Source of the DNA: Trichosphaerium sp. ATCC 40318
Taxonomy: Eukaryota; Protista; Tubulinea
Assembly (NCBI GenBank): GCA_038496445.1
Contig: JALMLS010000514.1
Span: forward strand, 198,982 to 262,981
Length of the DNA stretch: 64,000 nt
Direction: 5' to 3'
The notes below the pieces were generated by a model. It saw only the letters and a program-made list of their open reading frames with translations. It was not told the origin of the DNA and ran no database searches. The first letter of the stretch is position 1. Each line of letters begins with the position of its first letter. The position numbers and the translations under genes are program-made. Below, one piece after another: positions 1 to 64,000 of the stretch.

Positions 1-652
1 GTGAAAAAAAATCACGTGCCTTGTATTTCAACTATACTCTCTTGCGAATGCCTTAAAAATTATTCATGTTAGAGTAAATGTGGCAAGTTTCCTTTTTTTT
101 GGTTGTGCGAGCCTGTTTTTGGCGTTTTGATTTCGTAAATTAAGAAAAAAATAGCAAAGAATACTTCTACAGCACGCTCTATACTTACCTAGTACCAATC
201 CAAATATGACTGCTGGTGTCTTCTTCAAAGTCTTCACGTTGTCTCGGTTTGCCACCTATCCACTTGGAGGAGCCATTGACGAACGGAGGTAGCGAAGCCA
301 TTCAGTTGTGGCTTGAAAACATTAAAAAGACTATGTTTTGACTTGCGACTGTCTGTAAGAAATTCACCTTCTCTTATTTAGAATTAAATCCAAGTTTGTA
401 CTTGTGATGATGCAATAAACACGCAATACACCCACGTGAAATCAACTATCTCTCAAATACTTCACGCACAAGTGTATTTCACAGTAAAATCATAACAACG
501 CAATTATACTCAGCATTAGACGCTTCCGGACTAGTACATACGCGCTAAAAAGTTAGACGGATAGTAAGAGAAACGTGGGAGAGAGTAGGAGGAGTTTTTG
601 GTATTTTAAGCAAGGTTTTATTATTAAGAACTGGTTCTTTGTATCCACCAAT

Positions 653-1540
653 TTAGAATTTAAAGTCAGTAGCAGTATGAGCACCACCAATCTTCTTGAG
701 GTCACCGGTGACCTTCTCTTCATTCAAATCATCGAGATCACGGATTTCGAGACGGAGTGATGTACCAGCGGCGAGTCTAAGAGGAGAGATGTGAGCTTTT
801 TTACTTAAGGTATAAAAAAAAAAAACAAACACAAAACAATTCACACATGGCGTGGTGTGCTACCCCAGGATTTTTTTTTCCGTTTTGAAATAACACGTGA
901 TATCAAAAGGGGAGAGGGTGGATGATAAAATATTGTTGTTAAGTTATGTGCGTACTCAAATACAGCAGGGGTAGTAACGGAAGTTTTACCCTTTTGCAAA
1001 GGTGATACGTTTTCGCCAATAACAGTGACGAATACAAACTTGGAGCGAGCGCTACCTTCATCATCACCAGCAATAACCTGAAGGAAAAAAGAAAATTAGA
1101 AATTGTTAGTGAACATATTATTTAAAAATACATTCAATACGTAGAGAGGTTCCTCGTTACGCGGAGACCTCAAAACGACCAAAAAAAATTCTAGGACAGC
1201 AGGCGAGATTTTTTTGGTAAATCTCGAGTGCCCTAGCCTTAAAAAGCGGTCCTAACGTACGCGGAAGAATCCGAAGTTAACGTCAGTGTCGCAGCAAGCA
1301 GCCTTTAACCCAGCCATACCTTCAGCACCTCTTCCAACTTCCTATCACACCCAACTTAGTTTAACGACGTTTTTAAAGCGAGAAAAGGAGTGTTTCAATA
1401 GCTACAGCAAGTAGCGGGGGGAAGAGGCTACGTACTTCTAATGCTTTGCCAGCAACTTTGTAGAGACAGAAAGTAGTGTCGGTGGAGTCGTTACGAACAT
1501 CATCGTAACCGTCAGAAAAAGCAGATGGGTCGAAAGCCAT
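653..1540 (-). CDS. Coactosin-like ADF-H domain actin-binding protein (about 4 exons)
   Basis: Spliced translation MAFDPSAFSDGYDDVRNDSTDTTFCLYK...FGFFR|VIAGDDEGSARSKFVFVTVIGENVSPLQKGK...LEIRDLDDLNEEKVTGDLKKIGGA matches the coactosin/drebrin ADF-H pattern (YxDVRxD, SxRxKF, xKxGGA). Confidence 0.85.
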
Positions 1541-1962
1541 AATGTAAGAGTTGTTGTTTAGTTGTTTAGGTACAGCAAAAAGTGAGGAGAACACAAACCT
1601 GCACCATCTGTCACAGTGCACTATTGTGAACAACCCAATCAGAACGCTCTTAATTCATTTCCATTGCTCCTAACCGCGAAATTCCGACCTCTCGAGCGAT
1701 TTAAAGCGAGAAAAATTGATAGAATATCTCACATGTACCAAAAAATTCTAGTGATGCAAAGCTGCGCAGATAGCAATGGGTACCCTAACCGCGGAGTACG
1801 CGATATAGGACAAGACACAAAAAAAAAAGAAGCAAGAAAAGCAAGAGAGCGTTTTTATCTCGCTTCGCGTTTTTATTTTTGTTTTCTTGCAGTTTCCGGA
1901 ATGTCGTTTGCCTTGTAGCTTCTATATGAGTTAGCAGAGCTTATGTTTGTGTCGCTGTAGTG

Positions 1963-4900
1963 ATGGAGACGCATGGGGACGCTGTGCGAAAAATACCATC
2001 TCAAACGCCACGAGATGAGCTAGGATTCCGACTAACTCCTATATCACATCGTTTGTATTCGAAATATCGCCAAGAGGATGAAGTTTTTCGTTAGTGTTCG
2101 TTTTTTACAATTTGTCTGACACAAACGCAGGAACACGATGTACAGAGGAGTGGGATCGATTTATGAAGAATGGTACGTTACTGCCTTGCGATTTTGTGTT
2201 AAAGCGCTGAAAATACATCCAGGAGAGCCTAGGAAGCAATTAAAACAGTTAATAATGAAGTATGGAATTGCTGCAAAGTACAGAAAGAAGGTACTACTAC
2301 GTTATATGTTCTACACTACGCTACAAACGCTCAATTTAACGCTTCGCTACGAGTTTTACAAACATACGCACAAAAGTTAAACTTTAGAAAACTGACACAA
2401 CGGAGGTATATTCAAGACTGTGTCGCGTTACAGAACTAAGGGATCAATACGGCACGAATTACTTTGGCGAACTGCTTTCGCAAAAAGATCAAATGTCTAA
2501 GCGTACACGCATACAAATAGGTACGACTATTACTAACAAAACTACACCATCCTTTTTCAAACACTAACAGCGCGTACACAAATTGTTTACGCGTAGTAAA
2601 ATCTCACTAAAAAAATTCACAACAGTCTTCCGGCACTATAAAGCTATAAATAAGCGTCTATTTTTTTTGTCTCGAGTGCCAGGATTTTTTTCTAGTGTCG
2701 CTACGCGCGTAGTCACAAAAATAGAAAAATGTTTTTTTTTTTTTTTTATTTTTCGCTTCGCTGTCCTCTTATTGTAAGCGTAGAGAATGATTTGCATCGT
2801 ACTTTGCCAAGCAACAAATATTTTGCAGAAGGTGCCTTCCAAGCGAAGGACGATATGCGCAAAATACTAACTGCATACGCCTTACACAACACTAATGTAG
2901 ACTATGTTCAGGTGTGTATGTCAAATAAGACACTTGTGACGGTTTTTAGCGAAAATCTCAAAAAAACGAAAAAAAAAAAATAGTTTTGTGTAAACACAGT
3001 CAATTGTAACCGCATATTATTCCATTAGCTTAGAAATAGCGTGGTGAATATTAGGTTTTACGAATACCGCTAATTCAAAAAAGATTATGGCTTTTTTTTT
3101 TTTTTTACAATTTCATAACCAATGTCAATACCTCTTTATTATACGCTAACACCATCACTAGAGTATGAATTTCATATGTGGTTTTCTCATGTTAATAACG
3201 GAGCATGACGTAGAACTTACCTTTTGGTTGATGGTCGCTTTATTTGACCATATACTGCCGGACTATCACATTGGTAAACCAATACTGCTCGGATTATCGG
3301 TATGTTTTTTCTTTTATCAAAGTCTTCGCTTTCTTCACGTGGTTTTAACTTCCTTTCGCTGCAGGTAGACCAAAAAGTCCTAATTGATTTATTACATGAG
3401 TATATACCAATCGTACATAACCATAGCGCAGCTGTATCTTCGTTAAGAATCGTTTCAACGCCATGGTATGTTTTTTTTTAAATTTCATATTTTACCAAAA
3501 AACGAGAAATTTTGTACGTAGCACCTTGTTTACACTGTGTAGGTTTATGAACTTGTTTGTTGATGTATTTCCTGCTGAGGTATGCTTGTCTTTATTTGCC
3601 TTGCGCTTGACGTCTTGGCGCTTTGCCATTGCTTGCTTTCAAGTCTCATAAATTATTCTAGACAACTTTAATTGTATGGGATAATATGGTCGCTAATGGG
3701 TCTCATGTGCTTCTTCTCACATCTCTATCTATTTATACATTATTTCAGAGTACCTTACTAGACTATGAGGATATATGCGAGATCAGTATGGAACGTAAGT
3801 TAATTTTAAAATGATTGTTTTCTAACAACAGTTTTTTAGTGAAGCAAGCATGTAAATCGTTACACAATAAGCGAGAGCTTGTCTCTTTGCTAACATTGTT
3901 CAATAATAAAGTGTCTGAAGGCAAGATTGAGACTATGAGGATGAAATACCGCGAGAGAATTTGCAATGAAGCTCTAGATATGAAGCGTAATAATGCAGTA
4001 AGAGATTTGCAACAAACAACCAACTGTACGTTTAAATAGCTATGATGACTGGTCCGGAGTCATGTCTCTTTATGTGCGCCATTTCATACTCATTTACGCC
4101 CTTAGTTTCCCAAGCAGAGCTTCTGAGGTTGTATGAATTGTTCAGGCGTAATGCAACTGTAGAAGAAACTGAAGATGGAGATACACTAATTGTGGAGTTT
4201 AACACGTTTTCTGGTAAGTCACTTTAATCGAAATTATCACGTTTTTCTTTATATCTATCACGTGATATACGAATGAATCCTTGGTATTTATGTTAGTGAT
4301 TACTCATTGCCTTTATAGGAATAATTAAGGAAGTGCTGCCTAATTGGCAGCATCCTAATATAGATAAACATAAAGGCGAACAATTTGAAACATTACGTCA
4401 TATGTTTGATGCTTTTGATTTGAATAATGATAACAAGCTAACATTTGGTGAACTTATGATTGGTTTATCTATAATATATAAAGGCTCTTTGGAAGAGAAA
4501 TTACAGTGTGCGTCAGAATTGTGAAGAAAGTCCGAAGCTCGAACTTTTTTTTCTTTTTTTTCTTTGAATTTTTTCGGATGTTAATTTCTTTTCTTTTTTA
4601 AGTTTGCTTCCGTGTATATGATAGTAGCGGTGATGGTACTCTAAAGAGACAAGAACTTCGTGCTATGTTTTTAGCTATTTTTCAGTCTCTTTATAAAGTT
4701 GAGGACTCTGCTTTAGTTCATCGTATTGATGATTCAGTAAACCTTGCTTTTAGTCAACTAGACGAAGCTGGTAAGGGTTACCTATCATTTCAAGAGTTCA
4801 GGTATGTGTTATATCTTTATAATAGCTAGGATTGTTAAAGGTAGTTAACACGTGTTTTTTAGGAGTATTGTGCTCATAGAGCCTCTAATCTCTGAGTTTT

Positions 4901-5118
4901 TTTCAAAAGATAGAGTTAAGCACTCTTATGATATTGAGTCTGATGCTGGCTCTTCTGTATCAAGTGGTATGGTTTCAATTGACTTTAAGTCAGCTGGATC
5001 ATCACAACCACTACATCCTCTTGAGAGGCAGTTATCTGATTCGGCACCTTTGTTGCCTAGAAAAGCTTCATCTAAAAAATCATGTTGTTGCTGTAAATGT
5101 AAATGTACGTTATTGTAA
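1963..5118 (+). CDS. TBC-domain Rab GTPase-activating protein with C-terminal EF-hands and CaaX tail (multi-exon)
   Basis: TBC catalytic motifs ENDLHRT (2778-2800) and YVQ|SMNFICGFL; EF-hands FDAFDLNNDNKLTFGEL, YDSSGDGTLKRQEL and LDEAGKGYLSFQEF; ends CCCCKCKCTLL*. The start codon is approximate. Confidence 0.85.
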
Positions 5119-5363
5119 AGTTGTTTTAGTTATTGTTTAATCGTTGTTTAATTAACTGAGAAACCATATAAAACAATCTACTGGTTGAATAGGGTCTCTA
5201 TAATTATATAAAGTAGACCTTGTGAGTTGCGTGCACTGTTAAGTGAACTGTGATGTTTTTTTGCGAATTGATTCTGTGATTTATCGAAGTTATCGGGTAT
5301 TCATTAACTTTGGGTCACGCATATTAGACACGATATCCATAACACTATAAAACAATATTACGC

Positions 5364-6849
5364 ATGATTAAAGCAGAAATAGCATCTTTTAGTGCCAAAC
5401 TTGAGCATGAGTGCAGACATATTCTCAAAGTCGCCAAAACGGAAGCAAAGCGTATTGTTAATGATGCTAAAACGGAAGCCCAGTGTATTATAGCTGACGC
5501 TAAAGACCATGCTGTTGAAATCATAGCTGAAGCTCAAATTGAGGCTGAAAACCTTCGTGATACGCTGAACGACGCTCGTATTGATATGTTAGAACAAGTA
5601 CATGGCGCTAAAAGCAAAGAATCGGAATTACAAATCTCAATCATCGATACAGCACTTAAAGACTTTGATTTCTATGGTACGTGCTCTAAAAACGTTTGAT
5701 CTTGTGCTTTATACAATAATGCTGACGTTTTACAAAGCTACAAATGCAATAACACCTCCACTTCTTCAATTACCTCCAGAACTTCAACAAAAGATTGCTG
5801 CTTACGATAAAGATGTTTTCACAAAGTATCATACCCTTTCAAGAACAGCAGCTACAGTGACTCACTATGATTCTAAATTAAGACGTCATGGCACGTGGTA
5901 CAAGTGGTACAACAAGAATGGTAAAATATGTTTCAAAGCAGTATTCAAGCAAGGTCATAAACACGGCAAAGCATGTCGATGGCACCCCAATGGACAGTTG
6001 CATCATACATGTGTATATGTTAATGGTACAAAAGATGGTCTTTATGAATCTTGGTTTCCAAATGGTGTGAAAGAGATGGAGATTGAGTTCAAGAAGGGAA
6101 AACGAAATGGGCTAGCAAAAAAAAATCACACAAACGGAACCTTGAGAACGAAACTTACCTACGCTGATGGCCTGAAGCATGGAAAAGCGACTTACTGGTA
6201 TGATAACGGAAAAAAGCAGTGCAAGGTGTTTTATAAAGATGGTAAACAAGAAGGACCTAACATTTGGTGGCACAAGAATGGTAAAACTAAAATACAAAAC
6301 TATCACAAGGAAGGCATTAAAACAGGACTACATACAGAGTGGTATGATAATGGTCAACTTAAGACAAACTGTTGTTATGTTAAAGGTAGACAAGAGAAGA
6401 GGTTCACTGAGTTCTATAAGAACGGACAGATTGCCATCGAGACTCACAAAACAGATGATAAAACTGATGGAGAGTACAAAAAGTGGTATAATTCTGGTCA
6501 ATTACATATTCACTGTCAATACGTCGATGATAAGAGGGAAGGTAGGTTCCAGGAATGGTATCAAAGTGGACAAATCTACCAAGAGGGTACTATGAAGGAT
6601 GATCACTTTGAAGGGTTTACAAGGTTTTGGTATCCGAATGGAAGAGTAAAGTTAGAAGCAGTACAGAAGGATAATAAGTTTGATGGTGTTAAAAGACTGT
6701 GGTATGACAATGGCCAAATAAAAGAGCACTCAAATTATAAACAGGGTGTAGTTGATGGAGAATTCAAAAAGTGGAGTGATGATGGTACATTGATAGAGCA
6801 TTATATCGCAAAAGAAGGAAAGGTAAAAAAAACCATTGTAAAAAAGTAA
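5364..6849 (+). CDS. Coiled-coil + F-box-like + MORN_2 (YwqK-like) repeat protein, copy A; intron 5677-5737
   Basis: ORFs 5364-5699 and 5602-6849 join in frame through a GTACGT...GCTGAC...AAG intron (DFY|ATNAITPP). N-terminal AxxEAxxI hendecads, then LLQLPPELQQKI, then about 13 repeats of about 24 aa (WYxNGQ...YxxGxxxG). Confidence 0.8.
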
Positions 6850-7020
6850 AATAAAAACTTCGCTTATTTGTTTCATGTGATCATCTGTTTCATTCACAGA
6901 TTCGGTAAGGATTCACTATCCCTTGAACGAAAAAGCGCATCTTTGAATATCAGAAAACAGCTTTTGGCAGACAGCTGTTCCTGCCATAAGTAAATAAAAC
7001 AAAAATACAACGCTCCTCGT

Positions 7021-8301
7021 ATGTTCAAAGCAGAAATAGCGTCCTTGAGTGCCAAACTTGAGTATGAGTGCAGACATATTCTCAAAGTCGCCAAAACGGA
7101 AGCTCAGTGCATTATTGATGACGCTAAAGACCGTGCTATTGAAATCATAGCTGAAGCGCAAGTTGAAGCTGAAAACCTTCGTGATACGCTGAAAGGCGCT
7201 CGTATTGATATGTTAGAGCAATTACATGGCGCTAAAAGCGAAGAATCGGAATTACAAATCTCAATCATCGATACAGCACTTAAAGACTTTGATTTCTATG
7301 GTATGTGCGCTTAAAAACGTTTGATCTTGTGCTTTATACAATAATGCTGACGCTTTACAAAAGCTACAAATGCAATAACACCTCCACTTCTTCAATTACC
7401 TCCAGAACTTCAACAAAAGATTGCTGCTTACGATAAAGATGTTTTCACAAAGTATCATACCCTTTCAAGAACAGCAGCTACAATGACTCACTATGATTCT
7501 AAATTAAGACGTCATGGCACGTGGTACAAGTGGTACAACAAGAACGGTAAAATATGCATCAAACAACACCTCAATAGTGGTATTAAACACGGCAAATCAT
7601 CTCAATGGTACTCTGATGGACAGTTGCATCATACATGTGTATTTGTTAATGGTGTAAAGGATGGCCGCTATGAATCTTGGTTTCCGAGTGGTGTGAAAGA
7701 GATGGAGATTGAGTTCAAAAAGGGAAAACGAACTGGGTTAACAGAGTGGCATAAAAATGGTAAGATGAGACAACAAAGTGAGTATAAAGATGGTAAGAAG
7801 GCTGGGTTACATACAAGGTGGTTTAATAATGGACAAATAAATATAAACTGTAGCTTTTATAATGGTAAGAAAAAGGATCGTTTCAGAGAGTACTATAAGA
7901 ACGGACAGGTTGCAATTGAGACTTGTAAAAAAGATGATAAAACAGATGGAGAGTACAAAAAGTGGTATAATTCTGGTCAATTACATATTCACTGCCATTA
8001 CATCAATAATAAGCGAGAAGGTCCTTTCAAACAATGGTATCAAAGTGGACAAATCTACCAAGAGGGTACTATGAAGGAGGATCACTTTGAAGGGTTTACA
8101 AGGTTTTGGTATCCGAATGGAAGAGTTAAAAAAGAAGTAGTGCAACATGATAACAAGTTAGATGGTGTTAAAAGACTGTGGTATGACAATGGCCAAATAA
8201 AAGAGCACTCAAATTATAAACAGGGTGTAGTTGATGGAGAATTCAAAAAGTGGAGTGATGATGGTACATTGATAGAGCATTATATTGCAAAGGAACAGTA
8301 A
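7021..8301 (+). CDS. Coiled-coil + F-box-like + MORN_2 repeat protein, tandem copy B; intron 7301-7363
   Basis: Near-identical to copy A at both ends with the same intron position. It has one fewer hendecad, about 2 fewer MORN repeats and a shortened C-terminus. Confidence 0.8.
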
Positions 8302-8762
8302 CAAAACCATTGTAAAAAACTACAGACCATTACTTAAGTTGCCAACCTTACTTAGTCTCCGTCCGTAAAACCTAGTTTGTACAGCCATAAAAAACAGGAA
8401 CCAAGAATGTTATGTAAAACATAGGAGAAGCCACAATTTACTCTCAAATTATCTGAGAATAAAAATAGGTTATTCTTTTTGCCATTTCTTATGAATCCCA
8501 ATAGATTTCTATTGTCAGTGTTTACTTGCCGTAGTACAACAATGAAAAGTCTAAGAATAGAACACAATTATAAAGGTCAACATTGTGGTTACATTACTAA
8601 CAAACGTACTACAGACACCGCTATTTTACGACAATACAAAAGTTCTTCTTGTGTTTTTTTTTCTTTGAACTTTCTCAAAATGAGTCATATACTCGTGGAA
8701 TAGAAATATGTTGACCTGCTGTAGAAATAACAAAGGGTTTATTTTTACCGTTAACGGTAAAC

Positions 8763-9500
8763 ATGGAGTCATATCTTCCGCCTGAAATTGTATATAAACT
8801 ATTCCTACTCCGCACAGGACCGAAATCGCTGCTTAACTGGAGGTCCGTGCTAAAATACGTCGTTTGTAAGCTTACATAGCAAAGAGCGGTATGTAGGCAG
8901 TGGCGTGATGTTGGAGGAGACATATTAGAGATGTTAACAGTACCAGGGTTAAGTTCAAGCCAGACAGAAGTCGAAATCGCCATACCTAAACTTATTGAAT
9001 CCTTTCCTAACTTAAAGACGATGTTGTTCAGTAGGATGAGCCTTTTTTCGTCGCCTTATAGTTTTATACTAACAGTAGATATAAGGTGATACCAGAGAAG
9101 AGTTAATAGCTCTTCTTTGTGAATGCATTAAGTCAAAATCAAGAAAACTAGAAAAATAACACTTCACGACCATACATTGTCTCACACGTGCTGGAAGAGA
9201 ATCTTTGAATCAAATATTGATAATTTATACTTCACAATGGCTCTTAATACTAATGCAGTACGTAACTCAACCAGTCTTTTATCCATAGTTTGTCTAACTT
9301 TTTTTCTTCGAATTTTAGAACTTAGAGCATGAAAATGTTGTACAGAACTATTATCGTGTTCTCTTAGGAGACCTTGAATGGGCAATTTTTACATATACAG
9401 TTGATAGTAGCACTTATTACCCACGACTAGAGTTGATGGCTGCAGAAACATGCTCTTCAGATTCAGAAAATCTTGATGTTTTAAAAACTGTATTGCCAGA
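8763..9500 (+). pseudogene. Degenerate F-box(/LRR) gene
   Basis: MESYLPPEIVYKLFL...AVCRQWRDV...LIESFPNLKTM is F-box-like. Downstream frames are interrupted by stops and no clean model can be built. Confidence 0.45.
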
Positions 9501-10063
9501 GGTGTGAACTTTATGTTCTTCTTTCCAAAGGTATTAAACCGTCTCTTATCTGCTTTTGTTAGAATGAGGGTAAAAAAGTGGTGCTCTTGAGATCAAGTAC
9601 AATACAAGTGTCCACTGGGCTTTATGGCTGTTGTGTTATTCATTGGTACAATGATAATAGTTGTCATACACCACGTGTTTTGTGGCATTAACAAAACAGG
9701 TTTTAAGTTATGTGTAGGAATGCAAGCAGAATATCAGATAGAATAATGAGCTCTCTTTTCAAAGCTATTGAACATCGACATAAAGACAAATACCACTGGC
9801 TCTTGACGAAATCCTCGATATTTGAGCGCAGACAAGACAAATTTTTGGGAAAGTACAATCCAAATGCTTTTAAAGTTAAGAGATGTTCCCAAAAAAACCA
9901 CTCTTCAGATTCTAATGTGTAACCTTGAAAGTTAATTAAATAAAGCGTCAGGGTTTTCGCTTGGTTATAACCAAAAGTTTGATTTGGATCAAGACATTTT
10001 TTATTGAACTTTTTAGAGACATGTTGATCTTTATTAGTATGTCTTTTTTTTTATCGTATCTCT

Positions 10064-12678
10064 TCAAGTATGAACTGTTGGTTGTCCTTTTTGTAAATAA
10101 ATCAGTATTGGTTTTAAAATGAGAGTATTGTTAATACCTGCTACATCAAGAGTAAAGCCATATCCTTGAATTTTTCCAATCTTTTTAGAGATTACTGCAT
10201 TTCTGAAGTCTTGTGCTACAAAATCCGGCATTATGAACATTATTTCAGTTCCTGATGCTTCTAATCTAGTTGGAATTGTATTGTACCAGTCTTTCACTTC
10301 AACTATGCGCCAAGCTAACATCAAGTCAATAAAGCAAATATCAAAAAAAACAGTATTGTTTTTTTGATTCAAAACAACTGTTAAAAGCAACGCACATGGA
10401 GCTCCTGATATGCTTGATACTTGCTCCACTAGTGCCTTTTGAATTCGTTCTTTATTATTACCAAGTATTGAAGTAAAATAAACACGGGCATGTGCATGAA
10501 CTAAACGAGTTAAAAAAAACACTGCACAAAAAAACAAGAAACAAAAAAGGCTCAGGCACACATAATGACTTACCAACACCAACTAATTTAGGGTTCGGAT
10601 TCATGAGATCTAAAATAATACCATGTTAATTATAGTCTAAGTGAACCGAGGAACAAAAGGGAAATGCAGCTTTACCTTGAGAGTAACAGTGAGCGTTGTC
10701 TTGGCCATCAAAACTTTCATCATATCCGAAATGATCATAAGTTCCGTTAACGACACCAACTAATCGATTAACCATATCAGTTAGCCAATAAAGCTTATAA
10801 GGAGGTTCTCCAATATTATCAGGGATTGAAAAACTTGAATGTGGTACACCACATAAGTTGCTTAGAAGAGAAGCATTGCAGTTATCTTTTATTCGGAAAG
10901 TACACAAGTGCACCTGACATCAGAGATTAGCAAAGTCAAGCATTGGTGTTACAACGAACACGCTACAACCTAAATACATACCGAGTTACCAGTTCTGTTT
11001 AGTGTTCTACCAGCTTCCCAGACGAGAGAGTTTCTAGTGAGACCATCTCGTTCAACCTACAAAAACAGAATCAGAAGAAACAAAGAAACCAAATTCATAT
11101 GTACGTACAGTTATGAAATCTGTCTTTACAGATTTGGTTTCTCTTACTTGAGCCAATGCAGCGTCACCAGTAGTGTGAACAGCGCCTAAATCACCAACCA
11201 AGAAACTACACCAAGACGTAAACCAAAAATGTAAATTAAGCGGTTGTTCAGCTCACCTGCAATATCCTCCTCTTCCATATTTGTCCCTTGCTGAGTTGCA
11301 CGAGTCTCCCCAAGAAGCAACATATTTTAGTAGTTGGTCAACCTAAGTTCTAACATTGGTATATTTGCTCTAAAAATAGATGACGTACAGCTACTTTATC
11401 AATCCAAGGAAAAGTATCTCGTTCTTGGATCATCTGAGAGAAAAGAGAACGGAACATGACTTGGAGCTCTGCGTATCCACCTCTATTCATTTATGTTAAA
11501 ACAATATCTTTCTCTTTAACTAATATCACGTGCCTAAGTGTGGCATGACCTGTACCATCCAAGTAGTTTATAAGGATGTTTTCAATCGTTTTGAGGGCAG
11601 GACCAAGTACACCCGAAATGATTTTACCACCAACACCTGAATTAATTATTGTCTTTACAAATCCTTCGACGCATTCAACCGTAGTTGTATCATTCACATT
11701 GCAAGAATGGAGATACTTATCCAGTGGACCAACAGATACACCCAAGAAAGGAGAAAAAAGCATTTGGCGATCATACAAAGAAGGCATCTGTAAACAAGGT
11801 AAACTTAAATCACTTGAAGCGATGAACGAAACGTACTCTTCCTGTAGCTACAAGCGCTAACCCGCTTCCAAGACTTAATCCAAGAGCTGTTACAGGTACA
11901 TTTGGGTTTGGTAGCATACTACGTTCCTACAGAACGTTATGAGCAAATATGGAAAAAGAGCACGTGATTTTGATAAAAAACCCAAGTATCACGTGATAAA
12001 AGTCGGCACTCACTTGCGCTACTATCTTATTTATTTGGTCCACGTATGCTACATAACCGTTTCCGTCTGTTGGAAGCACTATGAAAGGTGTAAAGACATA
12101 ATTCTCCGCTTTTGAACTTGCGTACGCTCTACAGGATCGCCGTTGGCGCACTCATCTTTAGACACGCAGTCGTTCCTTGTACGTCCGTGACCGAGTACTA
12201 CAGGTACCAGTACCATGTAACCCGCCTTTTGAAGCGCTGTTGACGCGACATCTTGAGCGTCAGGACATGCTAATAGTGTTTAGAAACGTTTAACTTTACT
12301 GGGTTTTCAGTTCGTACCAGTATAGCCATGAAACATCACTACGATACCCTACATAGTTGTCAACTGGTTATACCATTCCGTATGGTTTGTTGTACCTTTG
12401 GAGTAGAAGATGGCATCCATCTTTGAGAAAAACACTTTGTTTGGTGACGCGAGATTAACGGGCAAGCGTATTTGAGATATAAACTGAAAAGGTCCGTTAC
12501 GATGTTTATCAAAAAAAACCGAACCTGTATTGTGATATTGGCGTATTAGTACATGCTGACTTTAGATCCTCTGGTTGACATAGAGATAGCGATACGAACG
12601 CTAGTAACGCGAAAATACTATCACGTGTTAGCTTGAATAGGTTAACAGGTATTGGTTGTACCACGTTGTGACCTTCAT
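10064..12678 (-). CDS. Secreted alpha/beta-hydrolase (carboxylesterase/lipase-like) with C-terminal extra domain, many exons
   Basis: Signal peptide MKVTTCIFALLAFVSLSLC; GIVVMFHGYTACPD...LQKAGYMVLVPVVLGHG; nucleophile elbow GLSLG (about 11868-11882); candidate Asp (VERDG) and His (GVPHS). ORF 10064-10582 splices in as the 3' part. One early exon junction is unresolved. Confidence 0.75.
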
Positions 12679-13141
12679 TTTCGAGTTAGAAATCAAGAAA
12701 AAAACGCGGCATGCTTGCTTAACAGGGAAAAAGTTGTACCGGTACAACAATCTTGTGGTAACTCAAGTAGTACCGTAAGATATAGAGTGCTTACTAAACG
12801 AAAGCGGTGTAGGTTAACTATGGAACTGAAAACCAACTCCGTTTGCCAATTCTCCTTTGACGTGTCAACAAAACTCCAGAACTATGGGTGTTCATTGCTG
12901 ACGATATGGTTATATCCCTTGAAAACTTAACACTACAGACTCAACTGATTTTTAACTATTAACGTAATATAAAACACAGTCTTGCTGTGTGTACGAATAA
13001 ACAGTTGTCTTGATTAAAAGCAGTTTAAACCGGTGTATAGACAGAGCAGCTTTGAGGAAAGGAATGCTATCAATCAGGGCGAATTTCAAACATTCATTGA
13101 CTTTTCAACCAGTGTCTATTTGTTTTACTCACCCAACAACG

Positions 13142-13750
13142 ATGGCTCATTTGATTCCAAAACCTCACTTTGAGCAGGCTGAAACTGCAGACGACGAATT
13201 CATGTGTCCAGTATGCTATGATCTATTTACCGACCCAGTTTCTCACATAACGTGTGAAAACACTTTCTGTCGTGATTGTTTAAACAAATGCGGTTTAAAC
13301 TGCCCAGTATGCCGAGGGCCGTTAAGAGGTAAGTGTAAAATTCAAACCACTACCAAAAACTGCTTATGAAATTAACACGCAGGCAGTAATTGCTTAGTTT
13401 AATTCATCTTTTGCGTCACCTGCAAATTCTTATTTATACTCTGCAGGAGCTATTCGCTATGTTCCCAGCCTGGTAACCAAGCTATTATCCAAAGTTAAAG
13501 GGACTTGTAGTGCCTGTAACAAGCTTATGACACGGTACAACATTTTATATCAAAAATAATCAATCTGACTTATTTTGGTAGTGAGCAATTTGCTGACCAT
13601 GTGACCTCTGACTGTGTTGTTACTGCTAATTACACAATACAGTTGCAAGCCAATCAAATTTCAGAGCTGACAGATGTCATAAGAGTACTACAAGATAAAC
13701 TTAATGTGGCCGAAATAAAAGTAAAGATGTTGGAGGACAACTTCTTATAG
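13142..13750 (+). CDS. C3HC4 RING + TRAF-type Zn finger + coiled coil E3 ligase (3 exons)
   Basis: CPVCYDLFTDPVSHITCENTFCRDCL...CPVCR, then CSAC...H...C, then a heptad-rich tail ending EDNFL*. Confidence 0.85.
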
Positions 13751-14027
13751 GAAGTATGGAGAGGTTAGTTTTACCAATTGCAATTATAAGCTTTAAGGTA
13801 ATAAATAAAACGTTCTACGTACAATGAAGACATTGCAAATGGATTGTGTGCTCAGTATTTTTTTGGACATGCTGAAGTTGCTGTTTTATTACGCATAGTT
13901 TATTACAAATTTGTAACAGTTGTCACCGTAAGAAGTCATTTTTGTATGTATAATACTATGACAATAAGTGTGAGAACTAAGTTGACTTTGGGGTTTTTTT
14001 GTTTTAAGTTTTTGAAACGGCAGAAGA

Positions 14028-14865
14028 ATGGCCACACAAAAGCTTGCTGTTGTAGTCGTTGACGACAAATACGAAACCCTCGAGTACCATTATCCTCGAT
14101 TGCGGTTAAAGGAAGCCGGTTTCAAGGTATACCTAATTAAATCAGTTAATTATCTATTTCTTCGCGTCATTATACCACGCTCTAATCTCTTGTAGGTTAT
14201 TGGCCTTGGTCCAAAGCCAAAAACCACGTACAAATCCAAAGCTGGTTACTGGGCCATTACTGATGACGCCAAGGTGGAAGATATCAACCCAAAAGGTTAA
14301 ACCGTTTATTCCTGAATAGTTGCTCTAACGCTTGTCTACAGACGTAGCAGTACTCGTTGTACCTGGTGGTTTTTGTACTGATCGCTTACGTCGCCTGGAG
14401 AGCTTCAAGAAGGTGAGTTTTCGCGTTATTGTGTATTTGCGCTTACTGTCCTCTCTAGTTCACTCGCGAATGTGTTGAAGCAGGCGCAGTATGTGGTTTT
14501 ATATGTCACGCTCATTGGCTACCTATTTCCGCTGGTGTACTCAAAGGTAAGGCTTTTTGATTTAGTACAAAAAAAAAATCAGTTAAAAAAATCTTTGTTT
14601 CTGGTTTCTCCGCTTCTGTTTTGCATGATGCTAACCACTCAACCAGGAAAACGTGTAACATCTTTCTTCGCAATCAAAGATGATATTGTAAACGCAGGAG
14701 CCGAATGGGTAGACGAGAAATGCGTCGTAGACGGCAATATGTACGTTTCTTTTTTTTTCTTTTTTTTCTCGTTTGGTTCTTACACGATTTCAAAATAGGG
14801 TAACCGCTCAGACACCAGAAGATTTACCAGCGTTTATGAAGGCAATATTAGAACTTGCAAAGTGA
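14028..14865 (+). CDS. DJ-1/PfpI family protein (PfpI/YhbO-type glyoxalase/deglycase), 6 exons
   Basis: DDKYETLEYHYPRLRLKEAG, LVVPGG, catalytic ICH (FICHAHW), GAEWVDEKCVVDGNM|VTAQTPEDLPAF. Confidence 0.9.
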
Positions 14866-15004
14866 TATTGTAAAAATAAACACTTCAGGTCAATCAATGA
14901 TTGTTAAACTGCTTTATTACGCTACATGTATATCAAGGCCACACGTTCATAGCGACCACTTCGCCTTTTGCGATGTTTTACGTATTGACGCCTGTTGACG
15001 TTTA

Positions 15005-17221
15005 ATGACACCTGGGATGGACGCAATCAGCGCATTACCTGCGGAAGTGCTTACTATAGTAGCTAGCTACTTCAAAACGTATAGTTTACTAGTATTACGC
15101 CGTGTGAGTACTCATTGGAAAGCAATATGCGAGAATTACTGTATTCTAACGTTAAAAATACCAATACAATCAAGTTATCAAAAAAAACGATTGATAAATC
15201 AAAAGCTAGCGCAGAAGATGGTTCTACCCAATCTAAAAGGTACCACTACTACAAATAACATCCTTTCGAGCGTATTAAAACAACAATGGCGCTATTCAAG
15301 CGTTTTGTAACTATCGTAACTGACAAAAAAAAGACAATGGAATTGCACGTTGTTTTTGAGTCAACTCTTCTCCCGAGTTACCAGTTTTGACACGTGACAA
15401 GATAACCTTTGCGTGTAGTCTTCGTTATCATTTATTTGATTGTTTGTATAGAGATAATAATAAGACGTGAATGTAACATGCATATCATTGATACAATATT
15501 AAGGTTCTGGACATACAAAAAGATAACAATTCTTGGTCTTTATTTGTTTCCTAAATATGACCTTTCTGATACCTTATCTGGTCTTCTTTTTAAGAATATC
15601 AATTCATTACATAATATAACAAGTCTGTATATTCAGAGAGGTTCATATTTCGATGATTTAGTCAAGCACAATATCAAATCAATGGAACACTTTACTCAGT
15701 TAACAGAACTGAGTTTAATTTGCAATCGTGCACTAGTTCTTGAACAAGTATTGATTAATTGTACAAAACTACAACTTCTAGAGGTACGTAATTTCATTGA
15801 GTATTAAATTATATGCACTTGACAAAAAACAAGAGGCCTCACGGGAGCGACTGATAATTCTTTAACGTTTCGTTTCTCAAAAAAAACTTCTTTTGGACTG
15901 TAAAATATCACGTGATTGCTCACATTTTTTTCATACTTTTTTATCGAAGTAGTTGTTAGGACATAAATAGTGTGGCTTTCTAACAAATTATTGTAGCTGT
16001 ATACGTTTAATAAAGCTGGTTCCAAGGAGAATTTTGAGTTGATGAACAACAATCTTACAAATCTTACGTCACTTTCAATAAGTAGTGCAGGAGATAACAC
16101 AATACTAAACAGTGCAATAAGTCACTTAACATCGCTTAAAAACGTAGAAACATTCACCACATGGTATGTTGTCTTTTAACAAAGCAACCTCGCTTTTGTT
16201 GCTACCTCTTTTTTTTACTTTTTGGACTTATAATTTTCAGGAATAGAGTCTCTAGTGAACACGTCTCACAAATATTTACACAGTTTCCTCAGTTAACGAA
16301 AATATCATTGCTAAGTAGTCAGCAAGACCCTAAAGTTTTACAAAGTTTTGAGGTACAGTACCACAACTGGTTTGACATCACAAAACAAAAGCGAGTACTT
16401 AATTAAATGTTGTTTAGACTAAAACTCAGATAAAGTCATGTAGTATTTGTATACCTTCAACAGATGTAGACTTTTCTTTTGCTTATACACCATGGCTAAC
16501 ATCTCTCAATGGATTAGACATCAAGGTACAAATGACATATTTCAAGAGATGATTATAGTTTTCTTACAAGTTCTAGTCATTGAGACTTGACCTTGCTTCA
16601 TTATCGCCATTAACAGACATAAACAAAGATATAGCAGAAAAATTTATATCATCGTATAAGCATGTATCATATCTAGACTTGGTTGAGCCGTGTAGAGTAG
16701 GCAAGAGTTTGCTTAGTTTAACAAAATTAACAACATTGAAAATGAAAAATTGGATAAACTTTGATGACATACCATGGTCTATAAGATCACTATCATTAAC
16801 GAATACTCCTTTTGTTGATACTCATTATGTATATGAATGTAAAATTGGACCATTCACTCATCTTACAAGGCTTCAAAATTTGCAAATTAAAAATACTTCA
16901 AAGATTGGTATAAATATAGCTGAAATCACAAAACAACTGGCTTCAGAAGTACCGACACTCAATTCTCTTTGCTTCATAGGATTTACTGATAAGCACGTGA
17001 TTTTTTCTTACCTTTTTAACTGACTTTCTATTTTTCACGTGATAAAAGTTTTTGTTAATTTGTTGAATAGGTTCTTTTGCTCTAATCTCAAATTATTTAC
17101 TCATTTGGATACCCTTGTTTTCAAGAAGTGTACAATTGTTACTCAAGTGTTGAATGTGCTAAGAAGGAGACTACCAAATGTGTCAATAATCTACAACACA
17201 GACTACAATAGAGTGCACTAA
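15005..17221 (+). CDS. F-box/LRR protein (multi-exon)
   Basis: ISALPAEVLTIVASY...LRRVSTHWK F-box; LRR-like segments (FTQLTELSL, LTNLTSLSI, LTKLTTLKM, LTRLQNLQI). Confidence 0.75.
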
Positions 17222-17399
17222 TTCAGATACAGTCATTTAAAGGTATGGAAGCAATCAGGCAGTAGCCAAGATTGCATTAATGTTATTTTTCTGGCAATAA
17301 AAAGCTTACTTAAAGTCATGTACTTCTCAGATGTTGTTTCAATTCAATAAATTGACTACATTGCTCCAACAAAATCGTGAAGTACAGAGTTTATTCGGT

Positions 17400-18678
17400 C
17401 AAAAGTCAACGTTGGTTCAAGGCCGAATGTGAGTATTACAGCCATTGCAAAAAAAACTGTAACCACAAACCTGAAGCCTTTTATCTGTGTAAACAATTGT
17501 AATGGTTACTGGGACACGAATGGTTTTTTGTTTTTCTGAGGCGTTACATATTTATAAGTATCTACTCTAGGTCCAGGAGGGCACACTAATTCTATACAAT
17601 CTGATTCCCGATCTGTCATAGCAAAGAAATTCCATTTCTCGTATTGTTTTTTCTTTAAAGGCATAGTTAATCTACCTATTTGCAAACATTAATAAAATCG
17701 TCTTCCTGTGTTGATATACAATTCATACCAACTTCAGTTCCATTGAAATAAAATGCTACTTCTCTTTTTTCAAGGTCCATAAGTACACCTATTTTATCAC
17801 CACTGCTATATGTTGGTACAACTTTTCTATCTTCTCGAATGCCTTTCCCCAAATACTCAAAAGTATACCTGCACTATAAAAGGGTTAAAAATGTATGTGG
17901 ATATTCAAGGTACATACTTATCTACATATGCTATTGTATTGGGATGTGTGTTTATACTCCAACCTTCAACCTACAAAGCTACGACTTAAAATCATGACTT
18001 TCCTTAACACTTTACTAAAAATAGGATTTGGATTTATTTTTGTTTTGTACCTTTTGAAGTGCTTCACTGTTATTGGTAACGCCTAACCACATTTCATCGT
18101 ACATGGAGATGATATTAAACTCGATATACCTGACCCCAGCCATCATATCAGGCTTTACAATTGCAATAGTTGCATCTGGGTGATTGCCTTTTTTAATAAT
18201 TCTATGACAGAATTGTCCTTCGAAAGTCAAGTGTTGAGCGTTTATCGAAGAGTCGAATTGAAACTCAGTCTTTAAAGGGGTTTTAGTCAAATAGCCGTAC
18301 AAATGAACCAATACGTACCATTGCTTTATACCAGGCTTTCCAACCATTAGTAGACGCATCAATAGGTTCTAATGTTAGAGTTTAGCTTAAATAACTTAAA
18401 ACAGTCCATACGTGTACAATGAGGGCGCCAAATACTATTTTCAGACGCTGCTACGCACCATTGCTTCGAAACTGTTGATATTTGTCCAAGCTTGTTTACT
18501 GGTACGAAAGATAGAATGTGTACAAACATTTCGTATGGTAGTGCTGTATAGAAGAATTAAAAGAGGTAAAAAGAAGAAAATTGCAAAATGGTGCTACAGG
18601 ACTCTGCTAGCGTCTGCATTGTGTTTATTTTGTAAAAATACCATCTAGACTATCTACAGTTTGATCAGGAGCTGCCAT
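17400..18678 (-). CDS. F-box + SPRY(B30.2) domain protein (FBXO45/Fsn-like architecture)
   Basis: MAAPDQTVDSLD|ALPYEMFVHILSFVP...ISTVSKQW...SENSIW F-box (about 18420-18545); SPRY motifs RYIEFNI...MWLGVT and YSSGDKIGVLMDLEKREVAFYFNG. The 3' end is approximate. Confidence 0.75.
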
Positions 18679-19242
18679 TGTTGCTTATGTTGACGACGCT
18701 TTTAAATAAAACTGATTCAATGAATGCTATCAACGGTGATATTCTTGTATGTACGTTCACCTAAGTATTAGATTCTACGCGAACAAATTTCAATATTTGC
18801 CTTCAGCACGTGTTTACCACGTGTGTGTATAGATTAATTTTTAGTTTCACCAGTATTGTTTGGTGAGGAGGATACCTCTACTGAGTACAATATTGCTTTG
18901 CTCTACATTACTTGCTTTCCAATTTCTTTTGTCTGCTTCCATAGTTTGTACTATGATACAACACCAACTTCCATACAGCCTCATATTTCAATATGAAGGT
19001 GGTGAATGCAATACAACAGTCGTTCATTAGGTGTCACAAGCTCGTGAGACAATGCAAAAGAAGTGGAAAAAATTGTCAAAATCCGCCTGAAAAATAAAAA
19101 AAGTGCAAGTCGTTAGTCTACTTCGTATCAGTTACTCCTTATGAAATGACACGTTTATTTTAGATACACATGTGATGAAAAGGCTGTTGTTGGTTGCATT
19201 GAGTTAAAAACCAGCTTGGTACACTGTTCTGTAATTTGTACT

Positions 19243-19976
19243 TTACTTTTTTTTCAACTCCTTTATCTGCTCCTTTAGTTGTTTTACTTCAGATATCAAT
19301 GCTTCAAAGCACTTTGTGCATCCGAATAGTCCTGCATGTCCATCCCTGAAACAATACTCACAATAGGCTGCTTCTTTACAATAAAGGCACCAAATGACCT
19401 TATAGCACTCGTCCGAACAACCATAGCACCGATCCCACTTTGAACCTAAGTGATGTTAATCAGTATGGGTATCCGCTGGAATTACACATACATATTGGAC
19501 ATGTTCCAGAAGGGCACAGATTAAATGCCACGTGGCATTTAAAACAAGTAAAACCTTTGCAAAACGGCTTATCAAAATATGAATCGTAAATTTCCGTATC
19601 GATGTCATATTCTTTTTTGCAAACCCAACAGTACCTACATAAATCAGGTTTTACAACGTAAGTATAAACATCCAAGGTATACGCACTTGAAAATAAAGCA
19701 ACACTTCCAGAGTGGAAGGTGTTTTTCAAAAATATCCAAACGATAGGACCTGCAAGCCTTATGCTCAGCAAAGAATGTGTATGCTTGTTGAAACTTTTTT
19801 TTCCAAAAGAGATTACTGCGAAATAAAGCACTAAACTGCTTGTTTGCGCAACTAAAGCGATCAAGTGCGATTTCATCCAAACTATCAGCAATAAGCATCC
19901 ACATCTCTGTAGGAAGTTTATTAGCGACTAAAGAGCATTTATCGAATGAGGCTCGTTTTTTAGCTTTAGGTTCCAT
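19243..19976 (-). CDS. F-box protein with Cys-rich (multiple CxxC) C-terminus and short coiled coil, 3 exons
   Basis: LPTEMWMLIADSLD...SCANKQF F-box. Two GT-AG introns (about 19635-19687 and 19446-19491) join the frames: FK|YCWVC and PI|CSKWDRC. Ends ELKKK*. Confidence 0.75.
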
Positions 19977-20297
19977 TGTTTGGCCGCTAGATGCTTTTTT
20001 AGTTAAAAGGCAAAGAGAACTGCTTTATAATACGCTAAAGAATTTGCCAAATACTTTTCTTGACGTGCTTCTGTAATCTCATCTCTCAGATTGTGCATAG
20101 ATTGACATGCATTTGCATGTCATATTCCTAATTTTTTCTGTTTTTTTTCAGTTAAATCCCGAGGCTTCAGCGGAATTAGCGTTGACGTACGTTTGACTGT
20201 TTGTATTCTAACTACAATTAATATCAAGTATATGACGTACGTCATCCTTGAGCGCGGGATCCTACACAGTAAAAAGATGTATTCGGGGTGTTCCACG

Positions 20298-20342
20298 CTC
20301 GTTTTTAGCTTTAGGTTCCATTGTTTGACTGCTTAGATGCTG
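20298..20342 (-). repeat. Short degenerate duplication of the 5' end of the 19243-19976 F-box gene
   Basis: gctcgtttttagctttaggttccattgtttg...agatgct closely matches 19951-19995. Confidence 0.7.
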
Positions 20343-20799
20343 TGTTAGTTGAAGTATTGTAATCAGATATTTCCAACTCATACATGTAATTGTTTTTCGC
20401 TTGTAGACCTTGTACTGGTTCCTATATTGCTACTTACTAATCTTGTTAAGAGTAAACCAGATGCTACAACAGGAAGTCGACTGTAGAAGATGTAGTACGT
20501 CTATACAAAGCTGATCAAAGGGAAAAGTACAAATTTTTTGATAATTTTAATTTATTGTTTATGTACATTTTTCACAGTTATTTTTCTTAGTGGGTCTTTG
20601 TATTTACATAGGTGGTTGTGTTGGTTTCTTTGCAGGTGCAGCCGTCTATTGCGAAATAAAAAATCAGCTTCAGTTCAAGAGAGGAACAAAAAAAACTCAA
20701 AAGAAAAAATCAAGCTTGATGTTTTGAAAACGTTTGACGACTTTGTCGCTTTTTCCGCTTCAATATCACGTGCGCTCAACGTTAATATAATATATTGTA

Positions 20800-23700
20800 T
20801 TAACTATAATAACGTACCCAAGACCAACCAAAAGTAGGAATAATACTAGCAGGTTGAGCTTCCTGTCTCTTCTTTTTTATAAGCTCCATCTCTTCAGGTG
20901 AAAATTGTAAAATCTTTGAAATTACAGGAAGAAGAGCCTCATGCTTCTCATTTGTCATATAGTTAATAATAACATTCTTTAAATACTCCATATCAGCATT
21001 TTCTCTATTACAAGAACGCTCCAAACGACGTATTTCTTCCTTCAATGCAGATTGTTGCATAGTATGCAAATTAACAAGTTTCTTGCTATCATGGAGTTCA
21101 ACTTGTAGCTCTTCCAGCTGACGCCTAAGAACCTGCATCTCTCCATCACGTACTGCCTAAGCAAATTTTTAACCCATATACTGCAACAAAAACAAGAAGG
21201 TAAATGAGCGTACTTGAAGTCGAGCAAAATGTAAAATATCAGAGTTGTCTGGTTTTTCGGATGCATCTTCAGATTGACGTGGAGTTGTAGGTGCACCTGT
21301 GACGTCATCAATATATCACTTTGTCTTATAAACGTACTAGGTGGTTTAATTTGCATAGAAAGAAGCTCAATACGATCCTTAAGGTTAGCAACTTCTCTAT
21401 CTTTTGCCTCCATCATCTGGAATTAAAACTGTTAAAAACACGTGGAAAATGTTTACGAAAAGAATTGTTTAGTGGCGGTTTTTTTACCTTTGCAGCTTGT
21501 TCTTTGTACTGTGTTAGCTGCGTCTGTATGCTACCCATAGCCTCCTCACTCTTTATATTAATTTCAGAGAGTACTAGTAACGATACGTTAAACACAACAC
21601 TAGAAAATAATAACATACTCTTCTTATGTTTTTCTTGAAGTTCTGAATATTTTTCTCTAACTTTCAACGTTTTAGCTTTAAGCAAAGCTTCTTTTTGAGC
21701 AAAACTGAGTAACCCATGCTCATGCTTCTTCTCTAAGTCTGAGTGCTGAGTCTTAAGAACTTCTAACTCAGCTTTAGACTTGAGCAAGTCAGCAGTAGAA
21801 TCATTGAGCACTTGATTATCACTAAACACAGAAAGTTATTTAAAAAAATATAAAAAGGGTTTTGTTTACCTCTTCAAACTATCAATCTCAGATGACATAG
21901 CAGAAAGCTTTGCACGTAATTTCTGTGTCAACATATCATCTTCATCGCCTTCTACATTATCTACTGAAGAATCTATTTCTTCAGCTTGCTTCTGAGCCAT
22001 TTTTGTTTGTTGTAACATCGCCGCATTTGCTCGTGCTCTGTATGTCTTGAATTCATGTGCAGTTTTTGCTGATTCCTCCTCAAGGGTACGAAGCTTTGAC
22101 TCCTAGTTTTAATCATTAGCACACACAGGTACCTATAGAATACGCTGACATACATAAGCAAGCTCACGCTCTCTTTGAGAGCGAGCTAAAAGTCTAATTT
22201 TAGCATCAAGTTCTTCCTTCAGTTTAGCAGCTACAGCATGATCGATACTGCTCTGAAGCGATCTCTCCATAGTCTCCAAGTCAACTGTTAACTTGTGGTT
22301 CTTCTAAATGGTTGCATTAGCCTGAGGAAAAAACCCAACAAGGATGGAAACATAACAAGAAAAAAAATCAGAACAAAAACGTACTTTTTGATATTGGTTG
22401 ACTTGTTTCTCACGTTTTTGAACTTGCTTTCGTAACTCTGTTATAGAATTGTTTGCACGTCCCAAAAGCATACCAAGGCGCTTCATCTTAGCCTCAAGAG
22501 CAGTAGCTTTTCCTTTATTGGCATCTAATTTACAGTTAACAAAGTTGAGCTAAAGGAATATCTATTACCAGCTTCCTGGCTCTCAGCAGCGGTTGTGAGT
22601 TCTCTCAAGTTAGCTATCTGCTTGGTAGCAATACCTAATTCTTGTTCAAGGTTATTAGCCTTAGAAGTAGTCTCCTAGAAGTAATCTTTAGTAACAGAAA
22701 GTGAGATAGCTAGAATTGAACCTGTAAGTTTGATTTGAGTGCACTCAATGCAGCGTCTCGAGAATTGATGCTATCAGACATCTCTTGGAGTTTATCTTCT
22801 GCTTCCTTGAGAAGAGAATCTTTCATCTCAAGCAAGTTTTGTAACTACAACAGAGCGTGAGTGTAAAGTAAAACGGGTATTGATTCAAAGAAAAAAGAAA
22901 TATACGAACCTCAGCAGAGTCTTTAGGAAGCGTGCTTGACTCTTCAAGCTGCTTCTCCAACTCTTGGATCTTCTCATCATACTCAACCTGAAGCGTTTGA
23001 ATTTCTTCTATATGCTGCGCTCTTAGTTGTTGCATCTCGCTTTTTGCTGACTCCAAATGTGTCGCTGATGTTTCCTTGTGAAGTTTATGGTCATTCTTTA
23101 ATGTCTCAACATGAGTATTCAAGGATTGAACGTGTTCCTCATGCTTAGCAAGAGTATCTTGGTGAGCAGCATGTAATGCATCAGCACGTGCTTGTTCTTC
23201 TCTATGCTTTTGAGATAACTCTTCATGAGTTGCTTGTAGAGTGTCATGAACAGCTTGAAGCTCAAGAATTTTGCTTTCGCTTTGCTCTTGTTGTGTACTT
23301 GCTTCTTCTCTTGCTTTCTCAAGTTGGGACTTAACCTTCTTGTATCCCATCTGGAATTTCTTTAAGCTTTCCTTTTTAGCCTGCGCTTCAGCCTGAACGA
23401 AACAAGTAAGCAACAAAAAACATACAAGTCAAAAAATCTTACAGCCATTTCCTCAGCAGTTTTCTTATGCTTCTCAGACTCAGCTTTAAGTGTTGATAGC
23501 TGCTCTTTATGATCATCTAACTGTTTCTGTACTAGTTCCAGTTGAGCCTAGAGGCATAACTTAGATAGTTCTTCATGGAACTTCAAGACCCAAACAAAGA
23601 GCTACGAACCTGTGACTCCTTGATTGCTTTCACATGAGCATTTTTATCTCCTTCAAGCACACTAGACTTATCTTTATGCTCAGCAAGTTCTATCTTGTGA

Positions 23701-26700
23701 GACTCTAGTTCAGCCTTATGCTTCTCAATATCCTTCAACAAAGCAGCTTTGTGCTCTTGTTCACTCTTTATCTCACTATCTAGCTTCTTAGCACGACTTG
23801 CTTCTTCTTCAAGACGTTTTTCCATCGCAGCTTTTTCTGCTAAAGCTTCTTCATGGGCTGTAGTCTTATCTTCAAGCTGCTTCTTGTACTAGAACTCGTA
23901 TTAGCACAACATCAAGTTAATACCCTTTTTTTACCTTGCCAAGAGCTTCTTGGGCTTGACTGAGCAATTGTTTGCGGTTCTCAAGTTTTGATTGTGTTCT
24001 TGCTATTTGTTGTTTATGTTTTTCTTCGAGTGTTTTCATTTCTTCTTCCTTTGCAGTCAATTCTTTAAGAGCTGCAGCTGCACGCTCATCATGTAGCTTC
24101 ATTTGCTCCTTCAAAGCAGCTTTTGCTTCTTCTTCAGAGGTCTGAGCGGCAACCAAAGCTTCCTAGAGTTATGTTAAAGCAGAGGTACTTTAGCGCTCAT
24201 AAAACACTTACTTTAATCTTTGATATGGCTTCACTTTCTGTGTCTTGAGCAAGCTTTAATTGAGCTTCTAGAGCAACTACACGTTCCTCATGTGCACTAG
24301 AGACATCTTGATGAGCACGTTTGGCAGTTTCTATTTCCTCTGTCATCATAGCTGTGTGTTCTTCCAAAGTCTTTTCAGCGGTCATCAACGCTTCTTTAAG
24401 CTGCTTGATTTCTTCTTCTTGAGATTCTGCTCTGGCTTCAAATTCTTGTACCATGGTTTCATGCGCCTTAGTAGCAACTTCTTTCGCTGTTACGGCTTCA
24501 TGCAAGAGCTCCTAAAACAAGTTAGCTCGTAAACCAAAAAAATGAACAAAAAGCACCTTTAATTTGTCAAACTCAACTTTCGCCTTTTCTTTGTCTTGTT
24601 GCATCTGTCTCTCTTGTAGTTTGGTTTTTCCTTCGACTTCATGTAGCTTTATAGATAACTGGGAGTGTTCCTCAGATAGTACTTGATACTTCTCAGAGGC
24701 ATCTTGAATCTGAGAACGCATCTTTTCTTCTTCCTCAGAAGCGCTCTTTTGTGAACTTTCCAAAGTAGATTTGACATTCACAAGCTCGCGCTCCAGTACC
24801 TTTAGCTTATCTTCAAGCTTCTCGGCTTCTTCCTTAGCATTATCCTTATGAACTCTTATTTCTTTTTCTTTATCACGTATTTGCTCTTGAGCAGCTGTTA
24901 AAGCATCCTCAGCTTCCTTGATACGCTCATCAAAATGGGTTTGCTGCACGGATAACTTTTGAGACATATCATCGGCCAACTTTGCCTTCTCTGAAGCATG
25001 TTCTTGCTCTGCATTATCCAATTCACGTTGAAGTTCCTCCAAAGCCTTCTCATGAACATCTTTTTTAGATTCAAAGTCCTTAACGGTTTCTTCAAGCTTA
25101 ACTTCAGCCTCACCAAGGTTTTTCTTTGTTCTATCAAGTTCTTCTTCTAAGGTAACACGTTCATTCTTCTCCTTATGTGCTTGCTCTTCTAGTTTCTCAA
25201 TCTCAGCAACAGAACTAGTCTTCTCAGCCTCTAATTGATTCCTTAAAGATTCAAGCTCTTCTTGGAGATTATTAAGTGTGTCAAGTTTATCTTGATCCTC
25301 GCTCATCTGACCAGACTTTCGAAGAAAAAAAAATTAGAAATAAGGAACACTTCAAAGCGTTCTTCTTCTTCTAGCTTACCTGCAACTTTTGCAATGCGTA
25401 TCTAACATCATCGTTCTCTTTCTTAAGTTCATCTTCACTCTTTTTCTTTTCTTCTTTAATCTCTTCAATGCGACTAATAAGACTTGCAATCTCTTGATCA
25501 CCATGAATAACTTTACGATTTTCTTCTTCAAGTTTATCTTCAAGTGTCCTCACACTAACCTTAACTTCCTCTAACTGCTTCTCTATAGCTTCATACTCTT
25601 CTTGAGCCTTCTTAGAAGCTTCTTCTGCCTCTTCACCTTTTGTAACATGTAAGGCAATCTTCTCATTCAAAGCGGAAACTTCTTGTTCAGAGAACGCAAT
25701 CTTATTATTCAACTCCTCTTCCTCAATCTTCCAATCTTTAATCTTTAGTTCTGAAGCTTCTAACTTTCTCTCCAAGTCGTCAACTTGGGTTAAAATACTC
25801 TCTTTCTCAGCCTTAAGACTTGTAGACTCTTTCTCCATATCGGCAATCTTCTCATTCAAATCTGCAATCTCCTGCTTCGCACCATCAACAGAACGTTGTA
25901 GTTCTTCTGTTTGAAGCTGTAACTGCTTAGACTTAGACTCAGCGTTTGCTGCAATCTCTTTAGTTTCTTGTTGTTGAGCAAGGAGACGTGTTTTCTCCGC
26001 TTGAGCAATTGTTTCAAGAGCTTCAACTTTCAAAGTTAACCCTTCAATTGTCGCATCTTTAGTGGCGAGTTCTTGATTCTCAGAGTTAAGATTAGAAAGC
26101 TGATTCTTGTATTCCTCAATAGTTTTTTCCAGCTTGGCGTTGTTAGCTTGAGTTTCAACAAGTTTTTTTTTGAAGCTATTAACCTCCGTTTTCGCTGATT
26201 CCAGCGCTTCTGATTGTGCTTTGTATTTTTCCAATTCTTGTTCTCTGGCACTGAGCGTTACTAAAGGTAGCATGAGATACTTGTGTGCAGCTACAACGTT
26301 ATCATTTACGTAAAAAGAAAAAGGTAAAACGAATGAAGGTGTTAAAAGCAAAAGGCTTATCTGGGAGTCGAACCCAGGACCTCCCGCTTACTAGGCGGGC
26401 GCAATAACCAACTATGCTAACAAGCCATTACTGATGACTTTTTACCTAGTACCAAGTCGACCGATCATTTACAACATAACTAATCAATCAAATACAGAGA
26501 GATTGGGCTTTTTTCACCAGTAAAAATCAGTCAACTGGTTTTAGGTAAAAAGTCATCAGTAATGGCTTGTTAGCATAGTTGGTTATTGCGCCCGCCTAGT
26601 AAGCGGGAGGAAACTGATGTGACCTTGTTGCAACAATGTTTAGATTGTCAATCAGTACCTTTTACTTCTTCCATTTTACCCCTCATTTCCTCTACAGCTG

Positions 26701-28820
26701 CATTTGAATACGCTTCAGCGGCTTTCAATGCTTCTGTGAGAGAGGCATTGTCATTACCGGCTGCTTTAATCTCCGCAGTCAAATCCTCAACCTGCTTTGC
26801 AAGACCACTCGCTGTTTCCTTATGTCCTTCAGATAACTTTGCTGTATCCTCAAGAGCAGACAGCTTAGCAACAAGAGTTTGATTTTCAAGTGAAGCTTTA
26901 GTATTTGATTCTAATTCCAAGTGAGACAACGAGTTGTTTCGAGAGTAATGAAAACGCTAAAAAAAAACTAATGTTGCACCTGTTGCTGCTTCGAACTTTT
27001 TCTTTAGACCTTCAATTTCTGTATCACGATCTTCCGTATGCGCTTTTGACTCATCAAGCTGTTCAGAGAGCGAAGCTATTTTTTGTTTCAATACCAACTC
27101 TCCTTCGCTCAATTTTATCTCCAATGCATTAGCTTTGTCATTTGCTTCTTTGAGCGCTTGCTGACTAAAGTGAAGTTCTGTTTGAACACCAGATAACTCT
27201 CCAGTGAGCCTATCAACTTCCTTTGATGATTTGTCAGACACAGGCTCTCCTTTAGATGCATTGTCCTTATAATCATTGAATTCTTTCCGCAAACTGTCAT
27301 AACTACTTTTTGCCTGAGCCAACTCGTCTTGCAACTTTTTAACCTCTTCTCCTGTAGTATCCGGTTGTTTTTGTTCTTGTTCAGGTTTGTTTTTAAGCGT
27401 AGTCTTGAGCTCTTCAAAAAGGTTTTGTTGCACACTCAACGCTTTTTCAAGTTCAGCTATTTTGCCTTCATTCTTTTTAAGTTTTTCTATTTCAGCATCT
27501 TTTTCCTGAAGTATAATTGCAGCATTCTTCAAATGACATAATTAATAAATACTTTTTATGTAATCTAGCACATACATCAACTTTCTCTTGAGCCATTTTA
27601 ATATCTTCTTTACCCAATTCACGTTCTTCTAGAAGATCTAAAAAGTTTGTTACAAAATTTTTTCGATGCTGTTTTCGCGTCACAAAACAATGCGTACTTC
27701 GCTGTCTAGTTTGGAGCTCTTGGATTATTTCATCTTTTGTAGTAAGCTCAATTTGCTACATATCAAATGAGACCAGGGTTGCTTGCATTCAATGTATTTA
27801 AACCAAAAGAGAAAAGAAAAGAAATATTGAAAAGATTTATGTTTTGTTAACAATCGACGATTACTTACTTGACTGTCAATCTTGATCTTTTGTTGTTGCT
27901 TAGATGTCTGCACATTAGAGTTAGTTTTAACTTAACATGATGTAAAGAGAATTACCTCAAGATCTGAAATAGTTTCTTCTAGTTCTGAAATAATTGACAG
28001 CTGTTCCGATTGGTCACCTGACTGTAATCCTAGTTCACGTGATTTTAGAATAAAATTAAACAAAAATTATCATAAACTAGAAGGTTAATTTACTTACTCT
28101 GATATCTAGATTCTAATGAAGACATACGAAGCGCCACAGCATCCTAAAGAGTAAAAGAGTTAAAAAATATTTTTTCAGTTTTTATTTTTTTGTGCAGCAA
28201 CACAAGCGTTAAAAATGTTATAAATTAGTTTCACTGCATCACAAAGCTTTATCTACGCGTATGATGGTTGCTTTCGTCACCACCAAATACTAATCGGGAA
28301 GTGTAATTTCTAACTTGCCTTATCTTGCTCCATCTTTTTTACTTCGCCTACTAGTACGCGTTCTCTTGCATTAAACTTTTTGATCTTCATGTCGGCCGCA
28401 GTCACGAGTTGTTTCAGTTGTTTCGCATGAGCGTTTTGGCGTTTAATAAAGGCAACAAGTTGCTCTCGTGGAGCTTTAGCCAAGTCGATTTTACTCTAAA
28501 TTGTAATTAATTCACTTTATGCAACGTTGCTTTGTTGTACCTTATTCCCTGCCGATCTAGGCGATACTTGAGGCTTTCCAGCAGTGTTATCTTGCTTTGA
28601 GCCATCAGGGGAAGGAGCGGGTTCATTACCAGCCTACAATATGCGTATTAGCACTATTGGCGCCCTTACAACAAACTTCAAACCACCGCAAGTGACGAAA
28701 GTCATTTTTCGCTTCAACGCCAATTAAAATACGCACCTCTTCTGGATTACCTTTACCCAGTGCCCTATTTTCGCGAATATCACGAACACGTTGGCTAATA
28801 CCTTTCCAAAAGTCTGCCAT
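20800..28820 (-). CDS. GRIP-domain golgin (large trans-Golgi coiled-coil tether), many exons
   Basis: About 8 kb of E/K/Q-rich coiled-coil exons ending in a GRIP domain EYLKNVIINYM...LLPVISKILQFSPEE with a C-terminal aromatic motif (FGWSW). Confidence 0.9.
26353..26426 (-). tRNA. tRNA-Thr(AGU), intronic in the golgin gene
   Basis: Full cloverleaf GGCTTGT TA GCAT AGTTGGTTA TTGC G CCCGC CT-AGT-AA GCGGG AGGTC CTGGG TTCGACT CCCAG ATAAGCC T, followed by T-runs (Pol III terminator). Confidence 0.93.
26564..26610 (+). pseudogene. Truncated inverted tRNA-Thr(AGU) copy (first 47 nt; lacks T-arm/B-box and 3' acceptor strand)
   Basis: Identical to the first 47 nt of the tRNA at 26353-26426 but on the opposite strand; the sequence diverges after the AGG of the variable loop. 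Confidence 0.9.
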
Positions 28821-29053
28821 TACGAATACGTTTCTATAGCTTACACGTCATAAGGGCTAATCACCTCAGCGTCATGCGGATCATATTGTTTACACCTTTT
28901 GACTTTTTTAACGACCGTTTCAGATGGTGACACGTACCTTTGATCACTACTGCCTAACAATGTTACTGGGCGCCTGCAAAACGAAAAAGAAAAATTATCG
29001 CTTTGCATTAAACTTAACGTCTTATTTTTCATTTTCAACCTAATCGCTTCAAA

Positions 29054-30575
29054 ATGACACTGCAGTGGAGAGATTATTACGCCATATTGGCTGTAGAAGT
29101 AACGGCGCAAGGCCCAGCGCTTAAAAAATCGTACCGTAAACTAGCTCTAAAATACCACCCAGATAGGAACATAGGTACGACAAGGTCTCTTTTGGGCACA
29201 ACAAATACCCAAAAATGACCCAACGCAATAATTTCTACTATTTCACTTTCCTCACGCGTTGTAATATTTTCTACCAGTACTTCAGGTGAAGGAAAGGAAG
29301 AAGCCGCCGAGCAGTTCAAATTAATCGCTGAAGCGTATGAAGTCCTTAGTGATGAAACTAAACGCAAGAAATACGATGCTACGTACTATCAACACAAGCA
29401 AGGTCGGCAAAGCGCGCCACCTCCAAGTGCTCCTCAGTATCAACCACAACAACGTAGCTATGCGCCGCCGCCACAATATGGCTGGCAGTACAACCCAAGG
29501 AACCCAAGAGATGTTTTTACAGACTTTTTTTCAAATGACACAGCTAGAGGTTACTCTCGCACATCTGCTCCTGGAAGCGGTTATCCTCCTGGATGGCCAG
29601 CAGGGTCATTTGAGCTTAAACCGTATCATAAAACTGACAAGTTTTTTGTTTTTGTAATTTCCTCGTTTTCTTCGATTTAATGACATCTCCTTAACGATAC
29701 AGTTCCCCACCAATTCACCAAAATCTTGTTTGCACTCTTGAGGTACGTTTAGACGAAAAACCAACAAGTTGACTTTCGTAACAGAGTCATAATAAATTTA
29801 TTTTGTTTTTTTGAACTTTTGTTTTAAATCTATGATCCAGGAGCTATACACTGGCACACAACGTACCATACGTATTAGAAAACAAACTATAGATTACATA
29901 AGTGGAAAATCGGAGATGGTAGAGCACTACCGCACCATAGTCGTACGCAGTTTTTAAACAATCAAAATGTTTTTTACACATGTTCTTTTTTACCTCTTTC
30001 GCGTTTCGCTTAGCTTATTTTATATTAGATTAAACCAGGTTGGAAAGAAGGAACTAACATTACTTTTCCTGGAGAAGGTGATGAACAACCAGGGTATAAA
30101 CCTGCTGACTTGGTATTCACAATTGTTGAACAAGAACACCCATTTTACATTCGTGAGGTACACTCTTCTTTCTTCGTTATTCGACGTAAAACAAACCGTT
30201 TATTCTGTTTAGGGAAATGACTTGATATGGACTGCACAAATAAATCTTGAGCAAGCACTAACAGGTTGTATTTGTGAAGTTTCTACGCTTGATAATAGAA
30301 AATTAATGATAGAACTAAAAGATGTATGTGACATTCTTGTTTTTTTCAAAATGTCTTTTTTGACACTTTGATGAAATTCGCTTTTATTCATATTTCTGAT
30401 TTAGGTTACGAATCCTGGACATACACATATTGTCGATGGTGAAGGTTTCCCAAGTTCAAAGCCACCTAATCGTAAAGGAGACTTAATCATTAAGTTTGAT
30501 GTTCTTTTCCCAAAAGCACTTACAGGTGATCAAAGAACAAAGATTAAGGATGTACTTAGTTATTGCGAATACTAA
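29054..30575 (+). CDS. DnaJ/Hsp40 class B (DNAJB/Sis1-like) chaperone
   Basis: DYYAILAV...[17 protein letters not shown]-domain; C-terminal domain motifs [26 protein letters not shown]...PADLVF, LEQALTG, GEGFP...[12 protein letters not shown]. Confidence 0.92.
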
Positions 30576-31193
30576 ACAGGTGTCTCTATACAATATTCAT
30601 TATAAACAAAAATGATACTAAACAAACAGCCTATGTTTATTAAACGCTTGGACTGACCATCTAAATATTGTTACCAAAAAATCACGTGACATGTGATAAT
30701 GTTAGAATTCCGCTAGGAAAAAGATTGTAGGGATGACCATGAAGTGAGAAATATCTTGACAATGAAGTATTTATCACGATGTCACTAGATTAGCATTTTC
30801 CAACTTTATCGGAAATTTGTACAAGTAGGGACTCACGTTATCGATAATGTGAACTGCGATGTTGCTTTTTTGTACCGCGGAACTTCTGTCTGACGTCACT
30901 AATAGACAACTTTGCTTGCGTACTTTGCTGCACTATTAGGCTGTTGTTTTGGTGCCGTGCAGTTGCTTTCGTCCGTATACTATTTCGGGTTTACGCTATT
31001 TTGGTAGTTCCGGGCAATGTCTCTACGCTAGCAATGCTTCGGTACTTACTGGATGGAATGGTGTTTGTTTATACACTAGCGCAACTGTACTCTTCCTAAA
31101 ATAGTATTATCTTTGGCCAAATCTAGAATGAGACCAAAACTAAAAACTCACAACACAAACCACAACAACTCACTAAAAAACACGTACACAAAA

Positions 31194-33325
31194 ATGCAAT
31201 ACACTCACCTACTCGCACTAGTATGCGTAGTAGCACTTTACATTAGCTTTGCTTCTGCTCACAGTTTCATGTGTGTACCACGTCCTTTCACTGGCTTTGA
31301 CGGTGGTTGCCGACACGACAGAAATGGTAACAACCTTATTTGCCCTGGACCTTGTGAAGATTGGACCCAAGGTCGCGGAGGACCACAACAGAGGTTCACA
31401 AAAGCAAACGTACCTTTCGGTGCAACATACAGGCGTGGACAGAGAGTTACATTCGAATGGGCGTACGTAGATTGCGCTTTTGTAAAGCCTGTTTGGAAAG
31501 TTTCCTTTATCGCGCTACTAACGCTAGTTTAGTAAAAACAACCATAAAGCCGGTTTTACACGTTTAGCTATCTCACCATGGAAACATCAATACAACAAGC
31601 CAGAATTCGAGAAATTCGCTTTCGCTTACGTCTGCTGGTAAACAATAATCCCCAAGCATATTTCTAAGTACATGTAGGGACGGTCAAGCACAACCAAGTT
31701 ACCGCAATGACCCTCGCGGCAAGAAACAATGCGGTGACAGTGGAGATGGCAAATACATCACGTACACTACAACAATCCCGGATTGCGTACCAGATGGTGA
31801 ATACATTCTCGGTTGGGCTTGGTTCGGTGGCGCTAACTTGGGTGATTACTACTCTTGCTCCAAGATCGTTATTTCAGGTGGTAACACTTTAAAGGCCAGC
31901 TGTCCTGTATTGTGTAAGGAATGTGATTCTACAACTCATGAACTCGGTGTTTGTGCCAAAGAGGGTTGCAGCAGACACTCACGCAACTTCTTTGGAAATA
32001 ACAAAAAGACACCCAATAGTTGTAATTCCAACACCCGTCTACTCAGCGAACAATATGGCGCTACTGGTTCTACAGGCGGTAACAGCAATGGTGGTAACAA
32101 CAACGGCGGTAATAACAACGGAAACAACAACGGTGGAAGCAACAATGGCGGAAACAACGGCGGAAACAACAACTCCGGAAACAACAATGGTGGAAACAAC
32201 GGTGGAAACAACAATGGCGGTAACAATGGCGGCAATAATGGCGGTAATGGAAACATTCCTACATTAAAAGCCCCAGGTGTTGTTGGAGTACAATACTTCA
32301 GCTCCTTTGAAGATAGAAGCCAAGGAAATGCAGGTACACTTTACTATATTTTAGTCTTTTTTTCTTCATTTTGACTTTCACTTTGTTTTTTACTTACTTC
32401 TACGAATACAGGCGGTGATACATGTGCTCCAAAGAATGGAGGTTCCAAAATGGCTGATTTGCAATCAAACAACGGTGTATGTAACCTTGGATGGATCCAA
32501 GAAGGCGAATGGGTCATGTATGATATTGACTTTCAAGCTGGTTCGTACAATGTTGAATTTGAAGTTGCATCTGCAAGAGCTGGTACACATGCCTTCGAAA
32601 CAAGAGTAGAAGGTGGCGGGACAACTCAATTCTCATTCGGAGCAACTGGAGGTACATAGCCTTTGTTTTTCTTTTGTTTTTAACTTGGCTTATTTAAACT
32701 TGTCGTATTTGGTTCTTACGATTGATACATAGGTTGGCAAAGTTACACAACTATCAGAGAGTTCATTGGATCTGTTGGAGGTGGGCGTAAAGAATTCACA
32801 ATTGAAATGAAGTCAGATGATTTCAACATTCGCAGTTTCAGGTTCATCAAAACTGAAAGCAATGGTGGTAACAACGGCGGCAACAACAATGGCGGCAACA
32901 ACCGTGGAAACAATGGCGGTAACAACAGGGATAACAACAGAAACAACAACAACTGTCCAGGCAAACGTGATCTGTAAGTTTTTTTTTATTGAACTCTTTT
33001 GTTTGTTTTTTTTTTGCTTATTTTATGCCCTAGTGAATCACAAAGCAAGGCTTTGATTCTCAAAGAACCAACAGAAATGATCAGAGGTTCTAAATACGTT
33101 ATGCCTGTCCGATACTTTGCTGCTGAAGATAGCGTTGTTCAAGTCTTAATGTGGAACAACATGAAGCCAATCTCAACTGGTTATGCTCTTGTTGAAGCAG
33201 GCGAGAATGTTACAAATGTAACAGTATCTGTGCCTACACACGCTCAAAGTGGTAACTACTTCTTGACAACACATGTACAAGCTCAATCTGATGTCACTCA
33301 GAGCAGCTTTGTCAAAGTAAACTAA
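31194..33325 (+). CDS. Secreted LPMO-like (His-brace) protein + Asn/Gly linker + CBM6-like module + C-terminal beta-sandwich domain
   Basis: A 22-aa signal peptide ending ASA leaves His at mature position 1 (31260). Second His in KNNHKAGFTRL, then TIPDCVPDGEYILGWAWFGG and DYYSCSKIVI. CBM6-like NLGWIQEGEWVMYDIDF...VASA...TGGWQSY. Confidence 0.75.
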
Positions 33326-33710
33326 ACCCAATAAATAAAACACTTGATCTACGCCATAACATACCATGAGTGCTGCGTTTATGAGTTTAGAGCAAATTTA
33401 TTGTCACAGCTTGTTTTCACAAGTAATTTTAACCCGTTTTTAAATATAAAAGCCGACCGTTTTCATGAGTTTACACTTGTTGAAATCTAATTAATAATCC
33501 ATAGAACAGCTTGAAGAATTCTGAAGCAGAAAAACTTTCCATATGGAGTTAAGCGCCCGTTTTTAAGTTAAATACAAAGTCACAAACAGCAAAGCCATAG
33601 TAATATACATACAACAATGTTACAGATGAGTTCTCTATAATGATGTTTTTTTTATTTATTGTTACACTGAAATTTTTTGGCTATTTTTTTTTGGGTATTA
33701 AAATCTACAC

Positions 33711-36700
33711 CTATGATGCAGCTGCTGAGAAAAAATTTGTTTCCTTTGATTTTTTATGTTTTCGTCTTCCGCAATCAGAACTCATTTTGTACTTAAAGAA
33801 CTTTAGAGATGAAAAATCGCTTCCAAAAATATCATCTGAATTCTCAATATATTCTTCTTCTTTTCCTTCAACAATATTCGGACTATTCCTACCAACTCCA
33901 ATAAGATTAGGTGTTCTCATTGATGTCTGACCAAGAACGCCTATTCAACATAAGTTCAACTTTAAAGTAAGAGGCAACAGAAACAACGAAAACAAAAGAA
34001 CAATGTTTCCGAAATAACAAAATTTTAAAGGGAGAGAAAAAAAAACTTCGCTAGCTGCTGGCAGGATGGAAAATAGTAAACTCCCAGCTTTTATACCATC
34101 AATTAACCGTTAGATAATGGGATTTTTAAAATGTTTGAATAAAATCCAGTACATACCATGTGGAAAATCTTGAGACGGATCATGTTCGTATTTCAACTTG
34201 AAATTTATATGACATGTTGAATGCTTACTAGAAGAGAATCTCAGTATGATAGTATACCCATGCGCCCGTATTATTGTCTTTTTATTCTTTAGATCAGTCC
34301 TAGAACATTATAATCACGTGATAGGTTCTTGTTAAGTCAGTAAAAATAAGACTTACTGTCTAAGTGACAATGCTCCAATTTCATAACTTTCTTTTGGTTT
34401 GACATGTGTCCCGTTCACTGTCACTATTGTCTTCCCTTTAGATCTGTCGCATTTGAATAATACTCTGGCTTCAGTATGCAATCCATTACATACTCTGATA
34501 CCTAATGTACCCATGTATGTCTTTGTTTTTTTTGGACGTAAATCAGCATCAAGAAAAAGACTGTTCATCTGAAACCACGTGTCTGAAACCAAACTTTTTA
34601 GAAAAAACCAGGTTAGTTTTGAGCTCTCAGTGTATTTAGGTCTACTCAAACGTACTTGTATATATTATTTGCAGTTCCATGAAAATCGAACCTATGATTA
34701 CATTAGTTTACAATGTAACGAGTTTAATGGCTGTTACCGTTGACCCAAAAGACCTAAGAAAATAATGTTAACATGTTGATTATTATTTTTTTTTTTTTTT
34801 TGCTAGTACCTATAAAGTGAGGATCCCCTGATCCACTGGATGATATAGTGAACAAAAATACAATATTCATTATGTCGCCTGGAGTTCCACTTCCATTTGG
34901 TAATGCATACGGTATAACCGAAACATTAAAAGACCCTAAATATTACTGTTAGAAATGTGAACTTTAGGCCAAACTTTAAAAAAAGGAGAATGGCTATCTT
35001 CATTATACTGATTTTTCCTCAAGTATACATATTCTAAACACGTACCAGGTGCTACAGGGATTATACTGCTATCAAAATCAGGTCCGTTGGAAATGCTGAA
35101 TAGTGGTAAGGATCAGAAAATTACATCAAGTTTGATTTGTTTTGTTTTTTTGTAATCGTACATTGTAATTCCGTTGATTGTTATCTGGACTGATTGTGTT
35201 GTATTGGAACCAATAATGCGTATAATCACATCTGGTGTTGATAATGTAGTAACATCTATAGATAACCCATCATTCAATTCAATAAGAGTAACATTATCAG
35301 TAGGATCGATGAGAACCAACTGGTTAACTGCAGGTTGCTACAAGAAAAAATTAGGAAACAAAACAGGCTGGTTCTTTAGTTTGTACGATTGAAGAGTCTG
35401 ATGGTACTGCTGGTACTAGTATTGTTGATGGAACACGAACAGTAGACGGTGTTGAGATTGTTGCTGGTGTAACAATCGTAGCTGGAGTGTTGATGGTCGA
35501 TGGCGATGTAATCGTTGCAGGTGTCACTACTGTTGCTGGTGTTCGGATTGTTGAAGGTACTGTAATCGTTGCTGGCGAAACTATTGTCGCTGGACTGTTG
35601 ATGGTCGACGGCGATGTAATCGTTGCAGGTGTCACTACTGTTGCTGGTGTACGTATCGTTGAAGGCGTCGAGATTGTTGCCGGCGTAACTAGTGTAGCTG
35701 GACTGTTTATAGTTGAAGGGACTGTAACAGTCGCTGGTGTTACTACAGTAGCGGGTGCACGTATTGTTGAAGGTGTGGATATAGTTGCTGGAGTAACTAA
35801 CGTTGCTGGACTGTTGATTGTGGATGGCGACGAGATCGTTGCAGGCGTAACAATCGTTGCTGGACTGTTGATTGTGGATGGCGATGAAATCGTTGCGGGT
35901 GTTACTACAGTTGCTGGTGTACGGATTGTTGAAGGTGTTGAGATGGTTGCAGGTGTTACTAATGTTGCAGGGCTGTTAATTGTTGATGGAACTGTAACTG
36001 TTGCTGGAGTGATTACTGTTGATGGAGCATTTATTGTTGATGGAGTAAGTATCGTTCCAGGAGTCGTGATCGTTGCTGGTGTTACAATAGTCGCAGGACT
36101 CTGCACTGTTGCGGGTGTTCTGATAGTTGACGGCGTCAACAGTGTTGCTGGCGTGCGGAATGTTGAAGGTACTGTAATCGTTGCTGGTGAAACTATTGTC
36201 GCTGGACTGTTGATGGTCGACGGCGATGTAATCGTTGCAGGTGTCACTACTGTTGCTGGTGTACGTATCGTCGAAGGAGTCGAGATTGTTGCTGGTGTAA
36301 CTAACGTCGCTGGACTGTTTATAGTTGAAGGGACTGTGACAGTCGCTGGTGTTACCACAGTAGCTGGTGTTTGTATTGTTGATGGAGTACGGATCGTTCC
36401 AGGTGTTGTGATTGTTGATGGCATAGACACTGTAGCAGGTGTTACTACCGTAGCAGGTGCACGTATTGTTGAAGGTGTGGATATAGTTGCAGGTGTTACA
36501 AGTGTTGCTGGACTGTTTATCGTTGATGGGATTGTAACTGTTGCTGGAGTGATAACTGTTGATGGAGCATTTATTGTAGATGGAGTACGGACCGTTCCAG
36601 GTGTTGTGATTGTTGATGGCATAGACACTGTAGCAGGTGTTACTACCGTAGCAGGTGTACGTATTGTTGAAGGTGTGGATATGGTTGCTGGCGTCACCAA

Positions 36701-39700
36701 TGTCGCTGGACTGTTGATAGTTGATGGAACTGTAACTGTTGCTGGAGTGATTACTGTTGATGGAGCATTTATTGTTGATGGAGTACGGATCGTTCCAGGT
36801 GTTGTGATCGTTGATGGTGTTATGGTTGTTGATGGTGCGTTAATGGTTGATGGAGTATTTACAGTTCCAGGTGTTATTAGTGTAGATGGCGTTAGTACTG
36901 TGCCTGGTGTGTTTATAGTTGATGGTGTTGTTATCGTCGCAGGTGATTCTATTGTTGATGGTGTACTAATGGTAGCAGGGGAGAATATCGGAGATAATGT
37001 TGGTGGAGTTGTTGTAGGTGGTCCTTGTACTGTTATCAATATACCTAGTTCGTCTCCCATTGTAGATAATGAAGCATTGAAAGGATAGTTTGTAATGAGT
37101 GTACCAGACATTGCAATAATTCCAGAAGTTCTTAACAAAAAAACAGTTAGATGTTGTCACAGCTTGGTTTTGTTTGTTATGAAGAAGTAAAGCGTTGAGG
37201 GGTAGTGTATAAAAACGTACTCGAATAGAGGTATAAAAGTAGTTGTAGCTGGTTCAGTGAGTACTGAAAATTGTGCGTTTATGGTACCTTAAGAATATGT
37301 TAAGCTGAAATTTTTTGCTTGTTGTTTTCTTACCTGCTAGTACCAAGTTTCCTCCGACTAGTATTCTACCACTAGATACTGGACTTATAGAGGATACTAT
37401 GAATCTAGATAAACCGTTTGCATCCTTGCATGTTACGTCAGTGGCCGAATAAATAAATGACTTGAAAAAAATTATTACTTGGCTAAAGTTTCCCATCACC
37501 ATGAACTCTCTGTCTCCTACATCAAACTCACCAGCATTGGCAACGTCTGCGTTTATAAAACCCTCGCCTTAAAACGTTAGAAGCAAGTTTTATCAGCACT
37601 AACTTACCTCTAACGATGCATGTTTCAAGGTTCTGAAGTTGTACTGCGTTCAAAATACCTCCTTAAAAAAAAAAGAATCGTCAACTTAATTGAGTTTCAT
37701 GCTCACGTGCACACATACCATTCATTAAAAGAGTACATACACCAGTTTGTTGGAGAAAAATTCCTGTAGTAAACATGGTAGTGATTGTCCATTGACCAGT
37801 ATTTAAGAAAATATCATCGATGTCATTTCTTTAAAATTGATTAGTAAGTTTAGTTCGTTAGAAAAACTATCTGTACTCACCCAAACACAGCATTATCAAC
37901 TGTGGTAAGTGCGTTATGTCTGATAGTGGAATCAGTCATCGTGACTGTTATGCCATTACCTTTATGGTTGTAAGAGGTGAGGTTTAATTTCGGTTACATG
38001 GGAAGACGTACTAACTAAAAAAGAGGTTGTTATTGTTATTGTGCTTGAAGTCATTGTAAAATCGCCGTTGAATCCACCAGTAACAAAAGTCAATTCAGAG
38101 TCTTGTACTTGTCCTCCAGAAATAACACCAATCACTTGTGCTGTGAATATAGCATCGTTTATGATACCTAATAAAAATCGATAAACAAGGTATGTTGAAA
38201 CAAATAAATAAAAAAATCAAAGGAAATCTTGGTTGTACCGTCAAGCAATGCGAAATTAGGGAACGACGATATTGGAGTTTGTATAATTTCGGCTTGTGGC
38301 CCGTTTATTTGTATAGAAGCTATATCACCCGAGATCATCTAACGTTTAAAATGTAAACACAAGAAAAAACAAACATGTGAATTTGAATAAAAAAAATTGT
38401 CAAAAAGACCAGCACATACCGTGTTGAAACTGAAAGTTCCTGAAGTTACTACAAGGCGGCTAGTCGAATCTGACGTCAAAGAAAGTTGTATATCAACTAT
38501 TATTACTCCTGGAGGATACTTTATACATAACGAGAGTGAGCAACAAATAATGGAGTTTTTTCTTGGATTTGTCAAAAAAAAAAACTAGTACGTTTAATTC
38601 TAATTCAGAATTCTCAATTAAGGAAATCCCTACGACGTTTGTTTGTCCCAAGATTGTTACGCTTAATATTGGGTAAATAAAATACAGGATCATAATAGAA
38701 GATAGCACAAGTAGTACCTTGAATCTCTAAAAGTATGTACTCCAATTATATTTTGTATGATCATATCACCAATACTTATTACTGTCGAGCTCATTGAAGC
38801 CTCATAATTGTTGACTGCTACTAGCCCAGGAGCGCTTCTACCTATATGGAATAAAGTAAGCATTCATAATGACATGAAAAAGGCGTACGCAATGTGAACT
38901 GGTTACCAGAAATACTTGGTAAGTCTGTAGCATCAAAGATAGCATTGACAAGAACGTCAGCATTGACGAATGTAAAGTCAAGTGTAACATTTGATAATGT
39001 CACCTGCGTCGTGATATCAGTGAATATTGCATTAGATATAACAGAGCCTTAAAAACAATCGTTAGAATCGTCAAAGTTTCCGTAAAAAAAAAAAACAAAA
39101 AGAAGTACTAACCGCCTCCTGATATCAACCCAGCGTTTATTTGCCAATCTGTGTTACTTACACCATTTGAAAGGCGTACGAATGACCCAGGTGATACTAA
39201 AATAGAAGAACCATTCCTAAAGTGATATATTAGCTGTAGAACAAACACGTGACCACGTGGGTTGCTCATTTTTTTTGTCAACTATCTGAAATATTTTAAT
39301 TTCTTTACGTACGAAAATAAGGAAGGACATGAAGCGTTTGAAGTACTCACATAATCTATGCCACCTTCAAATACTTCAACTATGCCATCTATTTGTATTT
39401 GGAGATTTTGGGAAGTATCTAAAAGTGTGAATTCTGTCCTCCCTGGTCCAGTTTTGTTTAAACGTGTGCGAAACCTGAGCAATGCCTTTTTGTGTTTATT
39501 AATATCCACGTGAAAAATTATAAGATTTTGACAACGCACTTTATTGTCTAAAATGCTTGAGGCAATACCTACAGTCCTTACTCCCGCTACACCGACAACT
39601 ACAAATGGAATTTAGGCAATACTGGGCTCAATAACTGCTTCGGAGATGAGCAACGTACGTGCGTTAAGAGACTCGTCAATTTCAACAGTGTCAAAAGAGA

Positions 39701-40648
39701 AAATAATAGGAAGCATGTTGCCGTTCCATTCAAATATTATACCAACGTTAGTCGGTCCCATAATGAACCTAGATACAGATACCCTCTTTGTTGAAACGTT
39801 AACAACAGTTTCCCTAATGTCACGTCGTTACCTCAGCGTGTACTTCGGCTCCAAAGCCTTGTAGACCTGTTATATCAAGCAATAATGGATTAAATTGCTA
39901 AACAACTTTGTGAGCCCACGTCAAGACTATCCATTTCTTACTGTATCCAAAAGTGATATTATATTCTCCAAGAATCCATTCATTCGGATTATAAAGTTAC
40001 TAAGCTGAAGGACAGTCCTATAAGTGCTTAATTTAGCGATATAAAAAAACAACAAAAGTGGGTTTTGTTAATAGGTTTCCTCACTTGGAATTTAGCCTAG
40101 GTTGTTACCGAAATCTTTAACGTACGTAGCTATTGTCAACCTAGATCTGAGGAGAATGATTTCAGGACATGAATCAAATACAATATTTACAGCAGGCCAA
40201 TTTATATCAAGGTCCACTAACTGTGTTGGATTTGCTTGATTCTATCACGTGATTTTTAGAAGAGGTCATGATATATTTCTATTTTGTGCTCTAGTTGTTT
40301 TTTCAACGTAACGTACTGAACAAATATCGAATAATACACGCAACCTGCAGAGATATAAGCTAAGAAAATAAGATTATATTGCCGTACTGTGACGAATCAA
40401 GAGTATTTGGAGGTATGCTGCAAAACGCAGGCTGGCACTCCCAATTGCCAGTGTTTTCATGGTCGCTACTTATAGTACCTCTCCATATAGCGTTTGACTG
40501 TCCGAATGTGCCGGTAGCTATAAAAACGGGCGTAAGCACGTGGCTAGTGCGTACGGAATATAATAAACATACAATAACCAAGTATGAGCAAAGTGATAGC
40601 CACAAAGTGTAATGTGCTGAGGTAGGAACCCTTTGGCGGTAAGCACAT
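33711..40648 (-). CDS. Large secreted/surface protein: beta-strand-rich N-terminal region, hexapeptide Thr/Pro repeat array, C-terminal GDPH (VWD-like) domain
   Basis: Signal peptide MCLPPKGSYLSTLHFVAITLLILGY|STG followed by a WRG..S.D....NW..P motif; many I/V/T/S/N-rich exons; repeat exon 35351-37138; SGDPHF at about 34817-34831. Confidence 0.7.
35405..36985 (-). repeat. Coding 18-bp (hexapeptide [IVL]-x-[TSAV]-P-[ASG]-T) tandem repeat, about 85-90 units with higher-order blocks
   Basis: Translation ...VTVPST INSPAT LVTPAT ISTPST IRTPAT VVTPAT...; wobble positions vary between units. Confidence 0.9.
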
Positions 40649-41047
40649 TATAGAATATGCCAATAAGAAGCTAAGCTTGCTTCAGAACGCTCCGACACGG
40701 TAATGTGATTCTATATTACACACAAATGAGAACAAACAAGTTTGTTTGGATAATAGTTAATTTCTTTTTTTTGTGCCAATACTTTTGAGTCTCCTCAGCG
40801 AGATTGTTATTGTATTCAGTCTAGAGATTTATGTGGGAATAGGATATCACGTGTAATTCAAATGACTGCTTGTATTATTTCTTTTAATCACGTGATTTAC
40901 AAACGTGCTTAAAAAGGTTAAGTCACCTTCTAAAAACGTGTTGTCAGCTTTTATTTTTTTTACTTCACTAGCAGTTATTGCCGTACTCTCCTCTTTTGGC
41001 TCCCTGACGCCAAAGTTTACAAAGAATTACGGATTCCTTCTCTCTGA

Positions 41048-42713
41048 ATGGCTAAGCGTTATAAGAAGGGTGCGGCTGTGCCCAGGAAGCATAGGTCGTT
41101 TGGGGATGCCGTAAAAGGCAAAATGCTAGCAAGACCCTCGCTTGGAAGAAAAAGCCTTAGCGGGACTTATCAACGTGTTATTATTCGTAAGGGCAGCAAG
41201 GATTGGGGCGGTATACGTTTAGAAAAACCTAACGGTCCGCGTGAGGCTTTCTCTATTGGACTCCATAAAAAAGGTACCAAACAGATGCCGATGCTTGCTT
41301 GTTATTAGTTTAAATCGGTTTTTTTTTGATATCTAATTTTACGATTTTGTCACGTGCCTGTTTTGTTAAATGCTTTGACAATAGAGCGAAATACAGCACC
41401 GAAGAAGAGGAAATTACGTATAAGTACAAGTACATTCCAAAAGTCCGCGAGGATAGAACCTACGATAGTTGTTGGTACGTGTCTTTTTTTGACACCTAAG
41501 AAGTGTCAAAAGTGGAAATTAGATCGTCTTTGTTTTTTGACGTTTTACAGGTGAAAAAGGGCGAGGTTGGTGTGATGGAAAGCTAGAGGATAGTTCGTTT
41601 GACACATGTAAAGGAATGGGCGTAGACTATAGTGGCAATGTATGGAAGAATATTGTAAAAAATTTCCTTTTTTTTTCAAATAATTTTTTCTCACTTATGG
41701 ATCGCTTTGTTGATGCTGTACTTAGTTAATTTTGGGTGACTGGGAAAATTTCACTCTGCGTAAAATAGATTTGACTGACAGGGTTGTAAGTACAATACGT
41801 GGAAATCCAGGAGTATACGCTTTTGTACGTTGAGATTTTGCGTTCTAGAAATAATTGGGTAGCTGTTTTTATTTCGCTGACATTGACACAGAGACCATGG
41901 CGTATACACTGTCCAAGTAGACACGTGATGGTTTATTTGGATTACAGACAAAGTGGAGTAGTCAGAATAAACACAAAAACAGGAGAAGAGCAGCGATGCA
42001 AGGTACTACAAAATCCATCTGGTTTGACAATGGATGACAATGGAGATACAATAGTACGTCTTTTTAGAAATCTAAAGGCGGTAGCTTCTTTTTTCAGCGT
42101 TGCTAGTATTAGCCTTTACCATTGTCAAAAAATCAAAGTCATTTGTGCTACACAGTTCTTTACACTCTCTCGACAAAATCCGAATTAGTTCTTTCGTCAG
42201 GTTTTTTATTATTAAAGAATTCTGGTATTATAGGTCACGTGTCCAGACGGTATTTATGCTATAGATAAATCATGGGAATTTCCACCATTACGTATATTCG
42301 AGAGTGATTTATGGGAGGTTGACGCTATTGCTTTTCTATCAAAAGACAAATATCTTGTTTCTGGTTCGAGTATGTCACGATATCCTTTTGAATCAAGTGT
42401 TATGATAATAGACCTACAACTACATAACTCGAAAGTGTTGATAAAGTTTCCTGGTATATTGGTTGATTTTAGAGTATGTGTAAGTAGAGATAATGATGTG
42501 GCATATTTCATTATGACTGGACAAAACTGTGTTTATGAAATTGACCTGATTGCAAATGAGATAAGTGAGTTTGAACTACCTGAACAATACTGTGATTTAG
42601 GTGCTATTGTATGCTTTAAAAAGCAGGTTATTGTGTTTGATAATGCAACATTTTCTTTGTTAAAGATAGATATGGATAATGCAAAACTTAACCGTGTATT
42701 TAGTACCACATAA
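41048..42713 (+). CDS. NHL-repeat (beta-propeller) protein with basic N-terminus
   Basis: GRGWCDGKLEDSSFDTCKGMGVDYSGN, LILGDWENFTLRKID and LQNPSGLTMDDNGDTI are NHL-type motifs; the K/R-rich N-terminus includes PKKRK. Confidence 0.6.
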
Positions 42714-43033
42714 AAAAAAAAAGTTGCTATTTGCTTTTCACTTTGTTATCACTTGTACAATGCACACCGTTATCAAAAGAAAAACAGTCCTTTTCTTTAT
42801 CTCAAACATACTAAAGGCTACTATTGAAATTGAATGTTTATTAGTTTCTTGTCGAAAAAGTTGGTAGGTTAGACTTGGACTGTAATTACCATACGCAAAT
42901 TTTTTTAAAAGTGGAGATGTTACAACTCAGCATATCCAAAAGACACGTTTTCACAATAGCTCATTATCTGACTGTTAATTTTACACCGCTAAGTGGAAGG
43001 AGCAAACTATCTGTTGCATTTGTTTGTGTAATA

Positions 43034-43200
43034 TTAATAGTATGTCGTCACACGACGATCGTCATTAATACGTTTACAACTTAGGAGATTGATAGTCTGT
43101 ACGCCCTCTAAAGCCGCTACACCTTTGTCTGTAACCATCATTTCTTCTAAGTTAATGGTATGTACTCCAGCTAGCGAAGTAAACAATTGATAAGGGTCCT
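43034..43200 (-). pseudogene. LRR gene fragment related to the F-box/LRR gene at 61980-63096
   Basis: SLAGVHTINLEEMMVTDKGVAALEGVQTINLLSCKRI resembles the SALAGVHTI..VTD.GV repeats of 62236-63096; no start codon or F-box. Confidence 0.6.
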
Positions 43201-43227
43201 TGTTTATTGTAGGACTACAAGAAATTG

Positions 43228-44894
43228 TTATACTGTTGTTGGGCATGACTCCTTTGTTAAGAAAAAGTTGGATGCAGGAACAACTTGACGAGACATCGAT
43301 GGAGGCTCCCATTCCAGTTTGCCTTGAGCGTTTCCAATTCTATCAAATACTTTCGTATACAAAAGTGTAGTATGCGCCACCAACCATATATCTAGTTCCT
43401 GACATAATCTTGCTGCCAGGAAAGAACCTGTCAATGAACTCTTTAGATTGAACCAAAATATTTCTTCGAAAAAAGCGCTCGTACGAGTCAATTATTAACT
43501 TGTCTCCAATGTACAACTTCCCGCCGTCATTTGAGGTTGTAGTGAACTTATAGTCACCAGTTGTAAGAGCTTTAATGTAGCCCTAGGAAAATTATAAGAA
43601 AATATCTGGGTAGCTTTTTAACTGCTAGCGTACTGTCCATCTAGCTGCAAATTTATCTGCATTAACACCAGGTGCTGGAGATGCGGTTTGCCAGTCTATG
43701 TCGATTTGCGTGTCTCTTTCAGTACGAACTAAAGTGTAAAATACAGGACTTGTATCGTATGAGCCTTCATAGTTGTAGTATTCCAAGCGAAGTCCGTTGG
43801 TGGAAGACACAAGAGGGCAAGCTGAAAAAGGAAATAAATAAGAATAAGTGAACATAATTGACGATTCTTCATACCCATTGCTATAGGTCTACATGTACGG
43901 ACAGATAAACCCAATAAATTACCAGAAAGGCAGTTTGGAATAGATGAAACTCTCGCAGCAGTCTCAGCGTAGGACTTTCCTAGAAATGTATGAGTTGTAG
44001 CATTTTGAAGGAGATTTTACCATCACAGAGCTTCCCTCTACAATCGGCACAAACAGTTGCCATGTTCGTTTCTATAAATCCATCAGGGCAATCGTCAGGT
44101 ACACCAAATCCCCCAAAACATTGAGTATCGTAGCAATAGTTATTGGCAGCGGTGGCGACTTTGAATACAGCGTCTATTGTAATATGTCAGCAACAAAAAA
44201 AGATAAACTACATACCATAACAAAGAGCGTTGTCATGCCAAAAAGATTCTTCTTGCGGTCCAGCATACCATGAAGCACATGTCCACTCGACTTATATAAC
44301 TTAAAAACACTAACAAAGATAACAAGCAACGTACAAGGGCGATTGGTGTAGTCGTATGTCCACTTGAAGTTCAAATCAATCTCACTGTTCCAACAGAGAT
44401 AGTTATTATCCCACGAATCAGGATCAAGCGGCTCGTGTATACGTTCACAAGTTTTACCAACTATAGCGCCATTGGTACTAAACTCAAAGGCGCCTATAGT
44501 AGAGATTAATCAAGAGGATTGCGGTATAGCAATGTACTAGAATTTCCTGTATGAGCCGTCCAACACCAATAGTTATCGTCCCATGAATGAATGCTAGGTT
44601 CAGTTGTTGTCGCAAGAGAGACGCAGAACATGTTGTCTAATGGACCACGATAAGAAAACTTAAACAAAGGAGGAGCGCCAATGGCATTGGCGGCTTCAGC
44701 CTTTCTTTTTTCGTAGGCTTGTTGTTCAGCTGTTGTAGACGGAAAAGCTAAAGCTTGGACAGTCAGAATTTTGTTTAGATGGTTTGAAGTACCCGCTAGT
44801 ATGTAGCATGTGAATGCAAGTATTACCAAACAAGTTGATAACTAGGTAGAGTCAGTGTTACGCTGTAAAGTAATAGGCGTACAGTTGTTGCCAT
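43228..44894 (-). CDS. Secreted protein with Cys/Trp repeats (WDDNYxC) and a C-terminal PA14 domain; apparent 1-nt frameshift near 43352
   Basis: Signal MATT|LSTCLVILAFTCYILA; two F.FS..G....C....EP...SWD.NY.CW repeats; PA14 GLRLEYY...DTQIDIDW...PAPGVNADKFAARWT|GYIKA..TGDYKFTTTSNDGGKLYI...LEW. Confidence 0.75.
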
Positions 44895-46507
44895 GTGTGT
44901 TATGCTTTGATGAGGTAATCAAACTTGGCGAAAATCTTGTGCGCTTTTTTACTTTGTTATTTATTTTTTATGCTTGCATTGTCGAAGCCAACGCTACAAT
45001 CTTCGGATATAGCTTATCTTGTATCCTAGCGAATCACAACACAAAAATACAGTGCCACCAACAATCGAAAAATGTTCAGTGAAAATGACACTTTGTATGA
45101 ACGGTAACCCTTCGTTTTTGGTTGTCATGAGCTACTATTTCTTTGTGGTGGCAGGAGAGATACAGAGCAGAAAAAATATAGAAAACTTCAACTGAAATAT
45201 GTTCCTTTAAAAGTGATAATCATTAATGGTGAATAGCTAGCTCCTCTGGTTTTTAATTTGATAACTTTACGGTACCTTGATCGTTTAAAAGTAAAGTTTG
45301 GTATGCTAATAAGTGCATGATATCTATGTGGATAGCTTACAAACTTATTACATCACCAAAACACAATTTGCCACTTTTATTTGAAACTGCCTTATCCCAG
45401 AAAAAAAAAAGAACCGCACTGTGTACAAAGAATAAATGTGTTTTAGAACTATCGTACTACAACAACAAACTGCACCCTTTTACTGGTGCTATTTATAAAA
45501 GAACAAACTGTCACAGCGGCATCAAGCGTTACTGAAATCAGGCGATAATGTCAAACAGCATTGTTTTCGAGGGATACAACTGTTTTCTGAGACAAGGCTG
45601 AAACTGCTCTAATAACAGAAATAAGTGTTTTCTCAAACATTTTTTTTTATTCTTGTTTTGTGGTATGTCTAATCGATAGGGATGGCTATGAGGTTTAAAC
45701 ACATTTCAAATACTAGATATCACACTAGGGCAACCAATCGCTCCATATATTAGAGCAAGTAGCAAAAGGAACAGCTCAGTATCCACAACGGTTCATAGGA
45801 CCCACAGTCAAGGAGAGAATCAAGTACCGATTGTCTTGTTTTGTTCATTTGCAGTTGTTTCTAATGAGGTCTCATTCTGACGTTTCAGCCTGCAACAGTT
45901 CAAGTCTCACTCTTTTTCACTTTATGTTTTATGCATCGGTACGCACTATGGTTACCACAGCTCGGTAGGTGTACTCTTACGTGCTTAAAATTATAAGTAA
46001 GGCAAAAGAGTACCATGAAAATACGCTAGCAAGCGATTTGTACTGGTTTTTACTCAGCTGAAAACAGTTTAAGCTGCGCGTTCAAGAACAGGGGTTGGTC
46101 GTTTAACGCTTAGTATCTAACCATGTATATACTGTAAGGCGTAAATGATAGATATTAAGGTATATTAATATTAATATTCACTTGCTACAAACCAATTGTC
46201 CATTTTCGATAACAGCCAGAAGGCGTAAAATAATTGATAGCCATATTGCTTTGATCTTTACATCCTTTGTTTCCCATCACGCTCAGTTTGTTTTACATAC
46301 TTTTATATCTGTTATACTTGTTAAATTTTGGCATATATGGTTCACACAGAGGTTGGCATGCCGAGAGTACTTTTGCTAAATGGCAGCGAATTCCATTTTC
46401 TTAATTTTTTCCTGTTTGTGTTGGTAATAAAAGTCGCTACAAATTGCTAATTAATAACTGAAGCACTAAACCTATTCTGGATTGCAATATTCCGTTTATA
46501 TTTCAGG

Positions 46508-47037
46508 TTCAAATAGCAAAGCAAGCCAAGGACGCTGAATCTCTTGGGGCGTCAGCAGTTATAGCACAAGGTAAAAGTATAGTATTTTACTCGGTGAGTT
46601 AAAATCAACTTTCTAGGAAGCGATTGCGGTGGTCATTACACTAGAAGCAGTCTTCCCACTTTTTCTCTTTTTCCTCAAATTGTACAAGCAGTAAAAATAC
46701 CAGTCATGGCTGCTGGTGGTATTGTTAATGGTAGAGGTTTTGCGGCAGCAATTGCCCTTGGTGCTGATGGTGTTTCGATAGGTAACCTGATTGGTAAATG
46801 GTTATCAAACAAAACGACTTCATCCTTTGAGGAAAAAGGAGATAGATTCTTCAAAGAGAAGAGTCATGACGAAGTTCGGTCGGAGATTAAACAAGCACGA
46901 AGTGATAAGAATTATGATGTAGCACCAGTTTGGGCAGGTGACGGAGTAAACATGATACAAGATTTCCTTCAGTCGAAGATTTTATGAAGCGCCTTATTAA
47001 TGAAGCTAAAGGTGCTTTCTCGCATGTGGAGATGTAG
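46508..47037 (+). pseudogene. Nitronate monooxygenase (2-nitropropane dioxygenase family) fragment/pseudogene
   Basis: GASAVIAQG|SDCGGH, IPVMAAGGIVNGRGFAAAIALGADGVSIG and PVWAG are present. No N-terminal half was found, the segment after GVSIG (normally TRF...) is missing, and there is a frameshift near 46965-46985. Confidence 0.75.
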
Positions 47038-47108
47038 ATCACTGTTGCTAAAAATTGTAAGACTGATTATAATACTGCTGACATAGATCAAGAGCTATTT
47101 AACTAATG

Positions 47109-48497
47109 TTAATTTATGCTTGCCAAAATATGTACTTTCCATGCCCTTGGAGCACCATGTGGTACAAATGGATAGGGTGACATATCAACAAATACAGTAC
47201 TTTTTCTAAACAATGGTTCAAACTTAATTGGCTGTAGGGTTTCTTTGCGGCCAAAAAGTGGAAATTGGTTTATCTTATTTGTTGATCTTAGTAAAATCAT
47301 CCCACAAGATAGCTCTGATACTGCAATTGTTATATAATCTGTTGTGAACCTTCTCCACCCATACAAGCCATTTTGAGAATATACTCCAAACTCTCTACAT
47401 AGCTCAGCAAAGTATACGCATTTAGAACATATCTCTATGTACTTCAATCCATTTTCCATTTCGATTATTCTATAATTAGAAACAGCTCCAAAAACACTCT
47501 TTTTTTGGAAGAACATTGTTATAAAGCAACTGCTTAATCCTTTTTTTGGTCCTCTTTGGGTGAACGTATATATCATATTCCTGTGGTATACTTTATCATT
47601 ATTAATACTACATTCATGATTTTCCATGTGATCAATAAGCATGAGATTCAGTATCTTTTGTTTTCCAAGTTTTTTCTGAAAACTGGCAACAACACTCTTT
47701 CTAGACATCAAACTCTTGTCATCTTCACATACAACGTTCATAATATCTATACAACGTTTCTGAAACCTTTCATTGTACCAGTCATTAGCAGCAAGCGTAA
47801 AAAAGTCCAAATAGTTCTTTTTTATGAAACGCTTAGCATCTTCTTTTTGTTCTGATGCTAAACATCGATCCATGTAATCAAAAGCGTTCACTACGTACAC
47901 CAAACGCACAGCATGTATGATACAACGACATAGAAAGTGCAAATAGCTATCAAGAGGTTGACAAACGCTTCCAACAGCAAAGAAGCGCTTGGTGCCCACG
48001 TTTATTCCTTCTACTGCCAGATAGTTTTGAAAATACTTCTTAAGGTGATCAGACGTTATATTACGCCAAGAATAGCTTACCAACCGCAATTTAAGCAACT
48101 GGCGTTGATAAAGCACTTTTTTGTGTTTTTTCGTTATTCTAAACGTCTGACGAAGCAGTAAACTCAGAATATGGTAAGTTATCTCGTTGGGCAGCGTCCA
48201 TTGAAACGTTGGGTCAGTTTTGATCATGTTGGCGCTTTTTTTAGCCTCAACGCACTTGGAGCGTGTTTCAATGCCGTCCGTCGCGTCAGCGATGTCATCT
48301 GTTTGTTTTAGAATTATCTCATCTAATTGTTGTACCAAACGTTCATTTGAGAGGTTTATAGTATGTTTTAGTTGTTTTAAGAGTTGTGTATGCGTTTCCG
48401 CTGTGAGCTTGCTAAATGCTACAGTGTGCTGCTCGCGATAGTATTGTAGCGCTTGTTCAACTGAAACTCCAAAGAAATTCATTAATTGTTGACACAA
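47109..48497 (-). CDS. Intronless F-box protein with unknown C-terminal domain
   Basis: 462-aa uninterrupted ORF containing WTLPNEITYHILS...LLKLRLVSYSWRNI. The annotated start is non-ATG, so the first in-frame ATG is a few codons downstream. Confidence 0.65.
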   Translation of the reverse strand: MCQQLMNFFGVSVEQALQYYREQHTVAFSKLTAETHTQLLKQLKHTINLSNERLVQQLDEIILKQTDDIADATDGIETRSKCVEAKKSANMIKTDPTFQWTLPNEITYHILSLLLRQTFRITKKHKKVLYQRQLLKLRLVSYSWRNITSDHLKKYFQNYLAVEGINVGTKRFFAVGSVCQPLDSYLHFLCRCIIHAVRLVYVVNAFDYMDRCLASEQKEDAKRFIKKNYLDFFTLAANDWYNERFQKRCIDIMNVVCEDDKSLMSRKSVVASFQKKLGKQKILNLMLIDHMENHECSINNDKVYHRNMIYTFTQRGPKKGLSSCFITMFFQKKSVFGAVSNYRIIEMENGLKYIEICSKCVYFAELCREFGVYSQNGLYGWRRFTTDYITIAVSELSCGMILLRSTNKINQFPLFGRKETLQPIKFEPLFRKSTVFVDMSPYPFVPHGAPRAWKVHILASIN

Positions 48498-48644
48498 TGA
48501 ACACGTGTTGGTTGCAAATAGTCAAAACCGTTTTGGCCAAATTGCAGTTCTAGCGCACGTGCAATTCTTGGGGTTTTTCACTCAAGTCTTGAAAATACTA
48601 GTAAGCGCAATAAAATATAAGGTCTTTTGTGGTTGACATCAACT

Positions 48645-49900
48645 CATTAGGACTAGTAACTGGAAAAATTAGGACTAGTACAATTTTCGTTCACACCGTG
48701 TGAAGTTGCGTTAATTTCAATAGAGCCCTTATTGTCAGGTTACAATCTAGTGCGTTTGTAATATGCTATATATAGTGCAGGCGACCAACACATCATTCTC
48801 ACGGATGCAATCACAAATTGTAAGTGTACTGGTCAAACTCAAGTTTAGTAAATGCAACATAGCAGGGTGCTCGTCAGTTTGAATCCCATAGAAGGAGTTG
48901 GTTCGCCAACAAAATCAAGTAACATTGCTAAGAGACATAACCTTATCATGGTAAAGTATGTGGAGAATAGGTTTGTCACTCATTGGAGTGCCAAAAAAAA
49001 TACTAGGTTGAGACACATATTAACTGAATTGAAACACGTTCATACATCTGTAAGTCTCTGGGCGAGTACATTTAATTTAATATTGCTTTTTAGAAGTATG
49101 CTAATACAATGACTTGCATCAAAGGGTTTTCAGTGCTTTTCGATTTTCTTGGGCCAGGTGAGTGGCCTTTTACAACTTTTTGGATGGCTCAAATTGCACA
49201 GCCGCTACTTACCTTCAGAATTGTTCTCTTCGGTTTTATTATGTCAATTGAGGTGTTCAGTGAGGACTAATGGATAACAGTAATTGCTGTTAATTATTGA
49301 TTTGCCAATACTTTTTTTTTACTGTAGACTATCTTCGATGCAATGAAATTCTGTGATTTATTGAAACAATTATTTTTGATTCTGAACTACACATGTATGC
49401 TTCCTGTGCTTCAATGATGAAGCCAATAAATGCGCTGGTACAAAATCACCTAGCTCCAGGATATATGTTACATTGTTACCAACACCTTTACTAGGACAGT
49501 TCAGCTTGACAAATGATGTAAAAGTTTTCACGTGACAAACTTCTTTAAAGAAGGTGAATTTGAAAAATCTTACTGATAGTTCTGGATTGGCACGGTTACA
49601 GCCATATCTAAGAACCCCCACCCAATAACTCTGAACTTGAGTACTTTTTGCCTTGCAAGATACCACCACACCTTTAGTTTGTGTTGAATGTTATGTACAT
49701 CGCTTATTTTTTGTGTGTTAATCGATGCACGTGTTGAACTGGCGTTTTTCGTCTTTTGTGGGCTTTTTCTTATGGTTTGTCAAACGAGCCTCTTAGCATG
49801 TCTATCATATGTGCGAGATGCGTTTCCGAGTATTTTTGAGCTGTTTTGACCAAGTTTTACAAGGGTTACTAGTCCTAATTTTTTTTTTACTAGCCCGAAC
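48645..49900. mobile_element. Candidate non-autonomous TIR DNA element (about 1.25 kb)
   Basis: 17-bp perfect inverted repeat aaaaattaggactagta (48664-48680) / tactagtcctaattttt (49867-49883), with a second degenerate ggactagta unit further out on each side. The interior has no intact gene. Confidence 0.4.
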
Positions 49901-50063
49901 GAAATCAATCGTCATTCATTCGTCTACTTTGACTAGCTAGACATATCCAGATGAAGTTTTCTGATGTCACCCTGCTAATTCTTATCGAGGAATAAGATTT
50001 ATTAGTAGACATAATAAGGTACAAAGCTCATCTTGGTTTCAAAACAAACCGAATAAAAAACTG

Positions 50064-52760
50064 TCAGTATCCTGCTGCTTTGCCATACTTTCTAGATAAA
50101 AGGCAGTAAGTCAATCAATAAATATGGCTTCTATCCCTGTACCTCTTATCACTAGCAGCTTGTAACATACCCTTATCGTCAATAAGAACAGCTTGAACTA
50201 CAGCAAGGTCTTTTGTAAACGCGACTTTATGTCCTAGTGACTCAAGCTCCTTTATCCAATCTGCAGGAAAGTCATACTCAGCCCCTAACTATACAAACAA
50301 CAGTTAGACTAAGATGACATTAGTAAGAGAACATACAAGTGTTGGGATGAGTTGTTGGTGAAGTCTTGGAGCATCAATTGCTTCTTTGATATTTTGGCCA
50401 TAGGCAAGAACGTTCAAGATTGTCTAAAGTACTATTAGAATAACCTCATTATCACGGATGACTTTCCTGCATTACAGCTGTGATAATAATAGAACCTCCC
50501 GATCCTCCTATTACAATATGTGGCTCATTATTCTTATATACAATTGTAGGAGACATTGAAGAGAGTGGCTTCTTTCCAGCAGCTGTAACAAGTGAGACAT
50601 TGTAAACAATTCTCAGAAAAGCAAAGAAATCAAACAATCTTCTATTTTTTGGGTATAAGTGATAACACGTACCAACGTAGTTGTTTACAGAAGGAGGATA
50701 ACCCCATGCGTTTGTAGAATTTACAGAACTAAAGTCGTCCATTTCATTATTGTACAGTATTCCTGTGTTAACGCCAAGGTACTTTGAACCAAATTCTAGA
50801 TTTATCTATTATTTCTTTTAGTTATTTATCGCTTATATTCACTTTAAACTATCGTACTGTAGATGTTAGGGCTACGCCATTTCTATCTTTATCGATAACA
50901 GATAAATGCATTGTTCCATGGTCCTCCATTGTACTACATGAAAGTGTTACTTTAAAAGCCTCTATGATGAATTCAAGTTACTTACGAACAACACTCTGTT
51001 AAGTCTTCGTAGTATGGTGGGTCATGAGTTTTTTCCTTTAAGGTGTAAGAAGCGGACGTTGTGGTTCATATAATATTGACTTACAGGAGTAATCCTAGAG
51101 CGTAGAATATCTGCATGTGACTTTGAAGTCATTTCGTTTACAAAGTACGTCATGTTCGGAGTAAAATCAGGATCACCCAGAACCATGCGGTTGCTGTAAG
51201 AAAACTTCCATGCCTCGATAGTCAAGTGCAGAGTATCCGCAGACTTTTTTGTCTTCGGTAAGTTATACAGTTCGAGAAGGTTCAACGCTTGAGCTATACA
51301 AGGTCCACCTGAACATCAGGATGTCAGAGTTGCGAAAGAGCTAAGTAAAACAGTGAAGTATCTTACCTGAGAATGGTGGGCCACCTCCAACAATCTTGTA
51401 GCCTTGCCAATGTGATGTAACCACAGGGCGTTCCTTTGAAGTTACGTAAACTTAAAATACTAATACTGTTGTGGGGCTAACGTACAACGACTTCAAAGTT
51501 GTTGAAATCTTCAACTGTAAAAATGCCATTAAAAGCATTGATTTCTTCAACCATTGTTTGAGTTAAACTTGAGTTATAGAATGCTTCAATGCCCTGATCA
51601 GCTATTGTTTGTAATGTAACAGCTATTTTAGGCCATGTGATAACTTGGTTAAGTGAGGCAATTTCACCATTTGGAGCGAAAACACTTTTTAAACCAGGGT
51701 CACTTAGAATAAATTCTTTTGATGATTCCAGTCTATCTGCAAGCATTTGATGAACATGAAATCCATCTCTGGCGTACGCAATAGCAGGTTCGAATAGTCT
51801 TGATTACATTAATAGAGACTATGTATAGGGTTAAGTTTACCTAGCCCAGGTTATGTTTCCGCTTCCGTATTTCTTAAATGCGTAATCATATCCCTTAAGT
51901 TCTCCTGGTATACCAACAGCAAGACCACCAATTGTGCTTGCGTTTTCTTTACCAACATACATATCTTTAAATGCTTTAGCAGGTGCTGTCTCACGAAAGT
52001 CAATGAGTATTGGCTACAAGAAAAAAGTTTAGTAAAACGTGATAAAGTGACCTCAGGTTTACCTCATCGTGGTCTTGTAAGTGTATAAGCATAACGCCTC
52101 CTCCACCTATCGTGTTAGCATAACTTGATAGTACGCCTTGACATAAACCAGCAGCAATTGCTTAAATAGGAAGTGAGCAACACGTGTTAATAAAAAATAG
52201 ACGTAAAAAGAAAGTTACTTTCTTTTTGTATGCTTTTGCTTGAAAATAATTATTACTTTTCTGTACCTGCATCTACAGCGTTCCCACCTTCTTTGAGAAC
52301 GTTCACACCTACGATACTGACACGTGTGAGATTTAAACGTACTACCAACGGCTCTATTACCTGCAGTTTTCGTTGTCAGCAGCTACAGCACCATTTTGAG
52401 CGTATACTGGTGATAGTACTGGTTCTGCTTTTAAAATGAGCTCTGGTACAAAAATAGACGCGTAATACGCGTTTTAACGCTTAAAAAGCCGACATACGTG
52501 GTTTTTTATCTACATTATGTACAGATAAAGCTATGACAGCGGCCATAATCCCCACGCATACCACTGTAACGCTCAAGGCAACTAACAGTTGTAATGTAAG
52601 TGGCATACGCCGCCATCTGCTATCAGGGCGTAATTCGGGCATTCTAGAGACTTTCAGCGCGAAACAAGCTAATAAACGAACTTCAAACTTACAGAACTGT
52701 AGATTCATAACCAGAATCCAAATTCTCTAGATTATCGTCATCCTCAAGCACTGTAGCCAT
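50064..52760 (-). CDS. ggt: Gamma-glutamyl transpeptidase (type II membrane anchor), many exons
   Basis: N-terminal TM segment; NGAVAAD, GGNAVDA, IDFRETAP, VGIPGEL, nucleophile EDHGTMHLSV, NNEMDDFS, KPLSSMSP, GGSGG, PRLHQQL, AASDKR|KYG. Confidence 0.93.
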
Positions 52761-53701
52761 TGTGATAATTAAATAAATATAAAATAAGCGGACAATTCTA
52801 TGGGAGTTTTTGAGTGTCAAAAACTTGCCTGAATAAGGCTATCAGCCCAACACTCAAAATACCGGATCCAATAGTAAGATCCACGACATTTATAGCTGTT
52901 GAATTCATTAGAGAACCTTGAGAATAACTCTCGAGATAGGAATGAATACTGTAAGAAATAAATGAGAAAAACTATCTTGAATTCTTCTTCCACTGCTATC
53001 AAGGCATGCATTTTAAGAAGTATACAATCTTCTTAGTGCCCAAAAATTGTTAATTAACCGAGGACAGTAAGCCTTCGTAGTGATGTTTCTTCAATAAAAT
53101 AAATGGGGCGTACGTCAAACCACAAAACTAATTAAGAAGCTTAATGGACCTTACCTTGTCAGATTTCAATATCTCAAATGAAAATCCGCTTGAACTTGAC
53201 ACAGATTTTGGCTTGGGGCAAAGACCAGTAGCGCGGTACCTTTTTCAGCCTTGTATGGTTCAACAGATGAGTTTAGGATCATGTTACTTGGAGGTAGTGG
53301 CGATTGAATCAATTTACTGATGAGTACTACACAGTTTTGTACCTAGCCTAAAAAAGGAAAAATATGTAGCCTTTCTGCTAAGTCAGTACCTCATGTGACC
53401 TTTGCATGCACCTCAGGCTATACTGCATGCTGTTTATGTCATCTCACTATTGGGGATATGATAGGTTTATAGTCTATGGCTGCAGACATGAGAACGGACA
53501 GAAGCGGTGACGATCATTTACAATAAGGGGAAACGCAACATTTGGTTTACAACAGTTTTAATCAGCTGCTAGATGCTTAATTCTAAAAGAACCCTTATAT
53601 TCTGTTCTATTCTAACGCGACAAGAAAAGAACTTACAATTATTCCCTTCAGTAGGTCACAAAGGCTGTGAAACGAAAAATTATGTTGTTCAAATAATACA
53701 G

Positions 53702-55568
53702 TTATTTTGATGTTATCAATTGTTGTTCTTCATCTGATGAAGACGATGACCATTTCCATTTCAACTCTCGATCTGGTTCATCACTCTTTGTTCTTATGTT
53801 ATGAGCTGGCTCTGAAAAAATAGAAGGTTCTGAGGAACCACTTCTGTTACTGAGAACTATACTCTCCATGTGAGTACTGGCCTTAATAAAATAAGTTGTT
53901 AGTTGCTTCAGTACATGTCAGTCTATTAGTTACGTACTGTACGTATTATACGAGATGTAGGAGATGTCTGTTTTATAAAGAGTAACAGTATAAAAGCCCA
54001 TATGAATAGCATAGCACAGAATGCTCCAGCAACTTTATAGCTACCAAAAGTATCATATAAATAACCAGCTAAAGGAGGACCTCCGCCTGATGCTGTCCAA
54101 GCGAACCAAAGAAGACCAAGAACAACCAAAAACTTTTCTACATAAGTACCAATTAGATTGCGATGTTTACAACCTTCAGCCGTCATACCTGTTCCAAATA
54201 GCTCAGCGACAAAAGGAGCAACATTCGTAATCACCGACCCTGATGAGAAACCGTAAAGAATAGCAAACGTCAATAACAAAGGATATGTTTCTAACCAAGG
54301 CCATCCAGCAGTTATTACAGCCATAAAAGCAAGGCTTCCAAGTAATATACGGCTTTGTCCAATGTAATCAGCAACAAACCCAAGCGCAAGTCTACCAAAT
54401 GCTGAAGCAGCGCCCATAGCAGCAAGTAAGAATGAAGATTGAACTGTAGTCATGCCTTTATCTTCGCCATCCTGTTCAAAAAAAAGATTTAAAAAATCTT
54501 CAGTATGATGTACATATACGTACTGCTACTATGTGTGCGTAAGGCACCATGTATCCAAATGCCATTAATACAAGGGCTATGAATAAAATTATAAATCGGG
54601 AGTCCTTGAATAGTGTAATGTCTAAAGTTTTCCTAGCTTGTTTTACTCTCGGTTTTATAAATAAAGCTATTGGTATCATCAAAGCTGGTACTACTGTAAG
54701 TATCCTCAGCGCTTGACGCCATCCATACAAACGAGAGAGAAATGCTATCAAAGGCGGGTAAGCCAAGTTACCCAGACCAACGCCTAAGCATGAATAAGAC
54801 TTGAAAACGAAAAAAAGACGATCTGAAGGCCTTACCAGATTTTGCAAATCCGAAGGCAACTCCTCTGTACTTTACGAACCATTGAGGCACAGTAGAGTCT
54901 GCAATTATACCCACAGCACTTCCGCCAAAACCCATCAAAAGACCGTATGTCAGGAACATTATAGGAAGAGAAGGAGCGTATGCTGAAGCCAGAAGACCCG
55001 CTGCGGCAAATAAAGCTCCTACACACCCAATCACTCTGTAACTTGTCTTGGCAGCCAAAATCCCCCACATGGGTGTAAACGCAAATTGCTATGACGGGTC
55101 ATTTGCTGGAAAACATGAGGAGCACGAAGAAAGAAAAACTGCCTCGTTCAGCAAAAAAGGAACTTTATGTTAATTTCTTTCCTCGTGAAGCGAGGTTTTC
55201 AAGCTTTCCCGTACCATTATCATTAGTAACGTCTGTACTAGCGATACTGCAGCCCTTCCTTGATTGAATTCTTCTACAAGCAAGTATTTAGAGTTGAGAT
55301 AGCTTTAGTTTTAATCTCCGAGCGTAAAAACTTGAGTTTAGAGGTTTAGTAGAGCACGTGATAGCTATTTATCTTTTTACAGAAAATACTATTTACCAGT
55401 CATATCAGTGAGGAGTGCGCCAAAGATGTAAGCTAGGCCATATATAGAGAAATTGGAGTAAAAGCAAGTTATTAGTATAACCCAAGCGTATCCTCTGTCT
55501 GTAGGTGGTCCATTTTTTAGCGGTTGTACCTCCGTATCATCTAGGGTTGTTGTATAAGACGTGATCAT
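53702..55568 (-). CDS. MFS transporter, monocarboxylate transporter (MCT/SLC16-like) family
   Basis: PPTDRGYAWVI, QWFVKYRGVAFG, YGWRQALRI, GRLALGFVADYIG, GPPLAGYLYDTFGSY. Confidence 0.88.
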
Positions 55569-56047
55569 ACGCTATAAGTTACCAAAAAACATTTACAGTC
55601 ACGTGAATTCGTGAAATGACACTTTTCATTTTGCTATTTTTTCCGTCTTCATATGTTGAACAGTTGCTTCTACTTACCTCAGTCTTTTTGAATACACTAA
55701 GACAACGGCGAATCGCCTGCACCCATTCTTATTCTGACAAAATTGAAGCATAAATGTGATTTCGTTGTTAAACCAAGAGCAGCTTTGATGACAACCGTAC
55801 TCGCTAATTATGACTACAAAATACTTAACTACTACTAAAAAAAAGGTCAAGTGACTTGCACAAATAAATAAAGATTTTAGTGTATCTCTATCTTTGTTAA
55901 AGAGCCTATTCCTGAACACCTGCAAGAGCTGGTTGTCAGGTTACTCTTTACTATGTGCTAATGTAGTTGTTGGAGTTCAATTAAACCAAAAATAATAAAA
56001 CCACAGCACAGAGATTCGTTAAAATTGTATGTTACACGGTACGAAGA

Positions 56048-59000
56048 TTACTGTACATTTATGGCTTGTAGTCCATAAATCGCTTTGAAAACTTATCCAT
56101 TTGATTCTGAAGGCCATTTACTAGCGCTTGTAACTCACGCCGTACCCGTACTTCAGAGTCAAGTTTTGCTAGGGTTTGCTGATACTAAACAAACATCAAT
56201 TAGCATTTTTTAAAAATCACTTCAAAAAATAAAAAAGCACGTACAAGGTTTGTTAGTTCAGACGTTGTATACACTTTATTATCATCTGTTCCTATTGTAG
56301 ATTGCCTTTTAAGCGCAGCCACCTCAGCTTTTAATTGTTGATTTTCTTTAGCCATTTGTAACCTTGCTTGACGCTCCTAAAGGACAATATTAACAAAAAA
56401 GTAACTCAATTTAAAACAAAAAAAATGTATTACGTCAACCAAGGCACGCTTCATATCTCGCATCACGTTCTCTAACTGTGTTCTCGCTTGTTGCTGTTGT
56501 TGTATTTGTGCACGAAGTGAATTTACAGCTTTTCCTGTTTGTTGTTGAAGTGTTACCAATGCATTTCTGTTTCCCTGTACAGAACTTTGTAATGCTGTAA
56601 TTTCTTTGCTGTCCACGTGAGAATGACCATTTGGTTGGCTTTTTTGTGCGTGTCCGTTTGTAGCAGAAGTTAAAGTAGGGCTTTTAGGAGCTGGTGATGT
56701 CCGTCCACTCGATCTTGGAGAAGATTGATTTGACTTAGCTTGTGTAGTTTGCTTAGGACGCTGTTGCTGCTGTTCAGTCTTCTTTTGTATAGCTGGAAGC
56801 ACAGGAACAAGCATAGCAGTTCTACTAACGCTTGGAGATCCTCTAGGGGACTGCGGCTACAAAGGAAATTAGCATGGATACTCGCAAGTTGCATGTTTAA
56901 TTAGCTGTACCTTTTCTTCTCTTGGCTTTGGTGCCTCACGCCTCGCAGGTGGAGGGGTATTCTTTGGAGGCTCTGGTCTAGCGGGTGTACGTCTTGGCGA
57001 AACTGCAGGTGCAGCAAAATCGTTATCTGGGTCTGGGCCATCATCTGTGTCAACAGTATCGCTGAGTTGCTGTCTCCTAGATGCAAGAAGTGCCGCTAGA
57101 TGACTACCTCGCGCAGAAATTGCTGGACTTGAAACGGGTGATGAAGCCTTTGGCGATACAGCCTTTGGCGTAGTTGGTGTGTTTGGCAGGGCTTTTGGAG
57201 TTGCCGGTACTACCTTTGCTGGGGTGTGCTGAGTTTTGGTGCCGCTGGAGTAGGTCTTGCTGGTGGTTTACTGGCGCCTGGAGGCGGATGCATAGGTGGA
57301 GCTGGTCTCTCTCTAGCAGGCGAAAGCATAGGTTCGGGTGGAGTAGGTCCAAGTGATTCTTCACGGGTATGCTTCTTGAAAGGAACAGATGAAGCACGTG
57401 TATGTGTCTTTGGAGGCACTTTTGGCGCTGTTACAGACCTTGGAGTCTTTGGTGGAGGTGCCTTAGGTCGTGATGGAGGTACACGCTTTGGAGGAAGCGA
57501 CATTCGCCGTTTTAGAGCATCAGTACGCTTTGGTGGTGTAGCTGGTGGTCTTCTCGTTGGCATGGACTTTTTCGCTGGAACAGCAGGTGTTTTTTTGTTT
57601 GGAGGGACGCGGATGGCACCAGTTGATTGACAACGTTTAAAACTTGGCTTTTTAGCAGGTCGTTGTGGCGTAACTGATGGTTTTGGCTATTATAAAAAAA
57701 AGACGTGTGAGCTATTAATAAAAGAAAGGAGAGGTCTTAATTTTTTTTTGAGTTGACTCCCAAAAGGAATTTTCGCATAAATACAATAAGGGTCTTGTCT
57801 GTTTTTGTAATTTACGCAACAAGAAATGTCTTTTTAGATTTTTTTTGGGTTACTACACGGGTTTACCCGTAAAGATTATTGAATAGCGTACCAAATTCTC
57901 ATCTAATACTTCTACATACTGCCCTGGGAAATGACCAACATTTCCGTCAATATCTCCACGCCACCAACCTCTCTCTAATATTTTTAATACATATACTTTG
58001 TCGTCCTTTTTGAACGAAATTTCTGCCTTTGATCTTGCTGTGTAGGCGTATTTGGCACGTGTCCAGAAAGGCGGAAACTTTTTTTCAGATTTGCCTGGCA
58101 TGCTAACACCTGTTCCATTACTTTGAGAGCCAGAGTCTTCATCTGCTGAAAGATCTTTGGCTTCTTGTACGCTAAGCTCTCGAACATACAAAGCAGGGAA
58201 ATTACCAATCTTATTACTACCCAATATTGTACCAGACCACCTTTAATTTATTAATTAGACGGTAATTAACGTTAGTATAGCTACGGGAATAATGTTTTCG
58301 CGGCGTCAAAATAATTTATCCAAAAACTGCTAATGACAATTTTGTTGAAGTTGTGGTCTGGACGGCTGTTACCCAAACCATAACTTTATGCTATAAAAAA
58401 TAATAATATCCGTACCATCCATTGCCATGTCTCTTCATCACAGTTACTATTTGTCCTGGTTGTAAATCCAACTCAGTATCTTGGCGCGCCTAATACAAAT
58501 TTGTCAAAATAACAAACCAGTGACACCGAATCTTTGACCCAAAAAAAATAAAACAGCAAATAAAAACATTGTAATGAATGGCGTACCTTATAAGCGTACT
58601 GAACCTTGGCTTTAACTAATTCATCAAGTGAAGCTTCCGAAGCAGTCTCTGACCCCGAGCTAGTGCTATTGTGAGTGAGATTTGTATCACGTCAAGGATT
58701 ATATGTTTCAGAATTATTAGTGATTTTTTTATTTTTTATTTCGGCAAAAAAAGACGTCACATTGCGCTATGGCCCTATCGAAAAATCCGTACCTTCTCTC
58801 ATCTTGTTCTAATGTTGGATTCTTTATAATACGGACATAAGATGCTGGAATGTATCCGAGTGTACCTGATTAAAAAATTATTTTTGGTTTTTTTGAAAAA
58901 AGTACAAATATCTCTTGTGTACCAAAAGTTAAAACGTACCAGCTTCATTTTCTCCTGTCCACCACCCATTTTTACGCTGTTCAATCACTTTTAGCCGTTC

Positions 59001-59816
59001 ACCTTTTTCGAAGGAAAGCTGCGCTAAGAAAAAAAACAAAATTAGTTTGTGACTGCTTTTGTGCTTCTCCACGCCATCAATAATAGATCAAAGTATGTTA
59101 ACGTACCTTTAGCATTTGATTTATACGGGTACAAGGTAGTAGCGTAGACAACTAAAGTGAACAAAGTTAGTTTTGAGGATTATTAGAAAAAAGAATAAAA
59201 TTGGTCCCACTACAATTTTTTTGATTTCTGATTTCGTAAGAATGTTTAAAACAGTGATGAGTATTTGTTTTTTGGGCTAAAAGGTAATTTTGGCTTTTTT
59301 TTTTTCGAATGGCGAATTGTGCGAACCTTTTTTACGCTCTTCCTTTTCCTTCTCTTCACGTGCAATGACTTGCTGTTGTTCAGCCAACTCACGCTTCGTG
59401 ACGTTGATAGAGCGTCGCTTTTTTCTCTTGTTGGAAAATACAGCGCTACGCTCACCGGCTAGGTCGTATTTTTCTTTATTCTTGTCGCGTCGCTTTCTTT
59501 CACGACTTTTTGAGCTTCTTCGGCCTATACTCCTAGAGCGCGACTGCATACTCTCTCCGCGCCTAGAACTACGACCGCGTTCGTTATCACCTCTCTCGGC
59601 GGTGTTCAAAGAGCCGTGTTGGGGCATTTTCACCATCATACTGGGGAAAATGCCTGTTTCTCCGTTTGCTTCGCCTTTCCACCATCCGGTAGGGAATTTT
59701 TGCACTATCGTTACAACGTCCCCTTTCTGGAAGCGTAAATGGTTTTTATTCGCTGGAATATTGTCTGAGATCGCAATAGCGCGTTCCCTGATGAACTTGT
59801 AAGTTGTTAGCGTCAT
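56048..59816 (-). CDS. Triple-SH3, proline-rich, C-terminal coiled-coil adaptor (CIN85/CD2AP-like architecture)
   Basis: SH3 domains at about 59640-59790 (LRFQKGD...GWWKGE...GIFP), 58195-58620 and 57900-58070 (YAYTA...EISFKKDD...GWWRG...GHFP); PxxP/PxxxPR tracts at 56800-57690; coiled-coil tail. Confidence 0.8.
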
Positions 59817-60352
59817 AAAAATTTACTACCTTTGCATCGCTACCAGAGTCTACGTTACAGTTTTTTTGGTTCCGGTTAGTAGATGTTGATGCGAAGTTAA
59901 ACCATCGTTCGGAGGTTTGAGGGTCAAAATGGTTTTTTTCACCTAACTCTACATGAAAAATATTGACAGCCCGAGAGCACCTTAGCCCACTCACATAACC
60001 AACGACGTATGTTACTAATTAAAGACACGTGGTCTGCTATTTATTTGTAGCCTGAAGCGAAAAATGCATGCACACAATTTGTTCAGAAAATAAACTGCGA
60101 ACCGTGTGAGGATTTATTGGTATCGCTACGTATCCGAAAAAAAAAAAACCTGGAGTTGCTCTATTTTTGACTTGCGAACTACCAGTGTAACTATCCTGTA
60201 CTTGAATTACCGGTTCACGTAACCATCACGTGGGTGCAGTAGTCTCGTTTTTATTGACCACATTGGGAGCAGCGTTAGTTAAAAAAAAACCCAAAACATT
60301 TAAAAGTCAAAAATTGTACTTTGATATTAACATACCACGTACCGCCAAGTCC

Positions 60353-61587
60353 ATGGCAAATAACGAACAAGCGCCAGTACAGTAAGTTTTTGGCGGTAAT
60401 GCCTTTCGTGGCTTCGTTACGAATCTGTTGATGATCACCACGCACTAACAAGCTAAGGGGCGAACCGCAGGTTCAAACTATAACCGCGCTACAAGGAGCA
60501 GTCGAAGGCTTACAAAACACAATGACAGGAGCGTATCAGAACTTAGTAACGAATCTGTCGAGCTCTGTAAAGATGTTAGAAGCTATGAACACCACAATGG
60601 AGCAATTTCTAATTAACAGCGTCCAAACGCGTACGCGGCACCTAAAACAAAACTTGTGCGACTCAATGGGGCTGGTCAGGTTGTAAAATTGTATCAAACC
60701 GCGTAGACGAAGTAACAGACGAGTACGCTTTTGAAAACGATAAAAAAAGTGCCGTGACGCGTCACTGGGTATTAAATCAGCGTATAGGCGTGTATTACGA
60801 GTAACCATTGCAAACACATCACCATTTCCAATACCAAACGTTTCACTGGCCGTGATAGTGTCCAGTGGTTGTGATGACGATAAGATTAAACATAAAGACA
60901 TATCACAACGCCTCACAGAGGAAGTACAAGGCAAAGGTAGTCACGTATTTGTCTGGTTGTACTCGTAACTCTAAATTATTCTGTAGACCCTCTAAAACTC
61001 GCTTCCAATTGCAACACAACTAAAACAGCCAAAATTGATTTACCAGCAATGAATAGAGCACGTGACACTTTGAATATTTAAAACCAACAAAAAAACTAAC
61101 AACAAAATATTATAGTACAAGTTGGAAGTCGTAGTATCTTTTCCTTCTCCTGGTACTGGACGTACATTATCTACGCGAACATCTGGCACCATAGAGATGT
61201 ATCAACAGGTAAGTAATGCATCACAGTGTTGATTAAGGTCCGTAACAAATCGACCATGTAGATGAACGCGAGGTTTGTAAAATCTCAGGTTGATGAAACA
61301 CAAATTACAGGTGTATCTGTTCCAATGAACGCTGCTTTTCTACGCAGGCTTTTTAGAGTTCCACCTGCGAATGGATTAATGGGATACATTTTTACATTGT
61401 CTTCTAAGGTACGTGGTACATTTTTATTGAAAAAGGTAGTAGATTTGACGCGTATGCCAAGGAAGGAAATATTGTTATGGAGGCTACAAATTCAGTTGAT
61501 GATAAAACAATTTCTGTCACGTGTAAGGTTTCAGATGATAAATTAAAGGAAGCGTTCGAATTCCTAAAATCTGATGCCAGCAAGTGA
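60353..61587 (+). CDS. Hypothetical protein (about 7 exons)
   Basis: Consistent spliced ORF MANNEQAPVQ...RVTIANTSPFPIPNVSL...VSFPSPGTGRTL...FLRRLFRV...FLKSDASK*; no family recognised. Confidence 0.6.
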
Positions 61588-61979
61588 TTAAATACTAACA
61601 GAAGTCCCTGTGTTTGTTGTATTAAACAGTTTTTTTGTATTTCTTGCCTGTCTTTTTTTGAAATAATCGGTTTGGCTTCTCTACAAGCGAGAGCCGTTTT
61701 GATTCTCCAAGTAGCTAAGTATTATGGTCAACAACATATCTTGACATGTGCTACAATTAAAAACTTTGAGAGTTTATCTTACACAAGAAAACGTGATTTG
61801 CTGTATTCAACAAATGGTTTTTATTGAAACAAGTATTACTAACAATGGAAAGGTTGTTACAGCTCTTGTAGGGAAGTGGTTTAGCATAGCTGTAAGCTAG
61901 ACTTCCTTATGTACTTAAACCTGTCCAACTGTTGTAAACAAATGCACAACGCCTTTCCTTACTCTTTTATTTTTTAGAA

Positions 61980-63096
61980 TTAAACCAGCCATATCTTATT
62001 AAATTGGTCACAAATATCATAGTCTTCCTTAGTATATTTGTCTTGGATAACCACAATACCATCTTGTTTTAGCGTATCAACATAGTCAGCAGTAACATAT
62101 ATACAATCAACCAACAATAAACGTTTGACTCCACCAGAAACAAGAGGGATAATCCATTCATCTGCAACATTTGTTGATGATAGATCAATGATATGCACGC
62201 CTGCAATACTCTTCATACATGTTCCTGTTATACCCTTACAGAACTGAAGATCCAAAGTGTACTCCAGCTAGAGCTGAAACTCCCAAATCTGTAACAGAAG
62301 TATAGCTCAAATCTACTTTTTGTGCACCCGATAATGCCGATACACCTATGTCAGTCACTTTTGTCGCCGCCAGGAGTATGGTATGAACACCAGCTAATGA
62401 TGAAACTCCATCATCTGACACTTCTGTATAGCTTAAATCAATTCTATGCACACCAGCAAGTGCTGATATGCCTACATCTGTGATATAATTGCAGCCCAAT
62501 AGGCGTATGGTATGTACACCAGAAAGTGCATACAAGTCCTCATCAGTTACATTTCCAGTGTTGAAAAGAGAAATTTTAGGTATTCCAGCAAGTATTTTAA
62601 AGTCAACTTCATCTGTCGGGTATATATCCTGTAAATCTATCGACTTGAGATGTTTGATAAGAGGGACTATGTCGTCACATGTGATGCTACAATACTCTAT
62701 GTTAATGTGGTGTATACCGGAAATAGCCTCTAAGCCTGATTTTGTTATATTTTGGTTATTATACAGGGTTAAACAACGAACACCTGATATTAAAGCAAGA
62801 TCACTGTCTTTTGCTTGTTCGAAGCTGGAAAATGATATCATGGTATTTTTTAGCAGAGGGCTTTCTGAAAGGCGAGTACAACACCAAGTTGATCTAACAT
62901 AGACTTCGCCATACCCGACATGGTGCCAAACCACCTCCCATAAGCGTCTACAACTTTGAGAAACAGGGTATCGAGATTTAACATCCACAAACTCAAGTAG
63001 AAAAGCTAGTATCTCTGTGGGAATGTCCAAAAGCTCAGTGTTGTTTAATTTTGGCACAAGTGGTTTATTTGAAGTCTTCGTTCTCCTTTCCATCAC
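61980..63096 (-). CDS. Intronless F-box/LRR protein with a frameshift near 62255 (pseudogene or assembly indel)
   Basis: LLDIPTEILAFLLEFVD...VSQSCRRLW F-box; AMN1-type LRRs (LSGVHTIRLLGCNYITDVGI). The reading continues as LDLQFCKGIT in ORF 61980-62255. Confidence 0.8.
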
Positions 63097-63139
63097 CTGA
63101 ATAGCAATTGCTTTATCAATTTAATACTTGGAATTTGTT

Positions 63140-63290
63140 AGACCTGCACGTGACAAAGCCCGCTTCTTCGCAATTCGGGAAAATAATATACGAACCATCT
63201 GGAAGAACATTGACTATGGCACAGTATTTGTTACTGCGCTAGCCATCATTGGTGGTTCAAGAGAATCACAAGCAGCTAAACGGCATTGAA
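63140..63290 (+). pseudogene. Inverted relic of the adjacent F-box/LRR family
   Basis: TIWKNIDYGTVFVT...WWFKRI resembles VVWHHVGYGEVYVRSTWCCTRL of the gene at 62236-63096. Confidence 0.4.
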
Positions 63291-63368
63291 AAAGTAACCC
63301 TTCAAAAAAACGGCCTGCCTCTGACCTTCAGGAACCATTCTCACAAAAACTTGAAATGAAATAATTGT

Positions 63369-64000
63369 TTATTCAGCTACTTCTTCACCATCCTTCATTA
63401 CCCGCGCTCTTTCTAACTCACCTTCGACGGACCAGTTTTTACACTCTCCATGTTCTACATCATCCTTGTAGTGACGGAGTTCAGCAAGGTTACCATTCTG
63501 GAACCAACACCTGTACTTTCCTTGTCTCAACCCATTTTCGTCACAGAAATAATCTTCATGTCGCTGTCCTTCGCTATAATACCCTTCATACCTTCCTATA
63601 ACTTCACCATTCTTTCTTACGCATTTATGCTCTAGCTGTCCATCTTCATACCACATATAATCGTCACCTTCCTTCACACCATTTTTCTTAAAATAGAATT
63701 GGCATTTTTGTCCATTCGGCCACCAAGACTTATACTCTCCTTCCTCCTCTCCATCAACCATTTTACACTGTTGTGTTAATGTACCATTTTCTGACCAAGC
63801 TTTAAGGTCACCATGGAATTTACTATCCTTCATACTGACATCAACACGTAACTGACCATTCTCATGCCACTTTTTATATTTTCCATTTTTTTTCTCGTTC
63901 TTCATGTCGTACTCCTCATGTAGCTGACCACTTTCAAACCACTCCTTAACATGCTGAGCCTCACCATCCTTCATCAAAGTCTCCTTATGAAGCTTACCAG
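63369..64000 (-). CDS. MORN_2 (YwqK-like) repeat protein, 5' part outside the window
   Basis: Uninterrupted repeats of about 24 aa (EWFESGQL, KWHENGQL, SWWPNGQK, CWFQNGNL) running to the window edge. Confidence 0.8.
   Translation of the reverse strand, partial: GKLHKETLMKDGEAQHVKEWFESGQLHEEYDMKNEKKNGKYKKWHENGQLRVDVSMKDSKFHGDLKAWSENGTLTQQCKMVDGEEEGEYKSWWPNGQKCQFYFKKNGVKEGDDYMWYEDGQLEHKCVRKNGEVIGRYEGYYSEGQRHEDYFCDENGLRQGKYRCWFQNGNLAELRHYKDDVEHGECKNWSVEGELERARVMKDGEEVAE

Follow-up and report, generated by a model that had tools for sequence, protein, structure and literature searches.

We asked whether a gene within a 64,000-nucleotide stretch of Trichosphaerium sp. DNA (hereafter the window) encodes a secreted lytic polysaccharide monooxygenase (LPMO), and whether its catalytic domain falls within any LPMO family already characterised. 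LPMOs are central to the degradation of chitin, cellulose and other recalcitrant polysaccharides. A January 2026 preprint counts eight families of them (10.1101/2025.06.05.658061). The original prediction for this locus was of a secreted LPMO-type domain bearing His1, a second His and a Tyr, assignable to no classified family and joined to a CBM6 module, in a protist. This core proposal held: the three residues proved to be conserved across a family of homologues, and the modelled fold of one homologue was LPMO-like. With somewhat better than even confidence, we favor the view that the gene encodes a secreted modular copper LPMO whose catalytic domain belongs to an unclassified family related to AA11.

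The gene occupies positions 31194-33325 of the plus strand, where six exons were joined into a reading frame for a 600-residue precursor; the ATG at 31194, the stop codon ending at 33325 and the sequence features were as originally described (Table 1). Joining the exons left 600 codons open, with neither frameshift nor stop, and the catalytic and structural residues of the protein are all intact. Four of the five introns are clearly lower in GC content than the exons. Sequence matching the family consensus re-forms across junctions 1 and 2 (...EW-A-KNNH... and ...YVCW-DGQ..., respectively; compare AYSCWDSQ in the homologue P0004), and junctions 3 and 4 rebuild a contiguous CBM6. The predicted splicing, including that of the 40-nt intron 2 and of intron 5 ahead of the last module, rests on this homology and is supported by it. 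So assembled, the locus is predicted to hold the six exons of an undamaged gene, whose product would be a secreted LPMO-type protein joined to a CBM6. Homology searches were performed with the exon pieces singly, and the joined protein was used for frame, numbering, composition and the cutting of three domain pieces. CAZyme domains were not found in neighboring open reading frames. As side observations, intron 2 is unusually short, and a second in-frame ATG lies upstream at 31128, such that the start position is uncertain.

Table 1. Positions of the gene and its encoded features within the window.
Feature	Coordinates	Strand	Basis or remark
Exons 1-6	31194-31462, 31533-31637, 31678-32333, 32412-32651, 32733-32973, 33034-33325	+	gene model
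Introns 1-5		+	70, 40, 78, 81 and 60 nt; all GT..AG
Signal peptide, 22 codons (MQYTHLLALVCVVALYISFASA)	31194..31259	+	predicted cleavage after Ala22, ASA/H; then HSFM
LPMO-like catalytic domain, mature residues 1-171	31260..31882	+	exons 1-3, split by introns 31463-31532 and 31638-31677
His1 codon CAC, precursor His23	31260..31262	+	candidate first ligand of the copper brace, at the mature N-terminus
Second putative brace histidine, His94 of the precursor (mature His72)	31543..31545	+	NNH motif; aligned with His71 of AfAA11A
Putative axial tyrosine, Tyr182 of the precursor (mature Tyr160)	31847..31849	+	GDYYSC; aligned with AoAA11 Tyr140 and AfAA11A Tyr133
Cys-rich C-terminal extension of catalytic domain	31883..32047	+	C-x...LG-x-C-x-x-E-G-C
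Asn/Gly linker 1, residues 249-316	32048..32251	+	sequence; 85% N+G
CBM6 module, residues ~320-465	32261..32857	+	introns 32334-32411 and 32652-32732 inside
Asn/Gly(/Arg) linker 2, residues 466-498	32858..32956	+	sequence; 82% N+G
Dibasic Lys501-Arg502	32963..32968	+	sequence; possible proprotein-convertase site
Intron 5	32974..33033	+	60 nt, GTAAGT..TAG; retention gives an immediate stop (...GKRDL, then stop) and loss of the last module
Exon 6: all-beta (Ig-like) module of ~95 residues at the C-terminus, and stop codon	33034..33325	+	open frame

The signal peptide has a hydrophobic core (mean Kyte-Doolittle value of 2.8 over residues 6-18) and Ala at positions -3 and -1. Cleavage is predicted to fall directly before a His, as had been proposed, and would expose it as the mature N-terminus. 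All homologues that reach the start of the domain have His at this position, behind a signal-peptide-like stretch; because they share this layout, the arrangement predicted for the window protein is supported. The N-terminal His was invariant among the family members covering that position (103/103), while the histidine of the NNH motif was kept in 139 of 142 members (98%) and the tyrosine of the DY motif in 172 of 181 (95%). The motifs around the latter two residues, NNH-K-A-G-F-T-R and GWAWFGG...GDYYSC in the window protein, are near-invariant in the family. Sequence alignment places the putative second ligand His and axial Tyr, the latter on the last core strand, such that all three putative brace residues of the window protein correspond to His1, His71 and Tyr133 of AfAA11A (residue identities from PMC8668981). 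Matches of the individual exon pieces to the family HMM were collinear and far beyond chance, at profile positions 1-59 (E 5e-7), 61-94 (E 1e-9) and 107-200 (E 3e-23). After the GG motif the family alignment conserves C...(R/T)xG.C..EPC. No model in Pfam or NCBIfam covers the catalytic domain, and the NCBIfam search was without matches.

We next considered the predicted fold, using an AlphaFold model of the closest homologue, P0004 (residues 13-205; ~40% identical to the window domain), for which pLDDT was 82.9 and pTM 0.83, with low pLDDT in the Cys-rich extension. Foldseek returned 46 matches at E<=1e-3, nearly all of them LPMOs or LPMO-like, with AA11 first (6.8e-7), and all 50 matches listed by VIA-align were LPMOs or LPMO-like copper proteins. 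The VIA-align Z scores were 12.0-12.8 for AA11, 11.3 for AA15, 11.1 for AA13, 10-11 for AA10, ~10 for AA9 and 9.5-9.7 for X325; alignment to AA11 had an rmsd of ~3 Å over ~150 residues and placed residue 1 on residue 1. By way of this homologue, these results support an LPMO fold, an Ig/fibronectin-like beta-sandwich, for the catalytic domain of the window protein. The histidine brace of the original prediction is consistent with both lines of evidence: its residues match, in alignment, those of AA11 enzymes of solved structure, and the closest folds to the homologue's model are LPMOs.

An exhaustive HMMER search of 1.84 billion representatives of clusters at 50% identity, with a 110-residue fragment as query, identified at least 161 cluster representatives related to the catalytic domain at E<=1e-3 (best E 2e-15; identity 42-57%). 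All 161 lack protein names, and the only organism named was Pyropia red algae. An Atlas search additionally identified a cluster in Zoopagomycota with structural likeness to the family, so that the red-algal and basal-fungal relatives suggested in the original prediction were both encountered, the latter as a structural look-alike. A word-based protein search with P0004 recovered 32 relatives, likewise lacking names, among which the window's own protein was absent; the same type of search found no relatives with exon 3, probably due to its length window, and only P0004 with the full-length alignment A3, where it was swamped by uninformative words. The ESM-Atlas feature search with exon 3 gave sub-threshold leads only (0.88), to haptophyte 'chitin-binding type-4' fragments. 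Pattern scans, which see close relatives only, found none in IMG/VR viral contigs; in bacterial and archaeal reference genomes, where distant kin are beyond the reach of such scans, the LPMO piece likewise yielded no close relative. A literature search turned up no relevant work on such a family, whether in amoebae, in red algae or under the labels AA18-20. These matches place the catalytic domain in a widespread eukaryotic family of red algae and many environmental protists, which probably includes zoopagomycete fungi.

The remainder of the protein largely bore out the predicted architecture, in which a CBM6, Asn/Gly linkers and a dibasic site follow the catalytic domain. Exon 4 matched Pfam CBM_6 (PF03422) above the cut-off (37.5 bits versus 28.9; E 3.5e-9; profile positions 8-72 of 125), while exons 3 and 5 carry the remainder of the module in pieces too short to score alone. 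Matches to CBM6 structures in the PDB were 8ZVK, 1W9S, 5FUI, 5G56 and 1UXZ. The G-W-I-x-x-G-(D/E)-W-x-x-Y motif and later beta strands align with BhCBM6 (1W9S), the ZgLamC CBM6 (5FUI), CmCBM6 (1UXZ) and AaBglC (8ZVK). The description 'bacterial-style' was apt insofar as the nearest solved CBM6s are bacterial, but pattern scans of bacterial and archaeal reference genomes, again with distant kin beyond reach, found no close relative of the CBM6 piece, and the window module differs in residing in a eukaryotic gene, in being split by two spliceosomal introns and in its attachment to an LPMO-type domain. The Lys-Arg pair is possibly a Kex2-type proprotein-convertase site. The suggestion that the last module resembles Bacteroidetes accessory domains was not sustained, as nothing beyond a generic Ig-like sandwich emerged: a single-sequence AF2 model of exon 6 contained six strands at a pLDDT of 62, i.e., a weakly modelled fold, which had no Foldseek match at E<=1e-3; the match to Pfam NPCBM_assoc was weak (E 0.016); and the ESM-Atlas feature search gave generic Ig-like or MG2 leads. 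Other members of the family are fused to ricin-type, hevein/CBM18 and CBM2 modules.

As for known LPMO families, AA15 has been reported from algae, oomycetes and protists (PMC5823890). It resembles the family in its eukaryotic, non-fungal spread, including Rhodophyta and Haptophyta, and in its His1 LPMO fold (TdAA15A, 5MSZ), and it was the second-best structural match (Z 11.3). AA15 is recognised by Pfam LPMO_10 (PF03067), whereas none of 97 family members matched that model, nor did the window exons; 5MSZ was also absent from the matches of the family profile to the PDB at E<=10. AA15 membership was considered, AA15 occurring in red algae and haptophytes, and rejected because of the missing LPMO_10 signal. 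With AA9 the family shares a conserved ...Y-x-x-C strand. The family profile matched AA9 structures at E 0.009-1, and 5 of the 97 members matched Pfam AA9 weakly (best 2.8e-7), while the window exons had no match to PF03443 at E<=1. The family differs from AA9 in being without its Q-x-Y second-sphere motif, and AA9 was weaker than AA11 in every comparison. In keeping with the original prediction, no strong match to a characterised AA family was found, the best being a partial one to AA11 (E 6e-5).

In X325 proteins, Asp serves as an additional copper ligand and the protein is GPI-anchored; they are not known to carry CBMs. Their likeness to the window domain (LPMO-like fold and N-terminal His brace in LaX325, 6IBH/6IBI) raises the alternative that the domain is an LPMO-like copper protein that does not cleave polysaccharide, serving instead in copper capture or homeostasis, in wall redox chemistry like X325/Bim1, or in carbohydrate binding or adhesion. 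LaX325 was itself a structural match (Z 9.7), and the Atlas search found a BIM1-like cluster (TM 0.54). Moreover, the second-sphere Glu of AA11 (R-E-x-Y-M-N-C), or Gln of AA9, is not present in the family ('fgDYysC'; N-L-G-D-Y-Y-S-C in the window protein): Glu131 of AfAA11A, two residues before the Tyr, aligns with Gly, and a conserved Asp adjoins the Tyr. The family thus departs from these enzymes in its catalytic second sphere, which could be incompetent. We nevertheless regard this alternative as unlikely. The Tyr is kept in 95% of members, as in the catalytic AA9, AA11 and AA13 enzymes, and AA11, AA15, AA13 and AA10 all outscored X325. Judged by sequence, the window protein departs from X325 in keeping the Tyr and in having a CBM6, and its C-terminus (...SSFVKVN) is not hydrophobic as would be needed to signal a GPI anchor. 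Finally, since members of the family are repeatedly fused to CBM6, ricin-type, hevein/CBM18 and CBM2 modules, a polysaccharide-acting enzyme fits better than a copper carrier.

Among known families, the homologue model and alignments place AA11 closest, barely ahead of AA15, AA13 and AA10, by a margin of about between-family level; this proximity had gone unnoticed in the earlier reading of the locus. The structures compared were AoAA11 (4MAH/4MAI), AfAA11A (7P3U) and AfAA11B (9EXJ/9HDG), which the family profile matched at E 6e-5 to 3e-4, over profile positions ~95-187 of 205 only, while exon 3 alone matched 4MAH, 9EXJ and 7P3U at E 2e-4. Features in common are secretion, a His1 directly after the signal peptide (predicted here), a second His and a buried Tyr at aligned positions, a W-x-W...Y-x-x-C strand followed by (I/V)-x-G-G, and a modular build with linkers and extra domains. 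The domain might thus be merely a divergent member of CAZy AA11, i.e., a chitin-active LPMO, with no separate family to recognise. AA11 was indeed best in every comparison (sequence, profile, Foldseek and VIA-align), its alignment with the family is gap-free at the WxW...Y-x-x-C strand and at the brace residues, and some members carry the chitin-binding CBM18. We consider this explanation improbable, given that the similarity is marginal, is limited to the C-terminal half (about 90 of 205 profile positions) and comes with a Z lead of 1-2 units over AA15, AA13 and AA10. In addition, the second-His motif reads NNH-x-G-F-x-R in the family versus T-H-G-G-G-S-C-Q in AA11, the family lacks the Glu that precedes the Tyr, the N-terminal HS...CR.GG...CPGPC segment of the family had no significant alignment to AA11, and the family possesses a conserved Cys-rich ...LG.C..EPC tail. 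The two also differ in their hosts, which are protists and red algae for the family and Dikarya for AA11, described as fungal (PMC8668981, PMC6690862), and in the appended module, which is a CBM6 in the window protein. It is highly improbable that we are dealing with a faulty gene model or a pseudogene, with exons spliced otherwise or the C-terminal module separate, since the short intron 2, the stop met upon retention of intron 5 and the upstream ATG are outweighed by the GT..AG ends of all five introns, the low GC content of four, the exact recreation of conserved residues and of a contiguous CBM6 at the junctions, and the undamaged 600-codon frame.

Its distance from the fungal AA11 enzymes makes this family a credible contender for recognition as a new LPMO family. 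A bolder version of this conclusion, to which we give tentative credence somewhat below an even chance, is that the domain founds or joins a ninth, unclassified LPMO family that spans eukaryotic supergroups and has its own active-site surroundings. The taxa in question are an amoeba-like protist, bangiophyte red algae, zoopagomycete fungi and many uncultured eukaryotes, and the distinguishing active-site marks are HS...CPGPC, RNNH-x-GGF-x-R and GDY(Y/W)SC, in which Asp replaces the Glu of AA11 or the Gln of AA9. In that case, pairing with CBM6, ricin-type, CBM18 or CBM2 modules would suggest that substrates may include polymers other than chitin, such as beta-1,3-glucans or algal galactans.

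In the secreted, AA11-related modular LPMO that we favor, copper binding, catalysis and substrate are what we infer, while gene structure, conserved residues, family membership, the CBM6 and the LPMO fold of the homologue are what the analysis showed. Signal peptidase would cleave after Ala22, allowing the free amino group and imidazole of His1 to combine with His72 in a T-shaped 'histidine brace' around copper. Tyr160 (DYYSC) would lie under the metal, and the site would be on the flat face of the immunoglobulin-like beta-sandwich. Following reduction, the Cu(I) site would employ O2 or H2O2 in oxidising, within an insoluble polysaccharide, a C-H bond adjacent to a glycosidic linkage, while the flexible Asn/Gly linker and CBM6 would hold the enzyme on its substrate, and the small C-terminal beta module may act as an accessory, spacer or binding domain. 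Our best guess as to what the enzyme attacks is chitin and/or beta-glucan within composite cell walls, e.g., the walls of fungal prey or the organism's own cyst wall; the prey-wall or cyst-wall role suggested originally is likewise a possibility.

With a characterised representative, LPMO biology would reach into free-living amoebae and red algae, and new substrate specificities could come to light. Mechanistic work would gain a new active-site variant, in which neither Glu nor Gln occupies the canonical second-sphere position, and a family HMM would allow genome annotation to put a name to hundreds of 'hypothetical proteins'.

The candidate gene occupies positions 31194-33325 of the + strand, where several open-frame pieces are separated by short, stop-containing stretches. 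Joining six exons left 600 codons open across introns of 70, 40, 78, 81 and 60 nt (introns 1 to 5), all five of which begin with GT and end with AG. The GC content of four of the five introns was 0.23-0.33, clearly below that of the exons (0.40-0.48), while that of intron 1 was 0.41. Junctions 1 and 2 rebuild the consensus of the largely unnamed eukaryotic relatives of the N-terminal domain, hereafter the LPMO-like family (...TFEW/A/KNNH... and ...AYVC/W/DGQ...; compare ...AYSCWDSQ... in P0004, the closest full-length homologue). By homology, the first two introns, with the 40-nt one among them, have their strongest evidence at hand in these junctions. Intron 2 is shorter than the other introns of the gene (60-81 nt), and by homology ...YVCW-DGQ... 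is restored only upon its removal. Database searches and structure prediction on the gene used single exons as queries, and a tblastn search of the 64-kb window with three domain pieces found no paralogue. Two ORFs of 106 and 114 aa that cross the Asn/Gly linker in other frames were rejected as genes, being artefacts of (AAC/GGT)-rich repeat coding sequence.

Features of the window and parts of the 600-residue precursor
Feature	Position or extent	Strand	Description
Exon 1	31194-31462	+	six-exon model
Exon 2	31533-31637	+	six-exon model
Exon 3	31678-32333	+	six-exon model
Exon 4	32412-32651	+	six-exon model
Exon 5	32733-32973	+	six-exon model
Exon 6	33034-33325	+	six-exon model
Intron 2	31638-31677	+	40 nt
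Intron 5	32974-33033	+	60 nt
Linker ORF, 106 aa	31936-32256	-	rejected as a gene
Linker ORF, 114 aa	31923-32267	+	rejected as a gene
Upstream in-frame ATG	31128 (31128-31193)	+	22 codons 5' of modelled start
F-box and/or MORN_2 repeat ORF	5602-8301
F-box and/or MORN_2 repeat ORF	47109-48497
Signal peptide	MQYTHLLALVCVVALYISFASA		directly before His23
Cys-rich domain	~170 residues		followed by Cys-rich tail; 14 Cys altogether
Linker 1	68 residues		85% Asn+Gly
CBM6			between linkers 1 and 2
Linker 2			Asn/Gly, then ...CPGKRDL
C-terminal module	~95 residues		precursor end

The products of neighbouring ORFs are coiled-coil, F-box, MORN and LRR proteins, with no CAZyme among them. The ORFs for F-box and MORN_2 repeat proteins, matched by Pfam at 3.6e-38 (MORN_2) and 1.2e-5 (F-box-like), are unrelated to the LPMO-like gene.

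The predicted signal peptide combines a core of strong hydrophobicity with Ala at -3 and -1, and His23 is therefore predicted to become residue 1 after cleavage. A second in-frame ATG lies upstream and reads MRPKLKTHNTNHNNSLKNTYTK-MQYTH...; its use would create an unusually long, basic n-region and leave the cleavage site unmoved. This A/C-rich stretch looks more like 5' UTR than coding sequence.

We searched 1.84 billion cluster representatives exhaustively with HMMER, the query being residues 1-110 encoded by exon 3. The search recovered 161 proteins at E ≤ 1e-3, 11 of them at E ≤ 1e-10 (best 2.3e-15), with 42-57% identity over the matched part only. None of these representatives was near-identical to the window protein, which is therefore apparently absent from that library. 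The only named relatives were 'hypothetical protein' entries from two red algae, Pyropia vietnamensis and P. yezoensis, the others coming from metagenomes and SRA assemblies; the contig of one relative is eukaryotic, with adjoining TAF6 and pyruvate kinase genes.

A family HMM was built from an alignment of 39 full domains (A1), and all 189 retrieved relatives were aligned to this HMM. His was found at position 1 in all 103 relatives covering that position, and the R-N-N-H histidine in 139 of 142. In G-D-Y-(Y/W/H)-S-C, Asp-Tyr was present in 95% of relatives. Each of the final four fixed residues (G, F, R) of G-G-F-x-R was conserved in at least 90%, every fixed residue (P, D, G, Y, W, G, G) of P-D-G-x-Y-x-L-x-W-x-W-x-G-G in at least 89%, and 8 Cys columns in at least 86%. 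By a simple rule, 69 of the 150 matches listed have a predicted signal peptide ending right before the His. The domain seemed internal in 9 relatives, most of which have an internal Met and signal peptide and look like over-extended gene calls. P0015 (L004:4001-5632), P0003, P0019, P0029, P0052 and P0095 have 60-120 additional residues at the N-terminus, ahead of a signal-peptide-like segment and the His; in most of these a Met lies just before the hydrophobic stretch, P0015 and P0095 being less clear. The exon pieces of the window gene matched the HMM collinearly at 1-59 (E 5e-7), 61-94 (1e-9) and 107-200 (3e-23). The window protein retains nearly all highly conserved family residues, departing at two conserved columns (position 19, Gly to Asp; position 114, Asp to Ser).

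We likewise compared the family with known LPMOs. The N-terminal domain matched no curated model in Pfam or NCBIfam. Against sequences of solved structures, exon 3 matched only AA11 LPMOs (4MAH, 9EXJ, 7P3U; E 2e-4 to 2.5e-3), the alignment running along the strand pair ...PDGEYILGWAWFGG-ANLGDYYSCSKIVISGG and placing the first Tyr of DYY on Tyr140 of AoAA11 (4MAH) and Cys on Cys. The family profile also ranked AA11 structures first (9EXJ, 6.3e-5; 4MAH, 1.6e-4; 7P3U, 2.7e-4), followed by AA9 (E 0.009-1), with no match to solved structures of AA15, AA10 or AA13. Alignment with 7P3U pairs the NNH histidine with His71 and the DY tyrosine with Tyr133; in this enzyme, AfAA11A, H1 and H71 are the brace histidines and Y133 the buried tyrosine (PMC8668981). 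In contrast, the Glu two residues before the Tyr of AA11 is Gly in the LPMO-like family.

An AlphaFold model of P0004 residues 13-205, with A1 as the alignment, was confident (pLDDT 82.9, pTM 0.83), its weak parts being loop 11-40 towards the N-terminus and the Cys-rich tail. Foldseek returned 46 matches at E ≤ 1e-3, nearly all LPMOs or LPMO-like proteins, led by AA11 7P3U (6.8e-7). VIA-align superposed the model on five AA11 entries with Z 12.0-12.8 (rmsd ~3 A, 146-154 residues), residue 1 lying on residue 1, compared to 11.3 for AA15, 11.1 for AA13, 10-11 for AA10, ~10 for AA9 and 9.7 for X325. The top ESM Atlas neighbour was an un-annotated Zoopagomycota cluster (TM 0.74, 173 residues), followed by Ascomycete clusters without a Pfam family, which are likely AA11. 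Based on these profile, brace-residue and structure comparisons, the family has the fold and the brace residues of an LPMO, and the nearest known family is AA11, at about the distance separating recognised families. We infer that the protein binds copper and is catalytically active.

AA11 is fungal by description (PMC8668981; PMC6690862), and LPMO families were still counted as eight in a January 2026 preprint (10.1101/2025.06.05.658061). AA15 has already been reported in protists such as red algae and haptophytes, among others (PMC5823890), and is recognised by Pfam LPMO_10, whereas scanning 97 full-length relatives with Pfam found neither LPMO_10 nor Reeler. That scan gave weak AA9 matches in 5 relatives, hevein-type chitin-binding modules in 3, ricin-type lectin domains in 2 and CBM2 in 1; this recurrent fusion with carbohydrate-binding modules argues for action on polysaccharide. 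No papers on the family were found in literature searched largely outside subscription journals.

Exon 4 matched Pfam CBM_6 at 3.5e-9, above the gathering score. Its best solved relatives were bacterial CBM6s, namely 8ZVK, the laminarin-binding BhCBM6 (1W9S), ZgLamC (5FUI), CtXyl5A CBM6, CmCBM6 and an alpha-agarase, with which its G-W-I-x-E-G-E-W-V-M-Y motif aligned. By eye, we take the T-G-G-W-Q motif and late Asn on exon 5 to be usual CBM6 elements. Since two introns interrupt the module and no close relative was found in the bacterial or archaeal genomes searched, there is no sign of recent transfer.

The C-terminal module would be joined to the protein only through removal of intron 5, and cleavage at KR may occur. 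Retention of intron 5 would bring a stop two codons in, ending the protein ...GKRDL, and, if it occurred, would give an isoform without this beta module. Single-sequence prediction of exon 6 gave a low-confidence six-strand sandwich (pLDDT 62) with no Foldseek match at E ≤ 1e-3. Sub-threshold leads to internal GbpA domains, to the CBM 8WAE, which binds porphyran, and to Ig-like domains in glycosidases from Bacteroides are only suggestive, and Pfam returned only NPCBM_assoc (E 0.016).

Taken together, these findings bear out the gene of the original prediction, with its coordinates, signal peptide before His, brace residues and CBM6. Brace conservation, the fold of the homologue and the CBM_6 match likewise support its central proposal of an unclassified, secreted His-brace LPMO joined to CBM6. 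Most likely, the product is a copper LPMO that is secreted, is tethered to CBM6 and belongs to an unclassified family related to AA11. Since AA11 enzymes act on chitin and some of the nearest solved CBM6s bind laminarin, our guess is that its substrate might be chitin and/or beta-glucan of composite walls. The LPMO + CBM6 protein is a good candidate for biochemical characterisation.
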